Below, one piece after another: positions 1 to 64,000 of a stretch of 64,000 nt of DNA; positions within the stretch are counted from its first letter, which is position 1; each line of letters starts with the position of its first letter. The stretch comes from an uncultured Gammaproteobacteria bacterium (GTDB lineage Bacteria > Pseudomonadota > Gammaproteobacteria > Steroidobacterales > Rariloculaceae). The notes under the pieces were generated by a model. It was not told the DNA's origin. It searched no databases and was given only the letters and a program-made list of their open reading frames with translations. The position numbers and the translations under genes are program-made. The stretch is from the NCBI GenBank assembly GCA_963702105.1, contig OY969712.1, positions 5,309,378 to 5,373,377 of the forward strand, in the 5' to 3' direction.

Positions 1-64
1 CGAGGCGCCGGTTCCGCTCTGAGCCGCGCCTCGCGAGCCCTCCCGGCCTCGGAGTCTTCGGTTA

Positions 65-1687
65 ATGCGGATGGGTCCCGCCTGCGGTAGTGTTTACCGT
101 GGCCGAGAGTTCGGACATGGGAGGCGATCCGTCGTCATGGAGGGTTCGCGCACGCCTGAATCCGGCGGCCCCACGTACGCGCAGCTCGAGGCGCTGCTCG
201 CGCTGGCCCCGGAGGCCGTATTCGTCGCCGACGAGGAGGGCCGCTATACGTTCGTGAACCTGGCAGCGTGTCGGCTGCTCGGCTGCAGCGCGGCCGCGAT
301 CGTCGGCAGGAACATACTCGATTTCATTCCGCCCGAGGATGGCCCCCGTCTGCGCGCCGCCCGCCAGAACCTCATGCGCGGAGCGACCGACTTCGGCGAG
401 TGGCGGCTGCGCCGCAAGGACGGAACGTGGGCGGAGGTCGAGGTCAGCGCGAAGTTCGTGCCGGGCGGCATGTGGGTCGGCTTTGCGCGCGACATCGCGG
501 AGCGCAAGGCGCAAGCGCGCGAGCACGAGCGCCTCGAGGAGGCGGTTCGCGCCAACGAGCGGCTCATGCAGACGGTGTTCGATCTGCTGCCCCTGGGCGT
601 GTGGATCGCGGACGAGTCGGGGCGCGTGGTCAGGCAGAACCCGGCGAGTGTGCGCATCTGGGCCGGATCGCGCCGGCTGCAGCCCGGCGACGGCGGCGAG
701 TACTTGGGCTGGTGGGTCGAGACCGGGGAGCCGATCGCGCCGGACGAGTGGGCGCTCGCGCGGGCCGTGCGCCGCGGCGAATCCTCGCGCGGCGAGCTCA
801 TACGCATTCGCTGCTTCGACGGCTCCTTCAGGACCATCATCGACTGGGCGGCACCGATTCTCGGGCCGGACGGCGCCGTCGTCGGAGCGGTCGGCGTCAA
901 CGAGGACGTCACGTCGCTGCAGCGCACGCAGGAACAGCTGCGCCAAGCCGTCCGCGCACGCGAGCGCATTTTGGCCGTCGTGGCGCACGACCTCCGCAGT
1001 CCGCTGCATCGGATCATGATCGGCACGAGCTCGATCGAAGCCCGGGCGGCGGATTTCCCGGGCGGCGAGAAGACGCGCGATTTGGCGCGTTCGCTCGGGG
1101 CCATCACGGAACAGACCGCGCGCCTCGCCGACGATCTGCTCGCGGTCGCGGTCGCCGGCGACGGCGGGACGCCGCCGTTACAGCTCGCGCCCGTGCCGGC
1201 CGCGTCGCTGCTGGCGCAAGCGGCCGAGGCTGCCGAACCGCTGCTTGCGCAGGCTTCGCTGGAGCTCATCGTCGAAACTTTGGGCTGGCTCCCGGTTTTG
1301 CACGTCGATGCGGACCGAATCCTGCGCGTCTTCGCGAACCTCGTGGACAACGCCGTGAAGTTCACGTCCGCGCCCGGCTACGTGCGCATGGTGGCGGAGC
1401 GGATTGCGGGCGGCGCGCGGTTCTGCCTCGAGAACAGCGGGCCGGCCCTCGGAGCCGAGGGGACCGCGTCGATGTTCCGGCCTTTCTGGCAGCGCAGCCG
1501 GGATGCGCGCGGCACGGGTCTCGGCCTTTCGATCTGCCGCAGCATGGTCGAGGCGCACGGCGGGAGCATCTGGGCGGAATCGGCCGAAGGCGCGCGCGTG
1601 CGCGTCTGCTTCGTGCTGCCGCGGCTCAGCCTCGCGGCAATGGGCGAGAAATCGCCCCCGGCGCCGGGCAAGGCGCCCCCCGGATGA
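65..1687 (+). CDS. Cytoplasmic PAS-domain sensor histidine kinase
   Basis: 540-aa ORF. PAS-like segments (FVADEEGRYTFVN, WIADESGRVVRQN), H-box VVAHDLRSPLH, HATPase_c motifs NLVDNAVKFT and GTGLGLSICRSMVEAHGG. No TM segment. Start uncertain: ATG 65 or ATG 137 (MEGSRT). Confidence 0.85.
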   Translation: MRMGPACGSVYRGREFGHGRRSVVMEGSRTPESGGPTYAQLEALLALAPEAVFVADEEGRYTFVNLAACRLLGCSAAAIVGRNILDFIPPEDGPRLRAARQNLMRGATDFGEWRLRRKDGTWAEVEVSAKFVPGGMWVGFARDIAERKAQAREHERLEEAVRANERLMQTVFDLLPLGVWIADESGRVVRQNPASVRIWAGSRRLQPGDGGEYLGWWVETGEPIAPDEWALARAVRRGESSRGELIRIRCFDGSFRTIIDWAAPILGPDGAVVGAVGVNEDVTSLQRTQEQLRQAVRARERILAVVAHDLRSPLHRIMIGTSSIEARAADFPGGEKTRDLARSLGAITEQTARLADDLLAVAVAGDGGTPPLQLAPVPAASLLAQAAEAAEPLLAQASLELIVETLGWLPVLHVDADRILRVFANLVDNAVKFTSAPGYVRMVAERIAGGARFCLENSGPALGAEGTASMFRPFWQRSRDARGTGLGLSICRSMVEAHGGSIWAESAEGARVRVCFVLPRLSLAAMGEKSPPAPGKAPPG

Positions 1688-1742
1688 GCTCGAAGCGGGC
1701 GCCCTTGAATTCGCCGACCTCGAGCCCCCATAGTGGCGGAAC

Positions 1743-2480
1743 ATGGACGTGACCACCGCAACGTTCGAGCTCGAGGTGCTCGAGGCTTCGAAAACGCAGC
1801 CCGTCGCCGTAGACTTTTGGGCGCCCTGGTGCGGGCCGTGCCGGACGCTCGGTCCCATCGTCGAGAAGGTCGCCGAAGAGCTCGCAGGCCGGGTCAAGCT
1901 CGTCAAGGTCAATGCCGACGAGAATCCCGATCTGTCTGCCGCGTTTCGCGTGCGCTCGATCCCGAACGTCATCGGGTTCAAGGATGGCCGCGCCGCGGCG
2001 CAGTTCACGGGCGCGGTGCCGGAACGGCAGGTGCGGGCATTCTTCGAGAAGCTGCTGCCCTCCGAGTCGGAAGAGGCGCTGCAGCGCGCCGAGGCCGCAT
2101 TTGCGGCACAGCGGCTCGACGAGGCCGAGCGCGAGCTCGAACGCGTCGAGCGGGACCCGGCGCTCGAGGCGCGCGTCGCGGCCGTGAGGCAGGGCGTCGC
2201 TTACGCCCGCGCGGCCGAGCGGGGGCCGGACGAGGATGCGCTGCGCGGCCGGCTCGAGCGGGACCCCGGCGATCACGAGGCGCGCCTCGGTCTCGCGGGC
2301 CTCTACGCCTCGCGGCGCCAATACCGCGAGGCCATGGATGCGCTGCTCGAGATCGTGCGGCGAGCCAAGGGGTGGCGCGACGGCGAAGCGCAGCGGCAGC
2401 TGCTGGCCTTGTTCGACCTGGCCGGGCAGCCGGCGCTCGTGAACGAGTATCGGCGCAAACTCGCGAACGCGCTGCACTGA
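1743..2480 (+). CDS. Thioredoxin-domain protein with C-terminal TPR-like helical extension (YbbN/CnoX-like architecture)
   Basis: 245-aa ORF. Intact thioredoxin active site FWAPWCGPCR and IPNVIGFKDG. About 130 aa of helical Ala/Arg/Glu-rich tail. Confidence 0.85.
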   Translation: MDVTTATFELEVLEASKTQPVAVDFWAPWCGPCRTLGPIVEKVAEELAGRVKLVKVNADENPDLSAAFRVRSIPNVIGFKDGRAAAQFTGAVPERQVRAFFEKLLPSESEEALQRAEAAFAAQRLDEAERELERVERDPALEARVAAVRQGVAYARAAERGPDEDALRGRLERDPGDHEARLGLAGLYASRRQYREAMDALLEIVRRAKGWRDGEAQRQLLALFDLAGQPALVNEYRRKLANALH

Positions 2481-2591
2481 GGCATCGCGCGCGCATCTCC
2501 TTCCAGCTTCCAGCTGCTTGTTGCAGCTTCCGGCTTCGAGCGTCCTGCGCGGCGCTTCGCCTCGGCGCAGTCCAGAGCTCCTACGCGGCGC

Positions 2592-3665
2592 TCAGCGCGC
2601 TGCGGCGCCGCCGGCGGGTTCGTCTTCCCCGGCTCGTACGTGCTCCCCGGTCGGGCCGTGCTCGCCGGCACGCTTGAGAATCGCCTGCCTCTCGGCGTCG
2701 TCCACGAGCCTGCATTTGAGCGACGGAATCGAATCGGCCCCCGAGGCCAGCGCGGCGGCCAGCTGCTCCTGCGTCGCCTGGGCGCAGAGCGGCCGCTTCT
2801 TGAGGTAGTCGGGACGGATCGGCGAATCGAGGTCGGGTCCGGAATCGTACGAGCCGCAGAGGCTGAAGAGGCCGAAGAAGTTGCCGCCCCCGAGCAGGGC
2901 CTGACAGAGGCCCGCGACCGCGCGCCCGACCTTCGTCCGCTGCTGGCCCGCATGCATGAGGGAGGGCTCGTCGCTCGGGCCGCCGAGTCGGCCCTCGAAG
3001 GCCGCTTTCCACACGCCCTGCCACGGGTTCGGATCTGCCGGTGCGGCCTTCCCGACCGCGTCGTCGAGAGAAAACGTATGGTAGTTGCGCGCGCGCGCCT
3101 GCTGCTCGACGACCTGCGCCACGGCGCGACGGCGTAAGGCTTCGAAATCGACTTGCCCGCCCTCGACGGCGGGGCTCGGCGGCGCGCGCGGACGGGCCGG
3201 CAGCTCCGGCGGTGCCCGGGGCGAAGCCGGGCGGGCCGACGAGGCCTCGGCGCGGGGTCGTTGCGGCGGCTTGGCCCGGGCAGGCGTCGGTGCCGGCGCC
3301 GTCTGAGCCGGCGCAGGAACCGTCTCGGCGGGCGCCGGAGGCGTCTCGACCGGCGGCGGGACTGGCGCGGCGCGCGGGGGCGCCGGGGGCGGCGGGGGCG
3401 GAGCGGTGCGGAGCTCGCCGAGCCAGACGATGGTTGCGGGAGCCGGTGTTCGAGAGGGCTCGTCCTGCCTCTCGGCACGGATCAGGGCCAGGATCAGCAA
3501 CGCGTGCAGAAAAATCGAGACCGCGAGGGCGCGTCTGCCTCGCAGCGAAAGGTACCTGGGCGCGGCCGCGCCCGCTGACGGCTGGCTCGAGACCATGCCC
3601 GGCTCGCAAGGAATTGTTATTCCTAATGCAGACCGTCCAAGCCGTGCCGAGTTCGCGCTGCTCAT
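2592..3665 (-). CDS. Hypothetical membrane-anchored protein with Pro-rich spacer
   Basis: 357-aa ORF. Single TM (ALAVSIFLHALLILALI), then about 110 aa of Pro/Ala-rich spacer (PPPPPPAPPRAAPVPPPVETPPAP), then a Cys-containing C-terminal domain with no motif I recognise. Start uncertain (alternative MVSSQPS). Confidence 0.55.
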   Translation of the reverse strand: MSSANSARLGRSALGITIPCEPGMVSSQPSAGAAAPRYLSLRGRRALAVSIFLHALLILALIRAERQDEPSRTPAPATIVWLGELRTAPPPPPPAPPRAAPVPPPVETPPAPAETVPAPAQTAPAPTPARAKPPQRPRAEASSARPASPRAPPELPARPRAPPSPAVEGGQVDFEALRRRAVAQVVEQQARARNYHTFSLDDAVGKAAPADPNPWQGVWKAAFEGRLGGPSDEPSLMHAGQQRTKVGRAVAGLCQALLGGGNFFGLFSLCGSYDSGPDLDSPIRPDYLKKRPLCAQATQEQLAAALASGADSIPSLKCRLVDDAERQAILKRAGEHGPTGEHVRAGEDEPAGGAAAR

Positions 3666-3841
3666 TTCGCAGCCGCGGTCACGGGCGCCGGGGCACCGCC
3701 GGGGCGGGGACGCGTCCTCGGCCCAGCCGGCCGGCTCGGCCCGGTCAGAAGCGGTAGCCCAGGTTCAGCGCATACCGCCGGCCCTCGGAATCCGGGCAAG
3801 ATGGCGGCCCTGAACGGCGCCGTCCCGAAGCCGGAGCACTT

Positions 3842-5107
3842 ATGCGTGTTTTGCTGACGCCCGTCGGATCGGCAGGCGACAATCTGCCCTTCATCGGAAT
3901 CGGCGCCGAGCTCGTGCGGCGCGGTCACGACGTGACCGTCGCGACGAGCGAGCACTTCGCGGCCGCGGCCCGCGATGCGGGCTTGGATCTCGTCTCGATC
4001 GCGACCGAGGCCGAATACCGTGCTGCCATCGACGATCCCGATCTCTTCCATCCGCGCCGGGGTCTTCCGGCCGTCCTCGCGCGCGTCGTCGAGCTCGACC
4101 GTCGGCTGTTCGAGGTCGTCGCGGCGCAGCGCGCGCAGGGTCCGCTCGTCGTCGTCGCGCACTCGCTCGACTTCGCCTCGCGCGCGTTCGCCGACGCCGA
4201 AGGGCTGCCGGTCATACGCGTGCATCTGCAGCCCTCGATCTTGAGGACGATCTACGCCGTGCCGACCACGAACACGCTGCTCGATCTGCCGTGGCTGCCT
4301 CGCTGGGGCAAACGCGCGATCTGGGCCCTCGCTGACCGGGGCGTATTCGATCCGATCCTCGCGCCGGTCGTCAACGACTTCAGGGCGCGCCTCGGCCTTG
4401 CCCCCGTGCGGCGCGTGTTCGCGACGCAGATCGATTCGCCGCTGCGCACGCTCGCGATGTTCCCGGCCTGGTATGCGGCCCCGCAGCCCGACTGGCCCGC
4501 GAATCTCGTGCAATGCGGTTTCCCGCTGTTCGACGGCGCTGCCGCCGAAGGCTTGCGGCCCGATGTCGGGCAGTTTCTCGCCGGCGGCGAGCCGCCGATC
4601 GTATTCACGCCGGGTTCCGCGATGCGCTTCGGGCATGCGTTCTTCGCCGCGGCCGCGGGCGCGTGCAGGCGCCTCGGCCGGCGCGGTGTGCTGCTGACGC
4701 GCCACCCCGAGCAGCTGCCGGCGGAGCTGCCGCCGCGCGTCGCGCATTTCGACTATGCGCCGCTCGGCGCGCTGCTGCCGCGCAGCGCGGCCCTCGTGCA
4801 TCACGGCGGCATCGGCACGACGGCCGCCGGGCTCGCGGGCGCGGTGCCGCAGGTCGTCGTGCCTTTCAGTCACGATCAGCCCGACAATGCCGCCCGCGTC
4901 GTGCGCCTCGGGGTCGGCGCCGCCGTGCCCCCACGAGCGCTCGAGGCGGACCGGCTGGCGGCCCGGCTCGGTGAGCTGCTCGGCGCCCCCGCCGTCGCGC
5001 GGCGCTGCCGCGAAACCGCAGCGCTGTGCCGCGCCGACGACGGGTTGACACGCGCCTGCGATCTCATCGAAGCAGCGGCAGCCGCGGAAGGACGCCGGCG
5101 CAGCTAG
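3842..5107 (+). CDS. GT1-family glycosyltransferase (MGT/RhlB/UDP-glycosyltransferase-like)
   Basis: 421-aa ORF. N-terminus MRVLLTPVGSAGDNLPFIGIGAEL. C-terminal nucleotide-sugar motif HHGGIGTTAAGLAGAVPQVVVPFSHDQPDNA. Confidence 0.85.
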   Translation: MRVLLTPVGSAGDNLPFIGIGAELVRRGHDVTVATSEHFAAAARDAGLDLVSIATEAEYRAAIDDPDLFHPRRGLPAVLARVVELDRRLFEVVAAQRAQGPLVVVAHSLDFASRAFADAEGLPVIRVHLQPSILRTIYAVPTTNTLLDLPWLPRWGKRAIWALADRGVFDPILAPVVNDFRARLGLAPVRRVFATQIDSPLRTLAMFPAWYAAPQPDWPANLVQCGFPLFDGAAAEGLRPDVGQFLAGGEPPIVFTPGSAMRFGHAFFAAAAGACRRLGRRGVLLTRHPEQLPAELPPRVAHFDYAPLGALLPRSAALVHHGGIGTTAAGLAGAVPQVVVPFSHDQPDNAARVVRLGVGAAVPPRALEADRLAARLGELLGAPAVARRCRETAALCRADDGLTRACDLIEAAAAAEGRRRS

Positions 5108-5175
5108 TACCACGGGCCGCTTCATCCGCTCACGGCGGCGGCGTAAGCTCATTGCCTCTTCGCGGAGGCTGCGAG

Positions 5176-6534
5176 ATGTACGCAATCCTGGAACAGGCGG
5201 CCCGCCGCGCGCGCGCTTATCTCGAATCGATCGGGACCCGGGCCGTCGCACCGAGTCCGGAAGCCGTGCGCGGCCTCGCGCGCCTCGACGAGCCCTTGCC
5301 CGAGCGCCAGGGCACGGCGGAGCGGACGCTGGCGCTGCTCGACGAGGTCGTCTCGCCGGCGACCTTGGCCATGGCGGGGCCTCGTTTCTTCGGCTTCGTC
5401 ATCGGCGGCGCATTGCCGGCGGCCTTGGCTGCGAACTGGCTCGCCGGCGCCTGGGACCAGAACAGCGGCCTCTACAACGTCACGCCGGGGGTCGCGCACC
5501 TCGAGCAGGTCGCATTGCGCTGGCTCGTCGAGCTGTTCGGCCTGCCGCCGAGCACGGGCGGCGGCTTCGTCACGGGGGCGACCGTCGCGAACTTTACCGC
5601 GCTCGCGGCCGCGCGGCGCGCCGTGCTCGCACGCGCCGGCTGGAACGTCGAAGCCGACGGTCTCTTCGGCGCCCCGCCCATCACGGTGCTCACCGGCGAG
5701 GAGGCGCACCCGACGCTGCTGAAATCGCTCGGTATGCTCGGCCTCGGGCGTTCGCGCGTCGTGCGCGTGCCCGTAGACGGGCAGGGCCGCATGCGCGCCG
5801 ACGCGGTGCCGGGCATCGGAGGGCCGACGATCCTGTGTCTGCAGGCCGGGAACGTCAACACGGGCGCGTTCGATCCCTTCGAAGACATCGTGGACGCCGC
5901 CCGTGCGGCCGGCGCCTGGGTGCACGTCGACGGCGCTTTCGGACTCTGGGCCAAGGCCGCGCCGTCGCGCCGGTACCTCGCGGCCGGGCTCGAGCGCGCG
6001 GATTCGTGGGCGACCGACGCGCACAAATGGCTGAACGTACCCTATGACAGCGGGCTCGCGTTCGTGCGCGACACGGCGAGCCTGCAGGCCGCCATGGCCA
6101 TCACCGCCGACTACCTGCCGACCGGCACGCCCGAGCGCAATCCCAGCGACTTCACGCCCGAGCTTTCGCGGCGTGCCCGCGGCGTCGAGGTCTGGGCGGC
6201 GCTGCACGCCCTGGGCCGCGCGGGTCTGGCCGAGCTCCTCGAGCGCAGCTGCCGCCAGGCGCGCAGGTTCGCGGCCGCGCTCGCGGAAGCGGGGTTCGAG
6301 ATCCTCAACGATGTCGTCCTGAACCAGGTGCTCGTCGCATTCGGCGACGCGGCGGCGACGCGGCGGGTCATCGCGGAGATCCAGCACGAGGGCACTTGCT
6401 GGTGCGGTGTTACCGTTTGGCAGGGCCGCACCGCAATGCGCATCAGCGTCTGCAGCTGGGCCACGACAGACGCGGACGTCGAAAAGAGCCTCGAGGCCAT
6501 ACTGCGCGCGGCCGCAGGCACGGAGCGTGCATGA
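5176..6534 (+). CDS. PLP-dependent group II decarboxylase-family enzyme
   Basis: The in-frame ATG at 5176 (MYAILEQAARR) is preferred over the ORF start at 5026. PLP-lysine motif WATDAHKWLNVPYDSGLAF. Fold-type I pattern GGGFVTGATVANF. Confidence 0.8.
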   Translation: MYAILEQAARRARAYLESIGTRAVAPSPEAVRGLARLDEPLPERQGTAERTLALLDEVVSPATLAMAGPRFFGFVIGGALPAALAANWLAGAWDQNSGLYNVTPGVAHLEQVALRWLVELFGLPPSTGGGFVTGATVANFTALAAARRAVLARAGWNVEADGLFGAPPITVLTGEEAHPTLLKSLGMLGLGRSRVVRVPVDGQGRMRADAVPGIGGPTILCLQAGNVNTGAFDPFEDIVDAARAAGAWVHVDGAFGLWAKAAPSRRYLAAGLERADSWATDAHKWLNVPYDSGLAFVRDTASLQAAMAITADYLPTGTPERNPSDFTPELSRRARGVEVWAALHALGRAGLAELLERSCRQARRFAAALAEAGFEILNDVVLNQVLVAFGDAAATRRVIAEIQHEGTCWCGVTVWQGRTAMRISVCSWATTDADVEKSLEAILRAAAGTERA

Positions 6535-6567
6535 CTATCGCTCGGGCCCAGGGCCGAGTGAGCTGCA

Positions 6568-7137
6568 ATGCATCTGTTTCAGGCGGAAGCGCTGTTGTCC
6601 GAGGACCTCTCGGGTTGGACGATGGCCGGCGAAGGCGGCTTCGACTACGTAGGCGCCGGCGTCGTCGAGAGCCGCGGCGGCCCGGGCCTATGCTGGTACG
6701 GCCGCGAGATTTACGAGAACCTCGTGCTCGAAGTCGAGTGGCGCGTTGCGAGCCGCACCGACAACTCCGGGGTCTTCCTGCGATGCCCGCCGCTCGCCGC
6801 CGATCCGGCCCCCGCCATCGAGCGCGGCTTCGAGGTCCAGATCGACGAGCGCGGCTATGATCCCGAGGCCCGCGTCGAGGACAGCGCCCTGCATTCCACG
6901 GGCGCGATCTACAAGCTCGCCCCGGCGCTCGCCCACGCGTCCTATCCGATCGGCGAGTGGAACCGGTTCCACATCGTGGCACGCGGCGGGACGCTCGAGG
7001 TCGCGCTGAACGGCGAGCTCGTGTCGCGGACGCGCGGCGCGTCGCGCGAGCCGCGCGGCCACGTCGCGCTGCAGGCGCATCACGAGGGCTCGCGCGTCCA
7101 GTTCCGGGCACTGCGCGTCCGGCGCCTCGAAGAGTAG
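6568..7137 (+). CDS. DUF1080 (3-keto-disaccharide hydrolase-like) domain protein
   Basis: 189-aa ORF with the family pattern GWTMAG, NSGVFLR, GFEVQIDE, STGAIYKLAP, WNRFHIVARGGTLEVALNGELV, HVALQAH. Confidence 0.75.
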   Translation: MHLFQAEALLSEDLSGWTMAGEGGFDYVGAGVVESRGGPGLCWYGREIYENLVLEVEWRVASRTDNSGVFLRCPPLAADPAPAIERGFEVQIDERGYDPEARVEDSALHSTGAIYKLAPALAHASYPIGEWNRFHIVARGGTLEVALNGELVSRTRGASREPRGHVALQAHHEGSRVQFRALRVRRLEE

Positions 7138-7152
7138 CCTCGAAGCTCGGGC

Positions 7153-7686
7153 CTACTTCGCGGTCGTGAACGGGCGAACGTCCACGACGGCGGCGTGCGG
7201 GTCCGAAGCGTGGCGCGGCGACACGCCCGTGACCCAGTCGCCGGGCTTGAGGCCCGCGATGTGCGCAGCCGAGCCGGCGGGCACTGCCACGCGGTAGACG
7301 ACATAGGCGTCGTCGAGCTCGGTGCCGACGAACTCGGCCGGCAGTGTCAGCGCTTCGGGCGACGCGACGGCCTGGCCGCGCGGGGCGACGGCCCGGATGC
7401 CGGCCCCCCAGGTCATGCCGGTCCAAGTCAGCGTCACGGCCTGCCCCTTGCTAAACCGATCCAGGGCCTTCCTGTCGGCATAGGTCTCCATTCGGGACTT
7501 CAAGGTCAGCATGTTCGAACCCGAATCGAACGAGACGAGCTCGGCGGACCAGCGGAAGTCCGCGTGCGCCTTTTGATCGCCGGCGGCGAGCGCGCCTTGC
7601 ACCCAAGCGCCGCCGATCAGAAGAAGCGCCGCGACTACGAAGGTGCCCGCAATGGCGTTTCGGCTTTTCTCGTTCTTGGCCGTCAT
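7153..7686 (-). CDS. Hypothetical N-terminally anchored/secreted protein
   Basis: ATG at 7686 (MTAKNEK) inside the longer ORF 7153..8376. Hydrophobic anchor AIAGTFVVAALLLIGGAWV. GC3-rich codons. No recognised domain. Confidence 0.55.
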   Translation of the reverse strand: MTAKNEKSRNAIAGTFVVAALLLIGGAWVQGALAAGDQKAHADFRWSAELVSFDSGSNMLTLKSRMETYADRKALDRFSKGQAVTLTWTGMTWGAGIRAVAPRGQAVASPEALTLPAEFVGTELDDAYVVYRVAVPAGSAAHIAGLKPGDWVTGVSPRHASDPHAAVVDVRPFTTAK

Positions 7687-7868
7687 GGTCCTGTCCTCCT
7701 CGAATGATTCCCCGGCGAATGAACCCTGGCGCCGACACGGCGTGGCGCCGCACTCCGTTTTCGGACCACCGCAGCGGCGGAAAGTTTCCCGAACGGGGCC
7801 GGTGTCGGACGCGAAAAAGAACGGGCCTCGCGGCGCCGCCGCGAGGCCCGTCCCAAGAGGCCTTATCG

Positions 7869-8216
7869 TTACTTGACGCCGAGCTTGTCGAGCGTCGCCT
7901 TGTCGATTCGGCCGTTCGCCTTCAGGCCGTTGTCCGTTTGGAATTTCTTGAGGGCCTCGCGCGTAGTCGGGCCGATCTGTCCGTCTACCTTGAGGCTGGC
8001 GCCGTGCTGGTTCAGCGCTCGCTGGACGGCCTCTACACGCGCCGAACCGTGCTGCTTGCGCGCCAGCGTGGTCGCGTGGTGGGCGTTCTCGACCGGCTTG
8101 TTGCCGCCGGCCGCGGACGCCCCGCTTCCTCCCTGTGCCCATGCGCCGCCGGAGAAGCCGGCGACCAGGGCCAATGCGGACGCCACGGAAACCAACCCAC
8201 GTCTCTTGATGATCAT
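7869..8216 (-). CDS. Secreted peptidoglycan-binding (PG_binding_1) domain protein
   Basis: 115-aa ORF. Signal peptide LVSVASALALVAGFSGGAWA. PGBD pattern VEAVQRALNQHGASLKVDGQIGPTTREALKKFQTDNGLKANGRIDKATL. Confidence 0.8.
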   Translation of the reverse strand: MIIKRRGLVSVASALALVAGFSGGAWAQGGSGASAAGGNKPVENAHHATTLARKQHGSARVEAVQRALNQHGASLKVDGQIGPTTREALKKFQTDNGLKANGRIDKATLDKLGVK

Positions 8217-8466
8217 GTAACGACTCCAGAATCGGAACCGGTGATGGAAGCGCCGCAGGGCGCCGCCCGGGCGCCGGCACCACGAGCCGCACGTGCCCCC
8301 GCCTGGGGGACGGCGTGCCCATAAGACCTCCGCCGCGGGAAAAAGTCACCGGGTTTGGAAACTTTTTTTCTTGCACGCGCCGGGCATGAGTCTTGCAGCC
8401 AAGTTAGGGCCCGGAGGGGCCCCGCGCGCGAGCCGCCGGAGCCCCGCAACAGGAAGGCAAGAGCAC

Positions 8467-8496
8467 CGCGAGAAATCGCGAGAGACCGCGAGAGAC
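8467..8496 (+). repeat. Three tandem 10-bp units (cgcgagaaat, cgcgagagac, cgcgagagac) ending 5 nt before the Cdc48-like start codon
   Basis: Read directly at 8467..8476, 8477..8486 and 8487..8496. Each unit contains a purine-rich SD-like gagaga. Confidence 0.9.
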
Positions 8497-8501
8497 CGAT
8501 C

Positions 8502-10766
8502 ATGGCCAATCAAGACGAAGGCGGTGTGCAGCTGCAGGTCGCCAACGCGCGCGCAGAGGACGCCGGGCGGGGCATCGCGCGCGTCGATCGGCGCGTCATG
8601 AACGAGATCGGTGTCCAGGAGGGCGAAGCGATCGAGATCGTCGGGCACCGGCACACGACGGCCATCGCCGTCCGCCCTTCGCCCGAGGACGAAGGCCTGC
8701 GGCTGATTCGCCTCGACGGTCTGCAGCGAGCGAACGCCGGCATCGGCAGCGGCGATCACGCGGAGGTGCGGCGCGCCGAAGCGAGACCGGCCGTACGGGT
8801 CGTCATGGCCCCGGCCCAGAAGAACGTGCGGCTGCAGGGGCCCGGCGAGGCGCTGCGCCGTTCCTTTCATCGGCGCCCGCTCATCGCCGGGGACGTCGTC
8901 TCAACGTCGATCTATCAGCGCGGCGCCGATCCGCGGGTCCCGGAGGAGATACGCGAGATGCTGAACCTGCCGGCCTACGGCCTGCAGGAGATACGGCTCG
9001 TCGTCGTCTCGACCTCGCCGAAGGGCATCGTCCAGGTCACGGAGGAGACCGAGGTCGAGCTGCGTCCTCAATACGAGGAGCCGAAGGAAGCGCGGCGCGC
9101 CAACGTCACCTACGACGACATCGGCGGCCTCGGCAACTCGATCGACCATATCCGCGAGATGATCGAGCTGCCGTTGCGCCACCCCGAGCTGTTCCAGCGG
9201 CTCGGCATCGATCCGCCGAAGGGCGTGCTGCTGCACGGACCGCCCGGAACGGGGAAGACGCTGCTCGCGCGCGCCGTGGCCAATGAGGCCGAGGCCTCGT
9301 TCCACCACATTGCGGGCCCCGAGATCATGGGCAGCCACCTCGGCGAGTCCGAGCAGCGCCTGCGCGACGTCTTCGAGGAGGCGCAAAGGGAGGCGCCGGC
9401 CATCGTCTTCATCGACGAGCTCGATTCGATCGCGCCGAAGCGCGGGGAAGTGACGAACGAGGTGGAGCGCCGCGTCGTCGCCCAGCTGCTGACGCTCATG
9501 GACGGGCTCGAGCCGCGCCAGAACCTCATGGTCATCGGTGCGACGAACCGCGTGGACGCCATCGACGAGGCCTTGCGGCGTCCGGGGCGCTTCGACCGCG
9601 AGATCGTCATCGGCGTGCCGGACCAGGACGGCCGGCGCGAGATTCTCGGCATCCACACGCGCGGCATGCCGCTCGGCGAGGACGTCGATCTCGAGGAGTT
9701 CGCGCGCATCACCTACGGGTTCGTCGGGGCCGACCTCTCGGCGCTCACGCGCGAGGCGGCCATGGAGGCCGTCCGCCGCATCCTCCCGGACATCAATTTC
9801 AAGGACGGCATTCCGGCCGAAATACTCGAGGGGCTCGACGTCACGGCCGAAGACTTCCGCAACGCCTTGCGTCGCGTTCAGCCCTCGGCGCTGCGCGAGA
9901 TCATGATCCAGGTGCCGAACGTGACCTGGGGTGACATCGGCGGTCTCGAGGACGCGCAGCGGCGCATGCGCGAAGGGATCGAGCTGCCGCTCAGGAACCC
10001 GGAGGCCTTCCGGCGCGTCGGCATTCGCCCCGCGAAGGGCTTTCTGCTGTTCGGTCCGCCCGGCACGGGCAAGACCCTGCTCGCGAAGGCGGTCGCGCGC
10101 GAGTCCGAGGCGAACTTCGTCTCCACGAAATCTTCCGATCTGCTCTCGAAGTGGTACGGCGAATCGGAGCAACAGGTGGCCCGCCTTTTTCAACGCGCGC
10201 GCCAGGTCGCGCCGACCGTGATCTTCATCGACGAGATCGATTCGCTCGCGCCGCAGCGCGGCGGAGGGCTCGGCGAGCCGGCCGTGACCGAGCGCGTCGT
10301 CAACACGATCCTTTCGGAGATGGACGGCCTCGAGGAGCTGCAGGGCGTCGTCGTCATCGGCGCGACGAACAGGCCGAACCTCGTCGATCCCGCGCTGCTG
10401 CGTCCCGGCCGCTTCGACGAGCTCGTCTTCGTCGGCGTCCCGGACCAGAAGGGCCGCCGGCACATCCTGGACATCCAGACCAAGGAGATGCCGCTCGGCG
10501 ACGCCGTCGATCTCGATGCCATGGCTGCGCGGACGGAAAGATACACCGGCGCCGATCTCGGCGACCTCGTGCGCCGCGCCGGTCTCATCGCGCTCAGGCA
10601 GTCCCTCTCCGCGGACACGGTTACCGCGGAGCACTTCGAGCAGGCACTCGAGGAAACCCGCGCATCCGTGACGTCCGAAATGGAGCAGGAGTACGCGCAG
10701 ATGCTCAGCACGTTGAAGCAGGAGGCACCGCGACGGCAACCCATCGGATTCGTGCGCGAACGATGA
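8502..10766 (+). CDS. Cdc48/p97/VAT-type double-ring AAA+ ATPase
   Basis: ATG 8502 (MANQDEGG) with SD gagag. Cdc48 N-domain pattern (GRGIARVDRRVMNEIGVQEGEAIEIVG, IRLDGLQRANAGIGSGD). Two AAA modules, each with GPPGTGKTLLA Walker A and IVFIDELD / VIFIDEID Walker B. RPGRFDRE and RPGRFDEL second-region motifs. Confidence 0.92.
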   Translation: MANQDEGGVQLQVANARAEDAGRGIARVDRRVMNEIGVQEGEAIEIVGHRHTTAIAVRPSPEDEGLRLIRLDGLQRANAGIGSGDHAEVRRAEARPAVRVVMAPAQKNVRLQGPGEALRRSFHRRPLIAGDVVSTSIYQRGADPRVPEEIREMLNLPAYGLQEIRLVVVSTSPKGIVQVTEETEVELRPQYEEPKEARRANVTYDDIGGLGNSIDHIREMIELPLRHPELFQRLGIDPPKGVLLHGPPGTGKTLLARAVANEAEASFHHIAGPEIMGSHLGESEQRLRDVFEEAQREAPAIVFIDELDSIAPKRGEVTNEVERRVVAQLLTLMDGLEPRQNLMVIGATNRVDAIDEALRRPGRFDREIVIGVPDQDGRREILGIHTRGMPLGEDVDLEEFARITYGFVGADLSALTREAAMEAVRRILPDINFKDGIPAEILEGLDVTAEDFRNALRRVQPSALREIMIQVPNVTWGDIGGLEDAQRRMREGIELPLRNPEAFRRVGIRPAKGFLLFGPPGTGKTLLAKAVARESEANFVSTKSSDLLSKWYGESEQQVARLFQRARQVAPTVIFIDEIDSLAPQRGGGLGEPAVTERVVNTILSEMDGLEELQGVVVIGATNRPNLVDPALLRPGRFDELVFVGVPDQKGRRHILDIQTKEMPLGDAVDLDAMAARTERYTGADLGDLVRRAGLIALRQSLSADTVTAEHFEQALEETRASVTSEMEQEYAQMLSTLKQEAPRRQPIGFVRER

Positions 10767-10875
10767 AGACAGGGGTTGGAGCCCCCTTTCCCTCGCGGAA
10801 CCGCGCCTTTCGGCAAAGGCTGCACAGCGGATCAAAATATTTGTGGAAAGGTATCGTAAGCGGTGCTACTACCTA

Positions 10876-10906
10876 TTGACCGTCTTCCTTCCGCTGCCCC
10901 TATATT
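10876..10906 (+). promoter_or_regulatory. Possible sigma70-type promoter (TTGACC, 19-nt spacer, TATATT) in the AT-richer gap upstream of the GT2 gene
   Basis: TTGACC at 10876..10881 and TATATT at 10901..10906. The spacer is long (19 nt). An AAATATTT palindrome lies at 10835..10842 upstream. Motif-only evidence. Confidence 0.3.
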
Positions 10907-11200
10907 GAATGGCGGCAAGCGAATAACGATCAAGACTTGTCGGAGGATCGAAGACGGCGCCAACGGCATTCAGTTCTTCCTCGAAACGTCGGTGTCGCAC
11001 GAAACGTGCCGCGGCCGGACGACACTCGACGCGGTCGCCTCGCAGCTCACGGGCCGAGCTTTCGAGAACGTTTTCGCCGCTGCAGCTCGAAGCACTGACT
11101 CGAGCGGTTTCCGGTATCGGGGCGTTCGAAACCGCCCCGGCCCCGGCGGGCTGAGTCTCATGACGGGGCCGGTCACGCGCGGCTCGAGGAGAGAAGACAC

Positions 11201-12142
11201 ATGACACAGGAAGTAAGAACCGTTCCGCGGCTCGGCCCTCGCGTGCGCCCGCCGGCGCCGAGGCGCGAAGAAGCGAAGCCGCTGTTTTCCGTCGTCGTGC
11301 CCTGCTTCGAGGAGGAGGGCAGCATTCGGAAGACCATCGCCGAGCTGCGCGGCTGCCTGCGCGGCCTCGAGCCCTACGAGCTCATCGTCGTAGACGACGG
11401 CTCGGCGGACGGGACGCCTTCGATCCTCGCGAGCGCGAAGGCGCAGGACGCCGACCTGGACGTGTTCACGCACTACGACAATCAAGGCTACGGCGCCGCG
11501 CTCAAGACAGGCATTCGTGCCTCGTCGGGCGAGTACATCGTGATCACGGACGCGGACGGGACCTATCCCAACGACCGCATCCCGGAGTTGCTCGCGGCCG
11601 CCGAGGACGTGGACATGGTCGTCGGGGCGCGCACGAGCGACGAGGTCGAGTACCCACTGCTGCGCAAGATCCCGAAGGTCTTCATGCGCGCCTATGCCGT
11701 CTGGATTACGCGGCAGGACATACCGGATCTGAACTCCGGGATGCGCGTCCTGCGCCGGTCCGTGGTAGAGCGCTTCCTCAACGTGCTGCCCGACGGCTTC
11801 AGCTTCACGACGACGATCACCATCGCCATGATGACGAACCGCTATCCCGTGCGCTACGTGCCGATCAGCTATGCGAAGCGCGTCGGCCGGTCCAAGATCA
11901 GGCCGGTGCGCGATACCCTGCGTTTCTTTCAGCTCATCCTTCGCACCGGAATGTACTTCGCGCCGCTGCGCGTCTACAGCCCGATACTCTGGTTCATGTT
12001 CGTCTCGTTCCTGGCAAGCTTCGGCTACGACGTGTTCGTCCTGCGCGATTTGACCGAGAAGACGCTGCTTTTGCTCATGCTCCTCGTCACGAGCACGATG
12101 TTTGCACTGCTCGCCGACATGATCGACAAGCGCAGCCACTGA
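11201..12142 (+). CDS. GT2 polyprenyl-phosphate sugar synthase-type glycosyltransferase (ArnC/GtrB/Dpm1-like) with C-terminal TM helices
   Basis: 313-aa ORF. SD aggaga 8 nt upstream. Motifs FSVVVPCFEEE, VVDDGSADGT, ITDADGTYP. Hydrophobic C-terminus (YFAPLRVYSPILWFMFVSFLASF, LLLLMLLVTSTMFALLA). Confidence 0.85.
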   Translation: MTQEVRTVPRLGPRVRPPAPRREEAKPLFSVVVPCFEEEGSIRKTIAELRGCLRGLEPYELIVVDDGSADGTPSILASAKAQDADLDVFTHYDNQGYGAALKTGIRASSGEYIVITDADGTYPNDRIPELLAAAEDVDMVVGARTSDEVEYPLLRKIPKVFMRAYAVWITRQDIPDLNSGMRVLRRSVVERFLNVLPDGFSFTTTITIAMMTNRYPVRYVPISYAKRVGRSKIRPVRDTLRFFQLILRTGMYFAPLRVYSPILWFMFVSFLASFGYDVFVLRDLTEKTLLLLMLLVTSTMFALLADMIDKRSH

Positions 12143-12152
12143 AGCAGCCGCG

Positions 12153-13742
12153 ATGGGCGCCATTCGCCTCGGTACCGCAACCATCCGCGTTCACGCCAGG
12201 GTTCCGCTCGCCGCTGCTGCGGCCATCGCGCTCGTCGGACTGTGCTTGCTGTGGTCGTCGATCATGACGCCGCGCGGCGTGGACGAGGATGGCGCCGTCA
12301 CCCTGCGCATGGCCGTGAACCTCGCGCATCACGGCGTCGTCTCGAAGGCCGCCGAGGCGCCGTACGCGCCTTCGATGTATCGCGAGCCGGTGCCCGTCCT
12401 CGTGACGGCCGGCGCCGTCGCGCTCAGCGACGCCCTTTTCGGACGGACGAGCTGGGAGCGCTACCGCACGGGCTGGCGCGTGCGCTGGCTCAAGCACGTA
12501 AACATTATCTGGATGGTCGTGCTTTGCGCCTCGGCATACTGGGCCGCGCGGGAGCTCACGGGCTCCGCGCTCGTCGGCCTCGTGGCGGCCGTGGCACTGA
12601 ACTTCGACTTCCTGCCGCTCGGCGATGCCGGTCTGCGGGTGCTCGATCTCGACTCGCTCCGCACCGAAGCGCCCGCGGCCGCGCTGCTGATGACGGGCTC
12701 GGCCGCGCTGCTCTCGGCCTGGCGCGGCGGTCGCGTCTCGCGTTACGCGCTCGCCGGGCTCTGCTTCGGCCTGCTGACGCTGACCAAGGCGGCGTTCCTC
12801 TATGTGTTCATCGGCCTCGCGGGCGGGCTCGCCGTGCTCGCGCTGCTGGCCCTTCCGCGCGGCGAAGGCCGCGGCCGCGCGCCTCCCCGCGGCGGAGCCC
12901 CGCCTCTGCGGCCGGACCGCCGAGGTGTCGCGGCGCTCGCGGCGGCTTTTTTTGTCGTCGTGTTGCCCTGGATGGCTCGCAACGAGATCGAGCTCGGCCG
13001 CTTTCAGGTCTCGGAGCGCGGCGGCATGGTGCTCTACATCCGCGCGCTCGAGGACGGCATGACGTGGCAGGAGTTTCGCGGCGGCTTCTACGTCTGGGCG
13101 CCGGCGCAGCTGCGGCCTCTGCTCGGCCGCGTGCTGGGTTTCTCCCGGCGCGATCTCGAGCGCGGCGGGCGGCTGCAGAGGCTGAACCGGGCGAGCCATT
13201 CGAATTTCGCGGAGGCAGACCTCGCGGCCGAAACGGCCGGCCGGCCCGGGGACGCCTTGACGTATTACCGCGAGGCGCGCGCCGAGCGCGAGCGCCTGCG
13301 GCGCCTGGCCGCAGCCGCCGGGCAGCGCAATGCCGAGCCCGCTATAGACGCGGCCCTCGAGGCGGACGCGTTGGGCATCATCGCGGCGCATCCGTTTCGG
13401 CACGCCGTCATGACGCTCCTGTTTCTCTGGCGCGGCGCATTCTTCGCGCTGCCCCTGCTCGTGGCCGAGTACGTGTACGCGGCGCGGCGGCGCGACGCCG
13501 GCTTGGCCGTGTTTCTGGCCGCTGCGGCCGGGAGCGTCGCGTTCTACGCGCTCGTCTCCCACTTCATTCCCCGCTACTCGGCGCCGACGCTGCCGCTGCT
13601 CGTCGTCGCGCTGCTCGCGGTCGGCGCGAAGCTGCTCGAGCCGCTGTTTGCGGGCGGCGGCGCCGGCCGCCGCCCGAGCGCGCCACCGTCCGCCGCGCCT
13701 CCGTCCGAGCTATCGGGCCGAGAGCTCGCCGCGCGGCGCTGA
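12153..13742 (+). CDS. Polytopic GT-C-type glycosyltransferase (ArnT/PMT-like)
   Basis: 529-aa ORF starting 10 nt after the GT2 gene. Many TM segments. Acidic DED motif in the first extracytoplasmic loop (TPRGVDEDGAVTLRMAVNLA), as in GT39/GT83 enzymes. The family assignment is by architecture only. Confidence 0.6.
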   Translation: MGAIRLGTATIRVHARVPLAAAAAIALVGLCLLWSSIMTPRGVDEDGAVTLRMAVNLAHHGVVSKAAEAPYAPSMYREPVPVLVTAGAVALSDALFGRTSWERYRTGWRVRWLKHVNIIWMVVLCASAYWAARELTGSALVGLVAAVALNFDFLPLGDAGLRVLDLDSLRTEAPAAALLMTGSAALLSAWRGGRVSRYALAGLCFGLLTLTKAAFLYVFIGLAGGLAVLALLALPRGEGRGRAPPRGGAPPLRPDRRGVAALAAAFFVVVLPWMARNEIELGRFQVSERGGMVLYIRALEDGMTWQEFRGGFYVWAPAQLRPLLGRVLGFSRRDLERGGRLQRLNRASHSNFAEADLAAETAGRPGDALTYYREARAERERLRRLAAAAGQRNAEPAIDAALEADALGIIAAHPFRHAVMTLLFLWRGAFFALPLLVAEYVYAARRRDAGLAVFLAAAAGSVAFYALVSHFIPRYSAPTLPLLVVALLAVGAKLLEPLFAGGGAGRRPSAPPSAAPPSELSGRELAARR

Positions 13743-14993
13743 CTCCTCGCGCTTGTCCACGACGACGCGGCCGCCCTTGAGGACCATGCGGATGTTCAGC
13801 ATGTTCCAGAAGCCGTCCATGGGGTTGCCGCGCACGAGCACGATGTCCGCGAGCTTGCCGCTCTCGAGCGTGCCGAGATCGTCGGCCATGTTGATGTACG
13901 CGGCGGTGTTCGGGCCCATGAGCCTGACGATGTCCTGCATCGAGAACATGACCTTGTACGACTGCAGCTCGTGCTCGAGCCCGGCCAGGGGCTCGTAGCT
14001 CGTGTCCGTGCAGTAGCCGAGCACCGCGCCGCGATCCCAGACCGTACGCGCGTTGACCATGGCGTAACCGGCCTCCGTGCCCATGGCGTTGCCGTCGGCG
14101 TCGCGGTTCGCGCCGTCGATGAAATCCGGCCACGCTTTCCCATTGCGGAACCGCGGCGCGTCGTCGTTCGCAAATACGCCGAAGATCGGCGCGCCGAAGC
14201 CGACGGTGCCGAGGATCAGCGTGTGGGTCGCCGCGAGCTTCTCCGCGGCCGCGCGCGTGACCCAATCCTTGTTCGGCAGATGGACGAGACGCCGCACCCC
14301 GGCATCGACGGCGGCGACCATGGCCGGTGTGCTGACGGCGTGGACCTGCACCGTGATGCCGACCTGCCTCGCCTCGTCGACGATGGCCTTCAGCACTTCG
14401 ATCTCGTGCTCGCTCGGTCCGGGCACCGGCGTCAGCGCGATCTCGCCCGTCCACTTGATGCCCATGGACGCGAGCTCGCGCACGCGCGCGCGGGCGTCTT
14501 CGGGCGAGATGTCGCCGAGGCCGATCCGCGGGCCGCCCGGCTTGAACGCGGGAACGCGGCCCGAGGGAATGATGCGCGGGCCGTTGATGAGCCCCCGCTC
14601 GACGTGGTCGCGAAGCGTGATGTTGCCCTCGGCCGGGCCGCCGCCGGAGAGGATCGTCGTATAGCCGGCTTCGAGCAGGGCCTGCATCTGCTCCTTCTCG
14701 TCCGGCCCCGTGTTGATGTGCTTGTGCGCGTCGATGAAGCCCGGCATCGCCGTCATGCCGTGCGCATCGATCTTGAGCATGTCGCGCGGCTCCTCGTCGC
14801 CGGCCGTGACCGCGACGATCCTGCCGTCGCGAACGACGATGGTCCCGGAGTCGATGACCGTGCCGTTGCCGACGATGATGCGCGCGTGCGTAATCGCGAC
14901 GTTCTGCGCCGCGGCCCGCTGAACCAGGCCGAGACTGACGGCCTGCAGGGCGGCCACGCACACGATCAGCCGCCGGATCTTCGTTGTTCTCAT
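13710..14993 (-). CDS. Secreted amidohydrolase-superfamily metallohydrolase
   Basis: 427-aa ORF. Signal peptide RRLIVCVAALQAVSLGLVQRAAA. Motifs GRIVAV and MPGFIDAHKHIN (HxH metal motif). The 3' end overlaps the convergent GT-C gene by 33 nt. Confidence 0.85.
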   Translation of the reverse strand: MRTTKIRRLIVCVAALQAVSLGLVQRAAAQNVAITHARIIVGNGTVIDSGTIVVRDGRIVAVTAGDEEPRDMLKIDAHGMTAMPGFIDAHKHINTGPDEKEQMQALLEAGYTTILSGGGPAEGNITLRDHVERGLINGPRIIPSGRVPAFKPGGPRIGLGDISPEDARARVRELASMGIKWTGEIALTPVPGPSEHEIEVLKAIVDEARQVGITVQVHAVSTPAMVAAVDAGVRRLVHLPNKDWVTRAAAEKLAATHTLILGTVGFGAPIFGVFANDDAPRFRNGKAWPDFIDGANRDADGNAMGTEAGYAMVNARTVWDRGAVLGYCTDTSYEPLAGLEHELQSYKVMFSMQDIVRLMGPNTAAYINMADDLGTLESGKLADIVLVRGNPMDGFWNMLNIRMVLKGGRVVVDKREESAPRGELSAR

Positions 14994-15115
14994 TCGCTTG
15001 CGCTCCCCCGAACGTTCTTGGTTGGCGCGCGCCCCCCGGTTCCCCCCGGGACGGTTCCGCGCGCCTCAGGAGAAAGCCACAGAATTGCGCAAGACGCAAG
15101 CGGCGGAGGCGTAAG

Positions 15116-15730
15116 ATGGGCGGGGCCATGTACGACCTCGAATCCGAATGCTCGCCGCGGCCGTTCACGCGCTCCGGCGCGGAGACCGAAGGACTGCCCG
15201 CGGCGCTGCGCGCCGACTGCGCGCGCTGCGCGGGCCTGTGCTGCGTGCTGCCCGCGTTTGATGCCGAGCAGGGTTTCGGCTTCGACAAGCCTGCGCATAC
15301 GGCTTGCCGCCATCTGACGCCCGCGCGCCGCTGCCGCATTCATGCCGAGCTCGGCGCACGCGGCTTCGCGGGCTGCGTGAGCTTCGACTGCTACGGAGCC
15401 GGGCAGCGCGTCACGCAGGAGCTGCTGCCCGCGACGGACTGGCGCACGTCCGCCGAAGCGAAGGAGCGGTTGAGCCGGGCGTACGCCTCCTGCCTCGCGC
15501 TGCACCGGCTCATGGCCTTGCTCGTGACCGCGCGGGCGGGATTCTGCTCGGCCCTCGACGCCCGCATCCGTCCGCAGCTCGCGCGCCTCGAGGAGCTGGC
15601 CCGGTCGGAAGCCGCCCTCGCGGGCACGCTCGACCTCGCGGCGCTCGAGAAGCAGACGCTCGGCCTCGCCCGCGAGGTGTTTTCGCTGCGTCGGCAACAG
15701 GCGGAGCGGGGCGCCGAGCCCGGGGCTTAG
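15116..15730 (+). CDS. YkgJ-type CxxCxxCC cysteine-cluster (putative Zn/Fe-chelating) protein
   Basis: The in-frame ATG at 15116 is preferred. Motif CARCAGLCC followed by CRHLTPARRCRIH and CVSFDC, as in PF03692-type proteins. Helical C-terminal half. Confidence 0.6.
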   Translation: MGGAMYDLESECSPRPFTRSGAETEGLPAALRADCARCAGLCCVLPAFDAEQGFGFDKPAHTACRHLTPARRCRIHAELGARGFAGCVSFDCYGAGQRVTQELLPATDWRTSAEAKERLSRAYASCLALHRLMALLVTARAGFCSALDARIRPQLARLEELARSEAALAGTLDLAALEKQTLGLAREVFSLRRQQAERGAEPGA

Positions 15731-17508
15731 TCCGGCGCTCGGCCCAGCGCGAAGACGTGCAGGACGCGCTCGGTGCCCGTCTTGATCTCCGGCGTCATGC
15801 GGCCGAGCCCCATGGCCTCGGGCGACGGCCCTGTCGCGACGGTCACGAACTGCTTGCCGCCCGCCGCGTAGCTGATCGGGATTCCCGAGACGGGCGCGCC
15901 GAGCCTGGTCTTCCACAGCACCTCGCCGGTCTTCGCGTCGAGGGCGCGAAAGCTGCCGGCCGCATCCCCGTTGAACACGAGACCGCCGCCGGTGGCCACG
16001 ATCGCCATGGTCCCCGACCTCTGCCGGAAGGTCCAGGCGGTCTTGCCCGTCGAGACGGAGATTGCGCGCACCTGGCCGACCTGCGTCTGGCCGGGCTCGA
16101 GATGGGCCGTGTAATTGATGCGCATGCCGAGCTGCCCCTTGCCCGTCTTCGGGCCGGCGCTCGTCACGGTCGAGCACAGGTTCTCGAGCGGCATGTACAT
16201 GAGGCCGGTCTCGGGGCTGTAGGCGCCGGGGGGCCAGTTCTTGCCACCCGTGAACGCGGGGCACACCGCGAGCGCCTGGTCCGGCCCCGTAAAGACCGTC
16301 GCGGGGTTCATATGCACCTCGCCCGTGGCGCCGTCGATGGAGGCGACGACGTTCTGTCTCACCGTGGGCTCGGCCCAGAGGAACTCGCCCGTGCGCCGGT
16401 CGAGCGTGTAGACGATTCCGGTCTTGCCCGGGATGCCGGTCAGCACGTCGCGCCGCTCGCCGGGCTTCAAATTCGGGTTGATCCACGGGACATGCTTCGG
16501 GTCGGGCGCGACGGCGGCATCCACGAGGATGCGGTCGAACGTATGGTCGAAGTCCCACTGATCGACGATGTGCTGGTAATACCAGACGATCTTGCCCGTG
16601 TCCGCGTCGAGGGCCAGCGTCGAATCGTGGTACAGGTAGGTCTTGTCGTTGCCGGCCAGCAGGTACTTCGGCGTCGGGCCCGTGACCGAGGTGCCGAAAT
16701 AGACGAGGTTCAGCTTCGCGTCGTAGCTCGCCGGCATCCACGTGCCGACCTGGTTGCGCTTCTCCCACGGCACACCGCCCCAGCTCGCGTCCTCGGGCGT
16801 GCCGGGCTTCGCGATGGTCCAGGTGCGCCAGAGCTCCTTGCCCGTGCGCGCGTCGTTGGCCACCATGACGCAGCCCTCGGGTCCGGCATCCGGCGCGCAG
16901 GCGCGGCCCGAGATGACCTTGCCCGCCGCGACGATGGGGCCGCCCGAGGTGTTCGCGGGGCCGGTGATCTTGACCTCCCAGGCCTGCTTTCCCGTGCGGG
17001 CGTCCACGGCGAAGAGGAAGCCGTCGGCCGAGGTCGAGATCAAGCGATCCTCGTAAATCGCGATGTTGCGCTTGGTCGCTCCCGGCGCGGCGCCCTTCGG
17101 ATACCTGCGGGCGAAGGACCATAGCTGCTTGCCGGTCGCCGCGTCGAACGCGACGACCTTGTCGGCGGGCAGCGGGACGTACATGACGCCGTCGTGCACG
17201 AGCGGCGTCGCCTCCATCATGAATCCCTGCAGCGGCGCGGACCACACTTCGTGCAGGTTCTTCACGTTGTCCTTCTCGATCTCCGCGAGCGGGCTGTAGC
17301 CCCAGCCGTTCAGCGTGCGCCGAAAGGAAAGCCAGTCCGCGGGCGGCGGGTGATCGAGCATCGCGTCCGTGACCGGCCGGAACGAGCCCGGGGCCGGCGC
17401 CGGCGACTGCTGCGCGAGCGCCGCGCCCGCGACGCCGGCCGCACAGGCCGCGAGTCCGGCGAGTTGCATGGGCCGCGCGGTGCGCGCGCGGGCGTCCCTT
17501 TTCGTCAT
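15727..17508 (-). CDS. Periplasmic PQQ-dependent dehydrogenase (quinoprotein alcohol dehydrogenase family)
   Basis: ATG at 17508 (MTKRDARART) inside the longer ORF 15727..18279. Signal peptide LAGLAACAAGVAGAALA. Family patterns DWLSFRRTLNGWGYSPL, repeated AxDAxTGKxxW blades and TLDRRTGEFLW. No cytochrome c domain. Confidence 0.88.
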   Translation of the reverse strand: MTKRDARARTARPMQLAGLAACAAGVAGAALAQQSPAPAPGSFRPVTDAMLDHPPPADWLSFRRTLNGWGYSPLAEIEKDNVKNLHEVWSAPLQGFMMEATPLVHDGVMYVPLPADKVVAFDAATGKQLWSFARRYPKGAAPGATKRNIAIYEDRLISTSADGFLFAVDARTGKQAWEVKITGPANTSGGPIVAAGKVISGRACAPDAGPEGCVMVANDARTGKELWRTWTIAKPGTPEDASWGGVPWEKRNQVGTWMPASYDAKLNLVYFGTSVTGPTPKYLLAGNDKTYLYHDSTLALDADTGKIVWYYQHIVDQWDFDHTFDRILVDAAVAPDPKHVPWINPNLKPGERRDVLTGIPGKTGIVYTLDRRTGEFLWAEPTVRQNVVASIDGATGEVHMNPATVFTGPDQALAVCPAFTGGKNWPPGAYSPETGLMYMPLENLCSTVTSAGPKTGKGQLGMRINYTAHLEPGQTQVGQVRAISVSTGKTAWTFRQRSGTMAIVATGGGLVFNGDAAGSFRALDAKTGEVLWKTRLGAPVSGIPISYAAGGKQFVTVATGPSPEAMGLGRMTPEIKTGTERVLHVFALGRAPD

Positions 17509-17685
17509 TTCGTCTCCTCGAGCCCTGGCCGTCGAGTCCGCGCGACGGTGCGCCTCGAACGGAGGCTTTCCGGCGGTTCGGCCGTAGGATAGGACGGCGA
17601 GCGGCCTCGACGGAAGCCGCGGCCGGGCTGCAGACGCGCGAGGCCCTCCGGTATCATCGGCGGCGGAAGGGCTTGGAGTGGGCGG

Positions 17686-18351
17686 ATGACGGGGCGAACC
17701 AAACTGCTGGCGGACGAGGTATATGGATACCTGCTCGGCTGCTCCTCGAGAGAGCCCGAGGTCCTTTCGCGGCTGCGGGAGGAGACGGCCGCGCTGCCGC
17801 AGAGCATGATGCAGATCGGTCCGGACCAGGGCCAGCTCATGGCCTTGCTCGTCAAGCTCATCGGCGCCCGGCGGTGCATCGAGCTCGGCACGTTCACGGG
17901 CTACTCCGCGCTCGCGGTCGCCCTGGCTCTGCCGGCCGATGGCCGTCTCGTCACCTGCGACGTAAGCGCGGAGTGGACGGACATCGGCCGGCGCTACTGG
18001 CGCGAGGCGGGCGTCGAATCGCGCATCGAGCTCCGGCTCGGGCCGGCGCTCGAGACGTTGGAGCGGCTGCTCGGGCAGGGCGAGGCGAACCGCTTCGACT
18101 TCGCCTTCATCGACGCGGACAAGCCCAATTACCGCGCCTACTACGAGAAGCTGCTCACGCTCGTCAGGCCCGGCGGGCTCATCGCGGTGGACAACACCCT
18201 CGCCCTCTCGGGCGCGCCCATCATGAAGCAGCCGAACGCCAACGCGGCGGCCATGCGCGAGTTCAACGCCTTCGTGCACCGCGACGAGCGCGTGGACCTC
18301 GCAATGCTTTCGGTCGGCGAGGGCCTCACCTTGTTGCGCAAGCGCCCGTGA
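17686..18351 (+). CDS. Class I SAM-dependent O-methyltransferase (caffeoyl-CoA OMT family 3)
   Basis: 221-aa ORF. Motifs IELGTFTGYSALAVALALP, FDFAFIDADKPNY and GGLIAVDNTL. Confidence 0.88.
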   Translation: MTGRTKLLADEVYGYLLGCSSREPEVLSRLREETAALPQSMMQIGPDQGQLMALLVKLIGARRCIELGTFTGYSALAVALALPADGRLVTCDVSAEWTDIGRRYWREAGVESRIELRLGPALETLERLLGQGEANRFDFAFIDADKPNYRAYYEKLLTLVRPGGLIAVDNTLALSGAPIMKQPNANAAAMREFNAFVHRDERVDLAMLSVGEGLTLLRKRP

Positions 18352-18406
18352 CCCGCGCCCGCCGCGCGGCCCTCAGCCGTAAAAAGACGTTCAGCCGGAG
18401 CCGCCC

Positions 18407-19279
18407 GTGAGCACTTCGATCTACAAGTCCGGGCTCGGCGAGCACGCCGTGCGCTACCGCTATCTTCAGCTGCTCAAGCACTGGCCCGTGCCGAGCGAGC
18501 GCCTGCGCGTGCCGACGCGGGAAGGGGAGACGCATGTCATCGCGAGCGGTCCAAAAGGCGCTCCGCCGCTCGTGCTGCTGCACGGCGCGTCCTTCAACTC
18601 GGTGGGCTGGATGGGGGACGTGGCCGCCTGGTCGGAGCGCTTTCGCGTCTACGCCGTGGACATCATCGGCCAGGCCGGCCTCAGCGCGGCGAAGCGCCCG
18701 CGCTACGATTCGCAAGGCTATACACTTTGGCTCGACGACGTGCTGAACGGCCTCTCGGTCTCGGCCGCTTCGTTCGTGGGCCTCTCGCTCGGAGGCTGGA
18801 TCGCGCTCGACTACGGCATCCGCCGGCCGCAGCGCTGCCGCAGCCTCGTGCTGCTCGCGCCGGCCGGGATCGGCCGCGAGAGAATGAGCGCCTTCAAGCT
18901 GCTGTTCGTGATCCTGCCGCTGCTCTCGATGGGACGCTGGGGCCGCCGCAAGGCCATGGACATGATCCTCGGCCCGCGCCCGACTTCCGGTCGCGGTGCG
19001 GCGGCCGTCGAGGATTTCCTGTCGCTCATCGCGAAGCACTTTCGGCAGAACCGCGCCAAGCCGCGGCGGTTCGAGGACGCGGAGCTCGCCGGATTGGCCA
19101 TGCCGATTCTGCTCATCGTCGGGGGTCGGGACCCTGTCATCGATTCGGATGAGTCCAAGGCAAGGCTCGAGCGCACGGCCAAGAACGTCACCGTGCACTA
19201 TCTGCCCGAGGTCGGGCACGCCGTCCTCGGCCAGACGCGGCTCATACTCGATTTTCTGACGGGCCATTTGGAGGCTTAG
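18407..19279 (+). CDS. Alpha/beta-fold hydrolase
   Basis: 290-aa ORF with a GTG start. Motifs PPLVLLHGASFNS, nucleophile elbow GLSLGGW and C-terminal GHAV. Confidence 0.8.
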   Translation: MSTSIYKSGLGEHAVRYRYLQLLKHWPVPSERLRVPTREGETHVIASGPKGAPPLVLLHGASFNSVGWMGDVAAWSERFRVYAVDIIGQAGLSAAKRPRYDSQGYTLWLDDVLNGLSVSAASFVGLSLGGWIALDYGIRRPQRCRSLVLLAPAGIGRERMSAFKLLFVILPLLSMGRWGRRKAMDMILGPRPTSGRGAAAVEDFLSLIAKHFRQNRAKPRRFEDAELAGLAMPILLIVGGRDPVIDSDESKARLERTAKNVTVHYLPEVGHAVLGQTRLILDFLTGHLEA

Positions 19280-19288
19280 GGGGCTCGT

Positions 19289-20224
19289 ATGCCGCTCGAT
19301 CCGCAGGTCCGGCAGATGCTGGACGCCATGAACGCGCTGGGGCAGGAGCCCCTGGAAGCGTTGTCCGTCGAGGCGGCACGCCGCCGTTCGCACGCTCTCG
19401 TCGATCCGGCGGCGTTCCCGCGCTACGCCGGCCGCATCGAGAATCGGGTCGTGCCGGGGCCGGGAGGCGAACTGCCCGTGCGCATCTACCGGCCCGAGGG
19501 TCTCGGACCCCACCCGATCCTCATGTTCTTCCACGGCGGCGGCTTCGTGCTCGGCAGCCTCGACACGGCCGAGTCCGTTTGCCGCGCTCTCTCGGCTCGC
19601 TCCGGGAGCGTCGTCGTATCGGTCGACTATCGGTTGGCGCCGGAGCACAAGTTTCCGGCCGCCGTAGACGATTGCCTCGCGGCGACGCGCTGGGCGGCGG
19701 CCCAGGCGGCGGCGATCGGCGGCGACGCTTCGCGGCTCGCGGTATCGGGCGACAGCGCGGGCGGCAATCTCGCGGCCGTCGTCGCCTTGCGCTGCCGCGA
19801 CGAGGGCGGGCCGCCGCTGCGCGGACAGCTGCTGATCTACCCGATCACGGATCACTACTCGGCCGGCATGGCGTCTTACGAGGCCAACGCCGAGGGCTAT
19901 TTCCTCACGAAGGCCGGCATGCAGTGGTTTCTGGATCATTACCTCGACGGCGCCGAGGACGCGGCCCATCCTCACCTCGCGCCGCTGCGCGCGGAGGATC
20001 TCGGCGGCCTGCCGCCCGCCTTCGTCATCACGGCCGAGTTCGACCCGCTGCGCGACGAAGGCGACCGCTACGCCGAGCGGCTGCGGGCGGCCGGCGTAGA
20101 GACGGTGCATCGGCCCTGCCCGGGCATGATCCACGGCTTCTTCGCGCGCGTCGGGCTCATCGACCGCGCCGACGAGGTCATCGGCGAATCCTGCGCCTGG
20201 CTCGAGCGCGTCCTCGCGCCCTGA
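19289..20224 (+). CDS. Alpha/beta hydrolase fold-3 esterase/lipase (HSL family)
   Basis: 311-aa ORF. Oxyanion motif FFHGGGFVLGS, nucleophile GDSAGGNLA and C-terminal PGMIHGF. Confidence 0.88.
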   Translation: MPLDPQVRQMLDAMNALGQEPLEALSVEAARRRSHALVDPAAFPRYAGRIENRVVPGPGGELPVRIYRPEGLGPHPILMFFHGGGFVLGSLDTAESVCRALSARSGSVVVSVDYRLAPEHKFPAAVDDCLAATRWAAAQAAAIGGDASRLAVSGDSAGGNLAAVVALRCRDEGGPPLRGQLLIYPITDHYSAGMASYEANAEGYFLTKAGMQWFLDHYLDGAEDAAHPHLAPLRAEDLGGLPPAFVITAEFDPLRDEGDRYAERLRAAGVETVHRPCPGMIHGFFARVGLIDRADEVIGESCAWLERVLAP

Positions 20225-20374
20225 GTCTCCGCCCATCCGGATCAGCTCGCTGCGCTATGATGCACGGGCCCGGCTTCAACCCACGCCGATCGAGGCGGTC
20301 GTGGCCGAGGTCTGCGTCGCCGTCGTGGCAGGCGCAGTAGAACAACGACCCGCGGCACCTGAGGGGGAACGGCG

Positions 20375-21241
20375 ATGACGAACAAATTCGGAATCGAAAC
20401 CATGAAGACGGCGCTCGCGGCCTGTTTGCTGCTTTCGGTCGCGGTCGCCGCGCAGGCGAAATCCACGTGCACGAGGGCGGACCTGCAGACGGCCGTGGAC
20501 AGCTACATCGCGGCGCAGAAGGCCGGCGACGCCTCGAAGATGGCCGTGGCTGCGGACGCGAAATTTCTCGAGAACATGAAGGAAATCGCCGCGGCCGAGG
20601 GCCTGTGGAACCAGGCTTTGCCCATCGCGCACGCGCGCAGCTTCCTCGATTCGACGCGCTGCAAGACGTTCTCGGAGGTCATCGTCACGCAGGGCGGCCA
20701 TCCGTACGTGATCGGCACGCGGCTCTATGTGGACAACGGCAAAATCCAGCGGATCGACAGCCTCGTCACCGACAAGGGCGACTGGCTGTTCAACGCGAAT
20801 GCCTATCTTAAGTATTCGTCGGCCGAAGACTGGAGCGCGCCGAAGCCCGCGCAGCGCGTCTCGGCGCAGGCGCTGATCAACGCGGCGAACAGCTACCTCG
20901 ACGAGTTCTCGGACAAGTTCGTGCAGGTCCCCTGGGGCCGGCCGTGCGCCCGGCTCGAAGGCGGCGCCTACACGAACCGCAAGCACGACCCGAACGCGAC
21001 CTGCGAGGTCGGGATTCCGGCCGGCGTGCTCTACATCGTGAACCGCGACTACGTCGTCGATCCGGAGATGGGCGTCATCAACGTCTTCTGCCGCTTCGGG
21101 GACAGCAAGACCGGAATGCCGGATTCGCACACGTTCCGGCTCGTGAACGGCAAGCTCGCGAACGTGCATACTCTGAGCGTGAATCTGAATGCCGAGAGGC
21201 CTTCGCCGCAGGCCGACGACGACGGCGCGATCTTGCGGTAG
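20375..21241 (+). CDS. Hypothetical secreted Cys-containing protein
   Basis: 288-aa ORF. SD gaggggga 6 nt upstream. Signal peptide KTALAACLLLSVAVAAQA. Several Cys. No domain recognised. Confidence 0.6.
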   Translation: MTNKFGIETMKTALAACLLLSVAVAAQAKSTCTRADLQTAVDSYIAAQKAGDASKMAVAADAKFLENMKEIAAAEGLWNQALPIAHARSFLDSTRCKTFSEVIVTQGGHPYVIGTRLYVDNGKIQRIDSLVTDKGDWLFNANAYLKYSSAEDWSAPKPAQRVSAQALINAANSYLDEFSDKFVQVPWGRPCARLEGGAYTNRKHDPNATCEVGIPAGVLYIVNRDYVVDPEMGVINVFCRFGDSKTGMPDSHTFRLVNGKLANVHTLSVNLNAERPSPQADDDGAILR

Positions 21242-21278
21242 GTCGGAAAGGCGGAAAACGCGAAAGGCGAAGGACGGG

Positions 21279-22388
21279 TCAGAACCGCGCGTCCCATGTG
21301 AAGGCCAGCGACGGCACCGTGATGCCCGCCGTGCGCTGCAGCTCGAGCTTGAACGCGACTTCGGCGATGCGCTTGAACGCGGACCAGGCGTGGTCGTAGG
21401 CGAGCGACGTGCTGCGGCCGGCCGGAATGGCGCTGCCGTTCTGGAGGCTGAGCTTGAGCTCGTCGCGCCCGGGAATGATGGGCGGCATGAAGCCCGCGAA
21501 ATCGGTCTCGAAGCCGACCTTGACCGCCGCGGGCCCGCCGGCCGAGACGCTCTGCTCGAACGTCGCTTTACCCTGAATCGTGAAGGGCGTGTCCGCGAGG
21601 CCGATTGCGCCGAAGTTTTCCTTGAAACCAAACTTCAGTGACTGCAGCAGCGCGCCGTCCGTCGAGCGCTGGATGCGGCCCTCGAGCGAATCGACGAACT
21701 GCGGGAGCCCGTGCAGCAGGAAGCGCGTGTCGAGGACGGCTCGCCCTTCCCCCTGGTCCTCGACGGTCAAGGCTGTCTTCACGTCCATGAGGTTTCGGCC
21801 GAGCAGGTGCGTCTCGTCGAGCAGGTCCGCGAAGCCGAATTTCAGCGAGGCCGTCGAAGCGCTGCCCGAGGTGCGGCTGAAGCGGCCCTCGAGACCCTGC
21901 AGGAAAGAAGGCAGCGCCTCTAGAGATATTTTGGTGTCCGATGCGCTGCCCGACGAGGTGCCCTCGCCCCAGTCGGCGAAGCGCAGGTTTGTCTGCACGC
22001 GCACGTCGTCGCCGAGGGCGAACGAGGACTGCACCCGCGGCAGCGCCTCGGCGCGGCCGTCTTCGGCGCGGAACGTCAAGTCGGCCGCGAGGTTCACTCC
22101 GCCCTCGCTGACCGCGAAACCGGTCTTGCCTTGAGCCTCCCGCCCGTCCGAGAGTTGCAGATAGGAGCTGACGGGCGCGGCATCGGCTCGCGCTGCGAAC
22201 AGCGCGGTCACGGCGAGCACGAGGCCGTGCGGCAGACGACGGCCATCGGCCGGCGAGGCCTGCACGCCTCCGGAGTACCTTCGGATCGGACCCAATACGC
22301 AAACCCCGTCCTGCGCCTGAGTCTCCCACGACCCCGGAACGCGGGGCTCCCACCCCTTTGCCCTGCGGCAGCATTCCGGTCGGCGCAA
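21279..22388 (-). CDS. Putative outer-membrane beta-barrel protein with an internal 69-aa repeat
   Basis: The ORF ends in the OMP-like beta-signal LAFTWDARF. Alternating hydrophobic strands. Signal-like LVLAVTALFAARADA. No in-frame ATG, so the start is uncertain (TTG 22388, TTG 22295 or GTG 22265). Confidence 0.5.
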   Translation of the reverse strand: MRRPECCRRAKGWEPRVPGSWETQAQDGVCVLGPIRRYSGGVQASPADGRRLPHGLVLAVTALFAARADAAPVSSYLQLSDGREAQGKTGFAVSEGGVNLAADLTFRAEDGRAEALPRVQSSFALGDDVRVQTNLRFADWGEGTSSGSASDTKISLEALPSFLQGLEGRFSRTSGSASTASLKFGFADLLDETHLLGRNLMDVKTALTVEDQGEGRAVLDTRFLLHGLPQFVDSLEGRIQRSTDGALLQSLKFGFKENFGAIGLADTPFTIQGKATFEQSVSAGGPAAVKVGFETDFAGFMPPIIPGRDELKLSLQNGSAIPAGRSTSLAYDHAWSAFKRIAEVAFKLELQRTAGITVPSLAFTWDARF

Positions 22389-22469
22389 TCATTCCAGATC
22401 CTCCCAGACCACGCGTCCGGGATCAAGGATGAAGTTCACGTTAGGAGGGCGGGCCGAGGTCGAGTGAAG

Positions 22470-22736
22470 TCATTTGCGTGCGCCGAGCCGCGCGAGCATC
22501 GCCGAGAGGGCTTCAGGGCTGATGTAGAAGTGCTCGCACACACGGCCCCACAGCATGGCCGTCGGCACGTTGCGCCCGCCGCGTTCCTTCTGAGTTTCGT
22601 GCAGGACGTGCAAGACGATGCGCTCCCTGCGCGTCAGCCCGTCGCGTACGTCGGGCACGAAGTCGCGCAGATCCACGAGATCGGCGAGCCGGGCGTCGAA
22701 GGCCGGCCCGTCGGGCGGCGGAGCGTCGTTCGGCAT
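22470..22736 (-). CDS. Small (88 aa) protein resembling the N-terminal winged-helix segment of type IIA topoisomerase subunit A (GyrA/ParC)
   Basis: ATG 22736 (MPNDAPPP); a GTG at 22808 is also possible. Contains VPDVRDGLTRRERIVLHVL, compared with Gyr[20 protein letters not shown]. GC3-rich codons. The stop comes well before the catalytic Tyr region. Confidence 0.55.
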   Translation of the reverse strand: MPNDAPPPDGPAFDARLADLVDLRDFVPDVRDGLTRRERIVLHVLHETQKERGGRNVPTAMLWGRVCEHFYISPEALSAMLARLGARK

Positions 22737-22818
22737 GTTTTGGATTGTAGCCCGGGCAGTGCGGGCCGTGACGATGCCCCATCTCGATGTCCCGGGAGAG
22801 ACGGGCACGGTTCGCTCT

Positions 22819-23523
22819 TCAAGGTCCCTGCATCGTCCGGCGGCCTCGGCCGGACAGCTGCCTGAACACGAGAAATGCGCGGCCGGCGGGCGTCAGCGCA
22901 TAGCGCGTCTTGCCGTCGTCTCCGCCCGCCGCCCTCGTCAGCAGGTTGAGCTTCTCGAGCCGTCTCAATACGCGCCGCGCTTCGGTTTTGCCGAGACCCA
23001 CGGCCGTCTCAACGTCGCCGATGCGCAGGGTCGCGCCGGGCGTCAGCTTCGAGTGCACGTGCAACACCTTGAGCTCCGCGACGCTGACCTCGACTTCCTC
23101 GGTGAGCTCGAGCACTGGCTCCGCACGCCGGCGCGGCAGGTTCTCGCCCCGCATCCGGCGCAGGCGGTAAGCGGCTAGGTTGATTGCGATGCGCACACGC
23201 GAGCGGCCGACGTCGTAAAGGCGGGCGATGCGCTGCGTCAGCGCGCGGTCGAAATCGCAAACGGCGCCGTAGGCCGTCGCCGTGACGAGGAGCGCCGTGA
23301 GCCAAGCCAGTGCCGAGACGAAGCCCGAAAAGACGCCGCCGTAATCGGCGCTCGAGAGGTGCAGGAATGCGGCGGCGCGCGGCGCGTGCGCCGCGAGTGC
23401 AAAGATCAGCCGGTCACCCGGAGCGAAGAACAGCCGCCCGAGCCAGGCGGCGGCGCCGAGCGTCGGCATGGCGCCGAGGCCGTGGGGTCCGAGCAGCGCA
23501 GGCGGCTTCGGTATGGTGCTCAT
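22819..23523 (-). CDS. Hypothetical membrane-anchored winged-helix (MarR/ArsR-like) protein
   Basis: ATG 23523 (MSTIPKPP) inside ORF 22819..23730. N-terminal hydrophobic segments (FSGFVSALAWLTALLVTATAYGAV). C-terminal wHTH-like LRIGDVETAVGLGKTEARRVLRRLEKLNLLTR, then GKTRYALTPAG. Confidence 0.55.
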   Translation of the reverse strand: MSTIPKPPALLGPHGLGAMPTLGAAAWLGRLFFAPGDRLIFALAAHAPRAAAFLHLSSADYGGVFSGFVSALAWLTALLVTATAYGAVCDFDRALTQRIARLYDVGRSRVRIAINLAAYRLRRMRGENLPRRRAEPVLELTEEVEVSVAELKVLHVHSKLTPGATLRIGDVETAVGLGKTEARRVLRRLEKLNLLTRAAGGDDGKTRYALTPAGRAFLVFRQLSGRGRRTMQGP

Positions 23524-23710
23524 GGATCGGCAACCCCGCTGTCCGCGGCGGCCGCGTCGATGGCATCGGCGCCGTGGACCGGAAGCTTTGCGTCCCCGCC
23601 TTTCGACGGGTTTGCCCTTGTCGGTCCGGCCAGTGTGCGGGAGCGCGGGTGCTGCGGCAACGGAGATTTGACAGAAGGCGCTCGCGCGGATGTTGCCGAG
23701 GCGCGGCTGG

Positions 23711-24469
23711 TCAGTGCTCGAGGATCGCACCCGCGAAGGCTTGCCAGAGCGCGGTCGCGCCGAGGACGTCGTGCAGGCTCTGGCTCGCGAGGACGAGTAG
23801 TCCGCCTGCGAGGTAGACGGGCGAGACGCGGCGCCGCGACAGGAGATCGTAGAGCACGGCCACTGCGATGAACGCGTCCGTGATGCCGTAGTAGGCGAGC
23901 GGCGAGTCTCCTAGACCTTGCACGGGCCAGCGGCCGACGGCCGGGTCGAGAATGCTGATCGTCGCGAGCAGCATGAGGCGCTTGTGCCATTCGGGGCGCG
24001 TGCGCAGGGCGACGGCCGCCGCGACGAGCGTCGCGAACACCGCGAGCGCCAGCACCGGCGTTGCGAAGAAGGCGAGTTCCTCGGCTTCGTAGCCGGCCGC
24101 GATGTCTCGCCGCCCCTGAAACAGCGCCGCGGCTGCGGCGGCGACGAGCATGGCGGCCGCGATGCAGGCGCCGGCCCAGCCGAGGCGTCGGTGGAGCCGG
24201 CGGCGATCGGCGGAGACGAGCGCGGTCTGGACGACGAAGAGCCCGATCCAGGCCGTAAAGACGAGCCCGTGAACGGCGACGACGGTGGGCAGCGGCGAAG
24301 GGTCGAACCAGTGCCGCAGGTAGAACGTGCGCGCGAACCCGAGAAACACCGCGGCCGCGGCGGCGGCCGCCATGCTCGTATAGAAAACGCGGTCGCGTCG
24401 ATTCGCGCCCGCTCCGCGGACGGTGATGTGCCCCCCGATCGCGTTCACCGCATGGCTCCCTGCTCGCAC
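23711..24469 (-). CDS. Hypothetical polytopic inner-membrane protein
   Basis: 252-aa ORF with about six hydrophobic helices (VVAVHGLVFTAWIGLFVV, AGACIAAAMLVAAAAAAL, VLALAVFATLVAAAVAL and others). GTG start at 24469; alternative ATG at 24373. Confidence 0.55.
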   Translation of the reverse strand: MRAGSHAVNAIGGHITVRGAGANRRDRVFYTSMAAAAAAAVFLGFARTFYLRHWFDPSPLPTVVAVHGLVFTAWIGLFVVQTALVSADRRRLHRRLGWAGACIAAAMLVAAAAAALFQGRRDIAAGYEAEELAFFATPVLALAVFATLVAAAVALRTRPEWHKRLMLLATISILDPAVGRWPVQGLGDSPLAYYGITDAFIAVAVLYDLLSRRRVSPVYLAGGLLVLASQSLHDVLGATALWQAFAGAILEH

Positions 24470-24579
24470 CTGGGTCCGCCATTCTTGGCCGGCGCCGACG
24501 CGCGATCAAGGACGGGCTCCGCCGCCGAAGGCCCCGCGCGGCGGCTGCATTTTTGTACAGCTTGGGCCATGATACCGCC

Positions 24580-26712
24580 ATGAACGCGAGCACGCAGTCG
24601 GGCGAAGCCCCGGCCGGCGCGCCGGAGGAGGCGCCGGCCGTCTTCGGCCGGGCCTTGAACGCCGCGCAGCGGCGCGCGGCGACCTTCGGCAGCGCCGCAG
24701 CCGGCCGCCTCGCGGCGGCTCCGTTGCTCATCATCGCCGGGGCGGGCACGGGCAAGACGAACACGCTCGCGCATCGCGTCGCCCATCTGCTGTTGAACGG
24801 CGTCGCGGGCGAGCGGATTCTCCTGTTGACCTTCACGCGCCGGGCGGCCCAGGCCATGCTCCAGCGCGCCGAGCGCATCACGCGCGAGACGCTGCGGGAG
24901 ACGAAGGTCGTGCGCAGCGGCGCGACCGACCCCACGCGCGGGCTCTGGTCCGGCACTTACCACTCGATAGGCAACCGGCTGCTGCGGGAATATGCGAGCG
25001 TGCTCGGGCTCGATCCTGCCTTCTCGGTGCTCGACCGCGGGGACGCGGCGGATCTCATGGATCTCGTGCGCCAGGAGCTCGGCTACGCAAAGAAGGACAA
25101 GCGCTTCCCGCGCAAGGACACGTGCCTCGCGATCTACTCGCACCGCGTCAACGCCGCGCGTCCGCTCGGCGCGACACTCGAAGAGCAGTTTCCATGGTGC
25201 GCGGAGTGGGAGGCCGATCTCAAGTCGCTGTACCGCCGCTATACCGAGGTCAAGCAGAGCCAGCACCTGCTCGATTACGACGACCTGCTCCTCTACTGGA
25301 GTCTGCTCGTGCGCGAGCCGCGCGTCGCGCGCGAGCTCGGCGCGCGGTTCGACCACGTTCTCATCGACGAGTACCAGGATACGAACACGCTGCAGGCGGA
25401 GATCGTCTATGCCATGAAACCGGATGGGGCCGGCGTATGCGTCGTCGGCGACGATGCGCAGTCGATCTATTCGTTTCGCGCCGCGACGGTCGAGAACATC
25501 CTCGCGTTTCCGCAGCGCTTCTCGCCGGCGGCCGAGGTCGTCAAGCTCGAGCAGAACTACCGCTCGACGCAGCCCATCCTCGATGCGGCCAATGCCCTCA
25601 TGCTCGAGGCCGAGCGGCAGTATCAGAAGGCGCTGCGCTCTGACCGCGCGTCGAGCCGCAGGCCGCGCTACGTGAGCGTACGGGACGATCGCGCCCAGGC
25701 CCTCTACGTCGTCGAGCAGGTCCTCGGCACGCGCGAGCAGGGCGTGCCGCTGCACCGCCAGGCCGTGCTCGTGCGCAGCTCCCACCACAGCGACGCGCTC
25801 GAGCTCGAGCTGGTGAGGCGCAACATCCCGTACGTGAAGTACGGCGGGCTCAAGTTCCTGGAGGCGGCGCACGTCAAGGACGTGCTGGCGGTGCTGCGCT
25901 GGGCCGACAATCCCCGCAACCGGCTCGCCGGGTTCCGCGCGCTGCAGCTGCTGCCCGGGGTCGGGCCCGCGACGGCCGATCGTTGCCTCAAGGTCTTCGA
26001 GGCCAGCGGTTATTCCTGGTCGCTGTTGCGGGAGTATCGAATGCCCGGGGGCGGGGAGACGGAGTGGGCGAGCCTCGCGGCGCTGCTCGAGACGCTCGCG
26101 GGCCGCGCCGAATGGGCCGGTCAGCTCGGCCTCGTGCGCGAATGGTACGAGCCGCAGCTCGAGCGTCTCTACGACGCGGCCCGCGTGCGTGCGGCGGACA
26201 TCGAGCAGCTCGAGCGGCTGTCGGCGCAGTACGGCACGCGCGAACGGTTCGTGACCGAGCTGACCCTCGACCCGCCGCAGGTCACAGGCGATCTCGCCGG
26301 CGATCCGCTGCTCGACGAGGACTATCTGATTCTCTCGACCGTCCATTCGGCCAAGGGCCAGGAGTGGGACTCGGTCTACGTGCTGAACGTCGCGGACGGC
26401 AACTTCCCCAACGAGCACGCGGCGGGAAAGCCTGCGCTCATCGAGGAGGAACGCAGGCTCCTCTACGTCGCGATTACGCGCGCCAAGCAGGATCTGCACC
26501 TGATTGCGCCGCTCAAGTATTACGTGACGCGCCAGACCCGCACGGGGGACGCCCACGTCTACGGCGCGCGCAGCCGTTTCATGACGGACTCGGTCTTGGC
26601 GCGCTTCGAGCAGACCGCATGGCCGCCCGAAGCGGAAAGCGGGCCCGCGCCCGTACGGGATGCGGGGGTGCGTGTGGATGCGGCGGGCGCCTTGCGGGCG
26701 ATGTGGGAGTAG
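24580..26712 (+). CDS. UvrD/Rep/PcrA-family ATP-dependent DNA helicase (accessory type)
   Basis: The ATG at 24580 is preferred. Helicase motifs LLIIAGAGTGKTNTL (Walker A), LLLTFTRRAA, VLIDEYQDTN, VVGDDAQSIYSFRAA, LEQNYRS, VHSAKGQEWDSVYV and LLYVAITRAK. Confidence 0.9.
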   Translation: MNASTQSGEAPAGAPEEAPAVFGRALNAAQRRAATFGSAAAGRLAAAPLLIIAGAGTGKTNTLAHRVAHLLLNGVAGERILLLTFTRRAAQAMLQRAERITRETLRETKVVRSGATDPTRGLWSGTYHSIGNRLLREYASVLGLDPAFSVLDRGDAADLMDLVRQELGYAKKDKRFPRKDTCLAIYSHRVNAARPLGATLEEQFPWCAEWEADLKSLYRRYTEVKQSQHLLDYDDLLLYWSLLVREPRVARELGARFDHVLIDEYQDTNTLQAEIVYAMKPDGAGVCVVGDDAQSIYSFRAATVENILAFPQRFSPAAEVVKLEQNYRSTQPILDAANALMLEAERQYQKALRSDRASSRRPRYVSVRDDRAQALYVVEQVLGTREQGVPLHRQAVLVRSSHHSDALELELVRRNIPYVKYGGLKFLEAAHVKDVLAVLRWADNPRNRLAGFRALQLLPGVGPATADRCLKVFEASGYSWSLLREYRMPGGGETEWASLAALLETLAGRAEWAGQLGLVREWYEPQLERLYDAARVRAADIEQLERLSAQYGTRERFVTELTLDPPQVTGDLAGDPLLDEDYLILSTVHSAKGQEWDSVYVLNVADGNFPNEHAAGKPALIEEERRLLYVAITRAKQDLHLIAPLKYYVTRQTRTGDAHVYGARSRFMTDSVLARFEQTAWPPEAESGPAPVRDAGVRVDAAGALRAMWE

Positions 26713-26717
26713 CCGAC

Positions 26718-26802
26718 AAAAAAGGGGTCAGAGCCCTTATTCGTGAGACGGCCTCGATCAGCTTTGGCCGCACTGCGCGAAAAAGGGCTCTGACCCCTTT
26801 TT
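26718..26802. terminator. Pair of inverted 20-nt A-tract/GGGG-TCAGAG-CCC/T-tract elements between convergent genes (bidirectional terminator / REP-like repeat)
   Basis: aaaaaaggggtcagagccctt at 26718..26738 and its reverse complement aaaaagggctctgaccccttttt at 26780..26802. The second copy abuts the hpaB-like stop codon. 26777..26803 is identical to 51971..51997. Confidence 0.7.
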
Positions 26803-28316
26803 CAGGCCCGCCACGGTGTGCCCTCGGCCCAGCCGTCGAGATCGTAGTCCGCAAGGCACTGCTCGACGAGCTCGGTGCAGCGGTCGAGCGCGCCCGTGCG
26901 GCGGGCGAACTTCACGGCGTCCATGCGGACCTGCTCGTGGTTGCCGGCGTAGTTGCGCTCGTAAAGTTCGTGGCGACCGCCGAATTCCGTACCGATTGCG
27001 TCCCAGACCAGCTTGTAGAGCTTGACGCGGTCGAGCGCCGAGGCCGCCGTGCCGCGGTAGTAGCGGTCGATGAGCGGGCGCAGGGCCGGGTTCAGCAGGT
27101 CCTCGCGGCCGGACGGGGCGACGATGGGCGCGCCGCCGAGCACGTTCTCGAAGATGCCCTTGACGACGGGCCACGCCGACGTCGAGAAGACGCGCAGCGT
27201 GGCCGCGTAGTCCGCGCGCGGGATCACGGAGCCGCCCGGTCCCGCCTGCGGTTCGGCGGCCATCGCGGTCGTCATCGTCCACAGCAGCGTGCGCCACGCC
27301 ACGACCTCCCCGAGCGCCGCCTGAACACCGCGGAACTGATCCGTGCCGTTCATCTCGAGGCCGCGTGCGAGCAGTCCCGTCATGAAGTCGAGCTTCACGG
27401 CGAGGCGCGTGCCGGCCTGCAGGTTGTAGCGGTTGAAGAACCCGGAAGCCGGATAGAAGGCGTTGGCGCGTTCGACGTCTCTGTAGACGAGGAAGTTCTC
27501 CCAGGGAATGAACGCCTCGTCGAAGATCAGCACGGCGTCGTTCTCGTCGAAGCGGCTCGAGAGCGGGTGATCGAACGGGCTGCGGGCATTCTGCTCGTAG
27601 GACGGGCGGCACAGCAGCCGCGTGCCGGGGGTGTCGAGCGGGGCGAGGAAGACGAGAGCGTAGTCCTCGGCCTTGCCGGCCTCGAGCGCGACGGAGCTGT
27701 TCTGCGCGACGAAGGTCGCGTGCGTGAGCGCCGAACCGGTCGCGAGCATCTTGGCCCCGCTCACGATCGCGCCAGCGTCCGTCTCGCGCACGACGTGCAG
27801 GTAGACGTCGGCGACCTCGTGCACGGGCTTGTTTCGATCCACGGGGGGATTCACGAGCACGTGATTGAGGAACAGCGCCTTCGAGGCATAGCGGCGGTAC
27901 CAGCGGCGGCCGTTCTCGTCGAAGGGCGCGTAGAACTCGGGGTTCGCGCCGAGCGTCGCCATGAACGAGGCCTTGTAGTCCGGCGTGCGGCCCATGAAAC
28001 CGTAGGTCAAGCGCGACCAGTCCGCGATGGCCTCGCGCGCGGCGAGCAGCTCTTCGGCCGAGTAGCTCGGACAGAAGAAGCGGTGCGTGCGAATGCCGAG
28101 CCGATCCACCGTCGTCAGGGTCTCGCGCCGCGCCGGATCGTGCATCGCATCGTACAGGCGCGCGATGGAGCGGGCCGCGTTGCGGAACGCGGAGTGGGAC
28201 GGCAAGTCCCGGATGCGTTCGCCATAGAGGTAAACCTCGCGGCCGTCGCGGAGACTCGCGAGATAGTCGTCACCGGTCATGAGCTCGTCGGTCGGGACAA
28301 GGCGTTCGACGTTCAT
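26802..28316 (-). CDS. HpaB-family flavin-dependent monooxygenase, oxygenase component (4-hydroxyphenylacetate 3-hydroxylase family)
   Basis: 504-aa ORF. N-terminus TGDDYLASLRDGREVYLYGERI, then GRTPDYKASF, NHVLVNPPVDRNKP and other HpaB-type patterns. No flavin reductase gene adjacent. Confidence 0.85.
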   Translation of the reverse strand: MNVERLVPTDELMTGDDYLASLRDGREVYLYGERIRDLPSHSAFRNAARSIARLYDAMHDPARRETLTTVDRLGIRTHRFFCPSYSAEELLAAREAIADWSRLTYGFMGRTPDYKASFMATLGANPEFYAPFDENGRRWYRRYASKALFLNHVLVNPPVDRNKPVHEVADVYLHVVRETDAGAIVSGAKMLATGSALTHATFVAQNSSVALEAGKAEDYALVFLAPLDTPGTRLLCRPSYEQNARSPFDHPLSSRFDENDAVLIFDEAFIPWENFLVYRDVERANAFYPASGFFNRYNLQAGTRLAVKLDFMTGLLARGLEMNGTDQFRGVQAALGEVVAWRTLLWTMTTAMAAEPQAGPGGSVIPRADYAATLRVFSTSAWPVVKGIFENVLGGAPIVAPSGREDLLNPALRPLIDRYYRGTAASALDRVKLYKLVWDAIGTEFGGRHELYERNYAGNHEQVRMDAVKFARRTGALDRCTELVEQCLADYDLDGWAEGTPWRA

Positions 28317-28553
28317 CGCGTGCTCCTCGTGACGGTGGCGCAGCTATTTCACCACGGGTGGACCGCGGGCGTCACCGAGCCGCACGAGCCTCCCGTCCCG
28401 GCTGTTCGTCGAGGGGCCGAATCTCCGATTCTCCCTCGAAGCCCGGCCCGCGTTTGCGCTGGAGTTGCGTGAGCTCGGCGCGGACGCGGACGCGGACGAG
28501 AATTCGACACGCGGACGCCCGGCCGGCTATCTTGGCTCGAACGGAGGGGACTC

Positions 28554-30596
28554 ATGCCCGAACTCATGCAGCGTTTCGAATCCGTCCGGCCATGGCTGGC
28601 CGCCGCGGTAATCGCCGGCCTGATCGGCGCCTGGCCGCCGGCGTCGCGAGCGCAGGCCGGCGTGACAGCCGGCGCGTTTCGCGTCGAGCGCCCAACGCTC
28701 GTTTCGCTCGGCTTCGAGTGGCGCATCGCGGGAGACGAGAACCGCAACGCGACGGTCGAGGTCAGCTACCGGAAGCGCGGCGAGGAGACGTGGCATCGCG
28801 GCTTGCCGATGTTCCGCCTCCAGAACGAGCCCGTGACCGGCGGCTCCGGCCGGCTCAGAAACGGCATGGGCACCTATTACACCTATACCGCGCCGAACAT
28901 GTTCGCGGGCAGCGTGCTGAACCTCGAGCCCGGGACGGCTTACGAGTGCCGCTTCATGCTCGCCGACCCGGACGGCGTCAGCGGCCCGGCCGAGCACACG
29001 GTTACGGTGAGCACGCGCGCGGTTCCGGTTCCGGCCGAGGGCGGGCACGTCTACCACGTCTATCCGGCCGGCTTCAAGGGGCCGAAGCAAGAGCCCGCCT
29101 TCACCGGGCTGCTCGCGGCCTACTTCACGGGTTCGGACGAGTCCGACCACGCCAACGTATTCCCGCCTAGGGTGCAGCCCGGAGACGTGATTCTCGTGCA
29201 CGCGGGCGTCTACAAGGACAGCCGGCTGCACTACGGCGGCTTCGACCCCGAGATCCCGGCTTACGGCACGCCCTTCGACGGCACCTACTACCTGACCCGG
29301 AGCGGCACGCCCGAGAAGCCCATCGTCATCGCCGCCGCCGGCGACGGCGAGGTCGTCTTCGACGGCGACGGCAACCACACGCTGTTCAACCTCCTCGCCG
29401 CAAACTACACGATGTTCGTCGGGATCACGGTCCGCAACACGGATGTCGCGTTTCTGCTCGGCATCAAGCACATCGCGGGGGCGAGCGGCTTTACGCTCGT
29501 CCACTCGAGGATCGAGGACGTCGGGCGCGGCGTGCAGGACGATTGGGCCGGCTCCAAAGATTTTTACATCGCCGACAACGTCTTCCTCGGCCGTCACGAC
29601 CCGACGAAGCTCCTCGGCTGGTATCCCGCGAACGTCTGGAGCCGCTTCCCCGGCTTTCCGCAGCTCATCAACTCCGAATACGCGGTCAAGGTCTACGGCC
29701 AGGGCCACGTCGTCGCCCACAACTACGTCGCGAACTGGCACGACGGCATCGACATCGCGACCTACGGTACGCCCAGCGAAGCCGCGGACGAGGTGCCGGC
29801 CTCGGTCGACTTCTACGGCAACGACTTCTCGAACATCGACGACAACTGCATCGAAGCCGACGGCGGCGCGCACAACATCCGCGTGTTCGAGAACCGCTGC
29901 TTCAACTCGGCGGCGGGCGCGCTGAGCGCGCAGCCGACCTTCGGCGGCCCGGCCTACTTCTTTCGCAACGTCGTCTACAACACGACGTCGGGCGGACCGT
30001 TGAAGCTCTTCGACGGCGGCGCCGGCATACTCGTCTATCAAAACACGTTTTTCGGCCAGGGGGGGTTGCTCGGGCCCGTCTCCAACGTCCACTTCCGCAA
30101 CAACCTGTTCCTCGGAGACGGCTGGGCCGATCCGGTTTTCAATCTGCGTACCTATACGAATTACTCGACTTCGGACTACAACGGCTTCCGGCCGAACCCC
30201 GGCGTCGCGGACGCATTCGAGTGGATCTCCCCCGATTTCGCGAAGAAAGCCGACTATGCGCACGATCTCGTGGTGCGTAAATTCGGCACGCTCGAGGCGT
30301 ACCGGGAGGCGACCGGGCGCGAGCGGCACAGCGTGCTCGTCGACTACGACGTCTTCCGCAACGTGCGAATGCCGGAGAAGTCGGATCCCCAGCGGCTCTA
30401 CGATCCCAAGGACTTCGATTTCCGCCTGCAGCGCGGCTCGGCCGCGGTCGACAAAGGCGAGGTGCTGCCGAACATCACGGACGACATGACGGGCAGCGCG
30501 CCCGATCTCGGCGCGCTCGAGCTCGGCCGGCCCGTGCCGCTCTACGGACCGAGGACCCGGTCGAGCGCTGCGGGATCGGGCGGCTTGGTCAAGTGA
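28554..30596 (+). CDS. Secreted right-handed parallel beta-helix repeat protein with N-terminal Ig/FN3-like module
   Basis: 680-aa ORF. Signal peptide WLAAAVIAGLIGAWPPASRAQA. Repeated beta-helix rungs (ITVRNTD, IADNVFLG, HNYVANWHDGIDI, VFENRCFN, FRNNLFLGDG). Function unknown. Confidence 0.6.
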   Translation: MPELMQRFESVRPWLAAAVIAGLIGAWPPASRAQAGVTAGAFRVERPTLVSLGFEWRIAGDENRNATVEVSYRKRGEETWHRGLPMFRLQNEPVTGGSGRLRNGMGTYYTYTAPNMFAGSVLNLEPGTAYECRFMLADPDGVSGPAEHTVTVSTRAVPVPAEGGHVYHVYPAGFKGPKQEPAFTGLLAAYFTGSDESDHANVFPPRVQPGDVILVHAGVYKDSRLHYGGFDPEIPAYGTPFDGTYYLTRSGTPEKPIVIAAAGDGEVVFDGDGNHTLFNLLAANYTMFVGITVRNTDVAFLLGIKHIAGASGFTLVHSRIEDVGRGVQDDWAGSKDFYIADNVFLGRHDPTKLLGWYPANVWSRFPGFPQLINSEYAVKVYGQGHVVAHNYVANWHDGIDIATYGTPSEAADEVPASVDFYGNDFSNIDDNCIEADGGAHNIRVFENRCFNSAAGALSAQPTFGGPAYFFRNVVYNTTSGGPLKLFDGGAGILVYQNTFFGQGGLLGPVSNVHFRNNLFLGDGWADPVFNLRTYTNYSTSDYNGFRPNPGVADAFEWISPDFAKKADYAHDLVVRKFGTLEAYREATGRERHSVLVDYDVFRNVRMPEKSDPQRLYDPKDFDFRLQRGSAAVDKGEVLPNITDDMTGSAPDLGALELGRPVPLYGPRTRSSAAGSGGLVK

Positions 30597-32513
30597 TGGT
30601 CGAACCCGGCCTCCTCCGCCGCCTTTTTGTCGAACGTCGCGGCCCCAGCCGGTGACTGCGACTATGATCATGTCCTCGGCCCAGGGCTCGCTTCGGAGAC
30701 GGGCGCAGAGCTCGTAGCCGGTCATGCCCGGCATGCCGATGTCGAGCAGGGCGACGTCGGGCTCGACGCGCCGGGCGACCTCGAACGCAGTACTGCCGTC
30801 GTGCGCGATATGCGCCTCGTGGCCGGCCAGCTGCAGCATCAGGGCCAGCGTTTCGGCGGCGTCGGCGTTGTCGTCGGCTACCAGGACCCGCCGGCCCCGT
30901 TTTCTTTCGTCCTTGGTCTGCAGGCTCGGCGAGAGATGCGGCTCGGAAGGCGTCTCGACCACGACGGAACGCGGAAGAATGACTTTGAACGTGCTGCCGC
31001 AACCGGGTCCCCCGCTTTGCACGTCCAGGCGTCCGCCGTGCAATCGGACGAACGCATCCGCGAGGGCAAGGCCGATTCCGAGACCGCCTTGCCCGCGTTC
31101 GTGCGCCGGCTCCGCCTGATAGAACATTTCGAAGACGCGCGCGGCGACTTCGGGTGTCAGCCCGATCCCGTTGTCGCTGACGAAGACGATCAGCGCGTCG
31201 GGCTCGAGCGCCGTGCCCAGCGTGATCGTGCCTTTCGGCTTCGTGTACTTGGCTGCGTTGAGCAGCAGGTTGCTCACGACCTGCGTCATGCGCACGGGAT
31301 CGACGTCGAGCATGAGGAGGGCGGACGGCACATCGAGCTTGAGCGTGTGACCTCGCTCGTTGACGAGGGGGCGGGCTGCTTCGATGGCGTCCTTGAGGAT
31401 CTCCTCGAGGGGCGTCGGTGAATTCTTCAGCGAGAGCTCGGACCGTGTGAGCCGGGAGACGTCGAGCAAATCGTCGAGCAGCGAGGAGATATGCTCCACT
31501 TGCCGCGCGATGATCTCCTTGCAGCGTTTCAGCCCTGCTTCGGCGATTCCGGGCGACATCAGGATTTCGGCGGCCGTGCGGATCGGGGCAAGCGGGTTGC
31601 GCAATTCGTGCGACAACGTCGCGAGGAACACGTCCTTGCGGCGATCGGCTTCGCGGACGGCCTCCTCGGCGCGCCTGTGCTCGGTGATGTCCCTCACGAC
31701 GGAAACCGAGCCGATGATCCTGCCGTTGGCATCACGCACAGGGGCCGCGCTGACCTGGCGGTGACGCAGCTCGCCGCTGCGAGGCGTCAGCACGATCTGC
31801 TCCTCGTTGCGGACGACTTCTCCCTCGAGCGCGCGCAGCGGCGGCGCCTCCGCCAGCGGCCGCGGACTTCCGTCGGGCCTGAGAACCGTAAGGCCGCGGA
31901 TGACGTCCTCGACCTCTCGGCCGTCCACGGAGATATGGCCGAACTCGGCCAAGGCCGCCGGGTTCGCGTAAGTGTAGCGCCCGTTCGTGTCCGCGAAATA
32001 GACTTCGTCGGCGATGCTGCCCAGGACCTGGGCCAGCCACTCTCTCTCGGCCTGTACCGCTTCCAGCAGCCGCCGAACCTCCTGTTCGGCCGCACGGCGC
32101 CGGCTGTCGTCGCGGAACGTGAGCACGACGCCGTCGACGCCCCGGCCGGCGTTACGAAGCCGTTGAGCAGTGAGGTCGAGCGGAAGCTCGCGGCCATCCG
32201 GGAGCACCAGTGCAACGGGCGCGCTCTGCCGGTAGGGCAGCGCACCGGCGGCGAGCACGCGCTCGACGAGGTCCGTTAAAGGCTCGCGGCGTTCGCCCTC
32301 GACGACCGTGAAGGCCCACGTCAACGGCCGCCCAGCGGCGTCTGGGGCGGCGATCCCGAGCAGCGCCTCGGCGGCTTCGTTCATGTAGACGATCCTGCTT
32401 TCGAGGTCCGTGACGATGACGCCTTCGCGAATGCTCGCCATCGCAGCGCGAATCGCTGCGCCGGCGTCCCGCGACACCGAACGGGCTTCGGGACTCGACT
32501 GAATGGATTTCAT
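30541..32513 (-). pseudogene. Hybrid PAS sensor histidine kinase with C-terminal receiver domain, interrupted by a 1-nt frameshift at an A5 run
   Basis: The frame from ATG 32513 gives PAS x3, H-box LATLSHELRNPLAPI, HATPase GGLGIGLALADAFVRLHGG and receiver VLVADDNADAAE, LLDIGMPGMTG, IIVAVTGWG. At T5 30624..30628 (plus strand) the conserved receiver end KAAEEAGFDHHLTKPPDPAALDRVLGP-stop continues in the +1 frame (stop 30541..30543). The uncorrected frame runs open for about 680 more codons, antisense to the beta-helix gene. Confidence 0.8.
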
Positions 32514-32649
32514 GACGGCAGGGTACTCCGGGGGCGCCGGTTTTGCCCGTCTTCCTCCCGCGGGTGACCGCCTGGACGCCGCGCGTCGCCGCGCCGGCCG
32601 CGGCCGCCGGAAGCGCCTTCCGGCGGCCGCTCCGCCGCTCGATTCGCTC

Positions 32650-35600
32650 CTAGAACGTGAGCCTCACGCCGGCGCGGAACCTCCGGCCCAGCGTGTCGAA
32701 GAATACGGGGTTTGTCGGGTAGAAGTTGCCGCCGGGCGCGACGGGCGGAGCCTTGTCGAGCAGGTTGTCGATTGCCCAGAACACCTGCAGCTGGTTGTTC
32801 TCGGTCCGGGGCTTGATGTCGTACGAGCCCGACCAGTCCAGATACGTGCGGCTCGGGACGCTGTTGTCGGTAATCGAGTTCGGCAGCAGATTCGTCGCCG
32901 CGCCCGCGGGACTGTCGAAGTAGAGCGCGTTGAGCTTGCCCGAGCCGATGTAGCGCGCCTCGAGTGTCGTCGTGAAGCGCGGTCTCGAGTAGGTCGCGAA
33001 CACGGTCCCTTGCCAGTCCGGCGAGGTGTTGAAGCCGCCGAAAGACGCGACCGGGCCGCTCTGGCCGTGGAAGTTCTGCGCAGGATTGCCGAGCCCCGTG
33101 TCTACGATGAGGTCGTAGAGGTAGCTCGAGATGACGCGGAAGTTCAGGTTGTCGTTCCCGCTCAGCGGCACCCCGTATCGGGCCTCGAAGTCGATGCCGC
33201 GCGTGAGGAAGGAGCCGATGTTGATCGAGCTCGAGTCGACCGAAACGATGTCGGACGTGCCCGCACCGACGATCGCGTCGCATGCGCGGGCGCCGCCGGC
33301 ATAGCACGCGTCGACGAGCTGCTGAGCGCTGAGGCCGCCGAGGCCGCCCACCGTAATCGCGTCCTTGATCTCGATCTGATACCAGTCGGCCGAAAACTGG
33401 AACCGGTCGAACGTCAGCACCGTGCCGAAGCTGGACGTATCCGCCTTTTCCGGCTTCAAGTCCGGGTTGCCGCCCGCGATGCTCGTATAGGACTCGGGCG
33501 CGTTGTTGTTCCACGGATTGTTGATGCCGGCCGGGAAGGAGCCCGGCACGCCGACCGTCGAGGTTCGCGGCAGGAAGAGCTCGCGGAAGCCCGCCGCGCG
33601 GACGTCGCGCGAACGCGTGGCGCGGAAGCGGAGCCAGCCGAGCGGATCGTAGACCACCGAGGCCTTCCAGCTCGGGAAGTCGTGCGTCTTCGTCTCGCTG
33701 CCGGGCGCGTCGCTCGTCGCCTGGTTGCGGGTCTCGCGCAGCGCGAAGTCCGTTTGGACCTTCTTCGCAATAGGCACGCCGACTTCGCCGTAGACCTCGG
33801 CGACGTTGATCTTGCCGCCTCGGTCGAGTCCCCACGTCAGGAAGTAATCGTTGTACCAGGGCTGGTTGGCGAGATCGTGAGTGGCCTCGTTGCGGTCGTT
33901 GCGCCATTCGAAGCCGAAGGCGCCGGAAATCGGACCCGCGCCCCAGCCCTTGGCCAGATCGGAGCGAAAGTTCGCGCCGACAACGTCCTGGCGGTAGTTG
34001 CCGTCCTCCTTGAGGGTGCGGAACGCATAGTCGAGCGCTGCAGGGTCGGCGTTCTTAACCCCGAAGAAGTCGAGCGGCACACAGCCCGCCGCGAGGGGGT
34101 TGTAGGCAGGCCCTGGCAGGGTCGCGCGACAGACGATCGGGCTCGCGGGATCGGCGGGATCCGCGTGCACGGCGTCGAGCGCCCAGCCGAAGTAGTTGTA
34201 GGTCACGGGTCTGACGGACGGCGGCAACAGGCCGCCGACGACGTTGTGGAACAGACGCTGTTGGTAGTCGCTGCGGCCGTGCTCGTAGTACGCGTCGTAG
34301 TTCCACTTATCCGTGAGGTCGCCTTGGACGGAACGTCACGAACCGAAGCACGTCCGACTGGGTCGTGTTGTCGGCCGAGAGGACGTCCGGCGCGAAGATG
34401 CGCGCGAAGATGCCGCCCGCCGGCAGCTGCGCCTGCTCCGCAGGCGTGAGATACGCGTTGTCGGGCGGGATGACGACTGCGATGGGGCCCAGAGCGCCGT
34501 TTGCCGGGTAGTTCGCCGACTCGCTGTGGGCGTTCGCGAGCTCGAACGATAACTTCAGCGAATCGCTGACGTTGTAGTCCACGTGGCCGAGCACCGAGTA
34601 CCTCTTGGTGTCGGGCCGGATATTCGAGAGGTCGTAGGCGAGCAGGGAGCCGTCGCCGCCGATGCGAGAGAAAGCGCCCCCGAACCGGCCGGGGTCGTAG
34701 GGCGAGAGCTGCGTGCCGTCCGCGTTGAACGTCAGCGGCGCCCCTCCGAAGGGCGTAATGATGCCGTTCTCCGAAGTCGGCAGCTTGGCGTCGGGTGCGA
34801 CGACGTAGTTCGGCAGGCCGTTGCCGACGCCGGCCGGGTTGTTGAAGTCCGGGTTCGTGCCTACGGCCCAGGCGTCCTTGCACCAGTCCCGCGTCTTGGA
34901 GCAGGGCCCGATGCCGGCCTGGTGCTGGTATTCCCCGCCGACGACAAAGTGAATTCGGTCGTTGTCGAAGCCCTTGCCGTAGGCGACGGACACGTGACGA
35001 TCGCTGCCGTCGCTCTGGCCCGTCTCGCCGTAATCGAGTTGCGCTTTGACGCCGTCCAGCGTCTTGTTGAGGATCACGTTGACGACGCCGGCGATCGCAT
35101 CGGAGCCGTAGGCGGCCGAGGCGCCGCCCGTCACGATCTCGGTCCGACCGACGAGCATCGACGGAATCAGCGTGAGGTCGACCGCCCCGCCCTCCGTATT
35201 GGGCACGACGCGCTTCGTATCCACGAGCGTCAGCGTGCGCGTGCCGAAGAAGGGATTGAGCCCACGCAGGTTCGCGAGCTGCGCGCCGACATTGAAGTTC
35301 CCGATGCCGACGTTGGTCTCCGTGAAGAAAGCGGTGTTCTGAGGCATTTGCCGCAGCACGTCGCCGACGTTGACGATGCCGAGGTTCTGGATCTGGCTCG
35401 AGTCCATGACCGACAGCGGCTGCGGCGACTCGAAGCCGCTGCGACCGATGCGCGTGCCGGTCACGGTGATCTCTTCGAGCTGTTGGCGGTTTCCCGACGC
35501 CTGCGCGGGCTGAGCCGGGCCCGCGTTCTGTGCCTGCGCCTGTCGTTGGGCCTGTCCCTGCGCCTGTGTCTGGGATGGCCCTTGCGCTTGAGCGTTTGCC

Positions 35601-35668
35601 GTCCCGATTCCGCCGGCCACGAGCGCCAGTGTCGGGAATAGGAAGTTCGCATACCTCGGAAGGTTCAT
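32650..35668 (-). pseudogene. TonB-dependent outer-membrane receptor split by a single frameshift
   Basis: N-terminal fragment 34307..35668: signal peptide, Gln/Ala-rich linker, plug EEITVTGTRIGRS and GGASAAYGSDAIAGVVNVI. The C-terminal fragment frame is open from 34335 down to 32650 and ends in the TBDR terminus FRAGVRLTF. At the junction, VLRFVTFR in frame 0 is followed by QGDLTDKWNYDAYYEHGRSDYQQ in frame +1 around 34326..34335. Confidence 0.85.
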
Positions 35669-36013
35669 GTCTCCCCCTTCGCGGCGTTCGCCGCGTGGGC
35701 GGTTTGCGCCACATCCGTGTATGCGCCGAGCCGAAGTCCCTACGAAGGCCGCGAATTCCAGTCGCGGCAAAGATACGTTGGCACTTTCCTCGGCTCCCGA
35801 CAAGGGGGTCGCCGTTGCCTGTTAGCAACATTACGGGCTCGGCGGCCTCGAGGGGCGGACCTCGACCGGAGGCCGGGCTCTCATGCCGCGGCGCGTGCGC
35901 CCGGCGTTTCTCCTGCACCGGCGGCTCTCGAAGCGGCGATTTGGCCGGTGTCCGTTCGTCGAGTACGATGACGGGCCTACCCGGGCGCCCTCTCGAGGAG
36001 CGGAGGTTTTCGG

Positions 36014-38089
36014 ATGCGCCGCCCGCAGCGGTCCTTCATTTCGACGCTGATCGTCCTCGCCGCGGGCCTCACGGCCGCCGCCGCCTTCGCCGACGAAGGC
36101 ATGTGGACGTTCGACGCCTTTCCCGCCGCCGCCGTCAAGCAAGCCTATGGCGTGACCATCGATTCGGACTGGCTCGACAAGGTCCGGGGCGCCACGCTGC
36201 GTCTCTCATCCGGCTGTTCGGCCTCGATTGTCAGCGGCAACGGCCTCGTCCTGACCAACAATCACTGCGTGCGCGACTGCGCCCAGAACCTTTCCTCGGG
36301 CGAGCACGACTACGTCGAGCAGGGCTTCGCGGCAGCCGACGACGGCGGCGAGCGCCTGTGTCCCGGCATGCAGGCGGAAAGACTGGTCGCGATCACCGAC
36401 GTGACGAGCGCGGTGACGGCCGCCGCGGCCGGCAAGAGCGGCCGCGAGTTCGTCAAAGCGCGCGACGCCGAAATCGCCGCGATCGAGTCGCGAGGCTGTC
36501 GGGACAGCGAGTCCGAGTTCCGTTGTCAGGTCGTCACGCTTTACCACGGCGGCCGCTATGCCCTGTACCGTTACCGCAAATACTCGGACGTGCGGCTCGT
36601 GTTCGCGCCGGAGGTCCAGACGGCGTTCTTCGGCGGCGACCCCGATAACTTCAACTTCCCCCGGTACGACCTCGACTTCGCGTTCGTCCGCCTCTACGAG
36701 GACGGGCGGCCCGTTGCGACGCCGGACCATCTGCGCTGGAGCACGAGTCCTCCGCGCGACGGCGAGCCCGTGTTCGTCGTCGGCAATCCCGGCAGGACGC
36801 AAAGACTGCTGACCGCGACGCAGCTCGAGTCGTTGCGCGACCTGAGCCTGCCCGACTCGCTGCTGTTGCTCTCCGAGGTCCGGGGGCGCCTCGTTCGCTT
36901 CTCGGAGGAGAGCGCCGAGCACGCGCGCATCGCGGCCGACGAGCTGTTCTTCACGGAGAATTCCTTCAAGCGCGACCGCGGCATGGAAATGGCGTTGCGC
37001 GATCCGCGGCTCATCGGCCGCAAGCGCGAGGCGGACGCTGCCCTCGAATCCGCCGCCGCGCGCGACCCGGCGCTGGCCGAGACGGTGGGCGATCCCTGGT
37101 CCGAGATCGACACCGCCGAGACGGCGCGCAAGGCGCTGTACGAGCCTTATCTCTTCCTCGAATCCGACGCGGGCGCGGGGTCCGATCTTTTCTCGTACGC
37201 GCGCAACATCGTCCGCGCGGCCGAGGAGCGGGCGAAACCCAACGGCGAGCGTTTGCCGGAGTACACGGACAGCCGCCTGCCGCTGCTCGAGAAGCGCGTG
37301 CTCGATGCGAAGCCCGTGTACCCCGCGCTCGAGCAGCAACTGCTCGAATTCTGGCTCTCGAAGCTGCGTGAGTACTTGACGGCGGATTCTCCGGCGACGA
37401 AGGCTTTCCTCGGCGCGGACTCCCCGGAGCACCTGGCCGCGGGGCTGGCGCAGTCGAAGCTCGGGGACGCGGCGCTGCGCCGCCGCCTCTGGGAAGGCGG
37501 CGTCGCAGCCGTCAAGGCTTCCGAGGACCCGATGATTCGCTTCGTGCTCGCGACCGACGAGGCCTCGCGGGCCATCCGCAAGCGGTACGAGGCCGAGGTC
37601 GAGGGCCCGATCGACCGCGCGGCCGAGCGCATCGCCAAGGCCCGGTTCGCCGTTTATGGGACTAGCGTGTATCCGGACGCGACGTTCACGCCGCGCATCT
37701 CGTACGGCAAGATCGCGGGCTGGACCGACAACGGCGTCACCGTGCCGCCGTTCACGCATTTCGCGGGGCTGTGGCGCCGGGCGACGGGGAAGCCGCCCTT
37801 CGACCTGACGCCAAAGTGGTCCGCGGCACGCGGCGCCGTGGACGACTCGACCGTGTTCGATATGGTCAGCGACAACGATATCGTCGGCGGCAATTCGGGA
37901 TCGCCGCTCATCGACGCGCAGCGGGACGTCGTGGGGGCCATCTTCGACGGCAATATCGAAAGCCTCGGCGGCGCCTTCGGCTTCGACCCGGCCGTCAACC
38001 GCGCCGTCTCCGTCTCGTCGGCGGCCATCACCGAAGCGCTGCGCGAGGTCTATCGGCAGGATGCGCTGCTCGAGGAATTGACGAGGTAG
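36014..38089 (+). CDS. Peptidase S46 family dipeptidyl-peptidase (DPP7/DPP11-like), secreted
   Basis: 691-aa ORF. Signal peptide followed by the hallmark DEGMW. Motifs VLTNNHCV (His), and catalytic Ser in VGGNSGSPLID. Confidence 0.9.
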   Translation: MRRPQRSFISTLIVLAAGLTAAAAFADEGMWTFDAFPAAAVKQAYGVTIDSDWLDKVRGATLRLSSGCSASIVSGNGLVLTNNHCVRDCAQNLSSGEHDYVEQGFAAADDGGERLCPGMQAERLVAITDVTSAVTAAAAGKSGREFVKARDAEIAAIESRGCRDSESEFRCQVVTLYHGGRYALYRYRKYSDVRLVFAPEVQTAFFGGDPDNFNFPRYDLDFAFVRLYEDGRPVATPDHLRWSTSPPRDGEPVFVVGNPGRTQRLLTATQLESLRDLSLPDSLLLLSEVRGRLVRFSEESAEHARIAADELFFTENSFKRDRGMEMALRDPRLIGRKREADAALESAAARDPALAETVGDPWSEIDTAETARKALYEPYLFLESDAGAGSDLFSYARNIVRAAEERAKPNGERLPEYTDSRLPLLEKRVLDAKPVYPALEQQLLEFWLSKLREYLTADSPATKAFLGADSPEHLAAGLAQSKLGDAALRRRLWEGGVAAVKASEDPMIRFVLATDEASRAIRKRYEAEVEGPIDRAAERIAKARFAVYGTSVYPDATFTPRISYGKIAGWTDNGVTVPPFTHFAGLWRRATGKPPFDLTPKWSAARGAVDDSTVFDMVSDNDIVGGNSGSPLIDAQRDVVGAIFDGNIESLGGAFGFDPAVNRAVSVSSAAITEALREVYRQDALLEELTR

Positions 38090-38879
38090 CCAGGCCGAGC
38101 ACCCGGCGGCTCGCGGGATCCTGCAAAAACGCGACGACTTCGACCCGGTCGAGCTTCCAATCCGCCTCGGCCGGCACCGTGCGTGAATACGCGCGCTCGC
38201 CGGAGCCCGGCTCGATGCGGGCGACGGTTTCGAGGCGGCGGACGACCGCCGGATCTTCGAGCTTTCGGCCGGCGTTCTCGCCTCGCTCGACGGCCGTAGA
38301 CAGCCCGTCCTCGACGACGGCGACGAGCAGGTCGGCCGGCTGCTTCAGGACGGGCGACTCGGGCACCTCGACGTGCACGGCCAGGCCGTGGCCGCTGCGC
38401 CGGGCCTCGAGGCGCAGCGGCGCCTTGGGCGCGCGTGCGGCCCGGACGACCGCGCTCCGCAGCGCGGCCGCGTCGCTGCCTACGGCCTCGATGGAGCCGT
38501 CCACGACGGCCTGAGGCGTGTAGACGGCGCTGCTCGGAAACGCCTCGGCACGGTAGCGGACCTGACGGTCCGAGTAGCGGCTCGAGGAAAATCGATCGCG
38601 CCAACCGAGGTAATTCCAATAGTCCACGTGCTCGCCGAGCCCGACGACCCGCACGCCGGGAATCGGCTGCTCGGCGACGAGCGACTTCATGAGCTCGTCG
38701 GCCGGCGGGCAGCTCGAGCAGCCTTCCGAAGTGAACAACTCGACGAGGACCGGTGTCGGAGCTTTCGCTTCGGAGCCCGCGGCGCCGGCGGCGCTGGTTG
38801 AAAGAGGCAGCGCGAGCACCGCGCCGGCGAGTGCGGCGGTCATGCGCGCGAGAAACTCGGCCGGGTCGCGGCGTTGCAT
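38028..38879 (-). CDS. DUF1223 family thioredoxin-like secreted protein
   Basis: Hallmark VELFTSEGCSSCPPAD, then DYWNYLGWRD and PQAVVDG. Alternative start ATG 38843. The 3' tail overlaps the convergent S46 gene by 62 nt. Confidence 0.85.
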   Translation of the reverse strand: MQRRDPAEFLARMTAALAGAVLALPLSTSAAGAAGSEAKAPTPVLVELFTSEGCSSCPPADELMKSLVAEQPIPGVRVVGLGEHVDYWNYLGWRDRFSSSRYSDRQVRYRAEAFPSSAVYTPQAVVDGSIEAVGSDAAALRSAVVRAARAPKAPLRLEARRSGHGLAVHVEVPESPVLKQPADLLVAVVEDGLSTAVERGENAGRKLEDPAVVRRLETVARIEPGSGERAYSRTVPAEADWKLDRVEVVAFLQDPASRRVLGLATSSIPRAAHPADRPRAALR

Positions 38880-39028
38880 GCTCTCTCTCCGCCTCGAGTC
38901 GGGCTTTCCATACTACGGCAGGGTCCGAACAGCGTTCAAACCGCCGCAGGCCACGGCGCGCAGCGCAGCTTCGTTGCGCGGCACGCCCAGGCGCGCCCGT
39001 GCCCGCGCCCGATTCCACTGCGGTTAGG

Positions 39029-39493
39029 TTAGCGCCGCATTCTAAGTATCGCGCCGCCGAAGAAGCCTTCGACCGTATCGAGGTCGATGATGAGCGGGAC
39101 GCCTTTTCGCTCTTTGTCCAGGCTCCGCTCCACTTCGGGCGAGTGCTCGTAGACGTGCCGGCGGACCGCATCGCTGTTGTCCACGCGGCCGCGGCCGCGA
39201 AACGACATAAAGCCGCGCTGGTCCGGGTTCAGATTGCCGTAGATCAGGGAAATGACCGGCCGCGCCTGAACGGCCTTGAGGATCCCGCTTTCGGGATTGC
39301 GTACCCAGATCGCGAGCTGGTCATCGCTGTAGGCCTGCGTGCTGCCGCGAAAGGAGAGGGCGGGCTCGCCCGCGTCGTTGACGTAGGCAACGCTGATGGG
39401 CCGTCTCTCCGCAGCGGCGGTATCGACGGCCCGCTTCATCTCGGGCGTCAGCTTCAGGTCCGTCAGGACGGGCGGTTGTTGTTGTGCGGTCAT
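39029..39493 (-). CDS. Pyridoxamine 5'-phosphate oxidase-like (FMN/F420 split-barrel) family protein
   Basis: 154-aa ORF. SD ggaggag. Pattern PISVAYVNDAGEPALSFRGS, LAIWVRN and MSFRGRGRV typical of PNPOx-like small proteins. Confidence 0.65.
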   Translation of the reverse strand: MTAQQQPPVLTDLKLTPEMKRAVDTAAAERRPISVAYVNDAGEPALSFRGSTQAYSDDQLAIWVRNPESGILKAVQARPVISLIYGNLNPDQRGFMSFRGRGRVDNSDAVRRHVYEHSPEVERSLDKERKGVPLIIDLDTVEGFFGGAILRMRR

Positions 39494-39744
39494 GGCGTCT
39501 CCTCCTTCCCCGAACGCTCAGTCTAGCAGTTACTCTGCTCCGGCTCGCCGGCCGCAGGCGGCCGGGGCCGTTTTGGGCTCGGGCGTCAGCGCATTGGGCG
39601 GCGGGCCGGCGCCGCCGGAGCGTGCCAGAGGCGTCCGAGGCCGAGTTTTTCGACGCGGGAGATGCACTTACACGGGAACTTCGTATATCCTGCGGCCGTT
39701 TTGTGCTCCAGGGATCTCGGAGATGCTTCGCCTAGGTCAAACCA

Positions 39745-41022
39745 GTGAATTCCCCCAGGCCTGACTTGATGGATCTCGCACCGCTACCCGAATCCGACGA
39801 TTCGGAGCATGCCGGCAGCGCCGCGCTGCCGAAACCGAGCATCTTCGACAAGTGCGATGCGTACACCCGGGCCGACGAGACGAAGGCCAAGGGCATCTAT
39901 CCCTATTTCCGGCTCATCGAGACGGGGCAAGATACCGAGGTCACGGTAGACGGCCGCAAGATGCTCATGCTCGGCTCCAACTCCTATCTGGAGCTCACGA
40001 CGCATCCGAAGGTCAAAGAGCGCGCCGTCGAAGCCGTGCTCCAATTCGGCACCGGCTGCGCGGGCTCCCGGTTCCTCAACGGCACGCTGCCGCTCCATGT
40101 GGAGCTCGAGAAGCGCCTCGCCGAGTTCGTGGGTAAGCCCGCCGCGCTGCTGTACACCACGGGCTACCAGACGAACACGGGGGTCATCTCGTGCCTCGTC
40201 CAGCGCGGCGAGTACGTGCTCTCCGACAAGCTGAATCACGCGTGCATCGTGGAAGGCGGGTTGCTCTCGCCCGGCACCATGATCCGGTACGACCATGGCG
40301 ACATGGTCGATCTCGAGCGGCAGCTCGCGGCGCTGCCCGCCGAAGGCGGCAAGCTCATCGTTTCGGACGGCGTGTTTTCGATGGAGGGGAAAATCTGCAA
40401 GCTCCCCGAAATCACTCGGCTTGCACGCAAGTACGGCGCCCAGGTCATGCTGGACGACGCGCATTCGATCGGTGTGCTCGGGCCGGGCGGCGCCGGGACG
40501 GCCGCACACTTCGGCCTCACGGACGAAGTGGACCTGATCATGGGGACGTTTTCGAAGTCGCTGGCCGCGATCGGCGGCTTCATCGCCTCCTCGGAGCGGG
40601 TCATCAATTACCTCAAGCACCATTCCCGCCCTTTTATCTTCTCCGCGTCCGCGGCCCCGGCGAACGTCGCCGCGGCCCTTGCAGCCCTGGACGTCATCCG
40701 CGACGAGCCGGAGCGCATGGAGCGGCTATGGGAGAACACGCGGTTCATGAAGCAGGGGTTGGACGCGCTCGGCTTCGACACGGCCTCCTCCGAAACTCCG
40801 ATCATCCCCATCGTCGTCGGCGATCCCGAGCGCTGCTTCCGCATGTGGCGCTGGTTGCACGATGCAGGCATTTTCGTCAATCCCGTCGTCCCGCCCGCCG
40901 TGCCGCCGCGCCGGTCGCTCGTGCGCCTCTCGCTGACGGCGGGCCATACGCGGCAGCAGCTGAGCTGGGCGCTCGAGCAGCTCGCCGTCGCTGGGCGCGA
41001 GTTCGGGCTCATCGGCCGATAG
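39745..41022 (+). CDS. Alpha-oxoamine synthase, serine palmitoyltransferase-like (Spt-like)
   Basis: 425-aa ORF (GTG 39745 or ATG 39769). Motifs YPYFRLIE, GSRFLNGT (SPT-type rather than BioF/KBL type), DKLNHACIVEG, DDAHSIG, PLP-lysine GTFSKS, RPFIFSASAAP, ERLWENT and VNPVVPPAVPP. Confidence 0.82.
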   Translation: MNSPRPDLMDLAPLPESDDSEHAGSAALPKPSIFDKCDAYTRADETKAKGIYPYFRLIETGQDTEVTVDGRKMLMLGSNSYLELTTHPKVKERAVEAVLQFGTGCAGSRFLNGTLPLHVELEKRLAEFVGKPAALLYTTGYQTNTGVISCLVQRGEYVLSDKLNHACIVEGGLLSPGTMIRYDHGDMVDLERQLAALPAEGGKLIVSDGVFSMEGKICKLPEITRLARKYGAQVMLDDAHSIGVLGPGGAGTAAHFGLTDEVDLIMGTFSKSLAAIGGFIASSERVINYLKHHSRPFIFSASAAPANVAAALAALDVIRDEPERMERLWENTRFMKQGLDALGFDTASSETPIIPIVVGDPERCFRMWRWLHDAGIFVNPVVPPAVPPRRSLVRLSLTAGHTRQQLSWALEQLAVAGREFGLIGR

Positions 41023-41026
41023 GCGC

Positions 41027-42157
41027 ATGGCCGCGGCCGTAACGGTCGAGCCGGCCGATACACCGGCGAAGATCGAGGAATTCATCCGCTTCCCGTTCAC
41101 GCTCTATGCCGACTACCCGCACTGGGTGCCCCCGCTGCTCATGGAGCGGCGCGACTTTTTGAATCCGCGCAAGAATCCCGTCTACGAATACGCGCAGATC
41201 CAGCCGCTCATCGCCCGCCGAGGCGGCGCCGTCGTCGGCACGATCGCGCCGATCGAAAATAGGCGCTACAAGGAGTATCACCCGGGCGAGGCTCACGTCG
41301 GGTTCTTCGGGCTTTACGAATGCTCGCAGGACGCGGAGGCTTCGACGGCGCTGCTCGACGCCGCCGCCGACTGGCTGCGGCGGCGCGGCGCTTCCGTCAT
41401 GCGCGGCCCGACGAATTTCACGACGAACGACGTGCTCGGCCTTCTCGTCGAGGGCTTCGACGACGACCCCTCGCTCCTCATGCCTTACAACCCCCCTTAC
41501 TATGCCGAGCAGTTCGCGGCTTACGGCTTCGGAAAGGCCAAGGACCTGTACGCGCTCGAGGCCAGGGCCGAAGCGTACACGGGCCAACTGGAGCGGCTCG
41601 CAAAAGGCGTGCTCGCCAAGGGCCGCGCCACCGTGCGTCCCGTCTCGCTCTCGCGCTGGCACGAGGAGCTCGCCTTCGTGCGCGAGTGCTATAACCAAGC
41701 CTGGGCGAACAATTGGGGCTTCGTCCCGTGGACGGACCGCGAGCTCGCGGCGCTCGCCAAAGAGCTCAAGCCGCTCATCGATCCACGGCTCGCCTTCGTG
41801 GGCGAGGTGGACGGGCGCGCGGCCGCCATCTCCATCGCCGTCCCGGACGCGAACGAGGCGCTCAAGCTCGCGAACGGCCGCCTGTTTCCGCTCGGGTTGC
41901 TCAAGATCGTCTGGCGCCTCAAGGTCACCCGGTGCAAGCGGATTCGCGTCCTCGCGCTGGGCGTTCTGCCGAAGTACCGCAGGCTCGGCCTGGACGGCCT
42001 GCTCATCCACCGCACCATACAGAGCGGCCTCGCGCTCGGCTATCGGCGGGCCGAGCTGGGTTGGGTTCTCGAGGACAACGAAGCAATGCTGAGGCCGCTC
42101 GAGCACATCGCTGCAGAGCGCACCAAGGTTTATCGGGTTTACGACCGGGCGCTCTAG
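41027..42157 (+). CDS. GNAT-fold N-acyltransferase of unknown specificity (candidate bacterial ceramide synthase-like)
   Basis: 376-aa ORF starting 4 nt after the spt-like stop. C-terminal GNAT motif A region VLALGVLPKYRRLGLDGLLI, then GWVLEDNEAM. Confidence 0.65.
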   Translation: MAAAVTVEPADTPAKIEEFIRFPFTLYADYPHWVPPLLMERRDFLNPRKNPVYEYAQIQPLIARRGGAVVGTIAPIENRRYKEYHPGEAHVGFFGLYECSQDAEASTALLDAAADWLRRRGASVMRGPTNFTTNDVLGLLVEGFDDDPSLLMPYNPPYYAEQFAAYGFGKAKDLYALEARAEAYTGQLERLAKGVLAKGRATVRPVSLSRWHEELAFVRECYNQAWANNWGFVPWTDRELAALAKELKPLIDPRLAFVGEVDGRAAAISIAVPDANEALKLANGRLFPLGLLKIVWRLKVTRCKRIRVLALGVLPKYRRLGLDGLLIHRTIQSGLALGYRRAELGWVLEDNEAMLRPLEHIAAERTKVYRVYDRAL

Positions 42158-42161
42158 AGCC

Positions 42162-43142
42162 ATGTTGGCGCTCGTGACCGGCGGTCAGGGCTTCGTGGGC
42201 TCGCATCTGTGCGCGCGCCTCGTCGCCGAAGGGTACCGCGTGCGCGTGCTCGCGCGGCCGTCGAGCCGCCTCGACAACCTCGCGGGCCTCGGTGTCGAGG
42301 TCCTGCGCGGGGACGTGACGCAAGCCGAAGGTCTCGAGGCCGCCTTGGAGGGCTGCGACTTGGTCTTTCACGTTGCGGCCGCGCTCAAGGGTCTGCGCGA
42401 GGAGGCGCTCGTGCGCGTCAACGCCGAGGGCACGCGCAACGTCGCCGCGGCCGCGGCGGCCGCCGCGCCGGGGCCGTCGCGTTTCGTCTATGTCTCGAGC
42501 GTCGCCGCGGCGGGTCCGAGCCCGGGGGGACGCGCGCCGCTGACGGAGGACCTGCCGGCGCGGCCGTTGACGTGGTACGGCCGCAGCAAGCTCGCCGGCG
42601 AGGACGCGGTTCGGTCCACGCCCGGCCTCGAGTGGACCATCGTTCGGCCGCCTATCGTGTTCGGGCCCCGTGAGCGCGACCTGCTCGGCTATTTCCGCAT
42701 CGCGCGGCGCGGCTGGTTGCCGGTCGTCGGCCGTACGGAGCGGTTCTATTCGCTCGTTTACGCCGAAGATCTGGCCGAAGGTCTCGTGCGCGCGGCGGCC
42801 TCGCCCGCGAGCGCCGGGGAGACGTATTTCCTGGCGGGGCCCGAGGTCGTGAGCTGGGCCGAGCTCGGGCGGCTCATCGGCGCCGCGCTCGGCGTAGCCG
42901 GGCGCGTGCTGCGCGTCCCCGAGAGCGCTGCCTCGGCCGCGGGGCGCCTGGCGGATCTCGGGGCCCGCGTCCGGGGCAGGGCCTCGATCTTCAGCCATCA
43001 GAAGGTCATCGAGATGCTTGCGCCGGCATGGGTGTGCAGCCCGGCGAAGGCCGAGCGCGACTTCGGTTGGCGGGCCGCGACGCCGCTCGCGCAGGCGCTC
43101 TCGAAGACGGCGAGCTGGTACCGCGACCATGGGTGGGTTTGA
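42162..43142 (+). CDS. NAD(P)-dependent epimerase/dehydratase-type SDR reductase (candidate CerR-like)
   Basis: 326-aa ORF starting 4 nt after the previous stop. Rossmann motif LVTGGQGFVGSHL. YxxxK-type region YGRSKLAGE. Confidence 0.8.
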   Translation: MLALVTGGQGFVGSHLCARLVAEGYRVRVLARPSSRLDNLAGLGVEVLRGDVTQAEGLEAALEGCDLVFHVAAALKGLREEALVRVNAEGTRNVAAAAAAAAPGPSRFVYVSSVAAAGPSPGGRAPLTEDLPARPLTWYGRSKLAGEDAVRSTPGLEWTIVRPPIVFGPRERDLLGYFRIARRGWLPVVGRTERFYSLVYAEDLAEGLVRAAASPASAGETYFLAGPEVVSWAELGRLIGAALGVAGRVLRVPESAASAAGRLADLGARVRGRASIFSHQKVIEMLAPAWVCSPAKAERDFGWRAATPLAQALSKTASWYRDHGWV

Positions 43143-44124
43143 AGCCGCCCTGCCTTTCGGCTTGAGGCGCCCGCTCGGCGCGCTGCGCCCGCTCGACGCC
43201 CTCGTCCTCGGCTATCTGGCCGCGGCCGTCGTCCCGCTCTCGGTCGGAACGGCCCGCGGCCTGTCGGGTTGCGAGCAGGAGCTGCTTCTCGATCTCTCGG
43301 TGCTCGCCGGGCTCGGGCTGCTTATCGCGGTGTCCAGGACGTTGGGCAATGCCTTACTCGTGCTGCTGCGGCTCGCCTACGTTCCGCTGCTGTTCGCGCC
43401 GCTGTACCGGCAGACCGCGACGATCTGGCCCGTGCTGCATGCGCTCTCATTCGACGGCGCGATCACCCATGCCGAGCAGGTGCTGCTCGGCATGCAGCCG
43501 TCCGCGACGTTCGCCCAGCATGCGCCCTGGCCCTGGTTGTCCGAGCTTTTCTGCCTGGCCTACTTCGTCTATTACTTGTTCCTACCCGCGATGCTGCTCG
43601 TACCGCTGCTGACGCGCGGCTATGCGGCCGCGGAGGAGGCGCTGTTCGCCGCGACGCTCTGTTTCTGCGCGTGCCTCGTGGTGTTCTGGCTGTTCCCGAC
43701 CGTCGGGCCGCTGTACTGGTTCGCTCCGCACGCGGGCCCGGAGCTCTTCCCCGGCTACGTCTTCAACCACGCCGTCTACGCCGTCACGGCCAGGGCCGAG
43801 GTGCCGACGGGCGCGTTCCCGTCTTCGCACGTCGCGGTTGCGGTGCTGCTCACCATGCGTGCACGCCGGATCGCCCCGCGCCTGTTTCCTTTCATGCTCG
43901 CGGTGACGGCGCTCATGTGCTTCGCCGTGGTCTACCTCAAGGAGCACTACGCCCTCGACGTGCCTGCCGGCATTCTCGTCGCGCTGCTCGCCGACCGGAT
44001 CGCCTCCGGCATAGGCTTGGCTAAACAGAGGCCGCGCCGCTTCATGAACGCCGGACCTCTCGACGAGCCGCAGACGCAGCGCCGCTTCGTCTCAAATCGG
44101 GACGAATCCTGCCGCCCTCCGTAA
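43129..44124 (+). CDS. PAP2-superfamily polytopic membrane protein, Aur1/IPC-synthase-like (PAP2_3-like)
   Basis: ATG 43129 overlaps the SDR gene end by 14 nt. Multiple TM helices. Motifs FPSSHVAVAV and LKEHYALDVPAG correspond to the C2 (SxH) and C3 (HYxxDV) phosphatase/phosphotransferase motifs. Confidence 0.7.
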   Translation: MGGFEAALPFGLRRPLGALRPLDALVLGYLAAAVVPLSVGTARGLSGCEQELLLDLSVLAGLGLLIAVSRTLGNALLVLLRLAYVPLLFAPLYRQTATIWPVLHALSFDGAITHAEQVLLGMQPSATFAQHAPWPWLSELFCLAYFVYYLFLPAMLLVPLLTRGYAAAEEALFAATLCFCACLVVFWLFPTVGPLYWFAPHAGPELFPGYVFNHAVYAVTARAEVPTGAFPSSHVAVAVLLTMRARRIAPRLFPFMLAVTALMCFAVVYLKEHYALDVPAGILVALLADRIASGIGLAKQRPRRFMNAGPLDEPQTQRRFVSNRDESCRPP

Positions 44125-44354
44125 GCGTCCCGCTCGCGGATCCGCGTCTCCGCGCTTGCGCGGGAGCGCCGGACCCTGCACCTCGATCGCCCGCCTCGGC
44201 GCCTTGCACTGCCTGCTCGCCGTTCACTACGCGCTGCCGGCGGCAATCGCCGTGCCAGCGCCGGCACCTGGCGCATGCCCGTGGTAGATTGCCCCGGTCC
44301 TCGGCTCCCCGTCTCTCCCTCTCTGCGGCGTCGAGGACCGGAGAGGAGATCCGT

Positions 44355-46466
44355 ATGTCGCTTCGAGTGCCGCGACTTACGTCGGCGCGCTTCCGCGCGG
44401 CTGGGCGGCTGGCCTGTTCCTTGCTGGCCACCGCGGCGGTCCTGTTTGCATCCGGAGGCCGAGCCGTGACCCGGGACGATGCCTATGCGTGGCTCGAGGA
44501 CGTGCACGGAGCGAAGCCGCTCGCGTGGGTGGCCGCTCAGAACGAAAGGTCCGCGGCCGAGCTCAAGAGCGATCGGCGCTACGAGCCGGACTACGCAAGC
44601 GTCCTCCAGACGCTCGATGCTCCCGACCGCATTCCGCTCGGGCGCCTCCACAATGGTTGGGTCTACAACTTTTGGCAGGATGCCGAGCACCCCAAAGGAC
44701 TCTGGCGCCGCACTCGGGCGGCGGACTATGAGAACCGGGAGCCGCATTGGCAGGTGCTGCTCGACGTCGACGCGCTGGCTGCGGACGAGAAGGAAAACTG
44801 GGTCTTCGCGGGCGCCGAGTGTTCGCCACACGAAACCCGCTGCCTCATCGGCCTCTCGCGCGGCGGCGGAGACGCCGTCGTGATGCGCGAGTACGACCTC
44901 GCGGCGAAGAAGCTCGTGACGGACGGCTTCCATCTCGGCGAGGCCAAATCGGACGCCGCTTACCTCGACGACGACACCGTGCTGTTTTCGACCGATTTCG
45001 GCCCGGGGACGCTGACCGAGTCGGGCTACCCGCGCATCGTGAAGGAGTGGAAGCGGGGAACGCCGCTCGCGGCGGCCAAGACGCTTTACGAAGGCGAAGC
45101 GCAGGACGTCGGTGCCTCGGCCCTCGCGCTGCACACGCGCACGGGCGCCTACGGAATCGTCGAGCGGGCCCTGAGCTTCTTCGAGACCGACTATTTCGCC
45201 ATTGACGACCAAGGCGTGCACCTCCTCGCGCTGCCGCGCTCGGCCGCGCTCGAGGGCATGCTCGACGGCGCGCTCATCGTGAGGCTTCGCGAGGACTACG
45301 ATGCGCAGGGCGCGGAGCTGCGGAAAGGTTCGCTCGTCGCGTTCCGGAAAGACGCTGCGCCGCAGGCCATATACGTGCCGGACGCGCGGAGCACGATCGC
45401 TGCCGTCGCCGTCGGCCGCGACAAGATCTATGCGGCCGTCTATTCGAACGTCACGGGTTCCGTCCACGTTTTCGCCCCGATGGACGCGAAGGGCGGCGGC
45501 TGGACGGACGAGACCTTGAGCTTGCCCGGCGGGGGCTCGACCGACATCGTCTCCGTGGACGAGTTCGGGCCCGAGGCCCTGTTTCGTTACGAGAGCTACC
45601 TTACGCCGCCGACGCTCTATTTCGACGCCGGTGACGGCAAGCCGAGCGCCGTCAAGGCCCTGCCCGCGCGCTTCGACGCTTCGGACCTCGTGACCGAGCA
45701 GTTCGAGGCGGCGTCGAAGGACGGCACGCGCATCCCGTATTTCGTCACGCGTCCCAAGACCCTGCACGGGCCCGCGCCCACCGTGCTCTACGGCTACGGC
45801 GGCTTCGAGATTTCCATGACGCCGTCCTATTCGGCCAGCGTGGGGCGTCTCTGGCTCGAGCGCGGCGGCATTTACGTCGTCGCGAACATCCGCGGCGGCG
45901 GCGAGTTCGGCCCCGCCTGGCACGAGGCGGCGCTCAAGACGCACCGCCAACGCGCCTACGACGACTTCGAAGCCGTGGCCGAAGACCTCGAGCGCCGCGG
46001 CCTGACCACGCCGAAACAGCTCGGCATTATGGGCGGCTCCAACGGCGGCCTGCTCGTCGCCACCGTCATGACGCAGATTCCGGACGAGCTCGGTGCGGTC
46101 GTGTGCCAGGTGCCGCTCATCGACATGATCGCTTACACGCACATCGGCGCAGGCGCGAGCTGGGAGGGCGAGTACGGCGATCCCGCGGACCCGAAGATGC
46201 GGGCCTACATTCTGACCTACTCGCCCTATCAGAACGTGAAGCCGAATATCGACTATCCGCCCGTGTTCTTCGTGACGGCGACGAGCGACGACCGCGTGAC
46301 GCCGGCCCATGCCCGCAAGATGGCGGCCAAGATGGAGGCGCAGGGCCACGACGTGCTCTTTTTCGAGAACACGGACGGCGGCCACGCGGGCGCCGCCGAT
46401 CACAAGCAGGCGGCCGAGATGACCGCCCTGTCGTTCGTCTTTTTGGCCCGCAAGCTCGGGCTTTGA
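44355..46466 (+). CDS. Prolyl oligopeptidase (S9A) family serine peptidase, secreted
   Basis: ATG 44355 with SD gagaggag. Signal-like LACSLLATAAVLFA. N-terminal propeller region DAYAWLEDVHG, WVAAQN. Catalytic GIMGGSNGGLLV, and later the DDRV and GGH(A)G region. Confidence 0.9.
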   Translation: MSLRVPRLTSARFRAAGRLACSLLATAAVLFASGGRAVTRDDAYAWLEDVHGAKPLAWVAAQNERSAAELKSDRRYEPDYASVLQTLDAPDRIPLGRLHNGWVYNFWQDAEHPKGLWRRTRAADYENREPHWQVLLDVDALAADEKENWVFAGAECSPHETRCLIGLSRGGGDAVVMREYDLAAKKLVTDGFHLGEAKSDAAYLDDDTVLFSTDFGPGTLTESGYPRIVKEWKRGTPLAAAKTLYEGEAQDVGASALALHTRTGAYGIVERALSFFETDYFAIDDQGVHLLALPRSAALEGMLDGALIVRLREDYDAQGAELRKGSLVAFRKDAAPQAIYVPDARSTIAAVAVGRDKIYAAVYSNVTGSVHVFAPMDAKGGGWTDETLSLPGGGSTDIVSVDEFGPEALFRYESYLTPPTLYFDAGDGKPSAVKALPARFDASDLVTEQFEAASKDGTRIPYFVTRPKTLHGPAPTVLYGYGGFEISMTPSYSASVGRLWLERGGIYVVANIRGGGEFGPAWHEAALKTHRQRAYDDFEAVAEDLERRGLTTPKQLGIMGGSNGGLLVATVMTQIPDELGAVVCQVPLIDMIAYTHIGAGASWEGEYGDPADPKMRAYILTYSPYQNVKPNIDYPPVFFVTATSDDRVTPAHARKMAAKMEAQGHDVLFFENTDGGHAGAADHKQAAEMTALSFVFLARKLGL

Positions 46467-46486
46467 GCCGGGGCCGCAGGGGGAGC

Positions 46487-46514
46487 GCCGATGCAAGTCA
46501 GCCGATGCAAGTCA
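46487..46514 (+). repeat. Perfect 14-bp tandem duplication (gccgatgcaagtca x2) spanning the start codon of the DUF2007 gene
   Basis: Units at 46487..46500 and 46501..46514. This creates two ATGCAAGTC starts 14 nt apart. The first is out of frame (MQVSRCKS-stop). Confidence 0.95.
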
Positions 46515-46693
46515 TAAGAACCTACGCGACCCGGCCCGAAGCCGATCTCGACCGAATCGAGCTCGAGGCGGCCGATATCCCGTGTGTGGTCGTCGGCGTG
46601 GACGCGGCCATGGAAGGCGGGATCTCGGGCGTGCGCCTCCTCGTGCCGGAGAACCAGGTCGATCGCGCCCTGGAAATCCTCGACCGGCGCTGA
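46505..46693 (+). CDS. DUF2007-like small protein (putative signal-transducing, GlnB-like fold)
   Basis: 62-aa ORF MQVIRTYATRPEADLDRIELEAADIPCVVVG...VPENQVDRALEIL, matching the DUF2007 pattern. Confidence 0.6.
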   Translation: MQVIRTYATRPEADLDRIELEAADIPCVVVGVDAAMEGGISGVRLLVPENQVDRALEILDRR

Positions 46694-46715
46694 GCGGGCG
46701 AGCCGGCGTCTTTTC

Positions 46716-46794
46716 GGCGCCCGAACGAGCCGCCCGGCCGAGGCGCCCCGGCCGAGCCGCTCCGCCGAGGCGCCCGAACGAGGCGCCCGGCCGA
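46716..46794 (+). repeat. 26-bp direct repeat (ggcgcccgaacgagSCgcccggccga), two copies 53 bp apart, in an intergenic region
   Basis: Copies at 46716..46741 and 46769..46794 differ at one position. Confidence 0.85.
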
Positions 46795-46888
46795 TGGCCC
46801 GGGGCGACGGGCGCCCGGGCAGCGGCGACGTCGACACCGCCGGGGGTCTCGGTTAAATTGCGGGAGGTCCGTCACGAGAGCATCTCGG

Positions 46889-47635
46889 ATGCGAAAACCC
46901 TGCCTGGCCCTGGCCGCCTGCACGCTGCTCGCCGCGTGGGCCGCGAATTTTCCCGCCCCCGCGGGCGCCGCGAGCCCGACGGAAAAATGGGCCGCGCTCG
47001 CGAAATACCCGGACTGGAGCGGAGTCTGGGAAGTGGACTGGCGCAACGAGCGCAAGTCGCCGCCGCGCCCGCCCATGAAGCTCACGCCCAAGTGGCAGGC
47101 GAAGGCCGAGGCCTTCCGTGCCGGTCGAGCCCGAGGCGAGAACCTGCAGAGCGATGCGGCGAACTGCGTTCCCCCGGGGCTGCCGGGCATCATGACCCAG
47201 CCGTATCCGATCCAGTTCCTCTATCAGCCGAACGAGATCGTCATGCTCATCGAGACTTACATGCAGTTTCGGCAGATATGGACGGACGGCCGCGCCCACG
47301 AGGAAGACCCGGACCTCACGTTCTATGGCGATTCGATCGGCCATTGGGAGGGCGATACGCTCGTCGTGGATACCATCGGGCTGAATCCCCAGAACCTCAT
47401 CGCGCCCGGCATCGGGCACAGCGGCAAGCTGCGCGTCGTGGAGAGGATCAAGCGCGTTGACGCCGATTGGCTCGAGATCACGACGACACTGACGGACCCC
47501 AACGTCCTCGCGGAGCCCTACACGAGCACGACTTACTATCGGCACCTGGACGATAAGATCCGCGAATATATCTGCCTGGAGAACAATCACGACAGTGCCG
47601 ACGACAAGGGTCGGCCGGGCATCACCCTGGAGTAA
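46889..47635 (+). CDS. Secreted protein of unknown function, partner A of a duplicated two-gene module (paralog of 60068..60871)
   Basis: 248-aa ORF. Signal peptide LALAACTLLAAWAA. Shares with 60068..60871 the motifs PDxxGVW, C-x-P/D-x-G-x-P, GHWEGDTLVV and T-x-TDP. Confidence 0.7.
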   Translation: MRKPCLALAACTLLAAWAANFPAPAGAASPTEKWAALAKYPDWSGVWEVDWRNERKSPPRPPMKLTPKWQAKAEAFRAGRARGENLQSDAANCVPPGLPGIMTQPYPIQFLYQPNEIVMLIETYMQFRQIWTDGRAHEEDPDLTFYGDSIGHWEGDTLVVDTIGLNPQNLIAPGIGHSGKLRVVERIKRVDADWLEITTTLTDPNVLAEPYTSTTYYRHLDDKIREYICLENNHDSADDKGRPGITLE

Positions 47636-47637
47636 TC

Positions 47638-48027
47638 ATGAGCACACGGCGAATCGGCGGGCTGGCCGCGCTCGCGGTCCTCGCGGCGGCGAGCGCCCCG
47701 CTTTGGGCGCACCATTCCACAGCCGTCTTCGACATGACGAAGACCGTCGAGATCACGGGCACGGTGCAGGAGTTCCAATGGACGAACCCGCACACGTGGA
47801 CGAACGTCGCCGTCGAAGGCGGCGGCGGCGCCGAGATCTACGGGCTCGAAGGCATGAGCCCCAACTATCTCGGCCGCAACGGCTGGACCAAGCACACGCT
47901 GAAACCCGGCGACAAGATCACGTTCCAGGTGCACCCGCTCAAGGACGGCCGCAAGGGCGGCTTCATGGTCAGCGCCAAGTTCCCGGACGGCACCGTCCTC
48001 TACAACCTCCCGCGCCACGACAAATAG
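47638..48027 (+). CDS. Small secreted protein, partner B (DUF6152-like), mature N-terminus His-His
   Basis: 129-aa ORF starting 2 nt after the partner A stop, with SD ctggag. Signal peptide ends LWA, followed by HHSTAVFD. Motifs EFQWTNPHT, GDKITF and KDGRKGGF are shared with 60927..61367. Confidence 0.75.
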   Translation: MSTRRIGGLAALAVLAAASAPLWAHHSTAVFDMTKTVEITGTVQEFQWTNPHTWTNVAVEGGGGAEIYGLEGMSPNYLGRNGWTKHTLKPGDKITFQVHPLKDGRKGGFMVSAKFPDGTVLYNLPRHDK

Positions 48028-48080
48028 CCCGCCGCGGCCTTCGAGGCCGCGGCGATAAGAACGACTTCAGGGGGAACACG

Positions 48081-49160
48081 ATGAAATCGACGCTCGCTCT
48101 CGCCGCCGTGCTCGCAGCGGCGGCAGCCACGGCGGCCGCGCAGCAGCCGTCTTCGGCCTTCGACCGCGGCCATAGCCTGCAGTCCTGGCAAGATCCCGGG
48201 CACGCTGCGCTCGTCGCCAAGTGCAGCAAACCGCCCAAGCCGTTCTCGATCGGCGGCCGGGCGTCGGCCGCCGATGCGGCCCCGCCGCCGCCGCCCGCAC
48301 TGCCGACCTCGACGGCGATCCCCGGAGTCATCGCCGCGGGTCAGACGTGGAAGGTCGTGTGGTCCTGGGAGGGGAACAACGTCGACGGCATCATCGCCGC
48401 GGACGACGGTACGATGCTTTGGGCGAACAACGACGCGAGCAACGTCATGAAGCTCGACCCGGCCACGGGCCTCGCGCAGGTCGTCTACGGCGACGCGAAT
48501 ACGGGCGGCGCGTTGTCGCGCAGCAAGAACGGCGCGCTGTTCCTCGCCACGCGCGGCCTGCATTCCTCCGTCGTTCAACTCGAACCGGAGCGAAAAGTGC
48601 TCGCGGACGCCTACCGCGGCGAGCCGCTCGACTGCGTGGGCGGCGTCGTGAACGACATCGCGGCGGACGCCCAAGGCGGCGTCTACATCACGATTTCGGG
48701 CGCCGGGCTTTACTACGCGAACCCGCAGGGCGTGGTCTCGGAGTACGGCGAAGGGCTCTCGTTCACGAACGGCATCGCATTGAGTCCGGACGAGAACACG
48801 CTCTATGTGACGAACGGCGCCGACGTCGTGGCGTTCGACCGCGCGGCCGACGGCGCGCTGACGCATCAGCGCGAGTTCGGCAAGCTGCGCGGCGGGCGCG
48901 GCGGCGACGGCTCGGCCGTGGACTCCGAGGGCCGGCTCTACGTCGCCACGGGCAGCTCGGCCGACGTCTTCGCGCCGACGGGCGATTTTCTCGGCAGCAT
49001 TCCCGGGCCGCAGGGCATGCACGGCGTCGCCTTCGGCGGCCGCGACAAGAAGACGCTCTACGGCATCGTGTTTTACGGCGGCTGGGGTACGCCGGGCGCG
49101 CGCAACGAGGTCGTGGCCATTCCGACGATCGCGCAGGGGTACCTCGGCCGAGCGAAGTAG
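48081..49160 (+). CDS. SMP-30/gluconolactonase/LRE-like beta-propeller protein, secreted
   Basis: ATG 48081 (MKSTLALAAVLAAAAATAAA) inside ORF 47595..49160. Propeller motifs NDIAADAQGGVYIT, TNGIALSPDENTLYVTN and GDGSAVDSEGRLYVA. Confidence 0.8.
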   Translation: MKSTLALAAVLAAAAATAAAQQPSSAFDRGHSLQSWQDPGHAALVAKCSKPPKPFSIGGRASAADAAPPPPPALPTSTAIPGVIAAGQTWKVVWSWEGNNVDGIIAADDGTMLWANNDASNVMKLDPATGLAQVVYGDANTGGALSRSKNGALFLATRGLHSSVVQLEPERKVLADAYRGEPLDCVGGVVNDIAADAQGGVYITISGAGLYYANPQGVVSEYGEGLSFTNGIALSPDENTLYVTNGADVVAFDRAADGALTHQREFGKLRGGRGGDGSAVDSEGRLYVATGSSADVFAPTGDFLGSIPGPQGMHGVAFGGRDKKTLYGIVFYGGWGTPGARNEVVAIPTIAQGYLGRAK

Positions 49161-49171
49161 GGAGATCGGCC

Positions 49172-50287
49172 ATGACAGCGACGACAACGAGGACCGCAGT
49201 TCGCCCGGCAACGACAACGGCGGCTGTAAGGACGCTGGCGCTGCTCGCGATCGTGCTGAGCGCGGGCGCGGTTCACGCGCAAGGCGCGGACTGCGCGCCG
49301 AGCGGCGGCTTGAGCTTCGTTTGCGGACCGAAGAACGCCGAGGATCTCGTGCACGTGCCGGCCACGAAGTGGATCGTCGCGAGCGGCATGGCCGAGGGCG
49401 CCGGAGGGCTCGCCCTCATCGACTCGAGCGCTCATACCTGGAGCGCGCTGTATCCGGGGCAGAGCCCCCGTGCGGCGCACGATCCTGCCTATCCCGACTG
49501 CACGATGCCGCCCGATCCGGCCAAGCTGCAGACGCACGGTCTGAACCTGCGCCCCGGCGCGCGCGGCCACTCGACGCTGTACGCGGTGGCGCACGGGGCG
49601 CGCGAGTCCATCGAAGTATTCGACGTGGATGCGACCGGCGATCGGCCGACCGTGACGTGGACGGGCTGCGTGCCGATGCCGGACGGGCTCGCCGCCAACA
49701 GCGTCGCCTCGTTTCCGGACGGCTCATTGCTCGCGACCGTGCTGCTCCTGCCCGGCAAATCGTTCGCGGACTCGATCGCCAAGCGCCCGACGGGCGCCGT
49801 CTTCGAGTGGTCGCCCGGCGAGCACGGCTTCACGCGGGTCGAGGGTACCGAGTTGCCGGGCGACAACGGCATCGAAGTCTCGGCCGACGGGCGCGAGTTC
49901 TTCGTCGTCTCCTCGGGGTTCCAGACCATCGTTGCGTTCACGCACACGAACCCCGCGCACCAGGTGGGCACGACTCGGCCGCTGCCGTTCACGCCGGACA
50001 ATGTCCACATGGGGCCCGACGGGCGGCTCCTCACGGCCGGCATGAAGAACGACGAGCCGGCCTGCGGCGGCGCGCCGGGGCCGCAGCATACGCTCGAGAA
50101 GCTCTCGACGTGCCCTCGCGGCACGATCGGCATGGCCATCGATCCTCGGACGATGCATGACACACAAGTGCTCGAGACGCAAGCGAATCCGATATTCAGC
50201 AACGCGACGATGATTCTGCCGATCGGCGGCGAGGTCTTCATCGGCACGTTCTCGAGCGACCGCATCGCATATACCTCGCTGCGCTGA
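49172..50287 (+). CDS. Secreted six-bladed beta-propeller protein (SMP-30/arylesterase/strictosidine-synthase-like)
   Basis: ATG 49172 (MTATTTRTAV) inside ORF 48221..50287. Signal peptide LALLAIVLSAGAVHA. Motifs GDNGIEVSADGREFFVV and PDNVHMGPDGRLL. Confidence 0.6.
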   Translation: MTATTTRTAVRPATTTAAVRTLALLAIVLSAGAVHAQGADCAPSGGLSFVCGPKNAEDLVHVPATKWIVASGMAEGAGGLALIDSSAHTWSALYPGQSPRAAHDPAYPDCTMPPDPAKLQTHGLNLRPGARGHSTLYAVAHGARESIEVFDVDATGDRPTVTWTGCVPMPDGLAANSVASFPDGSLLATVLLLPGKSFADSIAKRPTGAVFEWSPGEHGFTRVEGTELPGDNGIEVSADGREFFVVSSGFQTIVAFTHTNPAHQVGTTRPLPFTPDNVHMGPDGRLLTAGMKNDEPACGGAPGPQHTLEKLSTCPRGTIGMAIDPRTMHDTQVLETQANPIFSNATMILPIGGEVFIGTFSSDRIAYTSLR

Positions 50288-50388
50288 GCGCGCGGCGCGG
50301 CCGGCTGCGCGGGCCGAGCGTATCGTCCCGCGCGGCCGCTTCGCGGAACCGAAGCCGGAGAAAGCACCATGATGAGTTCGAGCATCTC

Positions 50389-51963
50389 ATGCGAGGCGCC
50401 GCGATGAACGTCCGTACCCGCTCGGCGACGCGGGCCGCGCTCGCTGTGCTCGCCGCGCTCGTGCTCGGATGGAGCGCGGCTTCGGCCCAGGACGCCGGGC
50501 GCGCGCAGCGTGCCGGGCAGGGGCAGGGGAGAGCCGCCCGCGCGCTGCTCGAGGCCGCCGCGGCCGCGATGGGCGGCCTCGAGCGGCTCGAAGGGCTCGA
50601 CACCCTCGTCATGACGGGCTTCGGCCAGCGCTACGCCGCCAACGGCAACATCAGCGCCGATCCGAACTCGCCGCCGAAGTGGCAGGCCGTCGCCGAGTCC
50701 GAGCGCTACTTCGATCTGCACGCGGGGCGAGCGCTGAATCGCGAGCGCGCGAGCAACATGTTCCCGTTCGCCGCGCCTTTCGGCATGTCGTGGGACGCGC
50801 GCGAGCGCGTGCAGAGCGGCCTCGCCGTGCTCGATCATCCGCTGCCGGCCCTGCTCGCGACGCTGCGGCCGAGCACCAAGCTCGGGGCGGTGCAGATCGA
50901 GGCCGGCATGGCCGTCGTGCCGGCTACGATCGAGGACGGCACCACGTTTTGGATCGCGATCGATCCGCGAACGCATCTGCCGTACTTTACGCGCTGGATC
51001 ACGGGCAGCTCGACGCTCGGCAACGTCACGAACACGGCCTATTTCACGGGCTACTTGCCGTTCGAAGGCGTCTGGCTGCCCACGGGGCTCATGGACAAGA
51101 TCGATTGGCGCGACCAGGCCACGCTGATGTTCCAGGTGGACTCCTACCGGCTGAACTTGCAAGACATGCCGGCGTTCCCGGCGGCTGCTGCGTCCGCGCG
51201 CGGCCCCGCATCGCGCCCGCTCGACGTGCGTACCACGAAGATCGCCGACGGCGTCTGGGACGTACGCATCGCGGGCGGCAGCGGCGGTGCCGTCGTCGAG
51301 TTCGCCGATCACCTCGTGATGTTCGAACCTTACGGCGACGAGGCCCAGACGCTCGCGCGCATCGACGCGGCCGACGGGCTCGTGCCCGGCAAGCGCGTGA
51401 CGGCCGTCGTCGTCTCGCATCATCACGAGGATCACGCGGGTGGGCTGCGCGCGGCGGTCTCGCGCGGGCTCACGATCATCGCGCAGCGCCGGACGCAGGC
51501 GCTGTTCGCGGACTGGGTCGCGCGGCCGGCCGTGCACTTTCCGGACGCGCTGGCCCGCAATCCGCAGCCGCTGCACTTCGTGCCCGTGGACGAGCATTTG
51601 GTGCTGCAGGATGCCTCGCAGCGCCTCGACCTCTACCACGCCGTCGGCGATTTCCACATGTCCGATGCGCTCATCGCCTATTTGCCGAAGCAGAAGATCC
51701 TCATGGAAGGCGACTTCACGGACGAGGGCTGGACGTGGAACTGGTGGGCCGGCGCGCTGCAGGCCAACATGAAGCTCTACGGCCTGGACCCGACGCTCGA
51801 CATTCCCGTCCACGGCACGCCGGGAACGATCGAGGCGAAGCTCGCGATCACGGCCAAGCAGGTCGAGGCCGCGCAGCGATTCTGCGCCGAGAGCGCCGCG
51901 CGCGGCAGCTATCCCTTCGGCTGCCCCGTCCGCTATTCGACGACGGGGCCGATCGGGGAGTAG
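50389..51963 (+). CDS. Secreted metallo-beta-lactamase-fold hydrolase with N-terminal extra domain
   Basis: 524-aa ORF (alternative ATG 50404). Signal peptide ALAVLAALVLGWSAASA. Zn motif VVVSHHHEDHAGG. Confidence 0.82.
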   Translation: MRGAAMNVRTRSATRAALAVLAALVLGWSAASAQDAGRAQRAGQGQGRAARALLEAAAAAMGGLERLEGLDTLVMTGFGQRYAANGNISADPNSPPKWQAVAESERYFDLHAGRALNRERASNMFPFAAPFGMSWDARERVQSGLAVLDHPLPALLATLRPSTKLGAVQIEAGMAVVPATIEDGTTFWIAIDPRTHLPYFTRWITGSSTLGNVTNTAYFTGYLPFEGVWLPTGLMDKIDWRDQATLMFQVDSYRLNLQDMPAFPAAAASARGPASRPLDVRTTKIADGVWDVRIAGGSGGAVVEFADHLVMFEPYGDEAQTLARIDAADGLVPGKRVTAVVVSHHHEDHAGGLRAAVSRGLTIIAQRRTQALFADWVARPAVHFPDALARNPQPLHFVPVDEHLVLQDASQRLDLYHAVGDFHMSDALIAYLPKQKILMEGDFTDEGWTWNWWAGALQANMKLYGLDPTLDIPVHGTPGTIEAKLAITAKQVEAAQRFCAESAARGSYPFGCPVRYSTTGPIGE

Positions 51964-52010
51964 GCGAAAAGCGAAAAAGGGCTCTGACCCCTTTTTCGCT
52001 CTTTCGCCTA
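51961..52010. terminator. 50-nt near-perfect palindrome (bidirectional intrinsic terminator) whose outermost bases are the two convergent stop codons
   Basis: Sequence taggcgaaaagcgaaaaaggg-ctctgac-ccctttttcgctctttcgccta. There is one bulged C. An A5 tract lies 5' of the inner 11-bp stem and a T5 tract 3' of it. TAG 51961..51963 is the plus-strand stop and cta 52008..52010 is the minus-strand stop. Confidence 0.85.
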
Positions 52011-53834
52011 CTCGCAGCGGAAGTTCGCGGCCTCCTCGAGGCTGCCTCGCCCGAGGTAGCGTGCCACCTTCGGATAGGGACACAGCGGCCGCGTGCGCCC
52101 GGGCCAGGGGCTCCGGGGCCCGGCCGTCGCGAGTATCCGGTCGGGCGCCGTACCGTGCTCGACCCAGCCGACGAGCGCGTCGAAGGCGTCGAACTGATCC
52201 GTCGCGGGGCCGCCGCCGCAGTGCGCCATCCCGGGCACGGGAAAGAGCCTCACGAAATCGGCCGCCCTGCCGCGATTCAGGCGATTTACCTCGTCGTACC
52301 AGGCCTTCGTGTCGTTGATCGAGAACACGGGATCCGATACGCCCTGGGGCACGACGAGCTTCGCGCCGTGATCCCGAAACGCCGAGAGGTCCGGCGAGCG
52401 GGCCCCGATGTCCCGCCAAGCGGAGCGCTTGAAAGGCGGATAGGTCGCATAAATCTTCGGCGCGTCCGTGTCGAAGTCGAATTTCAGCGCATAGGCGAAC
52501 GCGTCGGCGGGTTTCGCGCTGACGACCGTCGGCGGCGCCGTGAAGATCGCGGCCAGGGCCGTCGACCCCATTGCGACGTTGATGCCCGGGAACTGGCCGC
52601 CCGCGGGGCCGATCTTCCAGGCGCGCCAGCCGTCGCTGCCGATGCCGCCGTCGTAGGGCCAGCTTGAGTACAGGGCCTTGCCGCGGCTGTTCTTCGCGCC
52701 GGCGTACACGCGCTCGATGACGTCCACCTGCGCCTTGCTCAGGCAGTCCGCCGAGCTCGTGCAGACCTGCGCGCGCAGCTTGCGATCGACGCGGCGTTCG
52801 TCGCAGCGCGTCCAATCGGCCGTGATGCCGTCGGCGGCGCCGTCGTCGGCATCGCAGGCGGCGAGGACGGCCTCGCGCACGCGCGCGAACTGCGCCTCGC
52901 TGAACGTCGCCGGCAGGCGCGTATAGGCGTCGGCGGCGGGTGTCTTGCCGGGATCGATGAGGCTGGCGAAGGCCTGAGTGTCCCATGCCTCGGCGACGGC
53001 CGCGCGCGGCAGCGAGAAGCCCGGCGAGGCCGCGACGATACCGTCGAAGACGTCCGGGTAGCGCTGCGCGAAGTACATGCCCTCCTGGCCGCCCTTGGAG
53101 CAGCCGACGAAATAGGAGCGTTCCGGCGCGCGCCCATAGTAGGCGCGAATCAGCGCCTTCGCGGCCTCGGCGACTGGCTTCAGGGACGTGCCGCCATAGT
53201 CGGCGCGCGCCTCGGGGTCGAACCCGAAAGCGCTCGCGCCGCCGCGCGCGGGATCGGTGTTGCGCGCGTTGTCGTGCCCCGAGTCCTGCGAGACGACGGC
53301 GAACCCGCGCTCGAGAGCGCTGGGCGAGCCGGGCGCGATGCGCCCGAGGGCGTCGCCGAGATTGCCGTCCGTGCCGCCGCCGCCCTCGAAGAAGAAGCGC
53401 TCGTTCCAGGATGCGGGCAGCCGCAAGTGGAAGCGGATGGCATAGTGCTGGCCGGCCTCGCCGACGCGCTCGTGCATGACGGCCGTGACTTCGCAGTGCG
53501 CCGGCAAGGCGACCGGGCCGCCCTGCGTCTTCAGCTGGGTTCCGGCTGTGCGCCACGCGGCGGTCTCGATGCGCGTCGTCGGGTCCGGCCAGCTCGACAT
53601 CGTGGCCGCGAGTCGATCGCAGCGCGCCGGGTCCGCCGATGTCTGGCCCGATGCCGGTGCCGATGCCTCGGCCGACGCCGTTGCTCGCGCGGCCCGCTGG
53701 GGCGACGCCGCGCCGGCCGTTTCCGCCTGCTGGGCCATTGCGGGCCCGGGACCTTCCAAGAGCCAGGACGCGAGCAGCGCCGCGCCGGCGGCGAGAACCC
53801 TGCCCGGCCGGCCCGGGCTGCGGTGCGCTTTCAT
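52008..53834 (-). CDS. Tannase/feruloyl esterase family hydrolase, secreted
   Basis: The ATG at 53834 (MKAHRSPGRPGRVLAAGAALLASWLL) is preferred over 53942. Motifs FFFEGGGGTDG and nucleophile FVGCSKGGQEG, plus many Cys as in PF07519 proteins. Confidence 0.85.
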   Translation of the reverse strand: MKAHRSPGRPGRVLAAGAALLASWLLEGPGPAMAQQAETAGAASPQRAARATASAEASAPASGQTSADPARCDRLAATMSSWPDPTTRIETAAWRTAGTQLKTQGGPVALPAHCEVTAVMHERVGEAGQHYAIRFHLRLPASWNERFFFEGGGGTDGNLGDALGRIAPGSPSALERGFAVVSQDSGHDNARNTDPARGGASAFGFDPEARADYGGTSLKPVAEAAKALIRAYYGRAPERSYFVGCSKGGQEGMYFAQRYPDVFDGIVAASPGFSLPRAAVAEAWDTQAFASLIDPGKTPAADAYTRLPATFSEAQFARVREAVLAACDADDGAADGITADWTRCDERRVDRKLRAQVCTSSADCLSKAQVDVIERVYAGAKNSRGKALYSSWPYDGGIGSDGWRAWKIGPAGGQFPGINVAMGSTALAAIFTAPPTVVSAKPADAFAYALKFDFDTDAPKIYATYPPFKRSAWRDIGARSPDLSAFRDHGAKLVVPQGVSDPVFSINDTKAWYDEVNRLNRGRAADFVRLFPVPGMAHCGGGPATDQFDAFDALVGWVEHGTAPDRILATAGPRSPWPGRTRPLCPYPKVARYLGRGSLEEAANFRCE

Positions 53835-53889
53835 TCGATCCCCCCGACGGCCGGAGCCGTCCCTGCATTTCGTCCAAACATAACGCCTC

Positions 53890-53903
53890 GTGCAAACGTT
53901 TGC
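53890..53903. promoter_or_regulatory. LacI-family operator O1 (gtGCAAACGTTTGC)
   Basis: Perfect 12-bp palindrome GCAAACGTTTGC at 53892..53903. It lies 58 bp upstream of the tannase start on the minus strand. The 14-mer is identical to O2. Confidence 0.65.
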
Positions 53904-53988
53904 CACCGGGCGCGCGCGGCGCGGGCGACGGCTTGGGTGCACCAGCCGGGCCGAACATCGCGCCGACGCAATCGCACCGCGTACGCGA

Positions 53989-54002
53989 GTGCAAACGTTT
54001 GC
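53989..54002. promoter_or_regulatory. LacI-family operator O2 (gtGCAAACGTTTGC)
   Basis: Perfect 12-bp palindrome at 53991..54002, ending 23 nt before the phosphorylase ATG (54026). It is 99 bp centre-to-centre from O1. Confidence 0.65.
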
Positions 54003-54025
54003 GATCCGCGCTACAGTCCCGGCAA

Positions 54026-55576
54026 ATGAGGAATCAAGTCCAGCTCATCGCTTATGCCGACCGGCTCGGCGGAACGCTGGACGGAACGGCCGCGCTGCTC
54101 GAGGGACCGCTCGCGGGCCTTTTCGGCGGCGTGCACCTGTTGCCGTTCTTCGACGCGATCGACGGCGTCGACGCGGGATTCGATCCCGTCGAGCACACCG
54201 AGGTCGATCCGCGCCTCGGCTCCTGGGAAGACGTGCGAAAGCTCGCCGAGCGCGTGGACCTCATGGCGGACGTCATCGTCAACCACGTCTCGAGCGGCTC
54301 GCCGCAGTTTCGGGACTTCTCGGCCAACGGCGCGCGCAGCCCGTACGCCGGCTTGTTCCTGACGTTCGACCGCGTGTTTCCTCGCGGCGCCTCTGAAGCG
54401 GACCTGCTTGCGATCTATCGCCCGAGACCCGGCTTGCCCTTCACGGCCATGACGCTCGCGGACGGCTCGCGGCGTCTCGTGTGGACGACATTCACGTCGG
54501 AGCAGATCGACATCGACGTGCACGACCCCGAGGGCCGCCGTTATCTCGAAAACATTCTCCGAGTGTTCGCCGCGAACGGCATCCGCGTGATCCGGCTCGA
54601 CGCGGCAGGCTATGCCGTAAAGAGGGCGGGCGGCACGTGCTTTCTCATGGAGGAGACGTTCGAGTTCATCCGCCACTTTTCGGCGCGAGCCGAGGGGCAC
54701 GGCCTGGAGGTGCTCGTCGAGGTGCACTCGCACTACTCGCAGCAGCTCGAGCTCGCGCGCCGAGTCGGCTGGGTCTACGACTTCGCGCTGCCGCCGCTCG
54801 TGCTGCAGGCGATCTTCGCGCGCAGCGCTCGGGCCCTGAAACGGTGGATCGAGATCCGCCCCGCCAATGCCGTAACCGTGCTCGATACGCACGACGGCAT
54901 CGGTATCGTCGATGTCGGCCCCGAAGCGCGCGAGCGGGGCGCCCGCCCGGGTCTCGTGACGGAGAGCGAGCTCGCCGAAATCGTGCGGCGCATCCACGCG
55001 AACAGCCGCGGCGAGAGCCTGCAGGCGACGGGCGCTGCCGCCGCGAATCTCGACCTCTATCAGGTGAATTGCACGTTCTACGACGCATTGGGGCGCGACG
55101 ATCTCGCGTATCTGCTCGCCCGCGCCATTCAGTTCTTTCTGCCCGGCGTGCCTCAGGTCTACTACGTCGGCTTGCTCGCCGGCGGCAACGACATGGCGCT
55201 CCTGGCCCGCACGCGTGTCGGCCGCGACATCAACCGGCACTCCTACACGCGTTCGGAAATCGACGCGGCGCTCGCGCGGCCCGTCGTGGCCGATCTGTGC
55301 CGGCTCATCCGTCTGCGCAATACCCACCCGGCCTTCGCCGGCGCATTCGAGATGGCGGCGGCGCCGGAGGAGGTGCTGGATTTGCGCTGGCGGAACGGCG
55401 AGGACTTCGCGCATCTCGAGGTGGATCTGCGCGCCATGGCGTATCGCCTCGTGTGCTCGGACGAAGGCCGGACAGTGCGGTTCTCGTTCGCAGCCGTCGA
55501 GGGAGCGGGCGCGGCGTCGCCCGAGGGCTCGGGGCACGCCGAGGAGGCGCAGGGCGAGAGGCGGTCGGCACTTTAG
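54026..55576 (+). CDS. GH13_18 sucrose-phosphorylase-family glycoside phosphorylase
   Basis: ATG 54026 (MRNQVQLIAYADRLGG) inside ORF 53639..55576. Motifs VHLLPFF, DLMADVIVNHVS, VIRLDAAGYA (nucleophile Asp region) and VLDTHDGIG. Confidence 0.88.
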   Translation: MRNQVQLIAYADRLGGTLDGTAALLEGPLAGLFGGVHLLPFFDAIDGVDAGFDPVEHTEVDPRLGSWEDVRKLAERVDLMADVIVNHVSSGSPQFRDFSANGARSPYAGLFLTFDRVFPRGASEADLLAIYRPRPGLPFTAMTLADGSRRLVWTTFTSEQIDIDVHDPEGRRYLENILRVFAANGIRVIRLDAAGYAVKRAGGTCFLMEETFEFIRHFSARAEGHGLEVLVEVHSHYSQQLELARRVGWVYDFALPPLVLQAIFARSARALKRWIEIRPANAVTVLDTHDGIGIVDVGPEARERGARPGLVTESELAEIVRRIHANSRGESLQATGAAAANLDLYQVNCTFYDALGRDDLAYLLARAIQFFLPGVPQVYYVGLLAGGNDMALLARTRVGRDINRHSYTRSEIDAALARPVVADLCRLIRLRNTHPAFAGAFEMAAAPEEVLDLRWRNGEDFAHLEVDLRAMAYRLVCSDEGRTVRFSFAAVEGAGAASPEGSGHAEEAQGERRSAL

Positions 55577-55692
55577 GACGCACCGCCGGCCGGCGGCACG
55601 CAGCGGCACGCTGCGGCAGGCGGCGGCACACACCGCAAGCAGCGGCACGCAGCGGAACGGACACCATCGAATACGGCGACGCAGGAGTCGGA

Positions 55693-56856
55693 ATGGCGAA
55701 GAAAAGATCGAGCAGGCGCACGATGGCCGCGGTCGCTCGGCGCGCGAACGTCTCGCTCTCGACGGTCTCGCGCGCCCTCGCCGGCAGCCCGCTCGTCTCG
55801 GAGGAGACGCGCCGGCGTGTGCGCGCGGCGGCCGAGCGCCTGAACTACCGCGTGGACGCGGCCGGCAGCCGCCTGCGCACGGGGCTCGCGCGGACGGCCG
55901 GCGTCGTCATTCCGCTCGCGCACGCGGCGAAGCAGAACCTGTCCGACCCGTTCTTCCTCGAGATTCTCGGCGCGCTGGCCGACGAGCTCGCCGGCCGCGG
56001 CTACGGCTTGCTGCTGCAGAAGCTGACCGAGGACCCGGCGGAATGGATCGAGGCGGTCGTCGGGGAACGCCGCGCGGACGGCGTCATCGTGATCGGGCAG
56101 AGCCTGCACCATGCGTCACTCGATGCGCTCGCATCGGCCGATCTGCCGCTGGTCGTCTGGGGCACACGCATCGAGGGTCAGCGCTACGTGACCGTCGGCT
56201 CGGACAACGAAGCGGGGGCCCACGCGGCGACGGCCCATCTGATCGCGCAGGGCTGCCGGAACATCGTCTTTCTCGGCGACCCGGCCGCGCCCGAGGTCGC
56301 CGCGCGTCGTGCCGGCTACGCCCGCGCGCTCACCGACGCGGGCCTCGCACACAGCCCTCGGCTCGAGGCGGCCGTGCGGTTCGCCAGCGACACCGCTTAC
56401 CATGCGGTCGCGGCGCTCGTGGACGCGGGCGTCGAGCTCGACGGCGTCGCGGCCTGCTCCGATGTCTTCGCAATGGGCGCAATGCGTGCGCTCGCTGAGC
56501 GCGGCCGCAAGGTGCCCGCAGACGTAGCGGTCGTCGGCTTCGACGACATTCCGTTCGCGGCCTACACGACGCCGCCGCTGACGACGGTCCGGCAGAACTG
56601 CCAGGCCGGCGCACGCCTGCTCGTCGAGAAGCTCATGCGCGCGATCGACCGCGAACGCAACGAGTCGGCCGTGATTCCGACCGAGCTCGTCGTGCGCGCC
56701 TCGAGTCTGCGCGAGCCTTATCGCGCGCTGCCCGCGATCGGGGGCACGAACTCGATCGGGGGCATGAAGACGAAGTCCGCGGCGGCCGAGCAGACGGGCG
56801 CCGAAGTCATGAGCCGCGTCGCGCGACGCGACGTGAGATCCAGGGGGAAGTCATGA
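55693..56856 (+). CDS. LacI/GalR-family transcriptional regulator
   Basis: ATG 55693 inside ORF 54481..56856. N-terminal HTH MAAVARRANVSLSTVSRALAG, RRRVRAAAERLNYR. Periplasmic-binding-fold body. About 45 aa of non-conserved C-terminal tail. The stop overlaps the next start (ATGA). Confidence 0.88.
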   Translation: MAKKRSSRRTMAAVARRANVSLSTVSRALAGSPLVSEETRRRVRAAAERLNYRVDAAGSRLRTGLARTAGVVIPLAHAAKQNLSDPFFLEILGALADELAGRGYGLLLQKLTEDPAEWIEAVVGERRADGVIVIGQSLHHASLDALASADLPLVVWGTRIEGQRYVTVGSDNEAGAHAATAHLIAQGCRNIVFLGDPAAPEVAARRAGYARALTDAGLAHSPRLEAAVRFASDTAYHAVAALVDAGVELDGVAACSDVFAMGAMRALAERGRKVPADVAVVGFDDIPFAAYTTPPLTTVRQNCQAGARLLVEKLMRAIDRERNESAVIPTELVVRASSLREPYRALPAIGGTNSIGGMKTKSAAAEQTGAEVMSRVARRDVRSRGKS

Positions 56857-58001
56857 GACCAAGCACGCGGCCGGCCCGGCGCCGGCGGGGAACTCGTCTT
56901 TTCGCACTCGCACTGCTGTACGCCGCGGCGGCGCTCGCTCAGGAACCCGGTACGGCGGCGCAAGGGGCTCCGAAGGCCAAGTCGCCGCCCGCGGTCCAGA
57001 TCGACGCCGACGGCAGCGTGCACGTGCCCGCGCACGTCGTGCCGATCTCGAGCATGCTGAGCCCCGAGGGCCGGGCCTACATGACAGAGCACCTCCAGAA
57101 CATGCAGCGCCCCGAGATGCTCGTTCAGAAGAACGGGATTCCGCCCCTGCTCGAGGGCTATCTCGCCCGCCAGAAGGCCGTATTCGCGGTCGAGCGGCGC
57201 GAGCTCACGATCGGCGGCGTTCACGCCTACGAGTACTTGCCGAAGGCCGGCGTCGCGCAGAAGAATCGCGGCCGCGTGCTCATCGATCTCCACGGCGGCG
57301 GCTTCTCCGGCTGCTGGCCGGGCTGCGCGGAGCTCGAATCGATTCCGGTGGCGGCGCTCGGAGCTATTCGCGTCGTGAGTCTCGACTACCGCGAGGGCCC
57401 GAAGTATCGCTTCCCGGCCGCAAGCGAGGACGTGGCGGCGGCCTATCGCGCGCTGCTCGAAACTTACAAGGCCGAGAACATCGGCATCTACGGCTGCTCG
57501 GCCGGCGGCATGCTCACGGGCATGGCCGTGGCCTGGTTTCAGCAGCACGATCTGCCTCGGCCCGGCGCCGTGGGCATCCTTTGCGCCGGGCTCACGCTCG
57601 ATCCGAACGGCTTCGGCGGCGACTCCGAGTACACGGCGGCGGCCATCGGCGAGAGCCGCGTGCCGCCTTCTCCGCCCGCTGCCCGGGGTGCGGCTCCGAG
57701 CGGAGGCGCGCCGCTCGGCTACTTCGAGGGCGTGAACCTCGACGATCCGCTCGTCGCGCCCGCGAGCTCGCCCGCGGTGCTCGCGAAGTTTCCGCCGACG
57801 CTCATCGTGACGGCCACGCGCGGCTTCGAAATGAGCTCGGCCGTGCACAGCCACGCGCTGCTCGTCAAGGCGGGCGTGGACGCTGAGCTGCACGTTTGGG
57901 AAGGGCTGTTCCACGGCTTCTTCTACAACGTGGACGTCCCCGAGTCACGCGACTGCTTCGACGTCATCGTGAAGTTCTTCGACCGGCACCTGGGGCATTG
58001 A
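56853..58001 (+). CDS. Secreted alpha/beta hydrolase fold-3 esterase
   Basis: 382-aa ORF. Signal peptide RLFALALLYAAAALA. Oxyanion motif IDLHGGGF, nucleophile YGCSAGG and C-terminal GLFHGF. Confidence 0.85.
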   Translation: MRPSTRPARRRRGTRLFALALLYAAAALAQEPGTAAQGAPKAKSPPAVQIDADGSVHVPAHVVPISSMLSPEGRAYMTEHLQNMQRPEMLVQKNGIPPLLEGYLARQKAVFAVERRELTIGGVHAYEYLPKAGVAQKNRGRVLIDLHGGGFSGCWPGCAELESIPVAALGAIRVVSLDYREGPKYRFPAASEDVAAAYRALLETYKAENIGIYGCSAGGMLTGMAVAWFQQHDLPRPGAVGILCAGLTLDPNGFGGDSEYTAAAIGESRVPPSPPAARGAAPSGGAPLGYFEGVNLDDPLVAPASSPAVLAKFPPTLIVTATRGFEMSSAVHSHALLVKAGVDAELHVWEGLFHGFFYNVDVPESRDCFDVIVKFFDRHLGH

Positions 58002-58012
58002 GGGAGGAGACC

Positions 58013-59017
58013 ATGGAGCGGATCGATCGCAGAGAACTGCTGGCGCTCGCTTGTACAATGGTCGTGGCCGGCACGGCCGCGGCGCAGGAGGGCCCCCGGG
58101 ACGCGGCGCGGCGCCCCGCGAAGCTCGTGCCGCCGCCGCGGCCCCGGGCGCTGCCGCAGGCATGGCTCGAGGCCCCGAGCCTGCCGATCTGGCCGGGCGA
58201 CCCGCCCGGTATCGAGGGATTTGCGAAGCAGGCATTGCCTCCGGATTGGCCGGCGGTCTTCGTGCGCAACGTCGCGCGGCCCGAGCTGCACGTCTTTCGT
58301 CCAGCGCGGCCCAACGGCCGCGCACTGCTCGTCGTGCCGGGCGGCGCTTATCAATTCGTCTCGGTCGCGAACGAAGGCGTAGACGTTGCGGCCCGCATGA
58401 ATGCACTCGGTATCACGGTCTTCGTGCTGACTTACCGCCTGCCGGGCGAGGGTTGGCCACACCGCGCCGACGTGCCGCTGCAGGACGCGCAGCGTGCGAT
58501 GCGCGTGATCCGCTCGCAGGCCTCGCGCTTTCGCATAGAGGCGGACCGGTTGAGCGTGCTCGGGTTCTCGGCCGGAGGCCATCTCGCCGCGACGCTTGCG
58601 ACGCAGTACGCCGAGCGCAGCTATGTCCCCATGGATGCGGCGGACGCCGAGAGTCCGCGCCCGTTCGCCGCAGGGCTCATCTATCCCGTCGTGACGATGG
58701 CGAAGCCCTGGACGCACGAGCTGTCGCGCGATCTCCTGCTCGGCAAGGAGCCGGCGCCGGGCGAGGTCGAGCACCGTTCGGCGGAACGCCACGTCGATGC
58801 GGAAACGCCGCCGATCTTCCTCGTCCACGCGCTCGACGATCCGGCCGTGCCGCCCGAGAACAGCCTGCGCATGATGGCTGCGATGCGCGAAGCGCATCGG
58901 CCGGTCGAGGCGCATTTTCTGCAGGAGGGCGGGCACGGTTTCGGGGTCGGCTACCCGGGCACGCCCTCGGCGCACTGGATCGATATGTTCTCGCCCTGGC
59001 TCGGCAGATTGGGCTAG
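58013..59017 (+). CDS. Secreted (Tat-like RRELLA) alpha/beta hydrolase esterase
   Basis: ATG 58013 with SD gggaggaga. Motifs VVPGGAY, nucleophile LGFSAGGHLA, ALDDPAVP and GGHGFG. Confidence 0.85.
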   Translation: MERIDRRELLALACTMVVAGTAAAQEGPRDAARRPAKLVPPPRPRALPQAWLEAPSLPIWPGDPPGIEGFAKQALPPDWPAVFVRNVARPELHVFRPARPNGRALLVVPGGAYQFVSVANEGVDVAARMNALGITVFVLTYRLPGEGWPHRADVPLQDAQRAMRVIRSQASRFRIEADRLSVLGFSAGGHLAATLATQYAERSYVPMDAADAESPRPFAAGLIYPVVTMAKPWTHELSRDLLLGKEPAPGEVEHRSAERHVDAETPPIFLVHALDDPAVPPENSLRMMAAMREAHRPVEAHFLQEGGHGFGVGYPGTPSAHWIDMFSPWLGRLG

Positions 59018-59061
59018 TGCGCCGCGGCTGCTGCCCACTGCCGCGGCTGTTACCCGCTACT

Positions 59062-59108
59062 CGCTGCCCGCAGGCCGCGGACCGGGGCCCGCTGCCCGCA
59101 GGCCGCGG
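59062..59108 (+). repeat. 19-bp GC-rich direct repeat (cgctgcccgcaggccgcgg) with 28-bp period inside a degenerate CCGCGG-punctuated intergenic tract
   Basis: Exact copies at 59062..59080 and 59090..59108. Further degenerate units, each starting with ccgcgg, lie between about 59024 and 59140. Confidence 0.85.
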
Positions 59109-59237
59109 CCCGCGGCCCGCTGCTCGTTGGCCGCGGCGGGCTGCGGGGGAGCGGGCCTCGCGGGAGGGTGACGGCCGTGGCCGCTCGATCGTTAGCTCGT
59201 TTACCATGCCTCCGCGCTCATTAGGGGAGGAGACGCA

Positions 59238-59903
59238 ATGGAGGTGATCGGCGCCGGGTTCGGCCGTACCGGAACGCTCTCCATGCGCGGCGCGCTGTCG
59301 CGCCTGCTCGGCGGCCCGTGCTATCACATGGCCAGCCTTATCGAAGACCCGAGGCAACTCGAGCACTGGTACCGATGGGCGGTGCACCCGGAGCGGTCTC
59401 CGGACTGGCCGAGCATCCTGGCCGGCTACGCCGCGGGCGTCGACGCGCCGATCTGTTTCTTCGTCGAGGAATTGATGGAGCGTTATCCCGATGCAAAGGT
59501 CGTGCTGACCGTGCGCGACCCCGAGAAGTGGCTCGTGAGCTTCCAGAACCTCATGCGCACGAACATCCGCTTTGCCTGGCTCGGACTCTTCTCCGCCCGC
59601 GCCCGACGCTTCGGAAAGCTCGGGCGCACGCTCGGCCGGCGCTTCGTCGGCAGGATGAGCCGCGATACGCTGCTTCGTGCTTTCGCCGCCCACAACGAGC
59701 GCATCCAACGCATCGTTCCGAGCTCGCGCCTGCTCGTCATGCACGTGCAGGAAGGCTGGGAGCCGTTGTGCCGTTTTCTCGGCAAGCCCATTCCGGACGA
59801 GCCGTTCCCGCATGAAAACGAGGGCACGAAAACGATCGCGAGCGGCCACTGGCAGGTCGCCTTCGGCCGCAGCGGTGCCGTCGCGCTGCGGCCGAAGGCG
59901 TAG
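59238..59903 (+). CDS. P-loop sulfotransferase family protein (Sulfotransfer_4-like)
   Basis: 221-aa ORF. SD ggggaggaga. N-terminal PAPS-binding-type loop IGAGFGRTGTLSM, then LGGPCYHM. Confidence 0.7.
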   Translation: MEVIGAGFGRTGTLSMRGALSRLLGGPCYHMASLIEDPRQLEHWYRWAVHPERSPDWPSILAGYAAGVDAPICFFVEELMERYPDAKVVLTVRDPEKWLVSFQNLMRTNIRFAWLGLFSARARRFGKLGRTLGRRFVGRMSRDTLLRAFAAHNERIQRIVPSSRLLVMHVQEGWEPLCRFLGKPIPDEPFPHENEGTKTIASGHWQVAFGRSGAVALRPKA

Positions 59904-60067
59904 CCGCTGCCCGCGCTTCCCGAGGCGCAGGGGAGCGCGCCGGGCGAGTGCGTAGCCCCCTGATTTTGACAGAACTTTAGACGGTGCGAAGCGCTGCGCC
60001 AGTACCTTTCCCCGGCCCGAGACTGTAGAGTGGGCGCTACTGAAATACTCCGGGGGGAGTACATCCG

Positions 60068-60871
60068 ATGCCTCTAAATTCAACGGTCTTCTCGGGCCTG
60101 ATGCTTGCGGCTGCCGCGACGTTGGGCTGCGCCGCCGCCGCGGCCGCCGAGCCCGCGCATCCGGATTTCACGGGCGTCTGGACGGCGCATCGCGAGCCGG
60201 GACAGGGGCGGTTCTCGGGGTTCGGCGGGCCTCGTGCGGGCCTGCCCCTAACGGACGAGGGCAAGCGCCGCGTCGAGGAGTACACGAAGCTCATCGGTCC
60301 TCAGCGGGACAACCCGGCCGCCTACTGCGTGGACTACGGCGTGCCGACGATGATGGAAATGCCGGGCGGGTATCCGCTCGAGTTCATCCAGAAGCCCGAT
60401 CAGCTCACGATCATTTACGAGGTCGAGAACGAGACGCGCCGGATCTACATGGGCGACCGTCACCTGCCCGAGGAGCGGCGGTTGCCGAGCCGGGACGGCT
60501 ACTCGGAAGGGCACTGGGAGGGCGACACGCTCGTAGTCAAGACGACGGATCTGCTCGACGGGCAAGATCAGGGCGGCCATCCGCACAGCGACAAGGCGGT
60601 GATCGACGAGCGCTTCTCGCTCGGCAAGGACGAGAAGGGCACGAAGGTCATCACGTACGAGGCGACGATTACGGATCCCGTCTATTACACGAAGCCCGTC
60701 AAGGTGGAGCGCAAGTACGAGCCGCTGCCGAACGGCTTCATCATTCCGTATCGCTGCCCAGACGAGTTCTGGTATTCGCTGCTCGACCTGCGGCGCGAGC
60801 AGATGAAGGCGGGCAAGCCGATGAACGCGCAGATGAGCGACGTTTACAAGGCCCGCGAAGCGTATCAATGA
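60068..60871 (+). CDS. Secreted protein of unknown function, partner A copy 2 (paralog of 46889..47635)
   Basis: 267-aa ORF. SD ggggggag. Signal peptide GLMLAAAATLGCAAAAAA. Shares PDFTGVW, CVDYGVP, GHWEGDTLVV and ITDP with 46889..47635. Confidence 0.7.
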   Translation: MPLNSTVFSGLMLAAAATLGCAAAAAAEPAHPDFTGVWTAHREPGQGRFSGFGGPRAGLPLTDEGKRRVEEYTKLIGPQRDNPAAYCVDYGVPTMMEMPGGYPLEFIQKPDQLTIIYEVENETRRIYMGDRHLPEERRLPSRDGYSEGHWEGDTLVVKTTDLLDGQDQGGHPHSDKAVIDERFSLGKDEKGTKVITYEATITDPVYYTKPVKVERKYEPLPNGFIIPYRCPDEFWYSLLDLRREQMKAGKPMNAQMSDVYKAREAYQ

Positions 60872-60926
60872 TTCGAACGAGGAGAGCCGCGCGATCGAAT
60901 CGCGCGTGCGAAACGAGGAGAGTTTC

Positions 60927-61367
60927 ATGGCTGCATTCACGAGAAAACTGTTCGTTGCGGTCGCCGGTCCCACGCTCGTGCTTTGGGCGATGGTCGCGGC
61001 GGCTCATCATTCCGCGGCGCAGTTCGACTTCACGAAGCGCGTCACGATTCAAGGCGTCGTGAAGGAGTTCAACGTGGCCAATCCGCATACGGCGGCCGTC
61101 GTCACGGTTTCGGACTCGCAGGGCACTCGCGACGTCCGCTACGAAGGGCACAGCGCGAGTCACTTCTTCCGCGCCGGCTACACGCGCGACATGGTCCGCG
61201 CGGGCGACAAGATCGCGATCCTGATTGCGCCGCGCAAGGATGGCCGCGACGGCGGCTTCATCCAGGCCTTTACCGTCAACGGCCGTACGGTCGGCTTCGG
61301 CGGGCTCTCGCCGGTCACCGGCAAGCCGGTCGAGAACGGCAAAGGAGCCGGCCCCGGCGGCGATTGA
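60927..61367 (+). CDS. Small secreted protein, partner B copy 2 (DUF6152-like), mature N-terminus His-His
   Basis: ATG 60927 (SD gaggagag) is preferred over GTG 60906. The signal peptide ends AAA, followed by HHSAAQFD. Motifs EFNVANPHT, GDKIAI and KDGRDGGF parallel 47638..48027. Gly-rich C-terminal tail. Confidence 0.72.
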   Translation: MAAFTRKLFVAVAGPTLVLWAMVAAAHHSAAQFDFTKRVTIQGVVKEFNVANPHTAAVVTVSDSQGTRDVRYEGHSASHFFRAGYTRDMVRAGDKIAILIAPRKDGRDGGFIQAFTVNGRTVGFGGLSPVTGKPVENGKGAGPGGD

Positions 61368-61376
61368 GCTTGGGGT

Positions 61377-61404
61377 CCGAGGCCTCCGGCATCGGAGGCC
61401 TCGG
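61377..61404. terminator. Perfect 12-bp-stem hairpin (ccgaggcctccg-gcat-cggaggcctcgg) between convergent genes
   Basis: Read directly. There is no flanking T-tract, so intrinsic-terminator function is uncertain. Confidence 0.5.
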
Positions 61405-61505
61405 TCGCGGGGCGTCCGGCGAGCGCCATGGCCGCGGGACCGGCGGCGCGCGCTACGAGCGTTCTTGCTCTGCCCGCTCGGGCACGGTCATCGGCGCGCG
61501 GAGCG

Positions 61506-63164
61506 CTATGGCGCGGCGGCTGCGTCGTCGCGGGCGAGCAGCCGGCCGAGGATGCGCGCGAGCGCTCCGTCGCTCGGTGCCGTGGAGGCTCCCGCGCGCC
61601 AGGCGACGAATCCATCGGGACGCACGAGCACTGCCCCGCCCGCAGAGAGCCCGTAAGCCTCGAGAAACCGCCCCGCGACGTCTTCGAGACCGCCGGCTCC
61701 GCCGATCTGCCAGGCCTTTATCGGTATCGCGAGCGCGCGTGCGGCTGCAGCGGCGGCTTTGAGCCACGCGGCGCCCTCGGGCCCGGCGAGAACGACGAAG
61801 CCTCGGCCGAACAGATCGAGCGTCGAAATCGGCTCGCCGTCGCGTTTCAAAGCGAGATGAGGCGCGCGGCTGCCGGGCCGGCCGCGCAGCGTATCGGGAT
61901 GCACGAACAGCGGGTCGTCGGCGGCACCGTCGTCCGCGACCGTGGCCGAGCGGTACCGATAGCCGATCTCGATGGTGAGATCGTCTACGAGCGGCTTCGC
62001 GTTCTGCGTGCCCCGCTCGGGCACGACGCGCGTCGCGTAGCGCCCGTACGCCTGATGAATCGTGAACTCGCCGACGGGCCGGCGCTCTTCGCCGTAGGTC
62101 GCGAGCAGGCCCCGCCCGGCCTCGCCCTTCAAGACCATCGCGAGCTTCCAGGAGAGATTGTGCGCGTCCTGCACGCCGGTGTTGCCGCCGAAGCCGCCGT
62201 TCGGCGGCACGACGTGCGCGGCGTCGCCGGCGAGGAACACGCGGCCCTCGCCGTAGCGCGAAGCGACGTTGGCCTCCGCCTCCCAAGGGATGATCTGCCG
62301 CACGGTCACCGGCAGCTCCGGCACACCGATGGCCGCGCGCAGCAGCTCGAGCGCGCGCGTCTCCGTCATGCCCGTCGAGACTTCGACGGCCTCGTCTCGC
62401 GTGACGTCGGCGCCGACCGTATTGACCGCCAGAAAGCCCTTCTGGCCCGCCCGATTCAGGCGGAAGAAGCCGCGCAGCACGGGATTGGCGACGTAGAAGA
62501 CCCCGGAGTTCCGGCCCTGCAGCAGCGACGCGCAGTCCGCCTCGAAGTAGATCGTCACGCTCCTCGAGAGGAGACCGTAGCCGAGCATCTCGATGCCGAG
62601 GGCGCGGCGCACGCGGCTGCGGTTGCCGTCGGCCGCGACGAGGTACTCGGCCCTGACCATTCGTTCCTGACCTGTCGAAAGGTCGCGCAGGACCGCGCTC
62701 ACGCCTTCCGCGTCCTGCTCGAAGGAGGTCATCTCCGTCCGGTAACGCAGCGTCGCGCCGAGCTCCTCGGCCCGGCGTCTCAGCAGCGGCTCGAGCACGT
62801 CCTGGTCGATGAAGATGCGGCCTGTGGGGCTGCGGCCGTCCACGCCCTCGTTGAGATTGGCGATGAATCGCGCGAGCTCCTTGCCGGCCAGGGATTCGAC
62901 GGCGGTGATGCCGCCCTCGGGGTCGTAGGTCTCGCGTGACTTCTGCCGCACTTCGGGCTCGAGCCCGAGCTCGCGCAGAATCTCGACCGTGCGAATCTGG
63001 AAGTGTCCGGCGCGCGGGTGAATCGCGGTGCCGGCGTGCCGCTCTACCGCGAGCGACCGGATTCCGTGCGAGCCCAGGAGCGCCGCCGTGGTCAGCCCGA
63101 CGAGGCTGCCGCCGACGATAAGGACCGGCACTGACTCCGATCCGGGTTTTGGATGGGTTCCCAT
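61506..63164 (-). CDS. FAD-dependent aromatic-ring monooxygenase (PheA/TfdB-type, with C-terminal thioredoxin-like domain)
   Basis: 552-aa ORF. Dinucleotide fold VLIVGGSLVGLTTAALLGSHG. Motif FLAGDAAHVVPPNGGFGGNTGVQDAHNLSWKLA. Confidence 0.88.
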   Translation of the reverse strand: MGTHPKPGSESVPVLIVGGSLVGLTTAALLGSHGIRSLAVERHAGTAIHPRAGHFQIRTVEILRELGLEPEVRQKSRETYDPEGGITAVESLAGKELARFIANLNEGVDGRSPTGRIFIDQDVLEPLLRRRAEELGATLRYRTEMTSFEQDAEGVSAVLRDLSTGQERMVRAEYLVAADGNRSRVRRALGIEMLGYGLLSRSVTIYFEADCASLLQGRNSGVFYVANPVLRGFFRLNRAGQKGFLAVNTVGADVTRDEAVEVSTGMTETRALELLRAAIGVPELPVTVRQIIPWEAEANVASRYGEGRVFLAGDAAHVVPPNGGFGGNTGVQDAHNLSWKLAMVLKGEAGRGLLATYGEERRPVGEFTIHQAYGRYATRVVPERGTQNAKPLVDDLTIEIGYRYRSATVADDGAADDPLFVHPDTLRGRPGSRAPHLALKRDGEPISTLDLFGRGFVVLAGPEGAAWLKAAAAAARALAIPIKAWQIGGAGGLEDVAGRFLEAYGLSAGGAVLVRPDGFVAWRAGASTAPSDGALARILGRLLARDDAAAAP

Positions 63165-63313
63165 GCGTGCCGCTGTCTCCGGTGCTGCGAGGTTCGCGGC
63201 CGGGCCGCCGTCGCCTCGCTCATGCGCTTCCTCGGCGCCTGGCCTTTTGTGTTCGCGCGGACCTCTATACTACCGTCATCGACCGTCGGTCGGCCGGGAG
63301 GAGGGGAGGCTCG

Positions 63314-64000
63314 ATGATGCCATCGTTGCGGGCGGCGTGCGTGTGCGTCGCCATGAGCTTCTCGATTGCGCTGCCATGCGCGGCCCAGGCGCCAGGGCCG
63401 GCGCGCGCCGCCCCGCCCGCGGCCGCCGCCCCGCTCGAGCCGAATCCGAGCTGGCCGCTCTACCGCCATACCGGCGAGCAGTACCGCGTCTACGACTTTC
63501 CCGGCACGGGCGAAGCGATGCCCTATCGTCTGTTCGTGCCCGAAAGCTGGAAGCCCGGTCTGCATCTGCCCATGCTCGTCACGCTGCGCGCGGGAACGAG
63601 CGTCAACAACAATTATCGCGCGGGCAACGATCTCGTTCGCGTTGCGGCGCAGCGCGGCTACATCGTCGTCACGCCGCTCGGCTACCGCCCGTACCGCCAG
63701 CCCTACTACAACAGCCCGTATCCGATCGCGCGCGAGCCGAAGCCCACCGTGCCCGGCGAGGGGTGGACGCGCCAGGAGGACGAACGCGCAGAGCAGGACG
63801 TCATGAACGTCATCGGGCTCGTGACAGAGGAATACGGCGTCGACACTTCCCGCATCTACATCCACGGCCAGAACCCTTCGGCCTCGGGTGCGATGCACCT
63901 CATCGAAAAGTACCCGGACCGGTTTCGGGCGGCCGTGATCAGCTCGGGCCCGATCGTCACGGCGCATTACCCGTTCGCGAAGCTGCGCGGCAAGGTGGCG
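63314..64000 (+). CDS. Secreted alpha/beta-hydrolase-like protein (esterase/depolymerase-like), 3'-truncated by the window end
   Basis: ATG 63314 with SD ggaggagggg. Signal peptide AACVCVAMSFSIALPCAAQA. Pattern PMLVTLRAG, GYIVVTPLGY, RIYIHGQNPSASGAMHL. The nucleophile elbow is non-canonical. The frame is open to position 64000. Confidence 0.5.
   Translation, partial: MMPSLRAACVCVAMSFSIALPCAAQAPGPARAAPPAAAAPLEPNPSWPLYRHTGEQYRVYDFPGTGEAMPYRLFVPESWKPGLHLPMLVTLRAGTSVNNNYRAGNDLVRVAAQRGYIVVTPLGYRPYRQPYYNSPYPIAREPKPTVPGEGWTRQEDERAEQDVMNVIGLVTEEYGVDTSRIYIHGQNPSASGAMHLIEKYPDRFRAAVISSGPIVTAHYPFAKLRGKVA

Follow-up and report, generated by a model that had tools for sequence, protein, structure and literature searches.

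The four-gene locus

The window analysed here, a 64,000-nt stretch of contig OY969712.1 from an uncultured gammaproteobacterium, carries four closely spaced genes on its forward strand, the last of which (gene 4) follows three genes of ceramide-synthesis type. The genes and the features within them are listed below.

39745..41022, + strand: gene 1, serine palmitoyltransferase-like (Spt) alpha-oxoamine synthase (AOS), 425 aa (PF00155, E 4e-58; NF047600 best)
41027..42157, + strand: gene 2, GNAT-fold acyltransferase, a bCerS-like candidate ceramide synthase, 376 aa (PF00583, E 2e-6, at the C-terminus)
42162..43142, + strand: gene 3, extended SDR / NAD-dependent epimerase-type reductase, CerR-like, 326 aa (PF01370, E 2e-36)
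43129..43142, + strand: 14-nt overlap of gene 3 stop and gene 4 start, read straight from the sequence
43129..44124, + strand: gene 4, PAP2_3 / Aur1-like polytopic membrane protein, 331 aa, stop-free frame (PF14378, E 5e-20)
43813..43830, + strand: C2-type motif AFPSSH (residues 229–234), with H234 as the C2 histidine; aligns to Aur1 S253/H255
43945..43959, + strand: C3-type motif HYALD (residues 273–277); aligns to Aur1 H294/D298

Gene 1 scores 570 bits against the serine palmitoyltransferase model NF047600 (cut-off 640), with the runner-up TIGR01825 145 bits lower at 425 bits, and the two further AOS paralogues in the genome are more distant from it (35–38% identity). The gene 2 product matches no NCBIfam model and is the single copy of this GNAT in the genome; at many of the 80 related loci described below, its homologues (25–62% identity) are neighbours of a PAP2_3 gene. 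Only the fold class, the order of the genes and their conserved synteny underlie the labels bCerS-like for the GNAT and CerR-like for the SDR. Gaps of 4 nt separate both the Spt from the GNAT gene and the GNAT from the SDR gene, and the SDR stop codon (TGA, 43140–43142) lies inside gene 4, an arrangement from which translational coupling of gene 4 to the SDR gene is predicted. A promoter and terminator scan of 39300–44400 gave nothing above shuffled sequences, GC content showed no island signature, and no ACP or acyl-ACP synthetase adjoins the ceramide genes of the window.

The original prediction placed the gene 4 start at ATG 43129, inside the final 14 nt of the reductase gene, and these coordinates hold. 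This ATG is favoured over an upstream TTG at 43018 because the N-termini of gene 4 homologues (MAGSE..PFGL) align with MGGFEAALPFGL. The frame has a GC3 of 0.84, typical for genes in this window of 69% GC, and a search for longer, fused forms of the protein found none, which is weak evidence.

Family, fold and predicted active-site residues of gene 4

Profile searches assign gene 4 to PAP2_3 rather than to the classical PAP2 phosphatases, with 72.5 bits for PF14378 (cut-off 27, E 5.3e-20, model positions 12–187 of 190 over residues 120–288) against 27.8 bits for PF01569 (cut-off 27.2), as the original prediction would have it. PF14360 (PAP2_C, the sphingomyelin synthase family) remains below its cut-off of 27, at 21.5 bits (E 3.7e-4). 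Aur1, the catalytic subunit of Saccharomyces cerevisiae IPC synthase (PDB 9ivc, 9vj3/9vj4; PMC13133130), is the only PDB sequence match of the protein, over the C2–C3 region only (E 0.007). An AF2 model (pLDDT 88.3, pTM 0.86) has eight TM helices, as does Aur1, which shares the PAP2_3 / LPT fold and is again the top Foldseek match (E 3e-4, with TM-scores of only 0.46–0.55). By VIA-align, model residues 5–311 superpose on Aur1 chain residues 16–350 (Z 17.8, rmsd 5.9, 281 residues, ~15% identity), so that the eight-helix Aur1 architecture is matched across the protein and not merely the six-helix PAP2 core. The next fold matches are PgpB, LpxE and acid phosphatases (Z 11–13), of which LpxE (Z 13.0) aligns with the core only (159 residues, model residues 106–295). 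Kinship with Aur1 within the PAP2/LPT superfamily, as originally put forward, is therefore borne out, Aur1 being the closest solved relative by both sequence and fold. No Kei1-like partner, such as Aur1 has, is apparent for gene 4.

The two motifs that had been pointed out in this polytopic protein were both located, FPSSH at residues 230–234 (nt 43816–43830) and EHYALD at residues 272–277 (nt 43942–43959), and their proposed equivalence to the SxH and HYxxD motifs of Aur1 is upheld by alignment of S232/H234/H273/D277 to Aur1 S253/H255/H294/D298. Among 197 relatives of the gene 4 protein, each residue of AFPSSH is 98–99% conserved, H273 is 99% and D277 100% conserved, and H234, H273, Y274 and D277 are all found in 98–100%. 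By analogy with Aur1, in which the H255/H294/D298 triad is essential by mutation (PMC13133130), H273 would serve as nucleophile and D277 would activate it. The loops of the protein hold 12 Lys and Arg residues inside and 3 outside, from which the motif loops are predicted to be periplasmic, and the active site would thus lie on the non-cytoplasmic face, as in Aur1.

Absence of the C1 motif K-x6-R-P and of the C3 Ser-Arg marks transferases within this superfamily. The outward loops of gene 4 lack the conserved Lys/Arg-Pro of this phosphomonoesterase C1 motif, positions 7 and 6 ahead of H273 are Ala and Val in place of the C3 Ser-Arg, and neither a conserved C1 Lys...Arg-Pro nor a Ser-Arg ahead of the C3 His occurs across the 197 relatives. 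Conserved residues peculiar to the gene 4 family are D109, Q123-P124, E139, E224 and K/R271.

Linkage to ceramide genes across phyla

Co-occurrence with spt-type genes, one of the checks suggested for the original prediction, extends over many phyla and well beyond chance. Among 80 related loci drawn from about ten phyla, 63 have a Spt, GNAT or SDR homologue within 4.5 kb of the gene 4 relative, where ~2% would be expected (a background of 10 matches per 5.45 Mb in the gene 4 genome itself, or ~2% per 9 kb); all three are present at 14 of these loci, and this linkage occurs in every major clade of the family tree. The SDR gene is directly upstream of the PAP2_3 gene at 39 loci. The same 14-nt overlap of the two genes recurs at three Holophagaceae/Acidobacteria and two Bacteroidota loci, a 10-nt overlap is found at eight others, and SDR/PAP2_3 overlaps were seen in three further Bacteroidaceae genomes. 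Within its own genus, gene 4 is present in two genomes only, both of which carry the operon; a further congener has a ceramide cluster that lacks gene 4. When all ORFs of 82 loci were clustered, no fifth conserved neighbour (kinase, CDP-alcohol transferase or flippase) was common across phyla.

Two candidates that arose in these comparisons were rejected. One Bacteroidaceae genome offered a possible fusion, an open frame of 824 codons, but this frame runs across the SDR gene by chance. BT_0972 was set aside as a classical SDR of 31 kDa, gene 3 being an extended SDR; nothing relevant was found in the literature on BT_0971 or BT_0973.

Proposed reaction, donor and alternative functions

We propose that the gene 4 product is probably a lipid phosphotransferase of the inner membrane, similar in type to Aur1 and the sphingomyelin synthases, which would close a four-gene route from serine to a phosphosphingolipid with PE or PG as donor. 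The fold and motifs of the protein, its predicted topology, the layout of the operon, its synteny across phyla and the phospholipid gene content of the genome were established directly, and the phosphosphingolipid head-group transferase originally proposed draws support from family, fold, motifs and synteny, the activity itself being suggested by analogy. Along this route, Spt would join serine to an acyl thioester, the bCerS-like GNAT enzyme would N-acylate the product, and the CerR-like SDR would yield dihydroceramide by reducing the 3-keto group. The gene 4 enzyme would then work on the periplasmic side of the inner membrane, where H273, activated by D277, would attack the phosphodiester of a glycerophospholipid, expelling diacylglycerol and leaving a phospho-head-group–enzyme intermediate, and H234 of the C2 motif would subsequently aid the C1 hydroxyl of ceramide in taking the phospho-head group. 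A PE donor would yield ceramide phosphoethanolamine and a PG donor ceramide phosphoglycerol, PI being unlikely; the diacylglycerol set free could be recycled by DgkA, for which the genome has two genes. Substrates and product are assigned here by analogy, and the two-step chemistry is modelled on the mechanism of Aur1 (PMC13133130).

The reaction we envisage for gene 4 is that of the animal enzymes SMS1/2 and SMSr (a CPE synthase; PDB 8ijq/8ijr) and of the trypanosome enzymes TbSLS1-4, in which an LPT-type His-His-Asp site moves the phospho-head group of a glycerophospholipid onto ceramide and diacylglycerol is set free. Ceramide phosphoethanolamine, which we propose as one of two possible products of gene 4, is what SMSr and TbSLS2 form. 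As a point against the transferase reading, SMSr is described in PMC7988496 as able, in the absence of ceramide, to work as a phospholipase C specific for PE. In fold, SMSr resembles gene 4 less closely than Aur1 does (Z 11.7); the SMS enzymes also differ in having six TM helices where gene 4 has eight, and SMSr carries a SAM domain in addition.

In Caulobacter crescentus, the anionic head group is added by a ceramide kinase route (CpgABC), and we know of no PAP2_3 enzyme in this step. Its Spt, bCerS and CerR represent the three enzyme types to which genes 1–3 are provisionally assigned, in the order of the reaction sequence proposed for bacteria, in a pathway that PMC11087976 credits to Stankeviciute et al. 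2022 and Olea-Ozuna et al. 2021. CerR has been reported to be periplasmic (PMC11087976), with which a periplasm-facing gene 4 step would fit.

The original prediction also held that the head group could not be predicted from sequence. This stands with respect to homology, from which specificity is unreadable since close TbSLS paralogues yield IPC, EPC or SM (PMC11796370), but not with respect to genome content, which makes inositol unlikely. In this single-contig, 99.2% complete genome, MIPS (inositol-phosphate synthase, PF01658) has no match, PIP synthase models reach 20–34 bits against cut-offs of 170–350, and no pcs gene exceeds its cut-off; pgsA and pssA are both over their cut-offs and two psd genes are present. 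Since the genome lacks MIPS but has pgsA, pssA and psd genes, and the gene 4 protein is not of the BT_1522 type, PE or PG is the likely donor and not PI, with a small chance that three uncharacterised CDP-alcohol transferases and imported inositol might still allow PI synthesis.

The PAP2 superfamily consists mostly of hydrolases, and gene 4 could instead be a phosphatase of the sphingolipid pathway, acting on ceramide-1-phosphate, a sphingoid-base phosphate or ceramide-phosphoglycerol-phosphate as PgpB does on PGP, although we consider this unlikely. Phosphomonoesterases dominate the superfamily and directly follow Aur1 among the fold matches, and a Lys or Arg two residues ahead of the C3 His (K271 here) in 76% of the 197 relatives could assist phosphomonoester binding, which counts against a transferase. 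Nevertheless, gene 4 lacks the C1 Lys/Arg-Pro and the C3 Ser-Arg that clamp phosphate, and Aur1 covers the whole eight-helix protein where phosphatases match the core alone. The genome does contain one DAGK_cat lipid kinase, in principle able to phosphorylate ceramide, but this sole copy is 2.7 Mb distant from gene 4, and neither a kinase nor a CDP-alcohol transferase is kept beside gene 4 in any clade. Chance placement beside these genes of a general-purpose envelope enzyme of PAP2 type (a phosphatase for undecaprenyl-diphosphate, phosphatidate or lipid A) is hard to reconcile with ceramide-gene synteny at 63 of 80 loci, or with a genus-wide distribution limited to the two operon-carrying genomes, and six other PAP2-type genes in the genome are free for housekeeping. 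The NCBIfam matches that hint at such a role, to undecaprenyl-diphosphate phosphatase for gene 4 and to LpxE for some relatives, amount to 13–28 bits against cut-offs of 177–250 (for gene 4, at best 13.6 bits with NF008813, cut-off 229), and we regard this explanation as extremely improbable.

Quite improbable, too, is an inositol-phosphorylceramide synthase like Aur1 or BT_1522 with phosphatidylinositol as donor. BT_1522, the phosphoinositol dihydroceramide synthase of Bacteroides thetaiotaomicron (NF052609; PMC9246714, PMC8791184), is a bacterial AUR1-like PAP2_3 protein that has the C2 and C3 motifs and uses dihydroceramide, the substrate also proposed for gene 4. Beyond Aur1 being the closest solved structure, NF052609 is the top NCBIfam match of gene 4, and the unassigned CDP-alcohol transferases give weak archaetidylinositol-phosphate-synthase-like matches. 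The NF052609 match is very weak, however, at 18.4 bits against a cut-off of 480, and ten gene 4 relatives from other phyla score 0–19 bits where a true member scores 550. BLASTP against a true BT_1522-type protein aligns the C2–C3 stretch only (E 9e-6), and the tree sets this type apart as a distant outgroup, with a branch length of 4.9 changes per site. The BT_1522 gene belongs to an inositol operon (MIPS, PIP synthase, PgpA-like), whereas the gene 4 family is found beside ceramide-core genes; one Bacteroides genome has both a BT_1522 equivalogue and a gene 4 family member at separate loci, and four others have the gene 4 family without the BT_1522 type. Together with a complete genome that has neither MIPS nor a PIP synthase over cut-off, this argues against an inositol-phosphorylceramide synthase, and by sequence gene 4 is a member of a widespread PAP2_3 subfamily distinct from the inositol enzyme.

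The ceramide core pathway of bacteria was resolved only in 2021–2022, and among phospho-head-group enzymes assigned in bacteria we found only the inositol-specific BT_1522 in the literature. No EPC synthase candidate emerged from a 2022 study of B. thetaiotaomicron (PMC8791184). The enzyme for PE-DHC is not named in a review from 2023, although PE-DHC is made by every Bacteroides tested (PMC10191378). In the literature covered, which takes in few subscription journals, no paper assigns a function or activity to the gene 4 subfamily. From Gammaproteobacteria to Bacteroidaceae, genes of this PAP2_3 subfamily are physically linked to the ceramide reductase gene, which makes the subfamily a concrete EPC synthase candidate, and we tentatively raise the possibility that it supplies the long-sought bacterial enzyme for ceramide phosphoethanolamine (EPC / PE-DHC). 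A single gene family would in that case account for the sphingolipid that gut Bacteroides contain in greatest amount, and phosphosphingolipids would be expected in Acidobacteriota, Gemmatimonadota, Fibrobacterota, Verrucomicrobiota and some Gammaproteobacteria. Production of such lipids could also be predicted from genomes in phyla for which there are no reports of them.

Around 80% of the sampled Bacteroidaceae have a relative of gene 4, including those whose gene overlaps that of the CerR-like reductase, and this frequency adds to the subfamily's candidacy as EPC synthase; with Spt in 60 of 61 genomes of this family, co-occurrence with Spt is uninformative there. At some Bacteroidota loci only, a lineage-specific set of FabD, FabA, KAS and KR genes was also observed.

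Operon structure and distribution

The candidate phosphosphingolipid head-group transferase (gene 4) is the last of four co-oriented genes, spaced by 4, 4, and -14 nt and surrounded by unrelated neighbours (S46 peptidase, S9 peptidase, DUF1223, and TonB-dependent receptor genes).

Genes of the operon
39745-41022, +, gene 1, Spt-like synthase (NF047600, 570 bits, below the 640 cut-off and 145 bits above the next model)
41027-42157, +, gene 2, 376-aa GNAT-fold acyltransferase (match to PF00583 GNAT)
42162-43142, +, gene 3, extended SDR (match to PF01370)
43129-44124, +, gene 4, PAP2_3 protein (PF14378, 72.5 bits)

The genes thus stand in the sequence in which the bacterial ceramide pathway is proposed to run, i.e., Spt, bCerS, and CerR (PMC11087976), with the GNAT and SDR proteins placed in it by fold class and gene context. 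Translation of the window showed the gene 4 frame to be open throughout (331 aa). As originally predicted, its ATG at 43129 lies within the last 14 nt of the reductase gene (TGA at 43140-43142), and the FPSSH and EHYALD motifs were found at residues 230-234 and 272-277. The MAGSE..PFGL N-termini of homologues are in register with MGGFEAALPFGL of gene 4, hence we consider ATG 43129 the real start; third-position GC (0.84) resembles that of adjacent genes. In the congener G003 (contig C1; locus L101, ~8000-8130), a TAG interrupts the PAP2_3 frame in a stretch matching the first residues of the window protein, and the G003 database protein (289 aa) begins at MPFGL, so that conservation does not extend to the N-terminal eight residues.

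Among 40 relatives of the window's organism, gene 4 was detected only in G003, which carries the entire operon (77-95% identity to the window genes). Another congener, G005, lacks a PAP2_3 gene and encodes an SDR-Spt-GNAT cluster (contig C45; locus L102, 5230-8581) at 39-56% identity to the window genes. The genus therefore has two independently acquired sphingolipid cassettes, the G005 cluster being the second type. Three genomes of the same order contained GNAT homologues only. The operon is therefore patchily distributed and was probably gained as one unit; the GC content of the region displays no sign of recent transfer.

Elsewhere in the window, two separate ORFs together make up a TonB-dependent receptor (32650-35803, -; Plug 34307-35803, beta-barrel 32650-34227), consistent with a frameshift or sequencing error, and a gene without Pfam match is followed 2 nt downstream by a DUF6152 gene (46889-48027, +).

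Similarity to Aur1 and proposed mechanism

Pfam searches supported the predicted PAP2_3-type assignment, with 72.5 bits for PF14378 vs a score barely at cut-off for the classical PAP2 model; PAP2_C (sphingomyelin synthase family) remained below its cut-off. No conserved Lys...Arg-Pro (C1) or Ser-Arg before the C3 histidine was found in an alignment of 197 relatives. Across the PAP2 superfamily, loss of these two features sets phosphodiester transferases (SMS, Aur1) apart from phosphomonoesterases. Residues conserved in the same alignment include D109, Q123, P124, E139, Y145, P190, P194, and E224, along with AFPSSH, V268-Y269, H273-Y274, D277, and G281. A Lys/Arg two residues ahead of H273 (76% of relatives) represents a family-specific feature.

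The only solved structures matched by sequence were two Aur1 entries, in which S253, H255, H294, and D298 correspond to S232, H234, H273, and D277 of gene 4. Single mutation of any member of the Aur1 H255/H294/D298 triad abolishes IPC synthase activity (PMC13133130). A confident AlphaFold model based on 30 relatives (pLDDT 88.3, pTM 0.86) displayed eight membrane helices, and its top structural match was also Aur1 by both Foldseek (E 3e-4, TM 0.46-0.55) and a Foldseek-independent search (Z 17.8, with 281 residues aligned between positions 5 and 311). The next matches in the latter search were LpxE, PgpB, and SMSr (Z 11.7-13.0), with LpxE and PgpB aligned across the core only (159 and 169 residues) and SMSr across 206 residues.

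Loops on the N-/C-terminal side contain 12 Lys+Arg, vs 3 on the side bearing D109/Q123, AFPSSH, and HYALD, so that the positive-inside rule predicts a periplasmic active site. This agrees with the reported location of CerR in the periplasm and of Spt and bCerS in the cytoplasm (PMC11087976). By analogy with Aur1, a two-step mechanism is most likely: H273/D277 would form a phospho-head-group-histidine intermediate with departure of diacylglycerol, and H234 would then assist ceramide attack on this intermediate.

Linkage to ceramide genes across phyla

Scanning a single genome for each species recovered at least 580 relatives of gene 4. Of the best 80 loci, 63 had a homologue of at least one of the window's three ceramide genes (Spt, GNAT, SDR) no more than 4.5 kb away, 20 had two or more, and 14 all three in the same order. 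Since the organism's own 5.45 Mb genome yielded 10 tblastn matches for these three genes, only ~2% linkage would be expected by chance, and the anticipated co-occurrence with spt-type genes is thus borne out. Holophagaceae/Acidobacteria, Fibrobacteraceae, Gemmatimonadota, Eisenbacteria, and Krumholzibacteriia include loci with the full four-gene order. All three homologues are also present at one locus in Verrucomicrobiae, with GNAT downstream on the opposite strand, and Bacteroidota, Cloacimonadota, and Lentisphaeria retain GNAT and/or SDR next to the PAP2_3 gene. In a tree of 91 proteins, every major clade showed ceramide-gene linkage, and the window protein belonged to a fully supported clade of Pseudomonadota metagenome proteins and Holophagaceae. 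The PAP2_3 start codon was located -14 to +3 nt from the SDR stop in 28 of 39 loci with an upstream SDR, a count biased towards short distances because the start codon nearest the stop was chosen; we therefore take the overlap as recurrent without quantifying it. The exact -14 overlap recurs among these 28 loci, and three further Bacteroidaceae genomes also display an overlap. No fifth gene conserved across phyla was found beside the operon among related loci.

In a Sphingobacteriaceae MAG (locus L014, 6665-12552), the genes after GNAT-PAP2_3 encode a FabD-like acyltransferase, a FabA/ApeP-like dehydratase, a ketoacyl synthase, and a ketoreductase; 5-10 Bacteroidota loci resemble this arrangement, which looks like dedicated acyl-chain synthesis attached to sphingolipid genes. 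The PAP2_3 proteins of loci labelled Streptococcaceae (L057) and Nitrospirota (L035) nest within Bacteroidaceae and Bacteroidota clades, a placement probably due to mis-binning of metagenome contigs and not to gene transfer.

Inositol enzyme comparison and candidate head groups

We also considered whether gene 4 could correspond to BT_1522, the phosphoinositol dihydroceramide synthase of Bacteroides thetaiotaomicron, and rejected this assignment. The BT_1522 model (NF052609), which has a cut-off of 480 bits, gave the window protein 18.4 bits; ten relatives in other phyla scored 0-19 bits. One Bacteroides genome encodes both a true BT_1522-type gene (550 bits), adjoining MIPS, and, at a separate locus, a gene 4 family member adjoining an SDR; the window protein matched the latter at E 2e-26, and its match to the BT_1522 type (E 9e-6) was confined to the C2-C3 stretch. 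Four further genomes contain the gene 4 family and lack the BT_1522 type, and 49 of 61 sampled Bacteroidaceae species carry a single copy of the family (E <= 1e-30).

The organism's own genome (single contig, 99.2% complete) contains no myo-inositol-phosphate synthase, and no phosphatidylcholine or PIP synthase above cut-off. It does encode pgsA (178 bits, cut-off 109), pssA (116 bits, cut-off 107), and two phosphatidylserine decarboxylases, a gene content that leaves PE, PG, and cardiolipin as available donors. LPT-type enzymes such as SMSr and TbSLS2 make CPE from PE, and three acidic residues are kept in outward loops across the gene 4 family, from which we infer PE to be a likelier donor than PG. 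Close TbSLS paralogues vary in head group (PMC11796370), in line with the original view that sequence cannot decide this point.

A search for an EPC synthase in B. thetaiotaomicron yielded no candidate in a 2022 study (PMC8791184). In a 2023 review, PI-DHC and alpha-Gal-DHC have named enzymes and PE-DHC has none (PMC10191378), and no paper in the literature accessible to our search assigned a function to the gene 4 subfamily. The present analysis adds gene-content evidence against an inositol head group in the window's organism, a separation of the gene 4 family from BT_1522, its common occurrence in Bacteroidaceae overlapping a CerR-like gene, and a predicted periplasmic active site.

The diacylglycerol by-product may be recycled via the two dgkA genes of this genome. 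Two other PAP2-type genes of the genome, outside the window (contig C1, 726849-727728 and 1714654-1715365), each directly adjoin a dgkA (prokaryotic diacylglycerol kinase) gene, which suggests that these pairs are lipid phosphate/diacylglycerol recycling modules.
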